A DNA stretch of 64,000 nucleotides from Octopus vulgaris (Eukaryota), in NCBI GenBank assembly GCA_951406725.2, contig OX597822.1, positions 88,970,001 to 89,034,000 of the forward strand. Reading direction: 5' to 3'. A program made the position numbers and the translations under genes. This document shows positions 1-64,000 of this stretch, one piece after another. Within the stretch, counting starts at the first letter, position 1, and every line of letters starts with the position of its first letter. The notes below the pieces were generated by a model. It had not been told where the DNA came from and searched no databases. It saw nothing but the letters and a program-made list of their open reading frames with translations.

Positions 1-1375
1 TGTCAGGTTGTACCCTCACCCTGACCACGGCTTTCAACCGATTCTGATGAAACTTGACACACACATAGCCCAATGTCATAATTCAAAACTAACGCAGCGA
101 AAATTTTGAAAAGTTCCCCCAGTTCTGAAAAAAATCGATAAATTCCACATGGGGTCGAGAATCTAAGCTTTTTATATGCAATACATTTTCTGTTGTAGTT
201 TTCGCAATTTGCAATCGATTTTCACCAAACTCATGGTGAAGCTTAATGTTACCCTAAGAAACTTAATTCTGACGTTAGTTTTCCATGCAATACCTTACCA
301 TCAGAAAAAATCATGCCATTTTGGGAAATCGCGTTGAAATTCAAGATGACATATTTTCAACAATATCTTTCACAAATTGGCAGGAATTTTTTTTTAAGTT
401 CACAGCGAGCATCATGTCTGCTCCTTTTTATTTCAATAGGATACTTTATTACTGGAAAAAATCGGTTAATTAAATCATATGTGGCACACATAGCAAACCG
501 ATTTGTGTATTAAACACAAACCACAGACTGTCTAGGGGACGCAACTCGACCTTTTTAACTCACTTTGCACCAGTGTTGACATCCCTGCTAGCCTCCGGGA
601 CGCTGTCTTCCACGACCTACAAAACAATTTACGCGACCTAAAATGGCTGACAGGCAGAGCTATTCTCGCACCCAAAAATACAACCATCAACTCCATCAGT
701 ATCCAGCTACTTGAAGCTATTCCTGGTGATGTCCACGTCTACAAATCTATAGATAGGACAGCAGACCCCGCCGAGCTTGCCGATTATCCTGTTGAATTCC
801 TGAATTCACTTGAACCGCCAGGCCTGCCGCCACACATCCTGAAGTTAAAAGTCGGTGCGCCCATTATGCTCATCAGGAATTTGGTTCCACCTAAACAGTG
901 CAACGGCACACGTCTGGTTGTGAAACATTTGGTACCACATTTAATAACGGCCACAATACTTACCGGTTGTGGGAAGGGAGAGGACGTCTTCATTCCACGC
1001 ATGCACCTTCAACCGTCGGGCGCTGACCTACCAATCCACTTCAGGCGTTCTCAGTTTCCTGTCAGACTCTGCTTCGCAATGTCCATCAATAAATCCCAAG
1101 GCCAAACGTTACATTTGGGCGAACAGTGCTTCATCCATTTGCCCACGGTCAACTCTACGGGGGCTGTTCACGTGTTGGGAGGCGCAATGATATTTTCATG
1201 TTTTCGCCCAAAGGGACAGCTAGGAACATCGTATACACAGAAGTATTCGAGTGAAGAGAAGACATTGCAACCTACACATGCGCCTTCATTCCCTAGAGGG
1301 AAAGGACTAGATTGGGATTAGTTGTTGCCTACTAGGGGCTCTTACATACCTGGGCAACGCCGGGCTATGCTGCTA

Positions 1376-1376
<1 letters not shown>
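1..1376 (+). mobile_element. Helitron, internally deleted, with PIF1-like helicase C-terminal fragment and intact 3' terminus
   Basis: ~565-1253 encodes RAILAPKN...[33 protein letters not shown]...CNGTRL...FPVRLCFAMSINKSQGQTL...HGQLY...RNIVYTEVF* (frameshifted). GC hairpin cctgggcaacgccggg at 1349-1364 is followed by CTAG (1373-1376) and T, the canonical Helitron 3' end. Confidence 0.9.
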
Positions 1377-1420
<44 letters not shown>

Positions 1421-1426
1421 GATCTG

Positions 1427-1526
1427 GATGTCCACGTCTACAAATCTATAGATAGGACAGCAGACCCCGCCGAGCTTGCCGATTATCCTGTTGAATTCCT
1501 GAATTCACTTGAACCGCCAGGCCTGC
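1427..1526 (+). repeat. Exact 100-bp direct copy of Helitron segment 728-827, fused to the 5' end of the RTE LINE
   Basis: gatgtccacgtctac...gaaccgccaggcctgc is identical at 728-827 and 1427-1526. Confidence 0.95.
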
Positions 1527-3095
1527 GACAACCACCGAGGTATCTCCCTCTTGTCCATAGCAGGCAAGATCCTGGCCCGGGTCCTGCTTGACCGCCTTCT
1601 GGAACAGTTGGAGCAAGGCCTTCTCCCTGAGAGCCAGTGTGGCTTCCGCGCGGGTCGAGGGACCACTGACATGATATTCGCCGCCCGCCAGCTCCAGGAG
1701 AAATGCATGGAGCAGCACCTTGACCTCTGCATGACCTTTGTTGACCTCACCAAGGCCTTTGATACAGTCAGTCGGGAGGGACTATGGAAGGTCATGGGAA
1801 AATTTGGTTGCCCCAGCAAATTTATTGCAATTGTCCGCCAGTTCCACGACGGAATGACAGCCAGAGTCCTTGAAGACGGCAACTCATCTGAAGCCTTCCA
1901 GGTGACCAACGGAGTCAGGCAGGGCTGTGTCCTGGCCCCAACACTGTTCAGCATCATGTTCTCGGCAATGCTGTCCGACGCCTTTAGGGACTGCAAATCT
2001 GGTATCGACATCAACTACAGGACAGACGGGAAACTTTTCAACTCCAGAAGATTGCAGGCTGTCACAAAGGTGAGGGAGACAGTCGTCAGAGACTTTCTCT
2101 TTGCTGACGACTGCGCCCTTAATGCAATCGATGAGCAGGAGATGCAGCTCGAGATGGACAGGTTCTCATCAGCCTGTGACAACTTCGGTCTCACCATCAG
2201 TGCCAAGAAAACCGAAGTGATGTTTCAGCCAGCCCCCGGCAAACAATACCATGAGCCTCAGATAAGGGTGAACGGACGGATCCTACGAGTGGTGGAAAAC
2301 TTCACCTACCTGGGCAGCACTCTCTCCTGCAATGCCAACATAGATGCTGAAACCATCAACAGAATCTCCAAGGCAAGCAGCGCGTTTGGGAGACTGCGAA
2401 AGAAAGTCTGGGAGCGGAGAGGAATCAGCCTCAACATCAAGCTTAAAAAGTCTACCGGGCAGTCGTGCTTACCACCCTACTATACGACTGCGAGACGTGG
2501 ACTGCTTACCGAAGGCATGAGCGCCAGATAAACCACTTCCATCTCAGGTGTCTTCGGAACCTCCTTCACATCCGCTGGCAGGACAAAGTCCCAGACACGG
2601 AAGTTCTGAAGCAGGCAGATCTCCCTAGCACCATCACAATCATGCGCAAGGCCCAGCTGAGATGGGCGGGCCACGTCTCCCGCATGTCCAACACTCGCAT
2701 CCCAAAACAGCTCTTCTACGGTGAACTCGGCCAGGGCAGGCGCAAAGTCGGAGGGCAGAAGAAGCGCTACAAGGATAGTCTCAAGGTCTCTCTCAAAGAC
2801 TTCTCCATCGGAACAGAGACCTGGGAGACACTTGCTGCCAACCGCTCATCCTGGTGCAGCGCAATCACCATGGGAGCAGGGACAGCCGAGGAGGGACGGA
2901 TTCGATCAGCGGAGCAGAAACGTCAGATGCGTAAAGCCAGAGCCGCCTGCACCAGTAGCACGGCCCCTACCCACTTCTGCCCCACCTGTGGGAGGGGCTT
3001 CCTTACCCGGATTGGCCTCACCAGCCACCTCAGGTCTCATGGTGGCAGTTCCATCAGATGATGTCAGGTGGTCATCTTCGAACCGAAGGACGAAC

Positions 3096-3097
<2 letters not shown>
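1520..3097 (+). mobile_element. 5'-truncated RTE (BovB-like) LINE: RT, C-terminal C2H2 finger and short 3' UTR
   Basis: ORF 1509-2531 ([46 protein letters not shown]) with a single frameshift near 2445 into ORF 2465-3061 (LRWAGHV...GGQKKRYKD...CPTCGRGF...GLTSHLRSH). GC-rich relative to flanks; bounded by (TA)n. Confidence 0.93.
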
Positions 3098-3140
<43 letters not shown>

Positions 3141-3159
3141 ACGTATGTATATGTATATA

Positions 3160-3425
3160 TCATCGTCATTGTTTAGCGTCCGCTTTCCATGCTAGCATGG
3201 GTTCGACGGTTCAACTGGGGGTCTGGGTAGCCAGAAGGCTGCACCAGGCCCAGTCTGATCTGGCAATGTTTCTATGGTTGGATGCCCTTCCTAATGCCAA
3301 CCACTCCGTGAGTGTAGTGGGTGCTTTTACGTGCCAGGCAAAGGCTAGCAAACGGCCACGATTGGATGGTGCTTTTTACATGCCACCTGCACAAGGCCAG
3401 TCGGGGTGGCACTGGCAACAGCCAC
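3160..3425 (-). mobile_element. 3' tail fragment of an RTE-family LINE (or SINE sharing the tail)
   Basis: catcgtcatt...gtccgctttccatgctagcatgggtt...ggatgcccttcctaatgccaacc. The same sequence is contiguous with an RTE RT C-terminus at 15395-16697. Confidence 0.75.
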
Positions 3426-3682
3426 ATGTATATGCATATATACATATTATCATTATTATTATTATTTATCTGTTCATAACAATAGACGTGTTTATATGTT
3501 CCAATGTATGTATATATGTATATGACGTATGGTATATGTACTTGAACCTATTGTTTAATTGTATTTATTTACGTATTTTACACATGTAAATAGTATATAC
3601 ACGTTGATTGTGTATGTATATGTATGTATATATATATATATATATGTATGTATATATATATGTATGTATGTATATATATATA

Positions 3683-3700
3683 TAGTGGTTTTATCTCTAA

Positions 3701-3747
<47 letters not shown>

Positions 3748-5290
3748 GAGATAAAACCACTATTAGGCAAATCAAACAGTGAAAATCATAAACCAATACA
3801 TAGAAATAAAATTAATTAATAAAAAATATATAAAATATAAAATTCAAATTTAAATATTTTAATAAGTCTTATGGTATAATATTGTTTTTTATATAAATAT
3901 TGATGGTTATGTAATGATCTAATTATTGTAATTTTTTCTATATAATTATTAGATATTAACTTTACGTTTATTTGTAAGACTTTACTTAGCCAAAGAGATA
4001 TATAGATCTTTAACAATTATACGAGTTTTTTAAAGTTAGGTTTCATGTATATACATGTATTGATAGCATAAATTTTAGTCATAAATAACTATATTTGTTG
4101 ATAGTTATTTTAAATTTCTTATAATTGTTATTATAACTTATATATTGTTTTTTTTTAAATTGATAATTGATAGTAATATTCTTCCCATTGATAAATGTAT
4201 TTGTAGTATTTATTTGATACTATATAACTACGGATTGATTATTTCATTAAGTATTTTATTATTCTATTTTAACTATACGATTTTTAAAAGTTATTAGTTA
4301 GCCAAAGAGATATATAGTACGTTAATTTGTTATAGCGTTCGTTTAAGATTGTTTGTTTGTTTTTTTACAATTAGCTATTTCATCTTTAATCTATTAATAT
4401 TTTTATAAGTAATAATGAATAATTAATTTATTAGGTCTTTATTATATGTGCATATATATTTATTGATAGAGATAAATTTAGATCTTAATTCTAATATTTA
4501 TATACATTTGTATATTTTCATTGATAATTTATTTATTATTCAAATATTATATAATTATTTGACTTGAAATTATATTTAATAATATGAATAGTCATTTTTT
4601 TTTTTGTAAAATATGTATGTAATTAGATATTGACTATAACTGATATTAGATTATTTGTGGGTTTCTTACCTTAAAAATTAATACTTAAAAATTAATATTT
4701 AACGTTATAATCGATTGTATGACATAATCATAATCATTAAGTTTCTAGTTTGATAATAGAGTTTTTATAAGAAAAATTATTATTTTATTTATTTCTTAAA
4801 AAATATTGTTTAAATATTTCTGATTATTTATTTAAATATTATAATTAACCTGAAGATTGACTATAACCATAATTCGAATTATTAATTGAATTTAAATTAT
4901 TGTTATTCGAATTGGTTTATGGGCATGAAATGATAGTAGTGGTTTTACTCTTTATCTTATATTAAACTTTTAATACTTTTTGATAGTTATATATATTTAA
5001 AAAAAAAATAATATATATATATATATATATATATAAATTTATAAGTATAAATTATTAATTTAAATAATTTTTTAAATTTTAACTTTAAATTTAAATAATT
5101 TAAATTTTGAATTTTATATATTTTTTATTAATTAATTTTATTTCTATCTATTGGTTTATGATTTTCACTGTTTGATTTGCCTAATAGCAGTTTTATCTCT
5201 AATTTAATATATATATTTATACTATAAAATTAGATTTAATCCTAAATCTAATTTTTCCCTGTAAGTTTGGATTTACTCCCTAATATTATT
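3683..5290 (+). mobile_element. Extremely AT-rich decayed Penelope-like element with inverted partial terminal repeat
   Basis: 3741-3856 is the reverse complement of ~5098-5205. Degenerate hammerhead motif at ~4843-4945. Flanked by (TA)n. Confidence 0.5.
4843..4945 (+). ncRNA. Degenerate hammerhead-ribozyme motif with long stem II
   Basis: aattaac CTGAAGA t [tgactataacc..ttcgaat...attcgaa..ggtttatgggca] t GAAA tgata GTA gtggtt; stems partly decayed. Confidence 0.45.
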
Positions 5291-5330
5291 ATTATATGTA
5301 TATATATATATATGTGTATATATATATGTA

Positions 5331-5372
<42 letters not shown>

Positions 5373-5873
5373 GGCAAAGATTATGGCACTATTCACCAAC
5401 TTTACACAAAGTGACTGCCTAGAAGAGTTGCAGGTGATTCCGAAGTAGTCTGGAGGCCGTGGTTAAATCAATGGCGATTTTATCGAATAAATTTACTCTT
5501 TAGTATTTGAAGATATTTTTGTGAAATTTTTGTAAATACATCTGTTAGAATGAGATGTCAATGTTATTTTTATTTTTGTGTAATTTAGGCAACAATATAT
5601 TCACTGCACCCTTTATATAAATATCTTTAACATAATCGAAGTTTGTAGATGACTGAGTCATTGTGAGACTGCCTGTTATGTATTGCCCTAATTAAATATT
5701 TGATATGCTGGTTTAATCCTTAAATCTTAAAAATGTTTTAGCCCAAAGGCCGCGGCCATGCTGGGGCACCACCGTTTCATTAATTTCTATATATTTTTCC
5801 ATTTTTTCTTTTCTTTTCAGAATGCTTGATCTTTGATTTCAGCTACTTATAAAAGTACATCAAACAGCACACC

Positions 5874-5990
5874 ATGGGGACATTGTTCCGCAGCGAAGAA
5901 ATGACATTATGTCAATTATTTTTGCAGTCTGAAGCAGCATATGCTTGTGTATCAGAACTTGGAGAGTTAGGATTAGTGCAATTCAGAGAT
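5874..5990 (+). CDS. ATP6V0A1: V-type proton ATPase V0 subunit a, coding exon 1 (exon begins 5821 after ttttcag; ATG 5874)
   Basis: [39 protein letters not shown] then GTAAGT donor; 117 nt, phase 0; classic N-terminus of V0 subunit a. Confidence 0.97.
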
Positions 5991-6335
5991 GTAAGTATCT
6001 GTATATGTTACAAAAATCAATTATCGTTTATTGATGCTCCATATGCATCCGCACATACATACATACATATATATGTAGAAAAATCTGTAAAACTTTCCAG
6101 AAGTTTATCATTTAAGTATATATCAGCATGTCTAGATAAGCAAGTATATGCATAAGAAGACATACATTAAGCAAAACATACATATATGCATGTATACTTG
6201 CATACCCACCTACCCTGTTGTTGATGTTTGAATTCTAATGAAGGAACCTTGAATCAAAGTTAGAAATCAGCTCTTTATTGGCAAAAAAACTTGGAATAAA
6301 ATTAAATAATAAAATACATACATAGACACACACAT

Positions 6336-6379
<44 letters not shown>

Positions 6380-6386
<7 letters not shown>

Positions 6387-7325
6387 TGTATGTATATATA
6401 TATGTATGCATGTATGTATATATATATGTATGCATGTATGTATATATATATATGTATGCATGTATGTATATATATATGTATGCATGTATGTATATATATA
6501 TGTATGCATGTATGTATATATATATGTATGCATGTATGTATATATATATGTATGCATGTATGTATATATATATATGTATGCATGTATGTATATATATATG
6601 TATGCATGTATGTATATATATAGGTATGCATGTATGTATATATATAGGTATGCATGTATGTATATATATATATATATATGTATGCATGTATGTATATATA
6701 TATATATGTATGCATGTATGTATATATATATGTATGCATGTATGTATATATATATGCATGTATGTATATATATATATATGTATGCATGTATGTATATATA
6801 TATGTATGCATGTATGTATATATATATGTATGCATGTATGTATATATATATGTATGCATGTATGTATATATATATGTATGCATGTATGTATATATATATG
6901 TATGCATGTATGTATATATATATGTATGCATGTATGTATATATATATGTATGCATGTATGTATATATATATGTATGCATGTATGTATATATATATGTATG
7001 CATGTATGTATATATATATGTATGCATGTATGTATATATATATGTATGCATATATGTATATATATATATGTATGCATGTATGTATATATATAGGTATGCA
7101 TGTATGTATATATATATGTATGTATGTATATATATATATATATATGTATGCATGTATGTATATATATATATATGTATGCATGTATGTATATATATATATG
7201 TATGCATGTATGTATATATATATATATGTATGCATGTATGTATATATATATATATATGTATGCATGTATGTATATATATATGTATGCATGTATGTATATA
7301 TATATGTATGCATGTATGTATATAT
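6380..7325. repeat. Minisatellite, ~24-bp unit tgtatgcatgtatgtatatatata, roughly 35-40 copies
   Basis: Direct reading; produces the spurious YI/MH ORFs. Confidence 0.97.
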
Positions 7326-7429
7326 ATATAATATATCTACATATGTACATATATGTCTATAAATGTATGTATATGTTTGTATATATCATTCAACTATGGT
7401 AGTAGTTGAATGATATTCTTATGGCTGCA

Positions 7430-8430
7430 ATTTACTCATACACAGCATCTTTCAGAGGGTGTTGCTAATTCAGTTCTTAACTAAATTGAAAACTGTTAAC
7501 ATTTATGAATTGGACTGGTCTCTAGCTACATTTTGGCATAAAAAAATTGAGATTTGATCTAGTAGAAAAAAGTTTACATCGAAATTTGTAGCAACATTAC
7601 AAGAGAGTAAGTAATGCCACCAATCAAGTTTAGATCTAAATAGCTCTTTTATTTTAAAATCAAAATATATTTATCTTAGCTTCAATGATAGAAGAAAGCA
7701 TGAAGAATTTCATACAAAAATTTGTATTAGAAGAACGGATTTCATACAAAAATTTGTATTAGAGAGAACGGATTTTATCATGAAAAAAATATAAGTAAGG
7801 CAAAAAATTGGATTTAAGTACAATTGACTTTTTTATTTTAAAAACAAACTATATTTTAATTAAACTTAAAATTATAGAGCTTAATTCGAGGGATTTCATG
7901 GTATCAGTCTCAAGCAATGAAGTTTTAAAAGAAAAACGTTATCAGTGTTTGTTTTTCAAATTTGAGGGTGATAATATAATTCTATACTTTTTTTATGAAT
8001 ATAGTTCTATAAAGGGTATTTTAATATATGTCACCGGCATCGCTGAGGTAAGGAAAAAATTATCAATGACACCGCTAATTGACACATTTGACACATTATT
8101 AATTAGCATAGTAGCATAGCCTGGAAAAAACGTGGATTACATAGAAAGATGTGAGCAAGGGAAATGATATTAAGATTATAAACCTGGAAAATTACAGGAG
8201 AAGTTATTACACTTGGAAAAGTCCTAGACAATTTATTACATCTGGTAAAGTATAGAAAAAGAAATGAGGAGTAGATAGACAGCCAACTACTGATGAAGGG
8301 TCCTTTCTCTGTATTTACCTGTCTTATTTTCCATTTTTTCATGTTGTTTATTATTTAACTCATTTTTCCCTCAGTTGTGTTACGTATTTCATGTTATTTG
8401 CACCGTTGGTGACATCCTGTACCCATATAT
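7430..8430 (+). mobile_element. Decayed Penelope-like 3' end (putative)
   Basis: Weak C-terminal remnant (...FNICHRHR). The terminal sequence (caactactgatgaagggt...ggtgacatcctgtac) resembles the end of the GIY-YIG-bearing fragment at 62740-62860. Confidence 0.35.
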
Positions 8431-8439
8431 GCATGTATA

Positions 8440-8822
8440 TCATCATCATCATCATGCGTCCGCTTTCCATGCTAGCATGGGCTGGACGGTTCAACTGGGG
8501 TCTGGGAAGCCAGAAGGCTGCACCAGGCCCAGTCTGATCTGGCAATGTTTCTACGGCTGGATGCCCTTCCTAATGCCAACCACTCCGTGAGTGTAGTGGG
8601 TGCTTTTTCCATGCCACCGGCACAGTTGCCAGATGGGGCTGGCAAACAGCCATGGTCGGATGGTGCTTTTTACGTGCCACCGGCATGAGGGCCAGGCGAG
8701 GCTGGCAACGGACACGATCGGATGGTGCTTTTTACGTGCCACTGGCATGGGGGCCAGGCAAGGCTGGCAATGGCCACGATCGGATGGTGCTTATTATGTG
8801 CCACCGGCACGGGTTACGTGCC
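8440..8822 (-). mobile_element. RTE-family 3' tail with internal ~58-bp tandem repeats
   Basis: (cat)n gcgtccgctttccatgctagcatggg..., then repeated gatggtgctttttacgtgccaccggca. Confidence 0.8.
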
Positions 8823-9240
8823 ATAAAAGCAAAATGCCCCCCCCCCCCCCGTCCAATGGATGGTGCTGAGTTGTCAAACATTAAAATCAAATTTTCTCAA
8901 AACAACTTGTCTGACCGTCCCATAGGCCTCCTCTTTGAGAAACACTGATTTAACCTAAATTTGAGACACCAAACAGGCCGGCTTTTTTTGCACAAACTGC
9001 ACGTGCATCTTTCTCACGTACGCGTAGTATCAATTGCAACAGCTGATGTACTTGCGCATACAAATGCATGTTCCCACGGCTTTATCGATCGCATTCTCAC
9101 CTAGAATCGATATTTGTAATTTTTTCAAGACTTATATACACCCTGATACCGTCGGTATCTACATATCAAATTTGAGTGCAATCGGATGGAGGATGCCTGA
9201 AATCCTAGAAGACACACACACAGATAGAGAGAACGGATTT

Positions 9241-9250
<10 letters not shown>
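8823..9250 (-). mobile_element. Non-autonomous Helitron-like repeat (5' region)
   Basis: Minus strand reads tattatataaaatcc...ctgtgtgtgtgtc...catccgattgcactcaaatttgatatgtag, resembling the 5' region of the Helitron at 30-70 (ccgattctgatgaaacttgacac). Confidence 0.4.
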
Positions 9251-9289
<39 letters not shown>

Positions 9290-9303
9290 CGTATGTATGT
9301 ATG

Positions 9304-9365
<62 letters not shown>

Positions 9366-9399
9366 TATATATATTTGTATATATGTGTCATCATCATCT

Positions 9400-11290
9400 T
9401 TTGCAAAGAAACCAGGCACTCCCACCTCAACATTTGACAAAGAAGCAGTAGAGTCACTTCTCAACTTTATGAATGAGTTTTTCTTGTCCCAACTTATTCT
9501 TCCACCAAGAAGATATCAGAACATTTTAGACCTAGTGTTTAGTAACCACACTACCACTATACATAATATAACAGTGGAAAAACCCCTGCTTTCAGACCGT
9601 GACATGGTTCTCTGTAACCTGAGATTCCACCAGCTGAAAGCTAATCCTAGTAGCTTCTCTACAGCTCACCTAACATGGATCTCTATAATGCCAACTGGGA
9701 TGCAATCATGAATGAGCTATCACATGTTGACTGGTCTTTCACACATGCACACACTTCCTCCAGCATCAAAATATCTTGGCAGATCTTTGTAGATACTGTC
9801 ACAAGCATATGTGCAGAACACACCTCACCAAGACCTGTGAACAAAAGTAAATGCAGAATTCTCCAAAACTGAAAAACTATTATCAGAAAAATAAAAAGCA
9901 CAATAAAGAAAATTAAACTAAAATACTGCCATCAGCCATACATATATTTGATGGCTATTGACCTGCTTGAATCAAAAAATGTAACTTCCAACAATACATG
10001 AAGACCATCATCAACAATCAAAGAACAGCTGAGGAGAAATGGGCCATTGATAAAATCAACCTCAGCTCCGAAAGTGGTCTTCTCTTTTGTGAAAAAACCA
10101 CAAGGTCACTGTCTTCACTGTTGGTCCTCTAATTGATGAAAATGGCACTCTTCAATATAATGCCTAAACCATGAGTGAGATACTGTAGAAGCAATACTGC
10201 TGTTTTCATCAATCCTGATATGGACAATTTGGGCTGTATCATTGATGCTAATCTTCAGCACACTATAATGGACATAACATTTGGTGCCCCTGATGCCTTA
10301 GCAGCAATAAACAAAATTAAACACAATTCAGCAGTAGGTCTTGATAGGTTCCCTGCTTGTGTTCTGAAGGTATGTTCACACCAACTTGCATCTCCTCTTG
10401 TTAATCTGTGGATGCTGGCTATATTCCTGAAAAGTCCCTTGCAGTGAGCTACTGTCCAATCTCACTCACTTCTCATATCATCAGGATATTTGAGTGGATA
10501 GTGAGATCATGAATAACCCACTTTCTTGAAAGCAACAGATCGCTGAACCCCAACCAACATGGGTTCCGTAATGGAAGGAACTTCCAAATGCAGTTCCTGC
10601 ATCACTTTGATGATATTTTGAGAGATTCAGGAGAGGGCTCCAACACTGATGTCATCTACCTTAATTTCATCTGCCAATGTCATCTACCTTGGTGTCTCTG
10701 GAAAGTTACTATAATGGATCAAGTGTTTCCTGACAGACAGAACCTAACACGTTGTAGTTGAAGAAGTAAAATCAAGCCCAACCAAAGTCAGTAGTGTTGT
10801 TCCACAAGGTACTGTGTTGGTCCCACTTCTTTTCATCATCTACATCAATGACATTACTGACATCATCAAGCACAGCAACATGAGAATTTTTGCCAATGAT
10901 TCCAAGATCCAGAAGGTCAATGAAGTGGGTGACCAGACATACCTTCAGTCAGATCTACTTACTATCATCCAGTGAGCAGAAAAGAATAATATACTGCTAA
11001 ATGAGGACAAATTTGAGTTAATCCACTTTGGGAAAGAGGATACTCTGAAATTCCCATACTCCCTTCAGGTGAAACTCTCATGGCATCCAACAACTCATAT
11101 AAACAACAAAGTTGACATGGCCTGCAGAATGTGTTCCTAGATTCTCAGAACTTTCCAGTCAAAAGATATCCGCACCATTATCCTTCACTTCTCCACTTTT
11201 GCCTGACCCCACCTTGAATACTGTGGTCCACTGTGGTCTTCCCATACGAAACAAAGTATCATAAAAGTTGAATTACTTCAAAGGTCAATT
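9400..11290 (+). mobile_element. Degenerate CR1/Jockey-group LINE (endonuclease end plus RT)
   Basis: [10 protein letters not shown]; QHGFRNGR...DVIYLNF; VPQGTVLVPLLFIIYINDI...IFANDSK; many stops and frameshifts. Confidence 0.85.
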
Positions 11291-11319
11291 ACTTATGATG
11301 ATGATGATGATAGATGGCG

Positions 11320-12415
11320 TGACAGTTTGTGGCATATCATAATCAACTTTATCAAAACCTTTTGCAAAGTCAAGATATATTATGTCCACATTTGAGTTGT
11401 TGAGTAACTGCTCAACACCCAGTCATAGTGCTGTAGGAGCTGGGTCAGGCAGCTCCTGCCTGGTCAAAAACCATGCTGGGTATCACTCATCAAGTCGTTT
11501 TCTTCAAGGAATATGACTAGTTTCCCTCTGACTATTGGTTCCATGACTTTGTTGATGTGTTAGAGAGATAGGCCTATAATTTTTGGCATCTGCTCTGCTT
11601 CCTCCTTTATGGATTGGACATGTTATTCCCGCCTTCAGTTTGCTTGGCAGCTTGCCATTTGCAAGAAAACTCTGGAAGAGAATCTGTAGTGGTTTCGCTA
11701 GGGCATGTTTACATGATTTGTGGAGGATTACTGGGAAACCATCAGGACCAGCAGTTGAGTTTGCATCCACCTCATCTATAGCTAGTATTATATCTTCTTC
11801 CCCAATGTTGATGTAATCTATTGTAACTGCCTCACTTGTTAGAGGTGAGGCTGCAAAGTAATCCACTGGTTCATTCACTTGTCTGTGTTCCATTGGGGGT
11901 GGTAAAGACACTTTTGAGCTGGCCATTCAGTCCCTCACTGATCTTAGTTGGGTTATCTGTGAGGGAGCCACCCTTCTGGAAGAGGGTTCCTGTTTTGCAG
12001 CGTACTGGGGCTGTTTCTTTGGCATAATGAAAGAAAACCTTTGGGTTTGACTTAATGTTTTTTTTTAACACAGGCTTCTTCATCTGCTCTTTCCTCCACA
12101 TAGGACTGTTGCAAGTTTTTTCAATCTCCATCAGTGTTGTTTTTAGGCAGGACCTTTCACTACTTTTGGAGTGTTGGTTGAAGCAATTTGCAATCTTTGT
12201 TCTTCTTCTCACGAGGATCTTCTCCTTTGGAATCTTGTTCCTTTTGGTGTTAGCTTTGTGCTCTTGGACATATTTCTGGCATATGGTTTGCATAACAGAC
12301 ATGAAACAATCTAGTTTCATGCCAATGTCTGGTGTGGAGAGACATTTTGGCTGGACTAGTCTGAGGATCTCTTTTTGGATTGATTTCCAGTCTGCTTTGT
12401 GGAAGTTCAGATTGG
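11320..12415 (-). mobile_element. Degenerate CR1/Jockey-group LINE fragment, convergent with the previous one
   Basis: IKSNPKVFFHY; TAGPDGFP...PIHKGGSR..AKNYRPISLT; QHGF.PGRSCLTQLL...IYLDFAK. Confidence 0.85.
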
Positions 12416-12490
12416 GTTGATTTGCTCGATTAAAGGCGGTGCTCCAACATGGCTGCAGTCTAATGACTGAACCAAGTAAAAGAGTGTAAT
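12414..12490 (+). mobile_element. 3' tail of the abundant tRNA-derived SINE family
   Basis: gggttgatttgctcgattaaaggcggtgctccaacatggctgcagtctaatgactgaaccaagtaaaagag matches the tail of the copy at 45397-45918. Confidence 0.8.
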
Positions 12491-12503
12491 ATATATATTA
12501 TAC

Positions 12504-12552
<49 letters not shown>

Positions 12553-12834
12553 ATATACACACACATATATATGTGTGTGTGTGTGTGTGTAATATATATA
12601 TATATATATGTATATGTATAATATATAAATAGATGTGTGTATTTTTCCCTTGTTTACAATTAACATGGAAAAAATAGATAAATAGTTACCAGGGTAGCAA
12701 AAAATCACACAAGTAAAAAGGATGTAACTCCTTGTTTTTAAAGGTTGAAACTCTGGGTTTACGTGAAATATTTTGTATAATATATATAAATAAATAAATG
12801 GAGTTAAACGCAGGTGTTATTCAAATTCTTTTAC

Positions 12835-12919
12835 TTCCGACACATGTTTTGAAGATATCACTGGTATTATTCCAAAGGAATAAAATGGTGTAAAACAATG
12901 TAATCTTCTCTTCAGGGAA
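12835..12919 (-). ncRNA. Type I hammerhead ribozyme motif (G12 mutated to A)
   Basis: ttcc CTGAAGA gaagat-(~45 nt)-atcttc AAAAC atgt GTC ggaa. Stems I, II and III all pair; one core mutation. Confidence 0.7.
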
Positions 12920-14031
12920 ATGAAGAAATAAAACTTGTCAATAAGACATTTTAACAGAATATGATGGAAATGTGAAGTGATGAACTGAATGTTATTAAGT
13001 TTTTTTAAAAAAAATGTTAGAGGATATAACATCAAAGGTAGCCTCTTTCTACAGAGTGGACTTGCACTGAAAGGTGTTGCTATAGCAACCAGCTAGCTTC
13101 CTGTAACTCTCTTCTGTTGCTGATCTTAGGTTTCTTTTGGTGTATGAGGATGGCTTCGGAGATTCTAAGGTTGCCCTTGTTCTACTGTGTTGTCCTGATG
13201 TGCACTGTGAATTACCGGGTCTGGCATCTCCGTAGATGTTTCTTCATGTAATTGTCTGCCTGCATGTGTTCCTTAATGCATATATGCAGTTTTCTTGTTG
13301 TGCTTCCTATGTAGGATGCCCCACATTTGCCACAGATGATCTCTGTTAACTATGGATTGTTTGACTCTAGCTAGTTTGGTGTTGAGTTTGGGGTCGTGAG
13401 GGGGAGGGTAGAGTTGGTTATCATGGTGGTAGACAGGGAATTTAAGTGTAGAGGAGTGAGAGGAGGAGATTGAAGAAGAAGAAAGAGATGACGGTGATGA
13501 TGAGGAAGATGGTGAAGACGACGATGAGGAAGATGTAAGAGGGGAGGAGGAGGAAGTAGGAGGAAAAGGGATAGATGATGATGATGACACAGATGAAGAT
13601 GGTAAAGGTAGTGATGGAGAAGATGTAGAAGATGTAGATGAAGGTGAGGGTAATATCAGGGATTATGTCAGCAGTGAAGATATTGGCAGCAATGATGATG
13701 AAGACAAAGGTGATGGTGGGGAGAGGGGGTTTAAGGGCCATAGTCCATTTTAGTTGGTAAGCTGTCCGAAAGAAGTTGGTCTCTATCTTCAGTTTCAATT
13801 TGGCATTGAGTTGTGGTAGAATGAATTTGGGTCTGTAGCTTAGCAGTTGTTTCTCTGCCTGTGCGAGGGAACAAGAAAGGTCTGTAACCAGGGTATTGTT
13901 AGTAGTGGCCTTGGTAGGTATGGATGTATTAAGTGATGGTGGGGCCCTGTGGGTGGTGGTAGTAGGGTGCATAGAGTTTGGTGGCTGGTCAGTCATTGCT
14001 ATGGCTGTTGTGTTGGTGGTTGTTGAACTAT

Positions 14032-14261
14032 TTAACCCTTTAGTGTTCACATTATTCTGCTAAAATTAATGCTTCTTCATCTACAGTGTTTTGAATTAAT
14101 CATTCATTAATCTTGTAGCTATGAGATTTTGATGAGGTAGCTGTTAATTTTTAAAACAATATTGTAGGGTTGATCTGAGAGACCAGATCTGGCCAGTTTG
14201 AACATAAAACAGGCAGAATACTTTTGGCCGGATATGGCCGGTTTAAATGCTAAAGGGTTAA
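14032..14261. mobile_element. piggyBac-type MITE (TTAA TSD), family A, inserted in the Penelope remnant
   Basis: TTAA-CCCTTTAG...CTAAAGGG-TTAA; homologous to 56203-56426. Confidence 0.8.
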
Positions 14262-14428
14262 ACTTATATTTTTGTTGGTCAGTGTGAAGTATATTGTTGT
14301 TGGGATGGTGATAGTAAATGTTGTTGGTTAGTTGAGTTAGCAGTAGAATTTAATCTGTTTGCATTGTTCTGGCCTCACCAACGATCCTTTATACAATATA
14401 TTCTACACAATGCTTCATAGTAATTGTT

Positions 14429-14462
<34 letters not shown>

Positions 14463-14477
14463 GTGTGTATATATATT

Positions 14478-15190
14478 TATTCTTTAATTGTTTCAGTCAC
14501 TTGACTGTGGCCATGCTGGAGCACCGCCTTTAGTTGATCAAATCGATCTGAGGACTTCTTTGTGAGCCTAGTACTTATTCTATCGGTCTCTTTTGCTGAA
14601 CCACTAAGTTACGGGGACTTAAACACACCAGAGATGTTGTGGGGGTGGGACAAACACACACAAACATACACACATATATATCATCATCATCATCGTTTAA
14701 CATCCGCTTTCCATGCTAGCATGGGTTGGATGATTTGACTGAGGTCTGGCGAACCAGATGGCTGCACTAGACTCCAATCTGATCTGGCAGAGTTTCTACA
14801 GCTGGATGCCCTTCCTAATGCCAACCACTCTGAGAGTGTAGAAGGTGCTTTTACGTGCCACCGGCACGAAGGCCAGTCAGGCAGTACTGGCAGCGGCCAT
14901 GTTCAAATGGTGCATTTTATGTGCCACCTGCCCAGGAGCCAGTGCAGCGGCACTGGCAACAACCTTGCTCGAATGCTTTTTCATGTGCCACCAGCACATA
15001 CATATATATACACACACACACGCATGTACATACACACACACATATCCGACCGGCTTCTTTCACTCACAGGGCTTTGGCCGGCCCGAGACTATAGTAGAAG
15101 ACACTTACACAAGGTGTCACACAGTGGGACTGGATCCAGAACCATGTGGTTGGTAAGCAAGCTACTTACCACACAGCCACTCTTGTGCCT
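14478..15190 (-). mobile_element. tRNA-derived SINE interrupted by an RTE tail (14681-14998)
   Basis: Tail 14478-14680 and head 15045-15190 (rc: gagtggctgtgtggtaagtagcttgcttaccaaccacatggttc), with the (cat)n-ended RTE tail nested in the CA tract. Confidence 0.8.
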
Positions 15191-15199
15191 ACGTATAAT

Positions 15200-15344
15200 A
15201 GATATATGTATGAGATATATATATATGTATGAGATATATATATATGTATGAGATATATATATATATGTATGAGATATATATATGTATAAGATATATATAT
15301 ATATGTATGAGATATATATATATGTATGAGATATATATATGTAT

Positions 15345-15380
<36 letters not shown>

Positions 15381-15390
15381 AGATATATAT
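15200..15390. repeat. Minisatellite gatatatata(ta)ntgtatga
   Basis: Direct reading. Confidence 0.9.
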
Positions 15391-15394
15391 GTCT

Positions 15395-16693
15395 TGCAAA
15401 CAAGATGGCTGCACCAGGCTCCAATCTGATCTGGCAGAGTTTCTAACCACTCTAAAAGTGTAGTGGGTGCTTTTATGTGCCACCAGCACGAGGGCTAGAT
15501 AGGCGGTACTGGCAACGGCTACACTCAGATGGTGTTTTTACGTGCCACCTACACAGGAGCCAATCCAGCGGCACTGGCAACGACCTCACTTGAATGTTTT
15601 TCACGTGCCAGTAAGGCGACACTGGTAAGGATCATGATTGAATGGAGCTTTTTACATGCCACCGGCACAGAAGCCAGTTAGCTGCTCTAGCAACGATCAC
15701 ACTCGGATGATGCTCTTTGCGCTCCACTAGCATGAATGCCAGTCATCGAATTTGATTTCAATTTCACTTGCTTCAACAGGTCTTCGCAAGAGTTTAGTGT
15801 CCAATGAAGGAAAGGTATGCATAAGTGGTCTGGTTACACCCCTGGCATAGGCCACGAGGTTATGGTCTCACTTGGTTTACTGGGTCTTCTCAAGCACAGC
15901 ATATTTCCAAAGGTCTTGGTCACTAGTCATTGCCTAGGTGAGGCCTAGTGTTCAAAGGTCATGCTTCACCACCTCATCCTAGGTCTTTGTGGGTCTACCT
16001 CTTCTGCAGGTTCTTTCAACCGCTAGGGTGTGGCACTTTTTCACACAGCTATTCTCATCCATTCTTGCCACATGACCATACTAGCGCAGTCATCTCTCTC
16101 TTGCACACCACAACTGATGCTTCTTAGGTCCAACTTTTCTCTCAAGGTACTTATACTCTGTCGTGTATGCACACTGACATTACACATCCATCGAAGCATA
16201 ATGGCTTCATTCCTTACGAGCTTACGCATGTCCTCAGCAGTCATGGTCCGTGTTTCACTTCCATGTAGTATAGCTGTTCGTACACATGCGTTATACAGTC
16301 TACCTTTTACTCTGAGTCAGAGGCCCTTTGTCACCAGCGGAGGTAAGAGCTCTCTGAACTTTGCCCAGGCTATTCTTATTCTAGCAGTTACACTTTCAGT
16401 GCACTTTCCTCCACTACTGACTTGGTCACCTGGTATTTATTGCTCCACATACAAAAACTATCTTCCCAGTTAGCCTTCCTTTGATATTTTTGCACCTCTT
16501 ATGTGTCCATAGCTTACACTGGGTATGTCTCATAGAGTTTCTACCTACGCCTTTTCTACAGATCAAGCAGGGCCATCTACTTGAAGGGATTTGTTGTTTG
16601 CCTCCCGTCCTACTTATTAGGACTTTGGTTTTTTAGCTAGGTTGACTCTAAGGCCCTTCAACTCTAATCCTTGTTTCCACATCTGAAACTTCT

Positions 16694-16697
<4 letters not shown>
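15395..16697 (-). mobile_element. RTE LINE 3' portion (RT C-terminus plus repeat-containing 3' UTR)
   Basis: LYNACVRTAILHGSET..MTAEDMRKLVRNEAIMLRWMCNVS...GHVARMDE...RGRP.KT, followed by the gtgcttttacgtgccacc-repeat UTR. Confidence 0.85.
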
Positions 16698-16736
<39 letters not shown>

Positions 16737-17685
16737 TTTTTGCAGAGAAATGGATAGATAAGGTCATAGAGGTTGTCAGGGTATGTGATAGTGTGCTTAA
16801 GCTCAGGCTAGTCCTGCAGAAAAATATAGCAACAATTATCTCTGCCTACGCCCCACAAGTGTGCCTACCAAATGATCAGAAGGACCATTTTTATGATAAC
16901 CTTTTACAGGCTATCTCAAAGACAAATGGCAATGACCTCATCGTTGTGGCTGGAGATTTTAATGGGCATGCTGGATGGCAATCTGATATCTTCACTGGTG
17001 TACATGGGGGCCATGGTATTGGTTCCCGAAATGAAGAGGGAACTAGGCTACTAAAGTTCTGTGATGCATGTAACCTTTTAATCTGCAGCACTAACTTCAG
17101 GAAGCTAGACAGCCACCTGATAACCTATCGCTCAGGTGACTCTACTAGCTAGATTGAGTTCATCCTCACCAGACAGTGGAATGCAGGGTTGCTCTTAAAA
17201 ACAAAGACCCTCCCAGGTGAAAAATGCACCCTGCAGCATAGACTAGTCATTAATGACTTTAGACTCGAGGCCAGAATGATGCCAAGAAGCAGACCAATCC
17301 AGTAAAGAAGGATTTGGAAGCTAAAGAACCATTCACATAGTCAGAGATTTAGGGAAATCCTCATAAAGAAATTTGATGAGAGGCAGGAGGAGTTACAGAC
17401 CTTGGACATAGAGGGTAGCTGGAAATTCTTACTTGACAGCTTACTGAGTGCCACAGACCAAGTCTGCAGATGGTGCACATTCTCTTCCAGACCTAGATTA
17501 ATGTGGTAGTGGAGCAATATGGTAGACAAAGCCATATTAGAGCAAAGAAACAGGACTGGAAAACCTGGAAGTGTGAGGGTAGCAGGGAAATGTACCAGAT
17601 AGTCAGAAGGGAGGCTGGGCAACAGGTATACATAGCCAAGGGAGAAGCAGAAAAGAAATTTGCCAATGTCCAGTGACGTGAGGAC
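16737..17685 (+). mobile_element. RTE LINE apurinic-endonuclease region, degenerate
   Basis: ISAYAPQ...VAGDFNGHAG...HGGHGIGSRNEEGTRLLKFC...ITYRSG. Confidence 0.85.
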
Positions 17686-18972
17686 TAATATATGTGTGTA
17701 TATATGTATATATGTATCCCTATACAGCCTATTTTTGGTAAGAGAATATCCCTATATAGCCTGCAAGATCTAGTCTATGCGTCTATTTTGACTTCAAGTT
17801 TGAAGGATTTTGACATGCCTTCTAGAAGAAGCAGTGAAATCTCTTTCAAATTCTACCTTATTGTCTTCATAAAGGAAGGTTACTTGGATTTATGTAGTCT
17901 TAGGTATTTATGAAATTATGATATGTGTGTAGCTGAAATTTCTTTTGTTCATCTTTTTATGATTTGTGTCTAAACAACAGCAAGGGACTGGTGTTTGGTT
18001 TAAATAAAAAATTATTAGGCACAAATTCAAGTCGAACTATTTCAGTATGGATAGTATGCTGCCAAGAAGTTTGTGAAAATGATTTATGTTACTTTATACT
18101 CCATGTACACAACCAACTTATCATTACTATCATACAGATAATTGATATAGTATTCAGAATCATTATAGTATATAGTATGTCCAGATCATGCCTTTTACTA
18201 TTCATTTCTCCAGGAATCATGTAATTAATCTTTTCCTCAATCTAATTTATCTTGTGCTGCAAATTTGTAATAATTATTTGACCTCAGTTTTCAATTATCT
18301 ACTTTGTGGCTATGAAAAACGAAGCTTTATATTTTCCAATGTTTGTCTGTGTAGTCTTGTATTTGAAATTCCATTATAATTTATTGCTGGATAGTTTATA
18401 GTTTGTGAGATTTTGAAATGCACTACTTGTTTTGTAGTTTAAACATTTATGAAATCGTAACTAGGTATAAATGGAATATAAAACTGTTTTAGTTTCTGTC
18501 TGCAGTATACATTCCTGATAAGTTTTTGTACCTAAACCCATATAATTATTTGCAGCAACAAAAATGCTTAGAGTAATTTGAACTTAAAGTTAGTTGGGAC
18601 ACCTGCCAAAGTCATAATCAGTAAGGGAACTTAATAGCCCAATAATTAATGCTTGCCCATTTGGCAATTAAATATTTTAGATTATACTTCTTACTTGCTC
18701 TTGTTTTCGTGTTTTGTGAAAACCTACTTGTTAGGTATTGGAAATTGTTGACATTAGCCTTGATTTTCTAAAAACCACAAGTACATGTACATAATTAAAC
18801 AATTATTCTATTATGGTTTTTACCAGAAAGGATTAATTTGCTGTGTAGATTACTTAAATTGTTTGTGAATGAAGTTTTTTTTATTGCTTGTTTGTGCATT
18901 GTTTTATTTTTTAATTGTATTTATTTATTTATTAATCATGCTTAATTTTTTTTTTCTGAAATTATTTTTCAG

Positions 18973-19051
18973 CTAAACCCTGATGTGAATGCCTTTCAGC
19001 GCAAATTTGTAAATGAAGTTCGCAGATGTGAAGAGATGGAAAGGAAACTTC
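18973..19051 (+). CDS. ATP6V0A1: V0 subunit a, coding exon 2
   Basis: tttttcag|[26 protein letters not shown]+c|gtaagt; 79 nt. Confidence 0.96.
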
Positions 19052-20179
19052 GTAAGTGGGATTTTCATTTACATTTTCACCAATCCTTTTGCGAGAATTT
19101 CCAAAGTGTTATTTCATTAAAGAAAAAGTAATATGATCTTTCTTGAGTTAGCACAAAGATATTTAATTGGCCTGAGTAGTTGCTTTGTGATGTATTTATT
19201 TACAACTACTTTTTTATTTATTTTTTTTGTATTAGAACTGTAACCTTTAATTCTATATTGATATTGATTTGTAAAATAAGTGTTCCAAGATGTATAGCCT
19301 GTAATACACATAAGTTTGTATGGATTTATGCTTAGTCTTATGCACAAATTTTTTTAATTGTAATGTAAAGGTATGATTCTCAGTTTGCCTTTTGTTTGGC
19401 AATTGGGCTATCTAGAAAGTTGGGAACTTCGAATAAACCTAACAGATGTGGACTTCACAAGCCACAGTAATGCCAACTTGTTTAAGAGAGCAGTAATTCC
19501 AAATATAAAGTGATATAGGTTAAAGGAGGAGACTTTAGCTGTGACAGGCAGTCTCTCATGTATTCTTTCCATTGTTAGTTTTAGCAAGTCAAGGGACCAT
19601 TTAGAGGCTGTCTCAATGGCTCCTCATATAGTGATGTTAAACTAGGTGATGTGGTAGGCTGGCCACTGAAAATGTAGTCCTAGTCACCACCACCTCCACT
19701 TCCAGTTGCTAACCACTGTCATGAAGTGGAGCCAGTATTCTGGTACCATCACTGAAACTTCATTTGTATATTTAGCGTCACTTCCACTTTTTGTTTACTG
19801 AAGATTATTTGTAAATTACTAACAAATTAAAATTGTTTTCCATTGGAATAGATAACTGAAAAACATTTAGATAGTTATTCATGCTGTTTTCATCACCATC
19901 ACCATCATCATTAGTTTAAATCCATTTTTCCATGCTTTCATGTGTCAAATAGAATTTGTTGAGATAGATTTCTTGTAGCCAGATGCCCTTACTGTTGCCA
20001 ACCCTCACTTGTTTCCAAGCAAAGTAATATTTCCTTATGGCCAGACAATGTTTTGTAAAAAACTGGAAATGAACATTGCTTGTATGACATGCATTCTAAC
20101 AACCATCACATGATGTCAAGTCATGGCTGACACACAAACATGCATGTGCATACACACATACACACACATACAACAACAA

Positions 20180-22978
20180 TGTCTGAAACTGGAGAATCTC
20201 CAATAAAAAAGAAAAACAAAAGATATTACCATCATGTATGCTGAGGAAAAATAAGAAAATAAATCGAAAATGCTTTTGCTCAAAAGATGCCAATCATTTC
20301 ACCTAAAAGGAAGGTCGGTGAATAATCAAAAGTGATATAAACAAATAGTTAAAAGAAAAATTCACAACAACAGAAAAAAGATCAGAAAAACTGCAACTTT
20401 TAACAATTCTGCTAAAAAGTCGGTCTCTGAGAAAAATCCCAAAGGAGTTCAATGTGCCTGATTACATGGCTAGACAAGCTAAAAGGCTGGTCAGTGAGCA
20501 AGGGATTTTATCACATCCTAGCCATAGAAAAAGCAGATTTCCTCTAGACACTGCCAGTTGTGTTTCTCAGTTATATAAAGATGAAGTAAGGAGAGTTATG
20601 CCTGGAAAAAGGCATTGCAAATTAGTGAAAAAAGATAGTAAAAGTGTTTGTGAGCAAAAGTACCCCACACTTTGTAACTTAAAAGAAGCCTTCCAGTTGT
20701 CTAAATCAAAAAGTCCTGAAATCAAAATTAGTTTCTCAAAATTTGCAGAATTAAGGCCAAAAGAATGCATACTTGCAGGTAATACTGGTACACATAATAT
20801 ATGTGTATGCACCATGCATCAGAATGTCAAACATTTCTGGCATGAAACTATCTGATTTAACCATGGGTATGAAGTTTCACATGATTGATTAGAAACAATG
20901 TTTGGAATCAATTACTTACAATCCAACAACAAATGACTGCTACATGGGCAACTGTTCAAATTGTAATTCTTTGCTAGAAGTGCTTGAAATATTCTTATAT
21001 GAAATATTTAATGTGAATATGATTGAAGTACAGCATAAGCAATGGCTAACAACAGACAGAATAATCCGAGAAAATATATCAAAATCTACAGATGATCTTG
21101 TTGAAATTTTCTGTCAAAAAGGCATTTAAAGTACATGAAAGTTCCTTTCAATACAAAGGAACAGTCTAAATTTTGTACTTCAAGAAAAGAATTTTTAAGT
21201 GATGGAGAAATCCTAGTCATAGCAAGTTGCTGTACAAGGATTTTATTGGAACAATGCCCAAGCTACTATCCATCCATTTGTCTGTTATAAACCAAACAAT
21301 GATGTGACTAACATCAATGTTGTTATAAGATCTGACTGTATGAAGCATGATACAGTAGCATTCCATCCCTTCCATAAAAAGCTGACAGATTTTCTTTGGG
21401 GCAAAGCTTTTAATATCAACAAAATTATCTATTTTTCAGATGGTTCTGTTTCATAATATAAAAACTGTACAAATTTTATAAATTTATGCTACCATTCTAT
21501 AGATTTCCAAACTGATACATAGTGGCACTTCTTTTCTACTTCTCATGTCAAGGGACCTTATGATGGCTTAGGTGGTACAATTAAACAAATGGCAGCTCGG
21601 GCAAGTTTACAATGCCCTCTCAATGAACAAATCATGACTCCAAGATAACTTTATAATTATGGTCAGCAAAACATTCCTGGAATTAATTTTATCTGCTCTT
21701 CAAATGATGAAATGCAGAATGAGGAAAATCTGTTGATAGATTTAGAAATGCAAGGACAATTCCAGGGACATAAAAGTTGCATTGCTTTATCCCAAACTCA
21801 CCTTCAGAAATTAAGGTAAAAATGATGTCTACAGTAGATAATTATACTAAGATTAGAATCTCCATGCAAGATGCTATTCAATTTGAGGATATAAAAGGGT
21901 TTGTAGCTGCAATTTATGATGGTGACTGGTTAGCCTGTGTTCTAGAAACAAACCCAGAAACTATGCAAGTAAAACTCACCTTTCTTGAACCTAAAGGACC
22001 CTCATCATCATTTCAGTATCCTAGAAAGTCAAATATTTTAACAGTGGGTAATTTAGACAGACTTTGTAAATAGGACCCCAGAACTGCTTCAGGAAGAACA
22101 TACTTTGACAGAAAAAGAAATGAAAAATGCATCACAATTATTAATTTCAAGAAAATTGTCTCATTAAATTTTGAAGATTCCAGAATTTCATTTAAGAAGT
22201 ACCTAATCATTTAAAGCAAGGCTAGGGTGGGAGTTTGGTAAATGTGACTTTATCTGCTAAGCTATCAGACCCCATAGGCGATGGGGATGCCAACAATTTG
22301 TATCATGATTCTAAGTGTTGGCAGTGGCATTGCCACCATTGACCATAGCAGAGTTGAAAAGTAGTTACAATTAAAGTAGACGTTATTTTTGAAACAATAA
22401 AAATGCTTATTTTGATTATCAGCACTTTTTCTCCTTTAAGGTCAAGTTGTCTTAGTAAGCAATTTTTGATATTTTGTCACTACTTTTCACTATAATTATA
22501 TTTACTAAAAATACTTCTCATTGAGATCCAGTTATGAATTTTTGTATGTGAGTTGTGACTAAGTAGGGCAATATTTGGACAAAATTTCAAAAAAATTGAT
22601 AACTGCATCTTTTGACCTATGAAAGGTCAAATGTCAAATTTTAGGTCAACTTTTTAATTTTTATTGTAAGGAAAAAATACACAAAGCAGAAGTCATAGAT
22701 TTATTTAAGTGCTTTAAAATAGAAAAAAAATTGAGCTTTCTAGCTCAAATAGTAGCTGAGATATGACTTTTCAAAGTTATCGAGTAACCGAAAAAATGTC
22801 ACTTTTTTGAAAATTCCAAATAGTCATAACTCAGCAAATATTAAAGTCAAGTAAAAAAAATATTTCATATTTAAGGGTTTCATATGAAGGCCATTTAGCA
22901 TGCAAAGTTTGAAAGAAATTGGTTTCAGTCACCTTCAATTTTTTAAAAAACGGCATTGATTTCATACAGAATTATCCC
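20180..22978 (+). mobile_element. Degenerate DNA transposon, Sola2-like DDD transposase with 3' terminus
   Basis: KISFSKFAELRPKEC...HNICVCTMHQN; IYFSDGS..YKN..NFINLCYH; HFFSTSHVKGPYDGLGGTIK; ends ...gatttcatacagaattatccc (GGG terminus on the opposite strand). Superfamily assignment is from motif memory. Confidence 0.6.
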
Positions 22979-23809
22979 AACACCATGAAAATCATCATCG
23001 TTATGCTTGATTTATTATGTTTGCATGATGACTTGTTACCATTCTTCTGAATCTTGTTTTATTTTCTTTGTGAGACTCAACACTTTTACCTAAAATCTTA
23101 CCAAGTCAGTGAGCAAATCTCTACATGGTCACCCAACTTGATAGAAATAGCAGACAAATCTCCCTCTAATCTCACCATAGGAAAAGAGAGAGGCATCGGA
23201 TAATGTAGTCTTGGATACACAATCCCTCAATATCACCCTAAGGAAGCAAAATGGCCATGGATAGAGTGTCTATGATTATTAGTTTGCTCTTTCAGGGTTG
23301 ACTTGGATGAAAAAGCACATAACTTGTTTCCATGTCTTATATTAAAATACATTTGTAGTGAAAATATTTAAGTGTTTTGTTTGCTTGCAATGTTTGATTC
23401 CAGTTCTCCCATGGGCCAAGAGAAGGCCACAGTAAGCCACTTCATTGTATTGAGCTTTGGTTTATTAATAGGTATTAACCTAATATGTTATGGAAATGTT
23501 ACAAACATTTATTATGGTGCTTCTCAATCATTGATTCACCTTGATTCTAATAAGTGGATGTCAACTGTCTCAGTACCTATAATTTTCAAATATTCGCTCA
23601 AGGCCTGCAAGTATATATCTCATAGCAGGTGTTTTTTGTCTCTTGTTCAGTCACTTAATTCTACATACTTGATACTCATGGATACTCATGGATGGAAGAG
23701 TTGCAGTATTGGGCTGCTGAATCAGCACCCCTCTAATGTCAAACATACACAACTTTATAAAGTATGGTAGAGGTTAAAGAGACAGTTCTCTTTTTGTATA
23801 TTGATTTCT

Positions 23810-24457
23810 TTAACTCTTTCATTACCATATTTCTGTTAAAACACACTACTTTTATAGTAAAGATTGTTTGCCAACATAACATGGCAGTCCTGGTTTAGGA
23901 CGAATGTTGCTGTAATTTAGCCCCAGGAGACATCGTCTCCAGCTGGCTATACAACACGATCTGTGTCCTTATATATTCGAACAAGGGAATCTAGCACCCT
24001 CACTCAGCTCAAAACAATATATGTGTATTGTGATTTCTGGGTTATTTCCTTTCATCAGCACAGAAGAGTGGGGTACTAGATTCCCTTGTTCGAAAATATA
24101 AGGACACAGATCGTATTGTATAGCCAGCTGGAGACAATGTCTCCTGGGGCTAAATTACAGCAACATTCCTCCTAAACCAAGACTGCCATGCTATGTTAGC
24201 AACAAGTCTTTACTACAAAGTACTGTTGCTGAATATCTCATGTTGTGAGATTTAAAAATAGTAACACGCTACTTTTGTTTAAATTAATTTTGAAGAATTT
24301 AATAAAATGAAGAATTTAATAAAATAATTTTGTCATTATAAGATAGTGTTTGTAACATGAATTAATATGAAATTTTGATGGAAGGTTTAATTTAAAAACA
24401 GGGTTAAATCATAAAACCAAAGGTGGTCTCAGATGGGCTGGTACTAAAAGGGTTTAA
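23810..24457. mobile_element. TTAA-flanked MITE, family B, interrupted by a hairpin insertion
   Basis: ttaactctttc...aaaagggtttaa; homologous to 30765-30989 (inverted) and 42441-42650. Confidence 0.7.
23854..24262. mobile_element. Foldback insertion: ~150-bp inverted arms, 60-bp spacer, 14-bp target-site duplication
   Basis: Arms 23855-24005 and 24066-24215; flanking direct repeats aacacactactttt (23840-23853) and aacacgctactttt (24263-24276). Confidence 0.8.
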
Positions 24458-24542
24458 ACTTTGTTTTAAACTAATTTATTGACTTGTTAGAATAATATTT
24501 ATAAAGCACTTAAAAAGTTTACTTTTTGATATTTGTCTTCAG

Positions 24543-24640
24543 GTTTTCTCGAGAAAGAGATTAAAAAAGATGCAATTCCCATGCTTGATACAGGGGACAA
24601 TCCTGATGCACCAGTCCCCAGAGAGATGATTGATTTAGAG
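24543..24640 (+). CDS. ATP6V0A1: V0 subunit a, coding exon 3
   Basis: tcttcag|(R)FLEKEIKKDAIPMLDTGDNPDAPVPREMIDLE|gtaagt; 98 nt, restores phase 0. Confidence 0.96.
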
Positions 24641-24739
24641 GTAAGTATGACATTAAAAAAAACAAATATTGCTTTTAAGAGTTACTGTCATATGTAACAC
24701 TTAATGATTGTCTGAAACACCTGAATGATTTAGAGATAT

Positions 24740-25030
24740 AAATTTAGGTTGGTCATAAGCCTTAGGATTTATAAGTCCAGAGCTTAATCTGGTTAACATT
24801 GTGAATAAGTGACTGAGATTGCAACACTCCTCCTTGAAGAGGACACTTGTTTGTCACAGGGTTAATTTCACAGCTTTTGCTGAAATTCATATAGAGCTGA
24901 GTGGACTGGAGCAATGTGAAATGAAGTGATTGCTTAAGAACACAGTGCACCATCCAATCCAGAAATTGAAATCACAGTCTATTGTTAGTGAATGCAACTC
25001 TATAACCACTAGGCCACATACCTTCATGTG
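24740..25030 (-). mobile_element. Old tRNA-derived SINE (second family)
   Basis: rc: gaaggtatgtggcctagtggttatagagttgcattcac...tgcactgtgttcttaagcaatcacttca; similar + copy at 43525-43760. Confidence 0.55.
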
Positions 25031-25499
25031 ATAAATGCGATATTAAAAACAACAAAGAACAATGGTATTAAGTATTACACAATGCTTAATCTTTTTATGA
25101 AAGCACACACTTAATGAGTGAGTCTAAGGTAATTATCATTGTAAACTATTTCATTTTGTACCGCTGTATAACAGCTCTACCTAAAATACAGGAATTCCTT
25201 TCTTATGACAAATGACTTATACAAAATATTTGAACATCTTTATAGAATATCAATGATTGGAAAAAATCATCAGGGTAACATAGTGCATATGAAATATAAA
25301 TTTGGTAGGGTTTCATATTTGTAAAATAGTGAGTTAAAAAACTAATCAACTGCAATTGTCCAAGTTGACAGAATTTCCCTTAATGGTACTTAAAATCTAA
25401 AGATAGCTAAAAGATACATAGACAAACATTTTTATGCACCATAAACAAAACGGATTAGAGTGATTCTGGACTTCTAAGCCAACAGGTGAGAACAACAGA

Positions 25500-26926
25500 T
25501 ATGTTTACACATATTTAGATATATCTAATATCTATTTTTTGTGAAAATTTCAAGTTTATGGAATAAATATTTCATAACTTATGAGGAAATAAATAAATAG
25601 TTTTCCAAACTACAATGGCCAAAAGTTAAAGGTCACACAATGAAAAATGGAACAAGAACCAAAGAGAAACCTTTACTATCAATGACCTCTTGACATCTGT
25701 GACAACAGAACTGAATTAATTCCTTGCAAAATGATGGAGTAATATTGTCCCATTTGTTTTTCAATATTTCCCAGAGTTCATCTTGGTTCTTTGGCTTTCT
25801 CCTTCGCACCCCATCTCCAATAATCTTTCAAACGTTTCTATAGGGTTGAGATTGGGACTTTGAGGCCAGTCCATGTGATCAACCCCTTTATCACACAAAA
25901 AAATCTTTGACTCTCTTCACAGTGTGACAGGGAGTGGTGCCCTGTATGAAGGATGGAGATGTGGAAGGGCATGCTGTCTAAGAATCTACTTGTAGATTTC
26001 AGTATTGACAGTCCCTTGTAGGCGAATAAGTGGACCAGCAGCAGAGATCACTCCCCATACCATTACACTGCCTCCTCCATATTCCACTATCTTCTTCACA
26101 CATGCATAAGATAGCCTTTCACCACTTCTTCATTGGATATACATCCCGCCATCAGAACCAATCACATTAAACTTTGATTCATTGCTAAAATTAATCTGCG
26201 GCCACTGTTCTTCTGTCCAAGCAACATGTTTGTGAGTGAAATGAAGACAGGCTCTTTGATTCTTCTTGGAGATCAGAGGTTTCTTTGCTAGTGCCCAAGC
26301 AAGCAACCCCAAACCTCGTAACCTCTGAGAAACTGTTTGGCGTGATATGTTGACATTGGAAGTGGAGCTAAACTCACAGGATATCTCAGCAGCACTCTTA
26401 AACTTATCCTTCAGTGACATTCTAACCCTTATACAATCCTGTCTTGGTGAAGGTCTACTGATTTTGGGTTTAGCATCTGTCGATCCTAATGACTTAAAAC
26501 GAGCTACAATTCATTGCACAACACTTCTAGACCTTCCTACAGTAGTTGCTATTACAGAATTTAACTTGCCCTCTTGGTGAAGCCATACAATCCTTTGTTT
26601 TTACCACAGGACACCAGTCGTCTCTCAAAAGCTGCCATGTTGACAGGTGAATGTTCCAATAAGAAGTAACTGTTAGCTCATTAACAGTCTTCTAAAGAAC
26701 AAATACCTCGGTTAATAGTTCATTTTTTCTAAGTGATCCTTAACTTTTGACCACTGCAATGTGGGAAATTGTTTATTTCCTCATAACTTATGAAATATTT
26801 ATTCCATTCATTTGAAATTTTCATGAAAGATAGATATTAGATATATCAAAATATGAGTTAATCTTCTATAATAACTATTTCAATACACTTGTTCTTGCTG
26901 ACCTTTCTATTATGGCTGCTACTGTA
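25500..26926 (-). mobile_element. Tc1-family transposon with long (IR/DR-type) inverted repeats, degenerate
   Basis: Transposase remnants (KKPLISKKNQRACLHF...WPQINFSNESKFNVIGSDG; WPQSPNLNPIE). 25505-25637 is inverted relative to 26732-26856; outer repeat ends ...ctactgta at ~26926. Confidence 0.8.
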
Positions 26927-27019
26927 TATATATTGGCTCATCCAATAAATAATGCTGGTTTTTCAATTGCATGAACTAAAAGTCAGAGGGGGATGGGATA
27001 AATACCTGCATCAACTTGC

Positions 27020-27157
27020 TATAAAAGCAGGTAGTTATTTTATTTTGTACTTATTCTTAGTGCAAGTTTTGAAGAGTGCAGTTCGATTTTAACGGCTATT
27101 TTTTTCAAAGCTATAATGGAAGAATCAAAAGAGCATATTTGACATATTTTACTTTAT
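27020..27157 (+). mobile_element. Short mariner 5' fragment
   Basis: atggaagaatcaaaagagcatatttgacatattttactttatg = MEESKEHI*HILLY, resembling the start of the mariner at 37996. Confidence 0.5.
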
Positions 27158-28274
27158 GTACATCTATGCATGGGCGTACATATGCATGTGTGAGTGCATG
27201 AATGTGTTTGGGTGCGTTCGTTTACATTTTTTAGATCGATGAACTCATTTTATTGTAACATATGCCTCTTTGCGCGTGTGTGTGTGAAATGGATAAATAT
27301 AATTTACAATAAAAATCTAATTTCCATCTAAATAGTTGACTTCAGAGCTCATTACAGTTTGCTTGCATTTGAGCTAGCTCTGACTGTCACTCACAGCCAC
27401 TCTGTTGTATTACTCTTTTTTCCTTAGCTTCTTTGGAGCAGAGCCTTTAAATGTTGTCTGGTTGATTTAGTATCTGTGACTGCAATCCACTGCCACTTCG
27501 TCTGTTATTTTACCACTCTTTTCCTGCAGCATACAATGTGACCAACAAGGACACACTAAGCGTTTTATTATATCAGAAGATAACTGATCAAACCTGACAA
27601 TAATCTAACTCAGAATATAAGCGAATGGTACTAAATATTGGCAGGCTGTTCGGCTTCATCTCTATTATTTTCATGACCTTTACTTTCCTATTGCTCAGGG
27701 ATGGAAACTACCGTTTGTTTTTTTGTTATTGTTATAGAATCTTTTGTAAAATGTGAACACCATGGGCTAACTAGATTTGAGCGTAGCAAGCTAATAAAAC
27801 AATTGTTACATAGTTATATTATTTGTTTTACTTAGTGAACTGCACTTTTTCATATCGTTTTCTCCTAACTTAACTGCATCATTAGGAATTGAATTTTCTT
27901 TTTTTTAATGGAGAAGTTATACAAAAATCAGTCAGTACATATTGGTTTTTGTTGCAAGGCCAACACCTTATCAACTGTGTGAGCTCTGACTCTTTTGTTA
28001 TGTATAATTTGAATGGATATGATATAATTAAGTATGCATTATTCATTCATTTAAAATTACTTCTGGTATAGTTTTGTCATTGTAAAATAAAATTTTCATG
28101 TTATGGTATAATTTATTATTTTTATTCTATTTTCTCTGGTGTGATAATTTTTCAAAAATATTTTTATAAAGAATAAATTTTGGTATTTGGAATTATTTCC
28201 AACTCTATGATGATGGACCCTCCCCTGTCATCAATAAGCAACCTGTGAACCAGGTGATAGTATATTATACCAAT

Positions 28275-28430
28275 GACAGGCTTCTTTCAGTTTCCTTTTA
28301 TCAAATCCACTCCCAAGGCTTTGGTTGGCCCTCGCCTGTAGAGGGCATCTGATGAAGGTGCCACACAATGGGACTGAACCTCAAACTATGTGGTTGGAAA
28401 GTAAATGTCTTAACCATGCAGCCATGCATG
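28275..28430 (-). mobile_element. tRNA-derived SINE head fragment
   Basis: ggcttctttcagtttcc...caaatccactcccaaggctttggttggcc...gggactgaacc. Confidence 0.7.
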
Positions 28431-28519
28431 TGCATATTATAGTCACATCGGCAGCTATTATTTATATTTTTATATTCACCTTGTTTTTTTTCTTTGCTTT
28501 TCTTTGTCTCTTCCTCCAG

Positions 28520-28648
28520 GCAACTTTTGAGAAGCTTGAAAATGAAATGAAAGAAATTAATGCCAATGCTGAGGCTTTGAAGCGGAATTTTCTGGAATTG
28601 ACAGAACTTAGACATATACTACGCAAAACACAGAATTTTTTCGAAGAG
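28520..28648 (+). CDS. ATP6V0A1: V0 subunit a, coding exon 4
   Basis: Long pyrimidine tract...ctccag|ATFEKLENEMKEINANAEALKRNFLELTELRHILRKTQNFFEE|gtgatt; 129 nt, phase 0. Confidence 0.96.
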
Positions 28649-29779
28649 GTGATTGAATTTTTAATACATTTACACTAATGTGATACTGTTATTTTCTTTA
28701 TGTTGTTCACTTTAATATTCAATCAAATAACCATGTTATTTAAAATGTCAATTTAAAAAAAGAAAATTTTCATATGTTGGGTTTTTAAAAGCAATTATTA
28801 TTTGTTCTTGGTTGCTGTTATTGAATCTCTGCTTACTCATCTGTGACTCAAAAAATTTCCCATCATGTTTTTTTTTGTTCTTCTGTCAGCACTCATTTTC
28901 TGCTGTTTAAATTACATTTTGCTTTCTTTTCAACTGAAAGAACAGGTACATGTAATTTTATTTCTAGTAAATTAATGTTGTCAACTGATGTAACTAATAT
29001 TTTAACTAAATTTCTATACATTTTTGATGCATGTTATGTTGTCTCAAGTTTGAATGACTTTAACTTACTTGACTGTTGTTTTTCATGTTTATGTTCCTCA
29101 CTTTTGATACATGTGTGTGTATATATATATATCATCATCATCATCATCACAACCATCATCTACCTATACTTGCTTGCATGTGTCAGATGATGTTTATACT
29201 GGAACAGAGTTTTTTATGACCAGATACTATTCCTATTTATGAGTAAAGTAATAATCCCCTGGTCTATTGAACAGCAAATAACCCAAACATACTTTCACTG
29301 TGGACTGCAAGCAAATGAGACTGTTTGTGAGGCCATTGTTTATTAACCAGTGAGCAAGACACACGTAGACAAGGGTATTATATGAAATCACTCACACAAA
29401 CATACATGTATATATATATATACATTCACACACAAGTGCGCGTGCATGCACACACACATGCACACACACATGCACACACGTGCGCGTGTGCGCTCCTAGT
29501 ATTTGTCTACAAATCCAATCAAGACTTTGGCTGACCTGATAGTATAGTTTGAGATAATTGCTTTATGGGCATGTTGTGAGACTGATCTGATCCAAACCCA
29601 TATGGTTGGGAAGCAAACTTCTTAATTGCACTGTCATACCTGTAACTCACTGCTGTATAAAGGTAATGAAATAGTGAAAATATTGTGTTATCATGCCATA
29701 ACATTGGAAAATGCACTGAAATATTATTTGTATGATTAGCATAAATCTTGTTACAGTTAAAGAATATATACATATATAT

Positions 29780-30660
29780 GTGTGTGTTTGTGCTCAGACC
29801 ATTTAATTACTTCTGTATCATAGTTTTACACTAGTCTCCTGGAATTTGGACACAATGATTTTCAGTTAATTTTTGCAGTAATCGAATGAAAAGACAGAGA
29901 GTAAGGTTTAACAAAAAATCTACATGTAATCAGGCTCTTTACAGAACATATATACCTATAGTAGACGTGTGTACACACATATATAATAATTATTTCGATT
30001 TTGGGTATATGTCTATTAGTATGCTGATTGAAGCACATTCACCGTTTGGGCTACTTGATGTCATCCACAGTTATAGTATAATTTTTACTGGATCTATATC
30101 AAGAATTCAGCAGTGTTTATTTGGTTTATAATCGATGAGGGAAACAGAAAATGGATTTGATACAAATCTTTATTCAATGCAACTGTTGTTCCAACCCATA
30201 ATGCAGCTGTTTCTTATGGGTAGGATATTGTGCATCTAGTTGTGTTGCATCAATCAGTCCAGTCTGTGTCTCCTCAGGTGGTTGGTATAACAGATATTGT
30301 ATACTGAGTTCCTCTAGGCTTGTTGTACTCTCTCATAGTATGTAGGTGCTCTGACAGACAGGAGAATAATTCTGGGGTTATAACCTGCAGATGGGTCTGG
30401 CTACATATAACAGAAATTAGAATAATAAAAGATAGAAAATAAAACCTGTCAAAGGATAAGAATTGAAATTTAAAAAGAAGAAAGATCGGCATACATTCGT
30501 TGACATGAATACATATATAGATGTACGTTTCTGAAGAGTCCTATTGAATGGATGAAAGCGCTAATAAACAATTATCCAAAATTCTGACTTCCTCCTTTTT
30601 CTTAATATACAATATCTGCACATCACTTCAAACACTCTATACATATATATATGTACATAT
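29780..30660. mobile_element. Cluster of Penelope-like terminal-repeat fragments with hammerhead-like motifs on both strands
   Basis: Minus-strand CTGAGGA...GAAACAGCTGCA followed by AATAAA (~30150-30285); plus-strand motif at 30527-30569. Confidence 0.45.
30527..30569 (+). ncRNA. Minimal hammerhead-ribozyme motif
   Basis: gttt CTGAAGA gtcc-tattgaat-ggat GAAA gcgc TA ataaac; palindromic AGCGCT stem III, weak stem I. Confidence 0.55.
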
Positions 30661-30764
30661 ATCACATTTATATATCATCCCTTTCCAGTTGCTTCTTGGC
30701 TTTATTCACAGAGTTTTCCTGTGACCACAACAGGTGACCACATTTAAGAGAAGCTGGTATATGT

Positions 30765-30989
30765 TTGACCCTTTCATTACTAACCCGGCTGAAACCAGCT
30801 CTGGCTCTGTAGTACAAATATCTTGTTTTCATAAGTTTTGAATTAAAATCTTCCACCAGATCTTAGTCACAATTTATGTTCCTAACACTAGCTGAATGAT
30901 AACTAAGTCATTTTACTAAATTCTTTGTTATATTTAAAATAATTGAAAGAAACACAGAGCATCTCAAAATATGGCAATGAAAGGGTTAA
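30765..30989. mobile_element. TTAA-flanked MITE, family B
   Basis: ttgaccctttcatt...aatgaaagggttaa. Confidence 0.75.
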
Positions 30990-31529
30990 TAGAGGTAGTC
31001 CAAGATTCATTGTATTCTGAATCACCTTCTTGAAGGTGATTTGGTTTTGTTAGAGAATCAATTCAGCATCACTTAGTTGACTGAAAGCCAGTACCAGTAG
31101 CCAAAGAAGGTGGTGGTGTATTATTTCACTGAGGCAGTACATTTTCTTCTGTTGGACCATGGTTTCTATTGTCCGGAAATAATCCCATCATTTTTTCTGC
31201 AATGACAACAACTTCAGCTGGTTCTGTTGCCACCTCATTATTGAGTTGGTTTGAATCATAGTTTTCTTTAGAAGAATCAACATTCCTACGAATCAGATCT
31301 ATCTCTTGTACATCATTTGAATAAAAAAATTCAGCTTTTTCAACACATAAAAACTTTGATGTATTTGCTCCCTCAACATAATCATTTTCATTACTGGGAA
31401 TATATATGCATGCACGCACGCACACACACTTAACACTCCTATGTATATCTTTACCTATCTATCTATCTTTCTATCTATCGATCTACATATATATGTATAT
31501 ATATATATGTGTGTGTATATATATATATA

Positions 31530-31690
31530 TATGACAGACTTCTACACAGTTTCCATCTAGAAGTACACTCTCAAGGCATTGGTCACCTGGAGCTATAGAA
31601 AAAGACACTTACCTGAGGTGCTGGGAAGTGGGACTGAATCCAAAACCACATGCTTGCAAAGTGAACTTGTTAACCACACACCCATAAAAC
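31530..31690 (-). mobile_element. tRNA-derived SINE head fragment
   Basis: gacagacttctacacagtttcc...gtgggactgaatcc...aaccacaca. Confidence 0.65.
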
Positions 31691-33621
31691 TCATGTACAG
31701 TCAAATCTTTAGCATAGCATGTTTGATAGAAAATCTGACCCTTCTGAATACAGTTGTACCTATTGACACATTCCCCCTGTTCATTAGATTCTCTTGAACT
31801 GTCCAACCTTTACTCGTATGGAAAATGTATATTAAATGATGATTATGATGATGTGTCCACATACACTAACACAGAGGAGAACAGGCATACTTGTCTATGA
31901 AGTTTTCAATGAAGAGTAAATATAATGTTACCAAAACTTCTTTTATGTGTTTATTTTTCAGATAATAGATTAATTTTATTGATTGAATTTATCTTTATCT
32001 GTTATGATTCTGGAAACTAAAACAACTTACTGTTTCTCTCAGTTGGGTTAATAAACTAATATGTATCTGTGGTTAAAGTTTCAATAAAAATATTGAATAT
32101 GTTCAGTAAAACAATGTTGGCCATACCAAACAGAAAATGGGAATTAAATTCCCAGTACATAGTTATTCTAATTGCAATAAAATGTTCTATGAGCATATTG
32201 AATTGATATATGTCAAACAGTATGATATTAACTTGGCACTATCATCATAAGTTCCTTACAGGAATTATATTCTCTAGATTTAAATATTTACATCTAAGAC
32301 AACAGAGCTATTGCATATATTTCAATAACCCTTACAATAACTGGAGATTGGCATTACATAGTAGACTTTTTACTTAAAGTGATAAGCTGTGCTTCTCTAT
32401 GGTACCTGTAAGTGGCAGCTAGTTTGAGTGAATACAATGCAGTTGTGACACTATACACTGTGTTCACTCTTTAACTTTAATTAGTAAGGCAAAACTAACA
32501 ATTGAACCAGTTATGACTACTATCATTATATTGGATACATAATTATTCCTGTGAGAACCTGTCAACAAAGTTTTACTAGGATATGAGAGGAAATAAAGAC
32601 TCTATGATGTATGTATCAAAAGTAATAAGAGAATGAGTTAAGTGTTATTATTGACTGTATAGTACCAATGGAGTACAAATAAACTGAGAAAAGTAATCAG
32701 TATACTTGAAAGTAACAACTATATAGTATTTGGAAATATAATGTACATGGATGATGCATATCAGATGACAAAAGTGCTGTAAATAGGGGCTGGATAGATT
32801 GGTTTAACAATATGTTGTATTTTAGAGAATTTTAATCTATGAAAATAGAAGACTTATATTGACAGGAGAGGGATTAGTGATGTATAATATGTTGAATACC
32901 TAACATTAGTTTTAAATATAGATTAAATTTAAAACAGTTGGTATGTTAAATGGTAACTATAATTGAGAAACAATTGTAGATTTGTACATGTCATGAGTAT
33001 AGATGCATTTTTGAGAGAGAAATTTGTCCAAGCTTAGTAAAGAGTAAGTAAAGAAAACTTAGTAAAGAAGAAGACTTGGAAGCTTTTAAAGTGAAGTAAT
33101 TACATAAGATATTAGAGTGTTATGGTTCATTAAAGAAATAACAAAAAAATAAAGGGATTTTATGCAAACTCTCACAACCCACATCAGCCTAGAAAAGATC
33201 AATGGTTACTTTGTTTGCTGTTTGATAATTCAATATATAGTAATGAATGCTCATACTGCACGCATAACAAATTGTGCACATTATTGTGATGATTGAAGGA
33301 TGTTTTGAATATTATGTTAAAAACAAAATATGAAACTAAGAATCAATAAACATGCTAGAAAGTAAAAATATATTCATTGTTTACATGAAAATAAATATTT
33401 TCAGTGACACAAATAGATTTGAAAATTAATGGTAAGAGAAGAGAATAAAAAGTCTTTGTGAGGTGGACTGCATCTCATCTCTGAATTTAAAAGTAATGAG
33501 TCAAGAAATATGCATAAGATTATATTTTTGAGACGTATATTGACCATTGCAGACCTCCTGAAACTGTAAACCACTTCACTGTTTACTATTGTTCAGTTTG
33601 CTTTTCTAACCTGCTTTACAG

Positions 33622-33632
33622 CCTGACGAGTG
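33622..33632 (+). other. Candidate 11-nt micro-exon of the V0a gene
   Basis: ttttctaac-ctgctttacag|cctgacgagtg|gtgaat: branch point, UGC and AG, with a GT donor. Confidence 0.3.
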
Positions 33633-35094
33633 GTGAATGAGCACTGGATGTTGACTTTTAATTCACTTGAAGATTGGTTCTAAGTTGTGAAATCAGTGGT
33701 GCCAAGTTAATAAAGCACCAAAACTGATACATGTTGAACAGCAACTTTAGAACTGGTTGTTCAGTAGTTCATGTCTTACTTATTTAAAATTCAGCTTTTT
33801 CTTTCTTGCTCTGGGAGTCAGTAACTTAATTCCAGTAATCTTATCAGGATGAAGTTTGGTAATGTGTTATTACCCTTTTCCTTCTAGGTGGGTGCAAGAA
33901 CCTGTTTTGGCTTTTATAGGGAAAATGTGTACGATAATGATTTTTAGCATTTGTATTCTCTTTTATTAGTTAATTAATAAAATAGTTTATGTATTTATTC
34001 ATGTTTTGTACAAAAATAATATGCCAATATGTTTTGGAATGTTTTTTGGAGATTTGTTAACAAAAATTGAGTCTTATTAAATGAGTAATAAAATGATGTA
34101 AGTAAAAAAAAAATTGTTTGAACATTTTGATGCATGATAATTTACAAATGTTTATGTTGATTAAAGTGTTGCTTTCAATATTATTACAATTTACAAAATC
34201 TCAAAGCTTTTTCAAATATGCTTTATTGTTTTCTCTTACTAATGTCTTCTTTATACCATCTAATTATATTTTGCTTTCAAAGTAACAGTTTAACTGTATA
34301 TGATATAATATATAATACTAAGATCTAATTGTTTTTTTTAACAATGAATGAAAATTAACACAATCCTGTTTAATCACACAAAACAATATTTTGCATCTCA
34401 ACTTTATTTTTAAAAAAAATTTCTAAATGGCGGTGCCCCAGCATGGCCACAGCTCGTGAGCTGAGACTAGATATAATAAAATTTTTAAAAAAAAGTAATT
34501 TTTCAGTTTTAATTATGCTAATTTAAAATAGTTTTTACTAAATTAATAACATTGTCCAAAATAGTATCTAAGGCAAAAGTATCTTATTAAAGTGAATAAG
34601 ATAGTCATCTGTTGACTTACAAGTTATGAGTAATTCCATTGTAAATACTGGTTGTATTTTTTAAGCTGGACATTTAATTACAGTTGCCCTGAATTCAGTA
34701 TGCATGTATGCTTTAATTTTTCTATATTGTATATATTTGTTGATCTGATTGGGAAATCTAAGATATTGAATAAAAATTTTGTTTACTACCCTTCTCTTTT
34801 AAACGTAGGGATATACAAAAGTTTATCTCTTAGAATTCCTTTGTATATTCCCCTTTTTATCAAAGTCTAGTCTTCTATAAATATTTGTGATGCATCATGG
34901 GCAATCTTTCAATTTTTGTTGGGTTCTGATCTCTGTGAGTGATATAGTATGTGATCATTTAGAAGCTCCTATTTGTTAAATAATATTATGTACAAATAGT
35001 CAGTCAGTCTCTCTGTTTGTCTCTCTATCTGAGAGAGTGTCCTACTTAATACTGAGTGGATGTTGTGTATTTGAATGAAAATACGAATTTAGGA

Positions 35095-35455
35095 TTCTTT
35101 TATTCTTTTACTTGTTTCAGTCATCTGACTGTGGCCATGCTGGAGCACAGCCTTTAGTCAAACAAATTGACCCCATGACTTATTCTTTGTAAGCCTGGTA
35201 CTTATTTTGTCAGTCTCTATTGCTGAACTGATAAGTTATGGGGATGTAAACACACCAACATTGGTTGTCAAGTGATGGTATGGGGACAAACACAGACATA
35301 CACTCAAATATATATATATACATATAATATATATATAATATAAATATATATAAAAATATAAATGATGGGCTTCTTTCAGTTTCCTTCTACCAAATCCACT
35401 CACGAGGCATTGGTCAGCCTGAGGCTATAGTAGAAGTCATTTGCCCAAGGTGCCA
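35095..35455 (-). mobile_element. tRNA-derived SINE, 5'-truncated
   Basis: ttcttttacttgtttcagtcatctgactgtggccatgctggagcac...caaatccactcacgaggc. Confidence 0.8.
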
Positions 35456-35499
35456 ATTGTAAAGGTTTATTATTATTTCACTAGTGCATGTTAATTTAG

Positions 35500-36280
35500 T
35501 TAGCAGGTTTTTCATCTTAAAGTTTGGCAACAATGAGTCTCCTCAAATCTCAAGAATCTTTCTTGGGATTCTTGCAGAATATAGGATGGTACTTTTCTGC
35601 AGGTTGACAATGCAAATTTCAATTCCAGTTTCTTTCAGTCTTTTAGGTAGCATTTTGGGTGTTGTGCCAAGTGCACCAATTACTACAGGAATAATTGTCT
35701 TGGTCTTCCACTGTTTCCTCAGCTCTTTGGCTAGATCCTGGTATTTCTTAATTTTTTCAATTTCTCTGATATCAGCTCTGCTATCATAGAGAATTGCAAA
35801 ATCTGTGGTCTTACAGTGGTTGTTTATTTTTTCCTGTTTCCGATATACCCTTGTCTCTAACTGCCACTAACAAGGTTTCTTCATTTTGTGTTGTCCCCAT
35901 GTTCAATATGCACAGTTTTTCTCACTTATCAGTCCCTTTCTTCCATTTGCTGTCTTCATGTATAGGTCATGAATATCTACACAAGGATGATGGGCTCCAT
36001 GCTTGGTCAGGAACTTTCTTGTCTTCCTGTCTAACTCCTTTAGTTCAACCTCTCCCCACTTCAGAATTCTAACTCATTAACAAACCACTGTGACTGTATA
36101 AGTTTATTACCAAAATTATGTTTCTGGCATTCAACTTTAAATCTGATATTTTTCTCAATCCCTGCAAATACTCTGTCTTTTCTTTCATATCATCATGCTT
36201 AATTCCATCTGCCTCAAGTATTCCTCCAGAGTTGATGAACTTAATACCAGTCTAGTTGCCTATGATATCCCCTGCAAATA
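35500..36280 (-). mobile_element. R4/Dong-like (REL-endonuclease) non-LTR retrotransposon 3' fragment
   Basis: Minus strand: KIKKYQDLAKELRKQWKTKTIIPVVIGALGTTPKMLPKRLKE...LQKSTILYSARIPRKILE. Confidence 0.65.
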
Positions 36281-37809
36281 CTACTATATTCTTTTTTTCT
36301 CTTTACCTTCTGGCTATATGACATCTACCTAAATCTAAGTTGCACGAAGCAGCTACCACACCTACTTACTCATCTTTCTATCAATATATTTTACTCTCTC
36401 CCTCATGATATGTTTAAACTGTTAGACCAACTCTTTCATGCCAGATGTACCTCTCTGAAATTCTCTTTTTACTTCGTATACCATTCAAGCAATTTAAATT
36501 GTTGAAAATACATTTGCTAGAGCAGATTATCTAACTGCAAAACTGATCACAGCAAAACAGTAGAACAGACCGTTTTAAAGCTGGCTGTATCTGAGAAGAT
36601 TTTATCACAACTGACCACAGGAAAAGTATTCTGTAGCAGAGGTGTTTATCAACATTGAAGACGGTAGCTGAGGTGATATTAATATAGATGACTGTAGCAG
36701 AAGTAGATAAAACACAAATGACTGCTGCCCCCAAAATTCAAATTATAAATCAATTATATTAATTTTCTAGTTACCACTATTGTTTTTATTAAGAAAGTCA
36801 CAGAAAAGTTATGCATCATGAATGAAAGAAAAAAATCCCTGTAGTAAAATTTCTATTAATTTCTGAAATTGAAAATACAGATTTGTATGTTGACTGTATA
36901 GTTGCCTTGGTATCTAATGTAGCTCTACTTTGTTCAAAATGTAGGAAAGAAGATAAACCAGAACTAATTTTTTTATTCATCTTGGGCAATTAAGTAATGT
37001 TAATTGGATATGCTTCATGTGGTTAATGTTTGATTTGAATTGTTGAAGACCATTGTTCAATAGAAATTTCAAATTTCAAAGGAGTGTAATTCTAGTGAAG
37101 AAGAATTGAGGAGTGTGTGACCTGGAAGGTGTGGTACATAGGGATAATTGATGAAAGAAATAGATGTTACAAATGGATTTAAATGGATATGGTGTACTGC
37201 AAGCAATTTCAAAAGATCTGAGACTGTTGTAGTAGTGGTAGAAGAAATAGGATTGTATGGATTATGTAGTGTCATATTGTGTGTGTGTGGGGGTGGGTGT
37301 ATATAAAAGATATGTACAAGCAATATTCAACTGTAGGAAATTTAACTAAAATAAATGTAAAATGACCTTCATTTACATCAATAATGTTTGTCATGCTCAG
37401 ATATTTTACAATTTACTTGAAGTTCTCAGATTTTGATTTTCACGAATATTTATTACAGAAATCAAAAATAAACCTTCTCCATGTAAATTTGATAAGTCAC
37501 CAGTCATTTGTTTTCATTTCTTTTCTTTGTCAGTCACTTAACAAATTATCATGTTTTTAAATAAATGTTTTACCTTTTTCATAAATGTAAAAATTTTGTG
37601 TTTTTGTGAGTGTGTATAAATTCTACCACAAACTACATTTTTCAAATTTACTATTGCATTATATAGATTAAATGTTGTATTCTGTGCTTGTTTTTGCTGC
37701 ATGGTTTGTGGAGATTTGGGTAGCTATCTGACACCACCACCATGTTATATCATAAGCTTACATTATTCACTTATGAGAATTCTAATATTTATTAATAAAT
37801 GATATTGTA

Positions 37810-39059
37810 TCAGGTCATCCCATAAGTTCTATCTGATTTTACCTTTATGAAAATTGAATGAAAATTAATAGTATTTTAGACTGTCTAATGGAATTAAAAA
37901 TGATTTTTTATGCATTTGTGTACATTTAAACTAATTAAATATTATTTTACAGAATAATAGAATTAAAATTTCTTTGATTAAAACCCTTCCTAACATGGAG
38001 GTATCCAAAGAGCATTTAAAGCACATAATGCTTTATGAGTACAAAAAAGGAAACTCTGCAGCTGAAGCAACTTGAAACATACACTCAGTTTATGGGAAAG
38101 AATGCTTGAATGAAAGAACTTGCAGGAGATGGTTTGCAAAATTCAGAAGTGGAAATTTCAGCCTTGAGGATGAAGATCAAACAGGACATCCAGTTGAGTT
38201 TGATGATAAGCTCCTTGAGGCATTACTTGAAGAAAATCCTGCATTATCAGTTGAAGAATTGGCAATAAAGCTTAGTTCAAAGCATACAACTGTTCATTGT
38301 CATCTTCAATAACTTGGAAAAGTTCCTAAATTTGGGAAATGGGTACCTTATGAATTGTCCGAAAGCAACTGCAAATCTTGAGTTGACATCTGCTCTTCTC
38401 TCCATTCTCGCAAACTGATTTCACCCTTTTTGGATAGACTTGTGACTGGTGATAAAAAAATGGATCTTCTATCAAAATGTTAAACATCATGAAGAGTGGT
38501 TTGGTAAAAGGGAAAAAGCTCAACCACAACCGTGAAGAGAACTTCATGGGAAAAAGGTTCTTCTCTCTATCTGGTGGAATTGCAAAGAAGTAATTCACTT
38601 TGAATTGTTACCACCTAATGTAGCAATCAATGTTCAAGTCTACTCTCAGTAATTAGAGCATTTGAACCAAGCTTTGAAGAAAAAAAGAACCGCTTTAGTG
38701 AATTGGAAAGGAGTGATGTTTCATCAGGACAATGTGTGACCCCACACTGCAAAGATCACATCCACCTTATTCTCCCAATCTTGCTCCTTCAGACTACCAT
38801 TTGTTTTGTAGTTTACAGAATCATTTGGGGGACATAACTTTCGCAAGCCAGGAGGAGGTCAAAACTGACATTTCAGAGTTCTTCGCTTTGAAACCAAAAG
38901 AGTTTTACATTGATGGGATTAAAAAGCTTGTAAATAGATGGAAGGAAGTCATAGATAATCAGGGAAAGTGCATTGATAATTGAATTTCAATTACGCATAA
39001 CAATTTGATCACTTGTTTTCTTTATTCAAAATTTGGACAGAACTTATGGGATGACCTGA
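37810..39059 (+). mobile_element. Full-length mariner transposon, inactivated
   Basis: TA-flanked TIRs tcaggtcatcccataagttct / agaacttatgggatgacctga; ATG 37996 MEVSKEHLKHIMLYE; WVPYEL, LVTGD, HPPYSPNLAPSDYHLF; stops and frameshifts. Confidence 0.93.
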
Positions 39060-39389
39060 TAAATGGTTTGCCCATTGTTTTTGTCATGTAGAATTAATAC
39101 TATATCACCTCTTCTCCTCTTTGTCTAAAATGGTTGATGAACTTGTAATTATTAACTGAACATTTTTCTTTATTTAATATTAATGAATGTAATCAAAATT
39201 ATATGTCGAGCACTCTAAACATCTAACTAGTTTCATCACATATATACACAAAATTTATCAATCTCTTGATGAAGCACTTGCCCAGTTTTTCTTCCAGTTG
39301 AATTGATCTAGAGTATAACTTTTTATTTTATTGACTCTTGGTAAAATTGAACAAAAGTCATTTCAGAATCCTGGGGAAATAAATAAAAC

Positions 39390-39605
39390 ATTGGCCTAAA
39401 CCTAACAGAATTATGAAAGCATGTCTAATGGCTCTTTACATTCTGAGTTCAGTGCTACTGAGATTAATTTTTGCCTTTCATCCTTTTGGGGTTGATAGAT
39501 TAAGTATCAGTGAAACACCGGGGTTGTAATCGACTATACCTCTCCTCAAAATTTCAGGCCTTGTGCTTATAGTAGAAAGGATTATTATTATTATTATTAT
39601 TATTA
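39390..39605 (+). mobile_element. SINE with Nin/Deu-like central domain and (tta)n tail
   Basis: ttgcctttcatccttttggggttgatagattaagtatcagt...ccttgtgcttatagtagaaagg(att)n; decayed relative at ~42090-42330. Confidence 0.65.
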
Positions 39606-39834
39606 TTAATATTTTATAGGATTGAGGTAACTCTTCCAGTAGGTATACAGAAGCAAAAAAAGGAAGAGTGTCATTGTTATTAAGTGAATATTTCAGTATC
39701 TAGTGTGCCTTCCACAGGTTCAAAAAATAAACTTGTCAATCTACTTCATTTTTGGTAATATTTTATAGGATTGAGGTAACTCCTCCAGTAGGTATACAGA
39801 AGCAAAAAAAAAAGAATAACACTCTTTTTTTTGC

Positions 39835-39868
<34 letters not shown>

Positions 39869-40740
39869 AGCTGAAGCTTTTTGAATCATGACTGTTAGTT
39901 TTACATTTATGATTCTTCAAACAAATGAAGACTTTTTCTCATTTACAAATTCACGCACACACACACACACCTCTAGTCTCATCCTAGTCTAGATTTGATA
40001 TCTGTCTACTTTAAGTTCACTTCATGCTAGTGTTGAGTTTACCTGAGATTCTCCTATCAATAAAAAATGGTAAAAAGTGATGTTCATATTGATTCTGTTA
40101 TCTGTATCTCCTCTCATACAAAAACTAGTCCTGTGCTGTTTCATATTATTTTTAAGGTTACATACAGAGTTACTTTTCATTCAGAAAGTCATGATGAAAA
40201 GAATTGAGGTATCATTATAATTTATAAAAAATAAAAATAGTTTCCTGCTTATTGGTTGAGGAAAGAAGTAAAGACAGAGCCAACTGTTAGGTATTTTCTA
40301 ACATTATTTTTTAAACTGTTTTCTCTGTTATAAGCTAAGAATAGTTGTCTAATAAGGCCAAAAGGTAAGTGACTACAATAGAAATGACACCCTAAAAAAA
40401 AATCACATCAAATCATGGTCACATAATTTGATCTATATATTTTACAATATCCATTGAAAAAAGAGTTTGTTTTGCAATTAATTAAACTTGTTTGAAATAT
40501 TTCTGTAAAGACAAATGTATCTATACTGGCTATTGATATGACATTGAAAGAAGTTTTGAAAGCTACTCAAATCTCTTTTACTGTTCCTCATCTTCTCCCC
40601 ACCTTTATATTACTCCTCATGTAGGGATTTTATACATATAGTCTTTCACTAACAGTAATTTCCTTACTAATCACTCGTGTAAAACCAAGGGAATGGACAT
40701 CTATCCACACATGTTAAAGTTAAGATATCAATTTTACTAG

Positions 40741-40850
40741 GCTGAATCCAATCACAATCTGAATTTGCATGATTCTGGCAATAATGAGGAGTCAACTATG
40801 CTACTGATGGATGAAACTTTTTATCAAGTTGGCCTGGCATTAAAATTAGG
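40741..40850 (+). CDS. ATP6V0A1: V0 subunit a, alternative coding exon 5A
   Basis: attttactag|AESNHNLNLHDSGNNEESTMLLMDETFYQVGLALKL+gg|gtgaga; 110 nt, phase 0 to 2, ending in LG as expected before the FVAG exon. Confidence 0.85.
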
Positions 40851-42440
40851 GTGAGAAATGGAACATTTTATTACATTTTGAATATTTGCCTTATTGTTTT
40901 ATATATCAACGTTAACATCATTACTTTGATACATTTATTAAATCCTATGTAGCACATGCTTTTATGCAGAGTACCCGGGTTGTACTTGAACCATATCAAA
41001 TATTTATTTCTATTTGCCATTTCCCTGGATTTTAGGGCAGGTTAGATTTTGCAGTGATCAGAGAGCTGGACTAGATTCTTTTATGATACTTTGATGTCTT
41101 AGATTTTTGTGTTGAAAGTGTACCATAGATGACTTTTCATCGTCCTTGGAGTTAATAAGATTAGTTTATATAAAATGTATCGGGAATGTGTAAATTGATT
41201 ATAATAGATTATAATAATTATTAAGGGTATATTAACTTAAAATTGTTATAGAGCCTTGTTAAAAAACCACAGAAAAGTCATTTCTCTATTCCATGTGATG
41301 CCTCATTGACAGTTACCATTCACAATACCTGTATGTCTTTGGCTATCCTCCCCATCTCTCTCTCTCTTGCAAGAAACTATCTTTATTACTATCTCATCTT
41401 GCAGCTCATACTGTTTTCTATTCAATCTCCTTACCAATAACCAACATCTGATATCATTGTCTCTCTTTTCTATCACTCTTTCCTCTACCATCCTCTCACT
41501 CTGTTTATTCCATTACATTCAATCTTTCTTTTTGACTATCTTGGTTGCCACTCTCTTTTATTCACATTCTCAGTCACTTTTACCTTGAAAAAATGAAGAC
41601 ATCATAAAGTAAGGAAAACTTCTTAGTCTTGCAGGAGACAAGGTGACTTCTAGAGTTTGTACCACAAAATGTATCCTGTATTCTCTGTAAAGTGGATGGG
41701 GAACAAAGATAGTTTAGAGTCAAGAGGACTCTCTAGCCTTGTAAAGTGCATGACTACCTCTCTAGTGTTGGTGCCGTGATAAAATACACCCAGTACACTT
41801 TGTAAAGTGATTGGTAATAAAAAAGATATTCAGTTATAGAAACTATGCCAAAAATGGAATATGTGAGCAAGATGTACTCCTCCAACTTATCTATAAGGCA
41901 GTAATTCCGAATAAAAACTAACTTGGACCATGATGATTTATTCAATGTTTGCTAGCATGGAAAGTGAATATTAGAAGAGGATGATGATAATGATGATGAG
42001 GATGATGTTCCTGTTTTTGATGTAAACATTAATATTTAAAATCATCTCATAAACATATTCTGTAAAATTGCTGTATAGATTGTCAAACCTTGGATATGGC
42101 AAAGAGATCACATAACTGTAGAACATTAGATAATATGTCTTAAGGTATTTGGTTATGTTCTTTAATGTTCAGAGTTCAAATGTTTCCCGAGTTTATGTTG
42201 CCTCTCAACCTTCCAAAGTTGATAAAATATATACCAGTTGATTAAAACTGGGATCAGTAGAATCAATTATATATTAGAAGCCTTGCTTCAGCATAACCAC
42301 AGTCCAGTGACCAAAACTAGTGACAGAATAACAAAATATGCAAATAGTGGACTGAATGTTTTCTGTTTTTGTTTTAAGTGAGGGTCAGTGAAGGGTGTAT
42401 GCATATGTTACATAATTATTTTGGCTGCTGCTCAATTAGA

Positions 42441-42650
42441 TTAACCTTTTGTTACCTTATTTTTGTTGACATACAATTACTTGTTTCAGTTAATTTTGAA
42501 AACATTGAAAAATTGAGTAAAATAATTGTTGGGAATATAAAGTGACATGAAATTTTGAAGAAAAGTTTTAGTTAAGATCACTTTAAAACATGGAGGTTGT
42601 ACCATAAAACTAGAGAACAGTTTCAGGTAGGGTGGTATGAAAAGGTTTAA
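42441..42650. mobile_element. TTAA-flanked MITE, family B
   Basis: ttaaccttttgttacc...ggtatgaaaaggtttaa. Confidence 0.7.
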
Positions 42651-43969
42651 TAACATTTTGATTTAGATTAGGTCTCAGCTCTCAAGAGGCAATTGTGATT
42701 TCTTATAAGTAGTTTAGTTTCCAACTGGATTGGATTTAGAGATTTTTTGTGAGAAGTAGAAGTCTGTTTGAAAAAACTGTTGCTCTTCGCTGTCATTTGA
42801 AAATAGTATCTTATATTAACAATAGCAGTGTTGATTTTTCGTCTTCTCATCTCACAACACTTATCTTTACATTTCATTTTCATCATTTTGTTTTCTCTTC
42901 ATGAGTAACATGTACAAAAATATTGTTTTAATTAGTATCTTATGAAGACCAATATTTCTTGTGTATAACTGTTTTGTTCATTTCCAAATCAGCCTCATAT
43001 TTCTTATAAAGGAAGATGGAATAGGCAAAAATATTGCAGCACCAGACTAAATACTTTACATATTCTAGAATATTTGTTTTTTCTGAATGCAAATACATCT
43101 GGATAGAACCATTACTTATGATATATTGAAGTTGGTTCAATTAATTATACAACCTTCTTTATAAAGAAATTTGACCTAGAGCTTTGTTAAGAAATCAATA
43201 TTTCAAATATAATTGTAAGAACTTGCAACTCAGCTCAGCTGAATTGCTTGCTCTAAGCAGTTCAATCTCATCCCATCTTTCTTTCATTTAGAAACAATAA
43301 AATTATACAAAGATAATTCTGAAAATTCTAGTTATTCTAAATTTATATTTTAAAATGTTAAAATACTTTACTAAGGAATATATGTTTAACATCTCTTTCT
43401 TCTCTTTGATTAACATCTAGTGCTGCAATTAAGAATTTTTGTCTTTAAATTAAGTAATTTATTATTTATAATTTTTTTTAACTAATTAAAAAGCGGGTGT
43501 TTTTTTTATTTTTTTAAAGTTTAGTGAAGGTGCATGACCTAGTGGTTAAGGTGTTGCACTTACAATTGTAAGGTTTTGATTTTGATTCCTGGACCAGGTA
43601 GTGCATTGTGTTCTTAAGTGAGACACTTCATTGAGTTCCAACAATAGTTGGGAAATTAACTTTGCATTGTATTGCATCCCATTCAAGGGGGAGCATTATA
43701 ATCTCAATTTATATACCATGGAAATCAGGTTAAGCTTTGATCTTATGAGTCACAGGGGTCTGAATATTATATCATAAAAGAAAGTCTAATGGTGGTTGCT
43801 TTTAATAGAACCCTATGGAGGAAGTGTCTGCACCACAAGCCTTCCAGGAATAGTGAGCAGAAAAGATGGATGCATGGATGGATGAAAAAAACAAAAAACA
43901 TGATTTAAGTAATTAGTATCAGTTACTCTTTACATAAAATAAATTTTAAATTTATATCTGGAAGTTATT

Positions 43970-44325
43970 TTTCTGTGGCACCAGCATTGGGGCTTCTCTA
44001 TGTGACACTGGTACAGGTGCTTTTTTCATGACACCAAAACAGGTGTCTTTTACATGACACCAGCATCTGTGAGCCTGCAAGACAAAGACCTCAACTGAGA
44101 GAGGGAGTGGGGGACATAGTTGTAAAATACATACCTGTATGGATGGCTACAATTTTACTTAGGTTGACATGTCTTCTCAAGCACAGCAAATTGCCAGAAG
44201 CCTTGGTTTTTGTCATCTCCTCAGTGAGGCCCAACATTTGAAGCTCCTTTCTCACCACTTTGTCCCATGTCTTCCTGGGTATATCTCTTCCACAGGCTCC
44301 CTCCACAATTAGAGATCAGCCCTTT
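43970..44325 (-). mobile_element. RTE LINE 3' fragment
   Basis: VEGACGRDIPRKTWDKVVRKELQMLGLTEEMT, followed by a UTR remnant. Confidence 0.75.
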
Positions 44326-45175
44326 ATGTACTGAGCCTGTATTTACTATTGTGTTTTCCATTTGATGCATTCAGTTTACACTAAGTTCTAGTTCAGTATC
44401 AAGTCTCTCGTCATTATTTCTTGTTTGTCTTATTGTATTACATTTTTAACAATCATAATTTTTAAAATCCTTTAACTCTGAAAATTTGAAGAGATACAAC
44501 AGCAGCTGCTATTTTTAGTTTTAGCATCAACTTGGTACATTGTTACACTGAAGACATCATGTGAATAATTATATTGGTGAATGGTATAACATATTTAGAT
44601 ATAAATGAGTGTTCTACTTGGAAATTTGTGTCTTTTGAAACCACATTTGTCGCAGTTATTGAGTTTCTATGATAGTCTATCCTGTCCTCCAGTCCCTTTT
44701 AATATACTGTCAAATGTGCTATTTTATGATGTAATGCAAAAGTTATGTATAGATTGCTTAAGCATTGATGGTGGTTGTGGTGTTGGTGGCTGTAGTAGTA
44801 TTAGCAGCACTATTGTAGAGCATTAGTTGTAGAATTTATTTGTTGTTTGATGTTGTGTTTTGTCTATTATTGTTGTGAATATATAATATTGTATCTTTGA
44901 TATTTATTCATGTGCTTCTTGCTTTTTTATTTTTTTGGTCATTTGAAGTTATTTAAATAGATAAATCTTGATGCATATTATTTAAAAAAAGACAGGATGT
45001 TGTCTATTTTTAACCCAACAAAAAGTATATATTTTTGTTTTGTTTTTCTGAAGGGTATTATAATCTTATTGAATATTGTCTATTATATTTTATATATGAT
45101 TTTAAAAGTTTTTTTTTTAATGATTCTTAATATTTTCACATCCATGTATGAATTCTGCTTATTTGTTCCTTTCAG

Positions 45176-45183
45176 CAAGACAT
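45176..45183 (+). other. Candidate 8-nt micro-exon (QD+at)
   Basis: ttctgcttatttgttcctttcag|caagacat|gtaatt. Confidence 0.3.
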
Positions 45184-45357
45184 GTAATTAGACTAGGTAG
45201 TTTAAAATATTTTCTAATTGGTCACATTGGAGAAGTCATTCAAGTAAATACAAGATTCTCTTTATTGACTTATTCGACTGGTTGAAAAAGTTGATGAAGT
45301 AAAACTTGTCATGGAAGGCCCAATCAATTTTAAATGTTTAATACACACACACACACA

Positions 45358-45393
<36 letters not shown>

Positions 45394-45396
45394 ACC

Positions 45397-45559
45397 AGAG
45401 TGGGTGCATGTTAAGTAGCTTGCATACCAACCACATAGTATCGGCTTAAGTCCCACTGTATAGCACGTTGGGCAAGTGTCTTCTACTGTAGCCTCAAGCC
45501 AACTAAAGCCTTGTGAGTGGATTTGGTAGACGGAAACTGAAAGAAACCCATTGTGTATG

Positions 45560-45601
<42 letters not shown>

Positions 45602-45627
45602 CGCGGGTGCATATATATATATATGTG

Positions 45628-45659
<32 letters not shown>

Positions 45660-45918
45660 CGCACACATATATGCACACACACATGCACATACATATATGT
45701 GTGTGTGCGTGTGTCAGTGTATCTGTGCTTGTCCCCCCCCCGTCACTTGACAACCAAAGTTGGTGTATTTACATCCCCATAAATTAGCAGTTCGGAAGAA
45801 GACACCAATCAAATAAGTTCTAGGCTGACAAAGAGTAAGTCTTGGGATCGATTTGTTTGACTAAAGCCAGTGCTCCAGCATGGCCACAGTCAAGATGATT
45901 GAAACAAATACAAGAAAA
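45397..45918 (+). mobile_element. Near full-length tRNA-derived SINE with internal (TA)/(TG) microsatellite
   Basis: Head gagtgggtgcatgttaagtagcttgcataccaaccac..., body ttgggcaagtgtcttctac, tail gtgctccagcatggccacagtc. Confidence 0.85.
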
Positions 45919-45922
45919 TAAT

Positions 45923-46068
45923 ATCATCGTTTAATGTCTATTTTCCATGCTAGCATGGGTTGGACGGTTCGACCAGGGTCTGGGAAGCCAGGTGGCTGCA
46001 CCAGGCTCCAGTCTGATCTGGCAGTTTCTACAGCTGGATCCTAACGCCAACCACTCCATGAGTGTAGT
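45923..46068 (-). mobile_element. RTE-family 3' tail
   Basis: tcatcgtttaatgtctattttccatgctagcatgggttggacggtt. Confidence 0.75.
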
Positions 46069-46219
46069 ATATATATACACACACACACACATTTGTACAT
46101 ACATATATATACACACACACACATATGTACATACATATATACACACATATGTACATATATAATATATACACACATGTATGGGGGAAATATGTACTATATA
46201 TAATGTGTACTATATATAA

Positions 46220-46806
46220 TGTGGGGGGAAACAAATATTCGTACATGTCAAAATTATTTATTTATCAAATTTCTAATGAACATAAATTGGATATACCAAT
46301 ACTATATTTGCATATACATACATAAACTAAGAATATGCAAAAGAAACTAATAAATTATAGTTACTAAGGAATTTATATACAATTATAAATATTTAGGGGT
46401 GAAAAAAGTATTTGTACAGAATATAAATAACTGATAATTCTTATTTAATACTTTGTAGCATAACCATTATTCAGTTCCATTTCAACCAATCTCTTGTAGT
46501 TTTTAATCAATGACTCGCATGTTTCTTAAGGAATTTATTCCCATTCTTCTTGACAAATTTTCTTCAAATCTGCAATGCACGTTGGGGCTCTTGAATGAAT
46601 TTTAATTTTCAAATAATGCCACAAATTTTCAATGGGGTTCAAGTCAGGTGACTGGCTTGGTCATTCTAGTAGTTTTATATTGTGATCGACAATCCATTTT
46701 TTGGTAGACTTTGCCATGTGCTTAGAGTCGTTATCCTGTTGTAAAACCCACTCTTCACAAAGCTGGAGCTTTTCTACAGAGTCCCATAAAATCCATTTGT
46801 AGGGAT
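46220..46806 (-). mobile_element. Tc1 transposon 3' fragment
   Basis: [47 protein letters not shown]; probable TIR near gtggggggaaacaaatattcgtaca. Confidence 0.8.
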
Positions 46807-46808
46807 AT

Positions 46809-46932
46809 CTGAAGAAGGAAATTTACGCCGAAATATCATATCAGACTATAGATGATTAAATTACAACAATCGTTATAGTCCATTCTGTGTTTTATAGTGC
46901 ATTGTTGTGTCATTCAAAACATTTTATTCTTC
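46809..46932 (+). ncRNA. Penelope-type terminal-repeat fragment starting at a hammerhead core
   Basis: CTGAAGA agg-aaatttacg-cc GAAA ta-tca-ta TC agac; 5' strand of stem I missing. Confidence 0.5.
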
Positions 46933-47030
46933 ATATATATATATATATATACTATATGTAGTATATAATATATATATAATATAATTATGTTTATAATTTT
47001 AGAATATTTGTACTATATATATATATTTAG

Positions 47031-47432
47031 TCTTTTACTCTTTTACTTGTTTCAGTCATTTGACTGCAGCCATGCTGGAGCACTGCCTTTAGTCAGGCAA
47101 ATCGACCCTGGGACTTATTGTTAGTAAACCTAGTACTTATTCTATCAGTCTCTTTTGCTAAACTGCTAAGTTACGGAGAGATAAACACACCAGCATCGGT
47201 TGTCAAGCAATAATGGGGGGACAAACACAGACATACAAACACACATACACATATATATATACATATATATGATAGGCTTCATTCAGTATCCGTCTGCCAA
47301 ATCCACTCACAAGGCTTTGGTTGGCTCAAGGCTATAGTAGGAGACACTTGCTCAGGATGGCATGTAGTGGGACTGAACCTGGAACCATGTGGTTGGTAAG
47401 CAAGCTACTTACCACACAGCCACTCCTGTGCC
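47031..47432 (-). mobile_element. Full-length tRNA-derived SINE
   Basis: rc: ggcacaggagtggctgtgtggtaagtagcttgcttaccaaccacatggttccaggttcagtcccac...gactgaaacaagtaaaagagtaaaaga. Confidence 0.9.
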
Positions 47433-47559
47433 TATATAATATGAATACTATATATTATAAATACTATATATATATATAAATAAAATATGATTTCTACATA
47501 TAATATATTATATATACTATATATATAATATATATATTATATATGTATATTATACAGAT

Positions 47560-47560
47560 G

Positions 47561-47596
<36 letters not shown>

Positions 47597-47686
47597 TATA
47601 CAGATATGTTATATATATATATATATATACATTATACAGATATGTTATATATATATATATATATATATATACATTATACAGATATG

Positions 47687-47724
<38 letters not shown>

Positions 47725-47830
47725 TATACAGATATGTTATATATATACTATATATATATATACATTATACAGATATGTTATATATATACTATATATATAT
47801 ATACATTATACAGATATGTTATATATATAC
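47560..47830. repeat. Minisatellite (ta)n-cattatacagatatgt
   Basis: Direct reading. Confidence 0.85.
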
Positions 47831-48089
47831 TATATATATATAATATATATATAACACACACATATATATATATGCTATATATATTAATACATATAATATA
47901 TATATACTATATATATTACATACATGTAATGTATATATGATATATTATATATATATATACACATACTATATATGTATATAATACATCATCATCATCATCG
48001 TTTAACGTCCATTTTCCATGCTAGCATGGGTTGGACGGTTCAACAGGGGCCTGGCGCAGCCTTTGTACAGATATATAATATAATATATG

Positions 48090-48136
<47 letters not shown>

Positions 48137-48250
48137 ACATATATATATAATATACATGTCATGTATATATATATATATATACACAACATATATATATTAT
48201 ATACATGTCATGTATATATATATATATATATATATTTATTATATAGAAGG

Positions 48251-48301
48251 AGCTTCTACAGGACTAGAACTGTTTCATTCAAGAGAAATCTTCAGGAAGC
48301 T
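48251..48301 (-). ncRNA. Type I hammerhead ribozyme (antisense copy)
   Basis: Reverse complement of 50072-50122. Confidence 0.75.
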
Positions 48302-48548
48302 AGTTAACAAGAATTGTATTGGCATTTATACATTTAGGCAGGTTTATAGGGGTGGTGGTGGGGGACTTTTTGGGGGTAGGCATAGCGCAAAAAAATCATA
48401 CTTGGGGGAGTGGTCAAGGAGTCAGTGGTAAATTAGATAGAAGAATAAATAAAAGAATAAAAAAAGAATAAAATACAAAAATATATAGAAGAATAGAGTT
48501 TTAGGTAAATAAGGAAATTCTCAACACACACACATATACATACACACC

Positions 48549-48582
<34 letters not shown>

Positions 48583-48598
48583 TATACATACATATATC

Positions 48599-48642
<44 letters not shown>

Positions 48643-48821
48643 CACATATACATGCATATACACACACACGACCACACATACACATACACATAAAAAAAAA
48701 ATATATACATACACACGCATACACATACACACATACACACACATATATCCACATACACACATGCACACACAACACACAAGTCCCTATATACTCATATATA
48801 CATATACACATATATGTATGT

Positions 48822-48881
<60 letters not shown>

Positions 48882-49598
48882 GTGTACCTATTCATACACA
48901 TATATGTACGTATACACACACACACATATACACATACATACACACACATACATACATATGTGTACCTATTCATACCTACACATACACACATATATACATA
49001 CAATTACAAACCCATTCCCTAATTTTAATTTTATTATCTTCATTTATTACTTTTGTTATCTTTGACCGCTGGTCACAAACATCTTGGCTAGTCCCTTTTA
49101 TCTTTCTACTTGAGCACAAGCACTCACTCACGCACGCACACTCATTAGCACGCACACACACTCTCATTCGTACACTCATACACATACATGCACGCACGCG
49201 TTATATTCATACATACATACATCTACATACATACACGTATATACACATACGTACGCGTACCTACAGATTCATGTCTACAATCTTAGAAGACTAGTCTATA
49301 CATATACACCAAATATATATACACACATACATATACACCTACATACAAATACATACATACATATATATACACACATATATATACATACACACATACACAT
49401 ACACATATATATACATATATATATACACATATATACATATATATACATATATATATATACACACATATCCACATACATACATACATACACCCATACATAC
49501 ATACATATATACACACATACACACAACCACACGTATACATATACATACATATACGCGCATGCATACACATACAAATACATACACATACACATATACAT

Positions 49599-49649
<51 letters not shown>

Positions 49650-49734
49650 CACATACATACACATACATATACATATATACACACACACACATACATACAC
49701 ATATACACATACACGCACATACACATATACATGC

Positions 49735-49781
<47 letters not shown>

Positions 49782-50071
49782 TATACATACATATACATAC
49801 ACACATACACATACACACACACACATGTGTATGTATATGTGTGTGTGTTGAGAATTTCCTTATTTACCTAAAACTCTATTCTTCTATATATTTTTGTATT
49901 TTATTCTTTTTTTTATTCTTTTATTTATTCTTCTATCTAATTTACCACTGACTCCTTGACCACTCCCCCAAGTATGATTTTTTTGCGCTATGCCTACCCC
50001 CAAAAAGTCCCCCACCACCACCCCTATAAACCTGCCTAAATGTATAAATGCCAATACAATTCTTGTTAACT

Positions 50072-50122
50072 AGCTTCCTGAAGATTTCTCTTGAATGAAA
50101 CAGTTCTAGTCCTGTAGAAGCT
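50072..50122 (+). ncRNA. Type I hammerhead ribozyme (sense to host gene)
   Basis: agcttc CTGAAGA t-ttc-tctt-gaa-t GAA acag-ttctagtc-ctgt A gaagct: 6-bp stem I, 3-bp stem II under a U.U pair, 4-bp stem III, GUA cleavage triplet. Confidence 0.78.
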
Positions 50123-50205
50123 CCTTCTATATAATAAATTAATTTTACTCTGCTATGTATTGAGTACCTTATTTACTGTGGTTAACCCCGAATCAACCCG
50201 GGACC

Positions 50206-50241
<36 letters not shown>

Positions 50242-50261
50242 ACATATATTATATACATGTC

Positions 50262-50296
<35 letters not shown>

Positions 50297-50331
50297 ACAT
50301 ATATATATTATATACATGTCATGTATATACA

Positions 50332-50372
<41 letters not shown>

Positions 50373-50689
50373 GCCAGAAGAAAATGGAGGGGATCAAGAG
50401 GTGGTATTCATCAATTTTTAGACATTATATTATGTGTATTTGTTTTAAAAGCCATTATAACAATATACATACATGTATAACACATTATGCTTTACACATA
50501 TAATATATAAAAATATAAAAATACCAGTAATTATTAAAATTTGTAATGTAAAGCATAGGAAGTATATATACGTTATAGGTATATAATGTATATATATACC
50601 AATGTACAGAGATTGGCAGAAAGTGCAGGGGATGCAGAAAATAACGTTGTTAGAAGCTTCCTGACTCTTCCTTTCCATGCTTGTTATCT

Positions 50690-51600
50690 TCTATGCATCC
50701 ATTTAGTCCTGATCATTATGGTGCTACCTACTAATGTGTCTTGAGGTGTGTATTTTTCACCTGGGAATGTTTTGGCATCTATGAGCAGCCATCTTTCCTG
50801 TTTCCTGGCTTTGATGTAGTCAATTTGACTAGTGTGTCGTGCAGACCTTTAGGTGAAAAGGTGAGTGGCAGGTTTCCTGAAGTTATTATTACAAACCATG
50901 AGATCATTTGCATTGCAGAACTCCAGCAGCCTGTTTTCCCCATCATTACGGGACCCAAAACCACAGCCACCATGTACGCCATGGAAAACCTCTGCATATA
51001 GTGCAACATGCCCATTGATGTTGCCAGCCACAAAGCGAAGGTCACTGTCATTTGTCAACAAGGTAGTCATAAAATCGGTCTTTCTGTTCATCAGGTAGCC
51101 CTTGCTGAGGGGCATAAGCGAAGATAATGGTTGCTAATCCATGTTGCAGCCTTAATCTAAGCTTCAGTATTCTATCATGGACTCTTGAATATCTCGATTA
51201 CCTTATCCACCCATTTCTCTGCAAGAAGTATACCCACATCTCCAACCTCATCAGTGTTCCCTACCCAGAAAATCTTATACCTATGTTCTTTGCTGGTGGG
51301 GAACCTAACAGAACTTCCTCTCCACATTTCTTCTTGGATGCAGCACAAATCTACATGTCTCCGTTCAACAATCTTACCGGACCTACCTTCCAATGTGCCA
51401 ACATTGTGTGCGAACTCTGAGGGTATGGAAGGTGTGGACCCATGAGGATCTGTGATGGGTGGGAGAGCAGCATCATGTATCTGAAAAGAAAGCTCGCATT
51501 TGGCAGAACTTATAAATATACACTAGCCTTCAAACTGCATACACTACACCATCATTTCATGTGCTACATAATCACTACATTGCATAGGAGATGGGGAGCA
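50690..51600 (-). mobile_element. RTE LINE 5'/endonuclease fragment
   Basis: RVRTQCWH...VDLCCIQE.MWRG...YKIFWVGN..GVGILLAEKW; FVAGNINGHV...HGGCGFGSRNDGENRLLEFC. Confidence 0.85.
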
Positions 51601-52886
51601 TTTAACCTTTGGAGGTTTTCAGGGGAAAGACATCTGATAGAGGTCGAAGGATAAAGACTTCCGGTACAGATGTTGGTGGTGGGAAGGGCAGGCACAACGC
51701 AAAACAGCAAACACTCTGGCTGCCAGTGTGGAAGAATAGTAATAATAATAATAATGATAATAATGAGATAGAATTGGGTGTTTGCATTCTTAACTAGAGT
51801 TATAACCAACAGTTTTTGGTGAGCCAGTGTGTGACAAAATTAGGTAAATGAATGAATAAATATTAATAATAAATGTGCGTGAAAGGGAGTGAGAAGGGTG
51901 AAAGAGAGAGAGAGAGAGTTGGATTGAGTGTAGGGATCTTAAGTTTTTTCTCTAAACATATGGTACAGAAGGCAAAACTTCTGTTTACATAGATAGATAA
52001 TGAAATGAAATAATAAAGTAATTGCAATTTGCGCTGTAAAAGAGGTTTTTGATGTGTGTGCTAGCTTGGAAAACCAAGTTGCTTATCTGAATATCTTCTG
52101 ATTTCTACTCCATGTAGCAAGATATTAAAATATGAGGTAGGGGAATCTGAATGAGCTAGTATATATATAGGGTGGGGTGGGGGGAGAAGAGGTGAGGTGT
52201 TGGGAGAAGCAAGTGGTTAACAGAACTGCGAGAGAGTGGGGAGAGAGAGGAAGAGAGAGACCAGGGTTAGGCTGGTCGAAGACATGACATGAGGAGATGG
52301 AATTTTCAGGATTTAGGGTAACAATTGAACGATAATGCAAAATATATTGCTTGATGTTATAAAAATTCTGTCAGTCCATCTTATATTTTCATAATTTTTT
52401 CCCAAATCAAAATATTAAATTTAGTCTCACAATAACTTGAGCTGGAAAGCAGAAATGATGTTTGTTTTTTTTAAATATAAATTAATTTATGCATGTATTT
52501 AGATTCGCTATGACTACTGTTTTATGAATAGCTGTTTTAAAAAAATTCTTCAAAAAATGGTTTTAAGTGGAACTGATTTTATGTTTAGATTATTATCTAA
52601 AGTTTCCCCTAGAAAAAAAAAAAAGCAATTCCAAAAATCAAAAGCAAGCATTAGTAAATGAAAGTGGAGCTGTGTCTTATTTTCCTTATTCTCTTTGGTT
52701 ATTATCAATAGTGCAATAGCAAAAGATGTTGTACTTGTACATTATTTCTATTGCCTTTCTTACCACTTGCTTGTTGTTTAAACATTAGGGCTTATTCTAT
52801 TATCAAAGACTATATATAGGAATAATTCTTAACATAAGAAATTAATGAAAGCAAAAAGAAAGATCATGATTTAATTGGTAAGACAC

Positions 52887-52949
<63 letters not shown>

Positions 52950-53441
52950 CACACACACACACTATTTGACATTATAAGTAGTCTGGTAAGACTTAAATTT
53001 ATATCTACTATTAGACATCATAAACAGTAATGTGTGACAAAAAAGAGAAACAAGCCCACTGATGTGACTCAAACCATATCGCTTGCTAGGAAATCATTGT
53101 AACATGTTTTGTGTGTGTGTATGTATGTGTGTGTATTTAGTGTCATGTGGCTTGATCCAATGTTTATATGATCAATATTATTTAACATGGTTACCGGTTC
53201 AATGAAAGATGCTTAGTTATTCGTTTGAGTAAGGTTTCTGCTGATAAAGGACTCCTTGCAATTATCACATCAGTTGGGTAAATACTTTACTTTGGAACTT
53301 CATTAACAGATTTAAATAATTATTTTAGCAGACTTGTTATAACCTTATTACTGATTGCATCTACAAAGCAGTGACTCAGTCACCTGGCAAGTGAAAGGTA
53401 CAAAGTTTTAGTCCTGTCAGTAGGTCTGTTTCTCTTTTCAG

Positions 53442-53453
53442 GCCGAACTTAGT
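53442..53453 (+). other. Candidate micro-exon (12 nt, AELS; or 10 nt using the GT at 53452)
   Basis: ctgtttctcttttcag|gccgaactta|gt|gtataa. Confidence 0.25.
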
Positions 53454-56202
53454 GTATAATGTCTAATAAAATTTATTTAGAAAGATTATTTGTTACCTGT
53501 GAATGTTCTAGCTGTTGGTGAATGACACCAAAGTTTGGGAGACAAAGAAAATAAGCTACCAAGTAATTTCATTTCATTTATAGGGAAAAGACATGAACAT
53601 TACATGATTTAATTATGTTGAATTTTTTGTACTCACCTTAGAGATATTTAATGTTTCCTTAGAGCATGTACTCAGTGAAACTTTTTTTGTCATTTGCTTG
53701 CTATATAGTGAACTCTACTTTGTTGTAAGTAATTGGGTCTGGTTCATCCCTATCTTGTAATAGAGGTCCTGTTAAAGTGGACTTCACTTTGTTATAAACG
53801 ATTGGGTCAGAGCTTTAGTTTGAGGATATCTTTCACTCCTCACTGGTCATGGAGGTCCTGTAGCCAATCATGACCTTCATACTCTTCCTTCTCTCATTAA
53901 GCTTTTAAAGTACAGGTTTCAAGAAACATATGAGAAATCCACTATATATTTATAGTTCATTTTCATATTAACTTGGACTTCATTTTCAATCATTCAGTCC
54001 TTTTTTTTCAAGCCTTGTTTGAAGAGAACTCCATAAATGTCAAGTGTGACTAAATCCAGCTGTTATCTAAAAGCAGTGTTCTTCATTAATTAAATATGTA
54101 AGCAATTCCAGTATTTGATAAGTAAGAAAATAAGTTACCGGTGAAGGAGGGACTATGCTCAAACCATTTTCAGGCTCTTTCAAATATGTAAGATTCATGC
54201 AATTTATGTAAGTGAATGTAAGTGATATATATGTTCAAATGGAGTATATAAAGATAAGAAAGTAAAGAATTGAGTATAATCTACTGAATAAAACATTTAT
54301 ATTGATGTTTCAAATGCTATATGCTTTTATGGGCAGTAAAACAAAAGTGAAAGTGTGGATAAGTCCTAAGAATTCTTAGTTTGAACAACGTTATTATTAA
54401 TACTTGCAACCAATTATATCTGTTACTTGTTGCAGAATTATTAAGTAAGCATTTACATTATACATATAATATAAAATTTAATCTTTTACCTTAGACTTAC
54501 TCCTTATTATTAAATAAGCTGAAGAAAATCTATAAATAATTTTCCTTTTGTATAGTTTAAGAATCATAAGATTGTACCAAAACTATGTCTTTTTAATTTT
54601 ACAGACATAATAATTTTCAATATCTACATTTTCTATCTGTCTATCAGTGTGTGTGTGTGTGTGTGTATATAATATTTTGAAATACTGACTGAAGAGGGTA
54701 GTATTATGTAATGGTTATTGTACATTAACAACTCTAAATGTGCATATTAAATACATTCAGAATATCAACTATAGTTTTGTGATTATTCTGATGTTTACAT
54801 AACACTCTTGACATTCTTCAGATAATATATACATACATGCATACATATATTGGTGGGTGAATATATATCTACATTTATGTGTGTATGTTTCCATAAATAA
54901 ATATTTGTAGAGACTCAATCGCCAACTCACTCTGCCTTTTCTATTACTACTACAATGGCCTCTGCTGCTCAGAGCCAGCTACTTGCATATCATTCACTCC
55001 AAACCAGTTTAACATACCCATCTCCTCTTGTCAGATATGCTATGTCCTTCATCCAAGCCCTACACTAACTATTACAGCTAAGTTTTCTTCCCTAGAACAT
55101 AATATATTTTAAATCTTTTTCCAATCCACATTCTGATGCAGTCATTGACTTACAGACAATATGCAGTTTTGAAGGCAACATAAGTGTAGCCTGTTCTTCT
55201 TGACTACAAATCTTAAAATAGATATTAAAAAAATATAAATATTAAGATATGAAGTTAATAGCCTCCAAAATTATAATCATGGTAACAAAAATGCACACAT
55301 TTAAACATTCAATCAATAAAATTATGGTAAACAAATTATTTTATACATATTTTTATGTCTTCTAATAACATTAACAGAAGCTATTTTCTGGTGACATTAT
55401 ATTCTAACTTCATTTTCCTTCTCTCGTTTTTTGTGGAACTTCCATTGCTAAATTGGTTGATTATACTAAACTATGCAAATACTTAAAATTACTGAATAAA
55501 TCACTCAATTTCTAATATTTGTTAACTGCAATTGTGTTCTAACCACTGAAAAAATATAACTGCTTCATATTAACTTCTTTATATTCTTACAGAGGTTTCA
55601 GTTTTAGTAGTAGTGTTACCATCTTAGTAGGAACTATTTCCTCTATAATTACTATCAATATCAAGTAATCAACATTGATTATGAAAGCTGCAGCTGGTTA
55701 AGTAAATTGATACATGCCTGTTGATGAAAGGTCATTGGCTCATGACATTTGTTGTACTACATGATGTCTTTACATGACTAAATCTACCTAACTATTAATA
55801 AGTATCAAAAGAGTACAATTCACTACTATAAGTAATTGATGTATTTTATATTTGACAAGAATTCTGATAGATTGCAACGTTGAGCCCACTCAGTAATCCT
55901 CAGTTAAGGAAAACCATGATGATTAAGAGTCACACAACAATGTGATTTCATCACAGGTGACAATCTTGCTTGAAGATGATGTGTATTAGGAGCAACTACA
56001 CATGCTTTGTTCCTACTGAAACAATTAAACCTTGATACTAATGATAATAATTATCAATAGAATGTATGCTGAAAAACCTAAGAATGGCAAAGTATAATAA
56101 AGTATTGATCAATCAACTGAGAAGACAACATTATTCTGTCATTGGTTTTATGCTGGATTCTTGACTAAGAGTTTTAATTTCAACCACTCAGTCAACCTAG
56201 CT

Positions 56203-56426
56203 TTACCCCTTTAGCATTCAGATTACTGTGCCAAATGTAATACTTTTTTATTCACATTATTTTGAATTCATGATGCATTACTTCGTAGCTTCAAGATTTC
56301 AATGATGTAATTATTTATTTTTACAATGACATTGTAGTGTTAGAGAGGCTGTGTCTGGCCAGACTGAACATAAAACAGGTGGGATATTTGGCTTAGATAT
56401 GGCTAGTTTAAATGCTAAAGGGTTAA
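56203..56426. mobile_element. piggyBac-type MITE, family A
   Basis: ttacccctttagcatt...aatgctaaagggttaa; homologous to 14032-14261. Confidence 0.75.
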
Positions 56427-57110
56427 GCAGGTGTTTGTAACATTAGCTTGGAATATTTCAATGTCATAAGCAATGTCATAACACTGTAAAATTAATATCT
56501 CATTAATCTGTAGTGCTGAATTTGAGTTCTCCTTGTGTTTTTGTTTTCTCATAGAAATGCTAAAACAGAATCATCTTTTTATTTCTCATCAACATTCTCA
56601 TGTGGGCATGAAAATGAAGGACTGACATATGTTCTTTGTAAAATTGTTAACCAACTTTGCAGAAAATGTTGTCATGTTATGTTGCTGACAAAGCAAATCA
56701 TTATTTTCTGAGATGCACTTTCCTAGCAAATGAGTTGATCTGAGACTAAGTGCTGAGACTAAAGCAATTATAGTGTGGATGACATATTTTAGCCATTCAA
56801 AAACACACAAAAACTGTTAACCTCACTTAAATATTATTTGGTGTCAAAACTTTCATCCCACCAACTGCAACCTGGTCACAGACTAAGTTCCACTGCAGAT
56901 CATTAATCCAGTACAACTTGCTGCATGGTCAGATCATTAGTGACTAAACTGGTGACCCCACTAAGCCTACTTAGGGAGGAGAGTGATTAGATACCCAGTA
57001 ATCATTAATTAGATTTAGTATTTTAGAATTGAACATTGGCTCATTTATTGAACCTGTTTGTGCTGCAGGAAGATAAAATTGCTTTAAATATTAGTAATAT
57101 ATTTATTTGT

Positions 57111-57142
<32 letters not shown>

Positions 57143-57785
57143 TTCAAACATCTTCAATTATAGATTTACTTTTACATTATTACTTACAAAAAAAAGGTAT
57201 TGTACATTGTTAGAATACTGCAACTTTTCTATATAATGTATTTAATGCAGTTTTATCTCTAATAAAATGTCCTTCTCAATAGAAAAGAATTTTTGAAATT
57301 TCATTTAACTTTTCTTTTTTCAGATTTCATTTCTTGTATATATTTTTATGATTGACATATTTTTGCCTTTCATTTATTTATTTGAATATATTGTTGTTGT
57401 TGCTGGAGGTAGAATGAATCAATTTTTTTGTTAATTATGTTTAAAAACTTGTGTATTAAGAAGAATTCTTTGAACATCATAAGTTTATAGCTTTTTCTGA
57501 TTTGTATACTTTTGTATTTATCCATCTCATTTTTCTCTTCTTTTTTCCTCCCTCTCTTCAGCCCATAAATCCTCATTTTAATTCTCATTTTGAGGATTCT
57601 TCTCTCCTGTTGTGTGTAATTTTGTGTAGCTTTACAAACAAAAAAAGGAAAGAAAAAAAAAAAGCATGTTTCAGACTGTAAATCTAATCATTATGTATGG
57701 ACTAAATGTGTGTTTATCAACCAGTTAACATCTTAAATGATTATGAAGAAAATTTATGTCAATTTCTTCATTTGCTTAATACTAG

Positions 57786-57871
57786 TCTGACTCGTTGATT
57801 GATGATGCTGACCAAGCATTAGTGGGTGACCATCTTGCAAAGTATCAGGAGCGCCAGCAGTCTCCTCTGGG
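57786..57871 (+). CDS. ATP6V0A1: V0 subunit a, alternative coding exon 5B
   Basis: tttcttcatttgcttaatactag|SDSLIDDADQALVGDHLAKYQERQQSPL+gg|gtatgt; 86 nt, open, phase 0 to 2, ending in LG; GC-richer than flanks. Confidence 0.72.
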
Positions 57872-58521
57872 GTATGTCACCTTCATCTGTCTTTAACAAT
57901 TGTTTGTCTCAATGTCAAGACAGGTTTGCACATTCTTCACTATGCTTATATCGTGTTTATTTCTGAGTGTTTTTGTAAATTTTTTTGTTATTTGCAATTT
58001 TAAAATGACCAAATAAGATGATACACTTCATCAGTAAGTTGGCATTACTTGATAAATTGACTTTATTTAGAAGAAAACAAGCCATTTCTCTTACTATCTA
58101 TTGAAATGTTTATGTTCAGATTTGTTTTCTGTCAACTTAATGCTATAAGTCTCTAATGTGCATGAAGAAGCAAAGTTTTTTTTTGTATATAGAATTAAAA
58201 AAAAAAAACAATGAAATAATTGTTTTGAGTATTTCTCTTAGTTTTAAATTGTTGAATAAGATATGCAGTAATACGTTAATACAGCTTCTGGTAATTTCAT
58301 GTCACTATTTAGTGTGTTCTGTGTGCAGTTTTATGTGTAAAAAGAAATTTGTCACTTACTTGCATTAAAAATTTGTTACTTAAGCAGTGTTTACAATTGG
58401 GGAAGGAAAAACTATGCACATGCAAAGTTTTTTAAGATTAAATTTGAGTAATGGTTACTTGTGTATATGTGTGGTACCTTACAACTCCACTTTGTTATAT
58501 AAATATATATATATATATACA

Positions 58522-58651
58522 CGCACAGGAGTGGCTGTGTGGGATGTAGCTTGCTTATGAACCACATGGCTCTCAGTTCAATCTCGGTGCATGGCACCTC
58601 AAAACCTTGTGAGTAGAGTTGGTAGACAGAAACTGAAAGAAACCTGTGGTG

Positions 58652-58684
<33 letters not shown>

Positions 58685-58880
58685 CTGTGTTTGTCCCCCC
58701 AATATCCCTTGAGAGCCGATGTGTTTGCGTCCCCGTAACTCAGTGGTTCGGCAAAAGAGACTGATAGAATAAATTCTAGGCTTACAAAGAATTAGTTCTG
58801 GGGTTGATTTGCTTGAGTAAAGGTGATGCTGGAGCATAGCCATGATCGAATGACTGAAGCATTGAAAAGAATAAAAGAAT
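58522..58880 (+). mobile_element. tRNA-derived SINE with internal deletion
   Basis: cgcacaggagtggctgtgtgg...ggtagacagaaactgaaagaa...tgactgaagcattgaaaagaataaaagaa. Confidence 0.8.
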
Positions 58881-58969
58881 GTGTGTATATATATGTATGT
58901 ATATATATGTGTATATATATATATGTATATGTATATATATATATATGTGTATATATATATATGTATATG

Positions 58970-59003
<34 letters not shown>

Positions 59004-59267
59004 TATATGAATACATTATGTCTGTGTTTGTATATATATGTGTGTGTGCGTGTATGTGTATCTGTATATATAGATGTATATGTGTATATGTGTATATATG
59101 TGTGTACATGTATATATATGTTTGTATATGTATATATATGTGTGTATATATGTGTATATGTACATATGGATTTTTATTTATATATATATGTATATATATA
59201 TATCTATATATATTTGTATATACATATATATGTATATATATATATATATGCATATATATATATATGT

Positions 59268-61322
59268 ATATTGGGAGTGGCCATGGGAATGCGAATGGGC
59301 CCCAACTATGCAAACCTGTTCTTTGGCTATGTTGAGGCCCAAATATTCTCTAGTTTCACTGGTCCCACTCCTGAACTATACGGTAGTTACATTGATGACA
59401 TTATCGGTGCCACCTCACTCTCCCGTGAACATCTAGACTCCTTCCTCTCTTTCGTTCAATCCTTCCGTCCTGCCCTCCACTTCACCTGTACTATCTCCAA
59501 CACCTCTGTCTCCTTCCTCAACGTTTTGGTCAGCATTCATCACTCCACTCTTACCACCTCCATTCACTACAAACACACAGACTCACACTCATACCTAAAC
59601 TTCTCTTCCTCCCACCCCAAACACACCAAGCTTTCCATCCCCTATTCCCAATTCCTCCATCTACGTAGGCTCTGTAATGACGACCATGACTTTGAGACTG
59701 TCTCAACTCATGGCTCGCCACTTCATCCTACGTGGATACCCCCTCACCACTATCCACACCGCCCTTGCCAGAGCACGTTCCGTAGATCGTGCATCTGCTC
59801 CCCCCCCCCCCCCGAACCCGCCCTGCAGTCTCCCGCCTCCCTTTTCCCCTCACTTACCACCCCACCACCCTACCTCTCCAATGCACCATTCTTCGAGCTT
59901 TCCGGCATCTCCAGTCCGACTCGTCCACTTCACACCTCTTCCCTAACCGACCCCTCCCCTCCTTCAAACGAGCCCATAACCTACGAGACTTCTTGATTCA
60001 CAGCTTCTTCCCTGACCCTACCTCCCAACCTGGCTCGTTCCCCTGCTCCCGCCCACATTGCCACACTTGCCCTTACCTCTCCAACACCACCCTCCTCACC
60101 GGCACCCATCATTGACCCTATCGCATCATCGACTCCTTCACCTGCACCTCCAGCAATATCATCTATTGCATCTCCTGCTCCCTCTGCCATTCCCTGTACA
60201 TCGGACAAATGGGACGCAGCTTGGCTGACCGGTTCGCGGAACACCTCCAAGATATCCGCCTCGCCAATGACACACCAGTCTCACGCCATTTCTGCTCCAC
60301 TGGTCACTCCTTGCAACACCTGTCTGTGTTCGGATTGTCCTTGCACAGAGGCCATCCGGATTACCGCTTGTGCCGTGAACAGGGATTAATCTTCTCTCTT
60401 CGCTCTTTTACACCATTTGGGCTCAACTCTTCCCCCTTTTCATCTAACCTCCCCCTGACTCCTACTTCTCTTCAGTCCTTCATCTTTTCACCCCTACTCT
60501 CTTTCCCTCCACTTCCCTTCTTTCCCTTCTTCCCTCTTCTTCTTTCTTCTTCCCTCTTCCCCTTCTCTCTTTCTCTCTGCTCCCTCACTCCCCTTCTCCC
60601 TTCCCCTCCTTCTCTTTCTCTCCTCCTCCTCCTCTCCCTACCATGCCCCTCCTTCTCCTCCCCTCCGCTCTCTTCTCTCCCCCTCTCACTCTCCCCACAA
60701 CCCTCACTCTACCCCAACCCCCAGCCGAACCCACACCCCACATGGGCTTTCCCCACTCCCACCCCCACCTCCCCACAACATCACACCACACTACACTACA
60801 CCATACGACATTACACATCACATCACAACACACGACCCACAGCACACCGCCCACACACCCATCCCCACATCTTTACACCTAAACATACATACACATATAT
60901 CACAACACACCACCCACACACCCATCCCCATATCTCCATATCTCCACACCCACACATACATACACACGTTCAGACCACCAGCCCCCTTTCACACGCACAT
61001 ACATACTCTCTTATACACACACGCACCTTCGTGTTGGGGCCACCTTCGTTTTGGAAGTCACTTGACCCTGTTATCTCCCCTACTATCCCTCTAGCGTCTA
61101 ACGTCTGACCTCTGCCTGAAGTCAGAATGCCATGATAGACCATTAGCTCCTACATGCATTTTTTTCTCTCCTTGTTTCTTTTCTGTGTATCTTTCTGTCG
61201 AGGAGCGTAGCCTCGAAATGTAAAAGACTTGTTCTATTTCTATTCCTGAGCGCCATACTAATACATTTGTTTGTTTGTACTCCACCTGCCTTCGTCTTTT
61301 GTTTATTTTCGTAAACCTTCAC

Positions 61323-61327
<5 letters not shown>
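59268..61327 (+). mobile_element. 5'-truncated Penelope-like retroelement (RT motifs, GIY-YIG, pyrimidine/CA tract, terminal repeat)
   Basis: [16 protein letters not shown]...SYIDDIIG...SFLNV...[19 protein letters not shown]...[14 protein letters not shown]; FTCTSSNIIYCISCSLCHSLYIGQMGRSLADRFAEH. Confidence 0.9.
61190..61227 (+). ncRNA. Degenerate minimal hammerhead motif in the Penelope terminal repeat
   Basis: tcttt CTGTCGA ggagcgtagcctc GAAA tg TA aaaga; A6 replaced by T, stem I tcttt/aaaga intact. Confidence 0.5.
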
Positions 61328-61372
<45 letters not shown>

Positions 61373-61375
<3 letters not shown>

Positions 61376-61858
61376 TCATCATCATCAGCATCATCATCGT
61401 TTAGCATTTGCTTTCCATGCTGGTGTGGGGTGGATGGTTTAAGTGAAGGCTCGCAAGCCAGTAGTATGTACCAGGATCCAATCCGATCTGGCAAAGTTTC
61501 TACAGCTGAATGCTCTTCCTAATGCCAACCACTTCGAGAGTGTAGTGGATGCTTTTTCTTTGCCGCTGGCACAGTACTGCCAGTCAGGCGGTACTGGCAT
61601 TGACCATGCTTGAATGCTGCTGTTCATGTTCCACCAGCACACAGCCAGTGCTGCGGCACTGCCAACGTCTACACTCGAATAATGCTCTCTACATGCCACT
61701 GGCACAGGACCAGTCAACCGGCACTGGCATCGACCATGCTTGTATGGTGCCTTTTACATGCCACCAGCATGGAAGCCAGTCAGGCAGCACTGGCACGAGT
61801 GTCAATCATGCGGTACTGCCACTGATGAGGCCACGACAACAATGTCACTTGCCTCATG
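61373..61858 (-). mobile_element. RTE-family 3' tail with tandem repeats
   Basis: (cat)n gtttagcatttgctttccatgctgg...ttcctaatgccaacc..., repeated ggcactggca units. Confidence 0.75.
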
Positions 61859-61875
61859 TGTATGTGTATATATAT

Positions 61876-62041
61876 GGGTGTGGCTGTGTGTTAAAAGCTT
61901 GCTTCCCAACTACATGGTTCTGGGTTCAGTCCCACTACCTAGCACCTTGGGCATGTGTCTTCTACTATAGCCTTGGGCTGACCAAAGCCATGTAAGTGGA
62001 TTTGGTTGATGGAAACTGAAAATGTCTGTCCTATACATATG

Positions 62042-62088
<47 letters not shown>

Positions 62089-62303
62089 TAATGTGTGTGT
62101 ATTTATTTCTATGTTCCCCCCACCTTCGCTTAGAAACTGATGTTGGTGTGTTTATGTCCCCGTAACTTAGCGGTTCGGCAGAAGATATCAATAGAATAAG
62201 CACCAGGCTTACAAAGAATAAGTCCAGGTGTTGATTTCTTCAACTGAAAAGCAGTGTTACAGCATGGCCACACTCTTAGACTGAAACAAGTAGCAGAGTA
62301 AAA
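61876..62303 (+). mobile_element. Full-length tRNA-derived SINE
   Basis: ggtgtggctgtgtgttaaaagcttgcttcccaactacatggttctgggttcagtcccac...gactgaaacaagtagcagag. Confidence 0.85.
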
Positions 62304-62334
62304 GATTAATATATATATATATATGTGTATATAT

Positions 62335-62854
62335 GTAGAAGAACTAATCTATGTTCTCAAATCTGGAGGGTGTGGTGGAGACCTCATAGGTCAAACTAGT
62401 TTAACCTTGAGGGACAGAATAACGGTCTCCAGGCAAGAAATCCATCAAATGATGGTCTGACCATCTGCTAAGCAAATGGGAAGCATTAATTGAAGTAGAT
62501 GGTGAATATGTTCCGGAATAATCATTTAAAGATGTGTTTGTTACATGTTGTTATTGTTTTTGTTGAATAAAATTTGTTGAAAAAAGCTGCAATAATTATG
62601 CACCAACCCAATATATTAGACATTTGTTTGTTCAAAGGTCTAACTCTTCATGAATTTAACATATTAAAAATTTGTGGATGCTGCTGTCATATGAAGTTCC
62701 CTATATTTTCATTAAAAGCATGAAATAGGAGTAATAAGCAAACCAACAACTGTTGAGGGGTTATCTTCTAGTATTTTGTCCTGTACTTTTCTCTCGTGTG
62801 TTTACGTATTATTCACTTGTTGGTGATGTCCTGTCACTCATTGGTGTATTTTTC

Positions 62855-62860
<6 letters not shown>
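62335..62860 (+). mobile_element. Penelope-like 3' fragment (GIY-YIG plus terminal repeat)
   Basis: LIYVLKSGGCGGDLIGQTSLTLRDRITVSRQEI; a very decayed hammerhead-like motif at ~62680-62740. Confidence 0.6.
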
Positions 62861-62914
<54 letters not shown>

Positions 62915-63077
62915 ACAGGGTTCTTTCAGTTTCTGTCTACCAGATCCACTCACAAGGCTTTGGTTGGCCCAAGTCTATAGTGGAAGACACTTTCCCAAGG
63001 TGCCATGCAGTGGGACTGAACTCAGAACCATGTTGTTGGGAAGCAAGCTTCTTACCACACAGCCACACCTGCACCCA
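62915..63077 (-). mobile_element. tRNA-derived SINE head fragment
   Basis: gggttctttcagtttctgtctaccagatccactcacaaggc...cttaccacacagccacacctgcacc. Confidence 0.8.
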
Positions 63078-63105
63078 TATGTGTGTGTGTGTATGTATGT
63101 GTATG

Positions 63106-63155
<50 letters not shown>

Positions 63156-63171
63156 CACACACATACACACA

Positions 63172-64000
63172 CAGGGGTTGGACAAAATAATGGAAATACC
63201 TTAAAATTTCAAACAAATTTATTTTAATATGGGGTACGACCACCTTTGGCAGTAATTACAGCTTGAATTCTACAAGGTATGGATTCGTACAAAGTTTGAA
63301 TTGTTTCCAAAGGAATTTTTGTCCATTCTTCAGCTAAAACAGTTTCCAGCTTTTGTAATGATGATGGTGGAGGATATTGACTCCTTACTTGTTTTTCTAA
63401 AATGCACAGTAAATGTTCAATAATATCGAGTGCTGGGGACTGTGGTGGCCAGATAAGATGTTCAACTTCACTAGAATGTTTCTCATGCCATTCAGTAACA
63501 ACTTTAGCTGTGTGAATTGGTGCATTATCTTCCTGAAAGATTGCGTTTCCCTCCAGAAACAGTTCTGCAACCATAGGATGAATTTGATCAGATAAAATGC
63601 TTAAATAGTCTTGGCTATTAATTCTGCCATGAAGGAAAGCCATTGGGCTGATGGATTCCCAAGATATAGCCCCCAGATCATCACAGATCCTCCTCCATAT
63701 TTAACAGTTGGATGAAGGCAGCCTGAATCAAATGCTTCTTTTAGCTGTCTCTACATGCATCCTTGGCCAGTGGTTGGAAATAAGGTAAAGGATGACTCAT
63801 CCAAGAAAATAACATTCTTCCACTGCTCTAGGGATAATTCTGTAGGTTTTCACTCCATTCTAAATGCTTTGCAACATTTATTTTTGAAAGTAGTGGTTTT
63901 CTGATTGCAGCCCTCCCACGAAATCCAGCTTTGTGCAGCTCCTGGCAAGCAATTTTTGTGGAAACTGGGTTCTTGTGGTGGTCATTAAGCTCTGTAGTAA
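63172..64000 (-). mobile_element. Tc1-family transposon (continues beyond the window)
   Basis: TIR caggggttggacaaaataatggaaatacc; ORF 63224-63643 (IFQEDNAPIH...WPPQSPALDIIEHL...AVITAKGGRTPY). Confidence 0.9.

Follow-up and report, generated by a model that had tools for sequence, protein, structure and literature searches.

Two alternative exons share one linker slot in the octopus V-ATPase a1 gene, at the position of the exon 4 cluster in unc-32 of Caenorhabditis elegans

Alternative splicing of the V-ATPase a subunit is well studied in Caenorhabditis elegans, where exons 4a, 4b and 4c of unc-32 form a tissue-specific, mutually exclusive cluster (PMC3585155). The choice among these exons differs between intestine, neurons and pharynx, with UNC-75 (CELF) being needed for 4b, and is partly dependent on nonsense-mediated decay (PMC3585155, PMC4165533). 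The UNC-32 linkers of 52, 36 and 41 amino acids correspond to 155, 107 and 122 nt, which equal the exon 4a, 4b and 4c lengths given in Table 1 of PMC4165533. Of relevance to function, a worm exon-4b mutant is rescued by any of the three isoforms (PMC3585155). In vertebrates, four a1 splice variants of ATP6V0A1 have been described, among which a1-I is sorted to nerve terminals (PMC3812966, PMC2835735). A switch at the same spot in C. elegans is thus known, and both of the octopus exons discussed below are already present in public isoform models. A literature search, whose coverage left out most subscription papers, returned nothing on conservation across phyla or on the octopus case, and nothing was found on linker isoforms in insects or crustaceans.

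The window analysed here is a stretch of 64,000 nt from Octopus vulgaris that carries part of the gene for a1, which belongs to the proton pump responsible for acidifying cellular compartments. All features lie on the forward strand. The first coding exon (5874..5990, with the ATG at 5874) is followed by coding exons 2 (18973..19051), 3 (24543..24640) and 4 (28520..28648, 129 nt), the latter being the common upstream exon, which ends in FFEE in phase 0. The next common exon, exon 6, starts in phase 2 and is located beyond the window, 15 kb past exon B (L001:8891-9017). Between them lie exon A (40741..40850, 110 nt) and exon B (57786..57871, 86 nt), separated by an intron of 16,935 nt. Both are open, flanked by AG and GT, of 3n+2 length, and run from phase 0 to phase 2; their acceptors end in TACTAG, both finish with Leu+GG, and their donors are GTGAGA (A) and GTATGT (B). 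The encoded linkers have 37 (A) and 29 (B) residues and are unlike each other, as A has no match to the B profile and B none to the A profile. The alternatives therefore stand in tandem, with a shared exon of compatible phase on either side, as in a mutually exclusive cluster. This anatomy agrees with that given in an earlier note on this DNA, which had also held that either exon alone restores the frame whereas both or neither shift it: translation of the joined frames places a stop at codon 41, within B, when both exons are included, and at codon 9 of exon 6 when both are skipped. The note had expected exon 6 to read FVAG; its phase fits, but the motif is FLAG. The absence of both exons from the list of open reading frames was confirmed; that list starts at 80 residues, and their open frames are 37 and 36 aa.

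Frame logic on its own proves little, since 788 open, frame-compatible AG..GT segments occur in the 44.2 kb that separate exon 4 from exon 6, and B ranks only 13th and A 31st among them by splice-site score. The two exons are held to be real because they are the best matches to linker profiles made from non-cephalopod animals and because B is spliced in putative RNA contigs; exon A has a single match in this genome. A and B are thus two genuine exons in one slot. Further variants downstream, which had been anticipated, were not found. A scan of the 788 candidates and 911 open-frame pieces over 44 kb against the A and B profiles, and also against six further profiles and five individual linkers of arthropods, nematodes and other groups, yielded no third exon, although a very diverged exon could escape it; the next other locus reached at most 1.8 bits with the A profile and 4.0 bits with the B profile. 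A stray match at 44743-44825 (11.8 bits with one single-sequence model) was rejected, being Gly/Ser-rich, devoid of an LG end and partially matched at three further sites in the genome. With regard to in-frame microexons ahead of A or B, none of 1019 candidates had independent support. The same gene carries a second set of alternative exons elsewhere. This second set was considered as an orthologue of unc-32 exons 7a/7b and rejected, as the residues to which 7a/7b aligns, 625-670, lie just ahead of it.

At the transcript level, exon 4, B and exon 6 were found joined, without A, in contigs of all four putative RNA runs, which come from four studies. The B block in these contigs spans 57784-57873, and its loose ends match the end of exon 4 and the start of exon 6, so that the predicted junction 28648>57786 and that from B to the downstream exon were both recovered. 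The RNA status of these runs is a tool's guess and not on record; moreover, assembled contigs lose rare forms, and RNA with both exons or neither at low level would be compatible with them. Use of A in octopus is suggested by RefSeq models and conservation: the five automated a1 models of Octopus sinensis (X1-X5) contain both exons, each alone and with letter-for-letter the same protein, and A is present in four of them. Among 19 cephalopod proteins, 18 carry one linker only (7 A, 11 B); eight of these are Logan-assembled and lie on contigs of 3-5 kb (2 A, 6 B), and the two A-bearing ones, from other cephalopods, show A alone at the protein level. A homologue search with the region of B returned just seven proteins. 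Together, the frame logic, the finding of B alone in all four runs and the single linker in 18 of 19 proteins support the mutually exclusive cassette that had been proposed.

The remaining protein, the cuttlefish gene model P0133, joins 26 residues of A in frame to the whole of B, which raises the alternative that exclusivity is not strict and that an internal in-frame donor in A permits a productive, shortened A followed by B, in a tandem cassette with three products. Octopus A does contain a phase-0 GT after nt 87. However, its donor score of -1.6 is lower than that of any of the 18 leave-one-out donors, the weakest of which scores -0.4, and the fused linker occurs in none of the eight Logan-assembled cephalopod proteins. 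Furthermore, several nematode gene models fuse unc-32 exon 4 variants that are exclusive in C. elegans, which shows that gene predictors do make this kind of error. We regard this tandem arrangement as highly improbable. A and B are in all probability alternatives, with each productive mRNA likely keeping just one of them and thereby exchanging a predicted flexible loop.

The two exons have diverged to very different extents. B is identical at 29 of 29 residues in cuttlefish and Argonauta, while octopus A shares only 19 of 37 residues with the A linker of cuttlefish and 20 of 37 with that of a second cephalopod, two linkers that agree with each other at 31 of 37 positions; the flanks in this comparison are identical at 139 of 141 and 218 of 222 positions. 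Likewise, the A profile gives octopus A 17 bits and those relatives 65-69 bits. A belongs, as a diverged representative, to a linker type that vertebrate a1 has as well. Such divergence beside a frozen B could mean that octopod A is a relic undergoing decay, rarely spliced and under little selection, with B effectively constitutive; a well-used A path might also be expected to cause a contig break at the 3' junction of B, and none was seen in the four runs. Against decay, octopus A has kept both splice sites as well as its frame and its length of 37 residues. The O. sinensis copy is identical to it, as are the 17 residues compared in O. bimaculoides, and most of the O. sinensis isoforms contain it, which makes a relic an improbable explanation. 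The uneven divergence of the two alternatives offers a small lead on how splicing may diversify the pump in animals with few subunit-a genes.

As for how one exon would be chosen over the other, the 3' splice sites of A (40721..40740, score 3.1) and B (57766..57785, score 2.4) are weak, both scoring below the 18 others of the gene (3.5-13.6, leave-one-out). Steric interference and U2/U12 incompatibility are excluded by the 16.9 kb spacing and by the ordinary GT-AG boundaries of the two exons. Competing long-range intron pairing of the Dscam docking-site/selector type was not seen within 500-nt flanks, where all seven flank pairs (500 nt each) paired no more strongly than 30 random intron pairs. 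Counts of RBFOX-, CELF- and Nova-type consensus motifs near A and B were at background, and single TGCATG matches near B are uninformative given the density of 0.57 per kb in the intron. We propose that splicing factors differing by cell type would pick between the two weak acceptors, and that nonsense-mediated decay would clear mRNAs with double inclusion or double skipping. B may predominate in the samples seen, and A may be the more restricted form.

An mRNA with A or B would give the cytosolic domain a loop of 37 or 29 residues, which both structure models set between a long helix and a strand with a pLDDT below 50; overall confidence in the models is low (mean pLDDT 55 and 64). The swap might fine-tune pump regulation or sorting and would not be required for proton pumping; it may matter little, as the worm isoforms rescue each other. 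An organelle-targeting role of the choice, which the earlier note had raised, finds no support here. Alternatively, a real, tissue-linked choice could have its purpose in the RNA, by setting a1 levels through nonsense-mediated decay or as a by-product of a neural splicing programme, with functionally equivalent loops. One exon can evidently suffice, since only A-type linkers are listed in abalones, mussels, scallops and teleosts, and yet B does not vary among the cephalopods seen and the A and B profiles stay distinct from lophotrochozoans to insects, a pattern that speaks for selection on both peptides and leaves an RNA-level purpose rather unlikely.

Alignment with molluscan and insect isoforms, as had been suggested, recovered A- and B-type linkers in the same slot, and such alternatives are also found in annelids, nemerteans and a brachiopod. 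Tandem A-then-B exons, all of 3n+2 length, are present in 5 of 19 slot-spanning metagenome loci and probably in a sixth. In the a1 gene of insects and crustaceans (Vha100-1; Apis, Bombus, Halictus, Ctenocephalides and Daphnia), RefSeq and UniRef models contain alternative linkers in this slot, the first type matching the A profile at 33-54 bits. The second type matches the B profile in bee (15.8 bits) and flea (13.6 bits), with 0 of 500 shuffles in either case, but not in Daphnia (0.5 bits), and bees carry a third linker of 18 residues. The claim that this linker is alternatively spliced in vertebrates and insects thus stands for insects, on database isoforms, and not for vertebrates in the same sense. 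The linker of vertebrate a1 is of A type and comes in forms that have or lack 7 inserted residues at the start (PDB chains 9bra_a and 6wlw_R), an in-frame variation unlike a mutually exclusive pair, and all 15 teleost proteins have one A-type linker and none the B type. The same two A forms, short and long, are found in bivalves, abalone, chiton, nemerteans and annelids, whereas octopus A has no short form, there being no in-frame acceptor within its first 47 nt. To judge from its distribution, the A/B switch, which affects the V-ATPase regulatory domain, is apparently ancient. A bolder scenario, possible though doubtful, would have one switch descend from the protostome ancestor, kept as A-then-B, tripled in nematodes and bees and reduced to A in several lineages. 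In octopods its balance would have been reversed, with half the positions of an A loop that is otherwise well conserved rewritten and B, still frozen, as the main form; the outcome would be a tissue-restricted V-ATPase isoform that is specific to octopus and has new partners.

Octopus A and B occupy the same slot as unc-32 exons 4a, 4b and 4c, in a V0 subunit a gene and between FFEE and F[VL]AG. In both animals the exons are all 3n+2 and mutually dissimilar, and frame-shifted products are exposed to nonsense-mediated decay. The 4a class alone matches the A profile, and weakly (10.5 bits with 0 of 500 shuffles in Steinernema, 1.2 bits with 38 of 500 in C. elegans), while 4b and 4c match neither profile. 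By analogy with unc-32, a precedent that the earlier note had missed, octopus likely uses A and B in a tissue-specific manner. The comparison links the worm splicing model to molluscs, annelids, nemerteans, a brachiopod and arthropods. Octopus differs from the worm in having two exons rather than three and in their spacing, which is 12-17 kb against 237-288 nt in unc-32, so that the octopus switch works across introns some fifty times longer.

The window contains the first coding exons of a V-ATPase subunit a1 gene of Octopus vulgaris (genome 2.8 Gb). Exon 4 (28520-28648), with 100% identity to Octopus sinensis a1, ends in phase 0 with the residues FFEE and is followed by two open exons, A (40741-40850, 110 nt) and B (57786-57871, 86 nt), each preceded by a TACTAG acceptor and ending in Leu+GG before a GT. 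These two phase-0-to-2 exons had been proposed in an earlier note and are confirmed. The next common exon, exon 6, lies beyond the window in a retrieved locus of the same gene (L001:8891-9017); it starts in phase 2, as the note had expected, but with the motif FLAG instead of FVAG. The introns measure 12,092 nt (exon 4-A), 16,935 nt (A-B) and 15,019 nt (B-exon 6). The claim that only a single exon keeps the frame also holds, since A alone or B alone maintains it, while both together lead to a stop at codon 41, within B, and skipping of both to a stop at codon 9 of exon 6. Isoform X1 of O. sinensis could be rebuilt from 20 exons (833 residues, 1 mismatch). The hexamer TACTAG ends both alternative acceptors (40735-40740 and 57780-57785), and most other acceptors of the gene differ. 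Acceptor-like sites 5' of the ATG (5780-5873) suggest a non-coding exon upstream of the first coding exon, so that the numbering of exon 4 refers to coding exons only.

Frame logic alone is weak, since 788 open AG..GT segments (50-200 nt) in the 44.2 kb between exons 4 and 6 would fit the frame, and B and A rank only 13th and 31st among them in overall splice-site score. Seven of these segments end in [LF]+GG, with B and A scoring best. Linker profiles were built from non-cephalopod proteins only, 26 of which had been assigned by eye to the A type and 7 to the B type. Octopus A reaches 17.2 bits on the A profile (0 of 500 shuffles as high) and -0.7 on the B profile; octopus B reaches 10.5 bits on the B profile (3 of 500 shuffles as high) and has no match on the A profile. 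When the 788 candidates and 911 open-frame pieces are scored, A and B each come first on their own profile, and no locus elsewhere exceeds 1.8 bits (A profile) or 4.0 bits (B profile). The A/B cassette is real and already present in public isoform models: four of the five O. sinensis RefSeq isoforms contain A and one contains B, B is present in O. vulgaris and Argonauta models, and the O. bimaculoides X1 model starts inside A, with 17 identical residues. The 19 cephalopod proteins with a linker comprise 7 with A only, 11 with B only and one fused case, the cuttlefish gene model P0133, in which 26 residues of A are joined to B. Eight of the 19 are Logan-assembled, from contigs of 3-5 kb, and all eight carry a single linker (2 A, 6 B).

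With regard to expression, contigs of putative RNA status were compared over 57670-57990 in four runs from four studies (three from organism A, one from organism C), out of 24 runs listed. In each run one contig covers exactly 57784-57873, with loose ends matching the end of exon 4 upstream and the start of exon 6 downstream, which indicates splicing of exon 4 to B and of B to exon 6 without A; both joins named in the note, 28648>57786 and B to the downstream exon, are thus present in all four runs. All four contigs extend at least 255 nt beyond the 3' junction of B and two also cross the 5' junction, suggesting that B is the main form in the sampled runs, as far as contigs, which lose rare forms, can tell. 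That B might be never spliced or conserved is contradicted by these contigs and by its 29/29 identity across the cephalopods compared. In the same comparison identity amounts to 139/141 and 216-218/222 in the flanks, and octopus A shares 19/37 and 20/37 residues with two other A linkers from cephalopods, themselves 31/37 identical to one another. This divergence of octopus A may reflect relaxed constraint on a minor exon or adaptation.

Among the mechanisms of mutual exclusion listed in PMC3585155, the 16.9-kb spacing and the ordinary type of the donors rule out steric hindrance and U2/U12 incompatibility, and seven flank pairs showed no intron pairing stronger than background. On a crude scoring model from 18 sites, the acceptors of A (3.1) and B (2.4) score lower than each of the gene's 18 other acceptors (3.5-13.6, leave-one-out), and the donors (4.7 and 7.9) lie within the range of the gene's donors. 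Judging from the anatomy and from unc-32, the C. elegans subunit-a gene with mutually exclusive exons 4a/4b/4c, the likeliest mechanism would be a regulated choice between two weak acceptors, with NMD removing mis-spliced products. The hexamer TGCATG, an RBFOX-type motif, occurs inside A over the conserved L-H-D codons (40766-40771) and again 288 nt past B; given a background of 0.57 per kb, neither occurrence is significant.

In AlphaFold2 models of low overall confidence (mean pLDDT 54.8 and 63.7), the linker is a low-confidence segment (residues 144-176 with A, 143-167 with B) that joins a long helix to a well-predicted strand. Following the domain layout in PMC10755780, the long helix would be the stalk helix entering the distal lobe. 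The linker is distinct from the lipid-binding loop of a1 described in that paper (Y214-V-H), which lies ~40 residues further downstream. Any of the three unc-32 isoforms rescues an exon-4b mutant (PMC3585155), which by analogy would argue for the A/B swap as fine tuning. PMC3812966 and PMC2835735 describe differences in sorting between vertebrate a1 variants, but these variants are in-frame inserts, in contrast to the octopus exon swap.

Annotations show at least two different linkers for Octopus, Sepia, Liolophura, Lineus, Tubulanus, Lingula, Owenia, Dimorphilus, Ramazzottius, Daphnia, Apis (three), Ctenocephalides and C. elegans (three). Among the members listed, up to 15 per cluster, only the A type is seen in Haliotis (15), Mytilus (15), scallops (12) and teleosts (15), which is not proof of a loss. 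Molluscan and insect isoforms, the comparison suggested in the note, thus both include alternative linkers. The first linkers of insects and Daphnia match the A profile (33-54 bits), and the second linkers of bee and flea match the B profile with 15.8 and 13.6 bits (0 of 500 shuffles). Neither profile matched the second linkers of Daphnia and the chiton, both tardigrade linkers or worm 4b/4c. Out of 80 metagenome loci, 20 are contiguous across the slot between FFEE and F[VL]AG and another 19 span the slot with a gap; in the remaining 41, exon 6 is missing. An A-like exon followed by a B-type exon, all 3n+2, is found in five spanning loci (L018; L043/L045/L046; L088, its first exon classed by eye), and L087 probably holds such a pair; 12 of the 19 have one A-like exon, and in one (L076) no linker exon was found in the slot. 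In the contiguous locus L072, the only linker is the B linker of L043. A paralogous subunit-a gene on the minus strand of octopus contig C1 (L008, G000:C1) has a single linker exon of 95 nt with identical phases, so the slot would be older than that duplication; its 1.7-kb span holds no second linker-exon candidate. The family has two more weak matches, on C21 and C23. Many animals have a long and a short form of A, differing by 7 residues, and tandem acceptors in one exon can produce both (L038:4758/4779-4867; L042:1920/1941-2029); the inner acceptor is lost in octopus A.

Another set of alternative exons lies beyond the window in two loci of the octopus gene, L004 and L005, and encodes part of the cytosolic loop that precedes the last membrane helices. 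It consists of a Gln/Pro-rich exon whose acceptors are in tandem (L004:6146/6149-6352, 207/204 nt) and an alternative exon (L005:2997-3119, 123 nt), both 3n and used singly in the cephalopod proteins seen. This set adjoins the unc-32 7a/7b position but does not coincide with it. The 15-residue insert of O. sinensis isoform X4 derives from L005:9591-9635; a distinct 20-residue insert of cuttlefish-type proteins had no match in L004-L006. In the O. vulgaris model P0126 (1451 aa), a1 is joined to a 624-aa protein that has its own annotation in O. sinensis (92% identity over 600 residues), probably through an annotation merge.

Our literature search found no report of the cassette in cephalopods or of its conservation across phyla, the matches being unc-32 papers and V-ATPase reviews; splicing terms had no match in PMC10313074. 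In PMC4165533, exons 4a/4b/4c of unc-32 measure 155, 107 and 122 nt, all 3n+2 (Table 1), and are described as non-homologous, with partial NMD dependence. In the five C. elegans isoforms retrieved, the FFEE-to-FVAG linker has 52 residues in one, 36 in two and 41 in two, corresponding to these lengths, and the octopus A/B slot is therefore the unc-32 exon 4 slot. The 4a class is weakly A-like at best, and 4b/4c match neither profile. Among tissue-specific mutually exclusive events in worms, unc-32 is the strongest according to PMC12084633.

Follow-up and report, generated by a model that had tools for sequence, protein, structure and literature searches.

The window, the whole 64-kb stretch of Octopus vulgaris DNA that was analyzed, carries exons 1-4, 5A and 5B of the gene for V-ATPase subunit a1, all on the + strand; the exon at 28520-28648 retrieves this subunit with 100% identity to Octopus sinensis proteins. 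Upstream of the gene lie ORFs at 536-1318, which we take to be helicase-like, and at 1503-3058, presumably from an RTE-like reverse transcriptase (RT). An earlier reading of the sequence alone (hereafter, the sequence-only reading) had placed a ribozyme-bearing element in an alternatively spliced intron, and we found that Octopus sinensis RefSeq isoforms do use either 5A or 5B. Both exons have lengths of 2 mod 3, so whole inclusion of both shifts the frame; in one cuttlefish model (P0130), a portion of 5A is joined to 5B. Both exon types occur in cuttlefish proteins, and forms that resemble 5A and 5B are present in the annelid Owenia, which indicates that the exon switch is ancient and far older than the insertion described here. 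The octopus 5A is strongly diverged from the 5A-type exons of cuttlefish and other molluscs, and 5B is identical in octopus, Argonauta and cuttlefish. A literature search on this exon pair gave nothing relevant among the matches listed. The element starts 7384 nt downstream of 5A and ends 7578 nt upstream of 5B, and its parts and neighbors are as follows.

40741-40850, + strand: V-ATPase a1 exon 5A, 110 nt, bounded by AG/GT; exact match to O. sinensis isoforms X1, X2, X4 and X5
48104-48233, no strand: left flank, (TA)n and two minisatellite units; direct copy of the right flank
48234-50208: whole element, in the intron between exons 5A and 5B
48234-48546, - strand: left arm, an inverted copy of the element 3' end without the tail (arm alignment; its end equals position 50139)
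48251-48301, - strand: left-arm copy of the hammerhead, antisense in the host pre-mRNA and sense on the minus strand (descriptor match)
48547-49825, no strand: interior, 1279 nt, CA/TA microsatellite with short unique patches
49821-49830, no strand: 10-nt palindrome, the likely inversion junction, where the CA-rich strand turns TG-rich
49826-50139, + strand: right arm, a direct copy of the element 3' end (arm alignment and family contigs)
50072-50122, + strand: type I hammerhead, sense in the host pre-mRNA, with a predicted cut after 50116 (descriptor match)
50113-50131, + strand: 8-bp hairpin that covers the cut site together with the 3' strand of stem I, a predicted local off-switch (pair probabilities and shuffles)
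50140-50208, + strand: 69-nt tail on one side only, with (TA)n next to it (family contigs of 4 of 4 runs cover it)
50209-50349, no strand: right flank, (TA)n and two minisatellite units; direct copy of the left flank
57786-57871, + strand: V-ATPase a1 exon 5B, 86 nt, bounded by AG/GT, alternative to 5A; exact match to O. sinensis X3 and to O. vulgaris, Argonauta and cuttlefish proteins
59271-61326, + strand: a second Penelope-like element (PLE), without a fold-back and in the orientation of the host gene, located in the intron downstream of exon 5B

Alignment of the reverse-complemented left arm (313 nt) with the right arm (314 nt) matched at 313 of 313 aligned positions with a single 1-nt gap in a T run, so the near-identical inverted arms proposed from the letters were borne out. 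The element as a whole is asymmetric, a point that the sequence-only reading missed, as the tail at 50140-50208 has no counterpart on the left arm. The last bases of this tail (50187-50202) form a small GC stem with an AC-rich loop, which recalls the AC-rich stem loop at which reverse transcription of the anole PLE begins. The interior is microsatellite, as had been said, being mostly CA/TA repeat with two short non-repeat patches. The element also lies within a minisatellite, as proposed; its flanks hold 2 + 2 units of ~49 bp in the same orientation on both sides. These flanks carry (TA)n on both sides and align with each other as direct copies (a 130/141-nt match of 48104-48233 with 50209-50349), and the match may reflect either a long target-site duplication or a split four-unit array. 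Elsewhere in the same intron, 45361-45915 and 47039-47463 form a second inverted pair (77-79% identity), presumably SINE-like.

How the interior belongs to the two copies can be parsed in two ways. The left arm boundary is flanked by the two copies of a 21-nt direct repeat, at 48524 and 48572, and other microsatellites of the window share at most 15 nt. The interior is probably continuous with the left (minus-strand) copy, and the best parse is thus a ~1.6-kb inverted copy followed by a 383-nt direct copy with the tail. The strength of this parse is only moderate because base composition points the opposite way: GC skew of the interior + strand is -0.73, and its composition resembles the right arm and not the left. 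A first parse based on composition had made the interior part of the direct (+) copy, and it was demoted by the boundary repeat and the junction palindrome. The interior may be the 3' UTR of the element or captured host DNA; in a check for local capture, the interior patch at 48990-49300 had no second copy in the 64-kb window. The interior gave no ORF match, and the ORF list of the element contains repeat-derived frames only.

A hammerhead descriptor run on the 64-kb window matched exactly two places, 50072-50122 on the + strand and 48301-48251 on the - strand, consistent with the earlier claim of a sense type I hammerhead and an antisense copy in the other arm. None of 100 dinucleotide shuffles gave a descriptor match of this strength. 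The motif has the core CUGANGA / GAAA / NUH and stems I-III of a type I hammerhead, here as CUGAAGA at 50078-84, GAAA at 50097-50100 and GUA at 50114-16. Stem I (50072-77/50117-22) has 6 bp, stem II has 3 bp closed by the loop UCUU, and stem III has 4 bp with a palindromic 8-nt loop. At the base of stem II, the G10.1-C11.1 pair (common, not invariant, in type I hammerheads) is absent and U50085.U50096 stands in its place. This unusual pair, already pointed out in the sequence-only reading, is the family state, as no family variant was found at 50085 or 50096 among the rows listed. A literature search on U10.1 variants found no description of them, and the axolotl retrozyme hammerhead HHR_Amex2 provides a published precedent for activity with U.U at the stem II base (its monomer reaches 22% cleavage in 1 h and its dimer does better; PMC7229834). 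Rfam gave 0 gathering hits in the whole window, and at E<=10 the 129 matches in 48000-50500 included no hammerhead family, only microsatellite-driven miRNA matches. Relative to shuffles, unconstrained folds of the hammerhead showed no added stability (z -0.33 to -0.76), and a bacterial promoter scan, irrelevant here, was at chance level.

We surveyed the repeat family with 49850-50208 against assembled contigs of public sequencing runs. At least half of the sampled words of this query were held by 20 of the 24 listed runs (9 studies, 5 coded organisms; one may be the source sample), none of them listed as RNA, and four of these 20 were aligned. The four, from three coded organisms, yielded 2929, 1716, 392 and 114 family contigs (contigs, not copy number). 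Summed depth (again not copy number) at the 5' end of 49850-50208 is about one-twentieth of that at the hammerhead, the pattern expected of 5' truncation. Contigs also leave the query at 50139 and run into (AT)n, with 12 and 14 such loose ends in two runs, and 2 contigs of a third run make the same exit at 50143. The left arm stops where these other copies end (i.e., at 50139), and the tail-less end is therefore a property of the family. Position 50026 is T in 97-100% of family depth in all four runs and A in both arms here, so the two arms derive from one template. Together with the identical arms, the many family contigs in four runs uphold the proposal of a recent insertion from a multi-copy family. 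Pattern scans for the family found 0 matches in metagenome contigs and 0 in viral contigs.

Among the 40 variant rows listed, hammerhead variants fall at core position 7 (50082), in loop II (50089 and 50090) and in loop III (50105), with a single A>G change in stem I that comes from one run; no invariant core base is affected. With the loop III variant, the palindrome becomes longer and the predicted homodimer strengthens from -12.8 to -15.2 kcal/mol. Compensatory stem changes were not seen among the family variants listed. In three runs, loose ends at 50072 join, at the AGCT palindrome of stem I, a sequence that resembles the reverse complement (agreement 0.53-0.68), and 50072 is possibly a recurrent inversion point in other copies. 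The run presumed to be RNA showed A>G differences at 8 of 36 listed places, compared with 0/23, 0/22 and 1/34 in the other three. Its A>G places at 50059, 50068 and 50072, within 49944-50072, are linked on two contigs and of low depth, without DNA of the same individual. All depth of this run at 50026 carries the family base T and not the A of this locus, and the cluster is only a hint of editing of other family copies.

The architecture of the element matches that of PLE insertions. Such insertions comprise an inverted 5'-truncated copy, a one-sided tail of 30-40 bp, hammerheads in the pLTRs and (TA)n targets (PMC8557442), and inverted PLEs have junction palindromes, commonly take the form of head-to-head arms and can capture unrelated DNA between pLTRs (PMC3846280). 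In the anole PLE, the tail is the span between two internal RT start sites (PMC11167929). Like the fold-backs of EN+ PLEs described in these reports (Penelope/Poseidon and Neptune), the octopus copy has inverted, head-to-head copies of its 3' end, a one-sided tail, a terminal repeat whose hammerhead lies close to the 3' end, a (TA)n target and a junction palindrome, and it belongs to a multi-copy family that uses both of its end points and has many 5'-truncated members. It differs from them in lacking an ORF, in its longer tail (69 nt vs 30-40) and, if the flank duplication is real, in a duplication of ~130 bp vs 8-10.

The second PLE of the window offers a local comparison. It is 5'-truncated, with a frameshifted RT, a GIY-YIG domain (both Pfam matches weak and below cut-off) and a CxxxxCxxC linker of the Neptune/Nematis kind. 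Its ~900-nt 3' UTR is simple repeat, (TA)n stands at both ends of the copy, and near 61195 a minimal hammerhead-like motif with an altered core is followed by a short tail and then (TA)n. Because this copy also ends in a hammerhead-like motif, a short tail and (TA)n, we count it in support of the PLE reading of the fold-back. A GIY-YIG-like relic at 50463-50654 (- strand), just right of the fold-back and separated from it by minisatellite, has 25% identity to the endonuclease of the second PLE (E 1.4e-4).

Taken together, we consider it likely (probability about 0.85) that the element arose by one recent insertion from a Penelope-like family present in many copies in octopus, and that only non-coding 3' sequence was kept. 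Kinship with PLEs, which the sequence-only reading had also invoked, is supported by the architecture above (arms, tail, palindrome, target and hammerhead position). The unusual length of the tail, the lack of an Rfam match, the missing G10.1-C11.1 pair and the absence of compensatory stem changes among the variants listed count against it. The PLE origin rests on architecture because tblastn with four PLE peptides from 59271-60430 found no RT or endonuclease remnant within 48234-50208, where the ORF with RT and GIY-YIG that marks an autonomous EN+ PLE is absent, and because no autonomous partner was found. Assignment by architecture, and not by a parent ORF, likewise fixes no clade among the EN+ PLEs. 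We propose that a PLE RT/GIY-YIG protein, from a full-length parent or in trans, would have nicked a (TA)n array, that RNA would have been copied from two internal start points (50208 and 50139), and that, at the palindrome near 49825, folding back or a switch of template would have produced the long inverted and the short direct copy.

The sequence-only reading had instead seen a non-autonomous, retrozyme-like family. In a related alternative, the whole ~2-kb fold-back would be mobile as a dedicated unit, either PLE-dependent or retrozyme-like with circular RNA. The missing ORF and the very many family contigs favor this idea, animal retrozymes derive from PLE pLTRs (bioRxiv 10.64898/2026.07.22.740005) and unrelated DNA between solo pLTRs has been described (PMC3846280). 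Retrozymes, however, are head-to-tail tandem units of 150-450 bp on one strand that yield circular RNA (PMC7229834). The preprint on animal retrozymes reports exclusion from introns. The octopus element shares with the retrozyme of HHR_Amex2 a type I hammerhead with U.U at the stem II base, yet its two motifs lie one per strand; it has no tandem hammerhead units, and the family contigs contain no joints. Opposite-strand hammerheads cannot release unit-length RNA, and the depth decay toward the 5' end is as in truncated copies. The retrozyme label is thus not sustained. Nor is "non-autonomous", as the data are explained just as well by an autonomous PLE of which this is a 5'-truncated copy. We regard a dedicated mobile unit as unlikely, and it is the strongest of the alternatives to a PLE insertion.

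Folding predictions suggest that the hammerhead of this insertion is hidden. In a transcript ending at 50122, stem I is predicted at P 0.77-0.99, stem III at about 0.5 and stem II weakly at 0.05-0.07. When the transcript reaches 50131, the 8-bp hairpin at 50113-50131 dominates (P about 0.98; pair P 0.81-0.99) and stem I falls to 0.01; in a post hoc test in which the next 20 nt were shuffled 300 times, a single shuffle suppressed stem I as strongly. This hairpin, overlooked by the sequence-only reading, is predicted to outcompete the ribozyme fold. Sequestering by an antisense arm that is made earlier, the masking which that reading did put forward, holds up as a prediction only: in full nascent RNA of either strand, all 51 of the 51 hammerhead bases are predicted to pair with the other arm, and the arm duplex has a predicted energy of -554 kcal/mol. 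Head-to-head geometry places the antisense arm first, and such self-masking is therefore expected of any fold-back of this kind, transcribed in either direction. Masking by the antisense arm would also be redundant, given that the local hairpin is predicted to hide the cut site already.

It had further been suggested that editing or unwinding of the duplex frees the ribozyme. Simulated editing argues against this. With 50% A->G standing in for inosine (G overstates the stability of I.U), the duplex moved from -554 to -494 kcal/mol and still stood, and the probability that all five core adenosines survive was 0.03. The catalytic core is thus predicted to be lost while the duplex is still closed, and editing is unlikely to unlock the ribozyme.

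Low or conditional activity would be in line with related ribozymes. PLE hammerheads, among which opposite-strand pairs are reported, have low activity in vitro (PMC4209133), and the hammerhead of the anole PLE is active only with protein, with no RNA-seq ends found at its cut site (PMC11167929). The octopus motif resembles these PLE hammerheads and Anolis PAc in being type I, in its palindromic loop III and in a ribozyme fold that is not the free-energy minimum. It differs in a longer stem III (4 bp with an 8-nt loop), in a short stem II with U.U for G10.1-C11.1, in the added downstream hairpin over the cut site and in having no ORF start after the motif. In our proposal, the hammerhead would serve the RNA cycle of the element itself. 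It would be conditional, hidden by the local hairpin and suited by its palindromic loop III to act as a dimer, and, as with the ribozyme of the anole PLE, it possibly would need help from protein. Within the pre-mRNA of the host, it would be a passenger locked by the local hairpin and the 313-bp duplex. The duplex is a likely ADAR/Dicer substrate; inverted arms of rearranged Drosophila Penelope copies give rise to siRNA (PMC3681739), and the octopus arms are likewise predicted to form long dsRNA, which here would come from a host intron. The element would be removed with the intron in both isoforms and would not steer 5A/5B.

A bolder version gives the lock a role. The two layers (i.e., local hairpin and fold-back duplex) would have been selected, such that octopus introns retain masked hammerhead copies in sense orientation and are purged of unmasked ones. 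Many introns would become ADAR-loaded hairpins, and tissue-specific release would cut the V-ATPase a1 pre-mRNA after commitment to 5A and shift 5A/5B. We consider this full scenario improbable.

The CPEB3 ribozyme is a single-copy, HDV-like and conserved ribozyme. It resembles the octopus motif, as predicted here, in being of self-cleaving type and in the sense strand of a host intron (PMC10919898), whereas the octopus hammerhead belongs to a large mobile family, of which it is a young and, by prediction, masked copy. The sequence-only reading had proposed that the duplex gates the hammerhead, and that editing or unwinding frees a cut at 50116/50117 and shifts the 5A/5B ratio. The sense hammerhead does sit between real mutually exclusive exons, the intronic CPEB3 ribozyme can affect maturation of its host mRNA (PMC10919898), a fast intronic ribozyme can abort splicing (as reported in PMC2995048) and cephalopod repeats are broadly edited (PMC9068888). 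Splicing of 4-5A could, we infer, finish before the cut site is made, which would create a kinetic asymmetry. Against these points, both isoforms splice across 50116 (4-5B and 5A-6), and the 5A and 5B types of cuttlefish and Owenia far predate an insertion with arms identical at 313 of 313 positions. The local hairpin is predicted to mask the cut site without the other arm, and the edited duplex is predicted to persist while the core is lost. Intronic hammerhead cuts left splicing largely intact, while a fast HDV ribozyme did not (reported in PMC2995048). The arms have no match near 5A or 5B and no pairing with exon-flanking sequence. Gating of 5A/5B is not absurd, given CPEB3, yet it is unsupported, and we think it very improbable that the element biases exon choice.

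An assembly artefact, in which a fold-back read or a collapsed repeat made the inversion, seems to us just as improbable. The arms are identical except for one homopolymer gap and lie in low-complexity DNA, PLE inversions are known to trouble assemblers (PMC8557442), and no contig of the public runs bridges the locus or spans 49850-50208. Nevertheless, the left arm stops exactly at the natural tail-less end of the family, the unique 1.28-kb interior and the tail are unduplicated, and the minisatellite runs on past either end without a change of orientation. Finally, a TA target and long, almost perfect inverted repeats that enclose non-coding DNA could recall a MITE or foldback DNA transposon with a hammerhead present by chance in its terminal inverted repeats, but the termini are asymmetric (69-nt tail on one side), the family shows a 5'-3' depth gradient and the tail belongs to the family, which leaves this origin barely credible.

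The locus thus provides a clean worked example of PLE fold-back and points to a large, young, hammerhead-bearing repeat family of octopus that is apparently undescribed. In O. vulgaris, 31 recently active Penelope-like families have been reported (PMC13282606), a paper whose main text does not contain the word "ribozyme". The literature found on hammerhead ribozymes and Penelope in Octopus and cephalopods does not describe the family, and the supplements of PMC4209133, PMC8557442 and PMC13282606 may list it. A role in host isoform choice would be striking if true but is without support. The local off-switch hairpin and the family itself are modest additions to known PLE biology, and the predicted hairpin over the cut site is a concrete handle on why PLE hammerheads are weak or protein-dependent. 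Because head-to-head geometry always puts the antisense arm first, comparison of fold-back with solo copies provides a genome-wide test of selection against intronic ribozymes: if the lock is selected, an excess of fold-backs or dead cores is expected among intronic copies in sense orientation.
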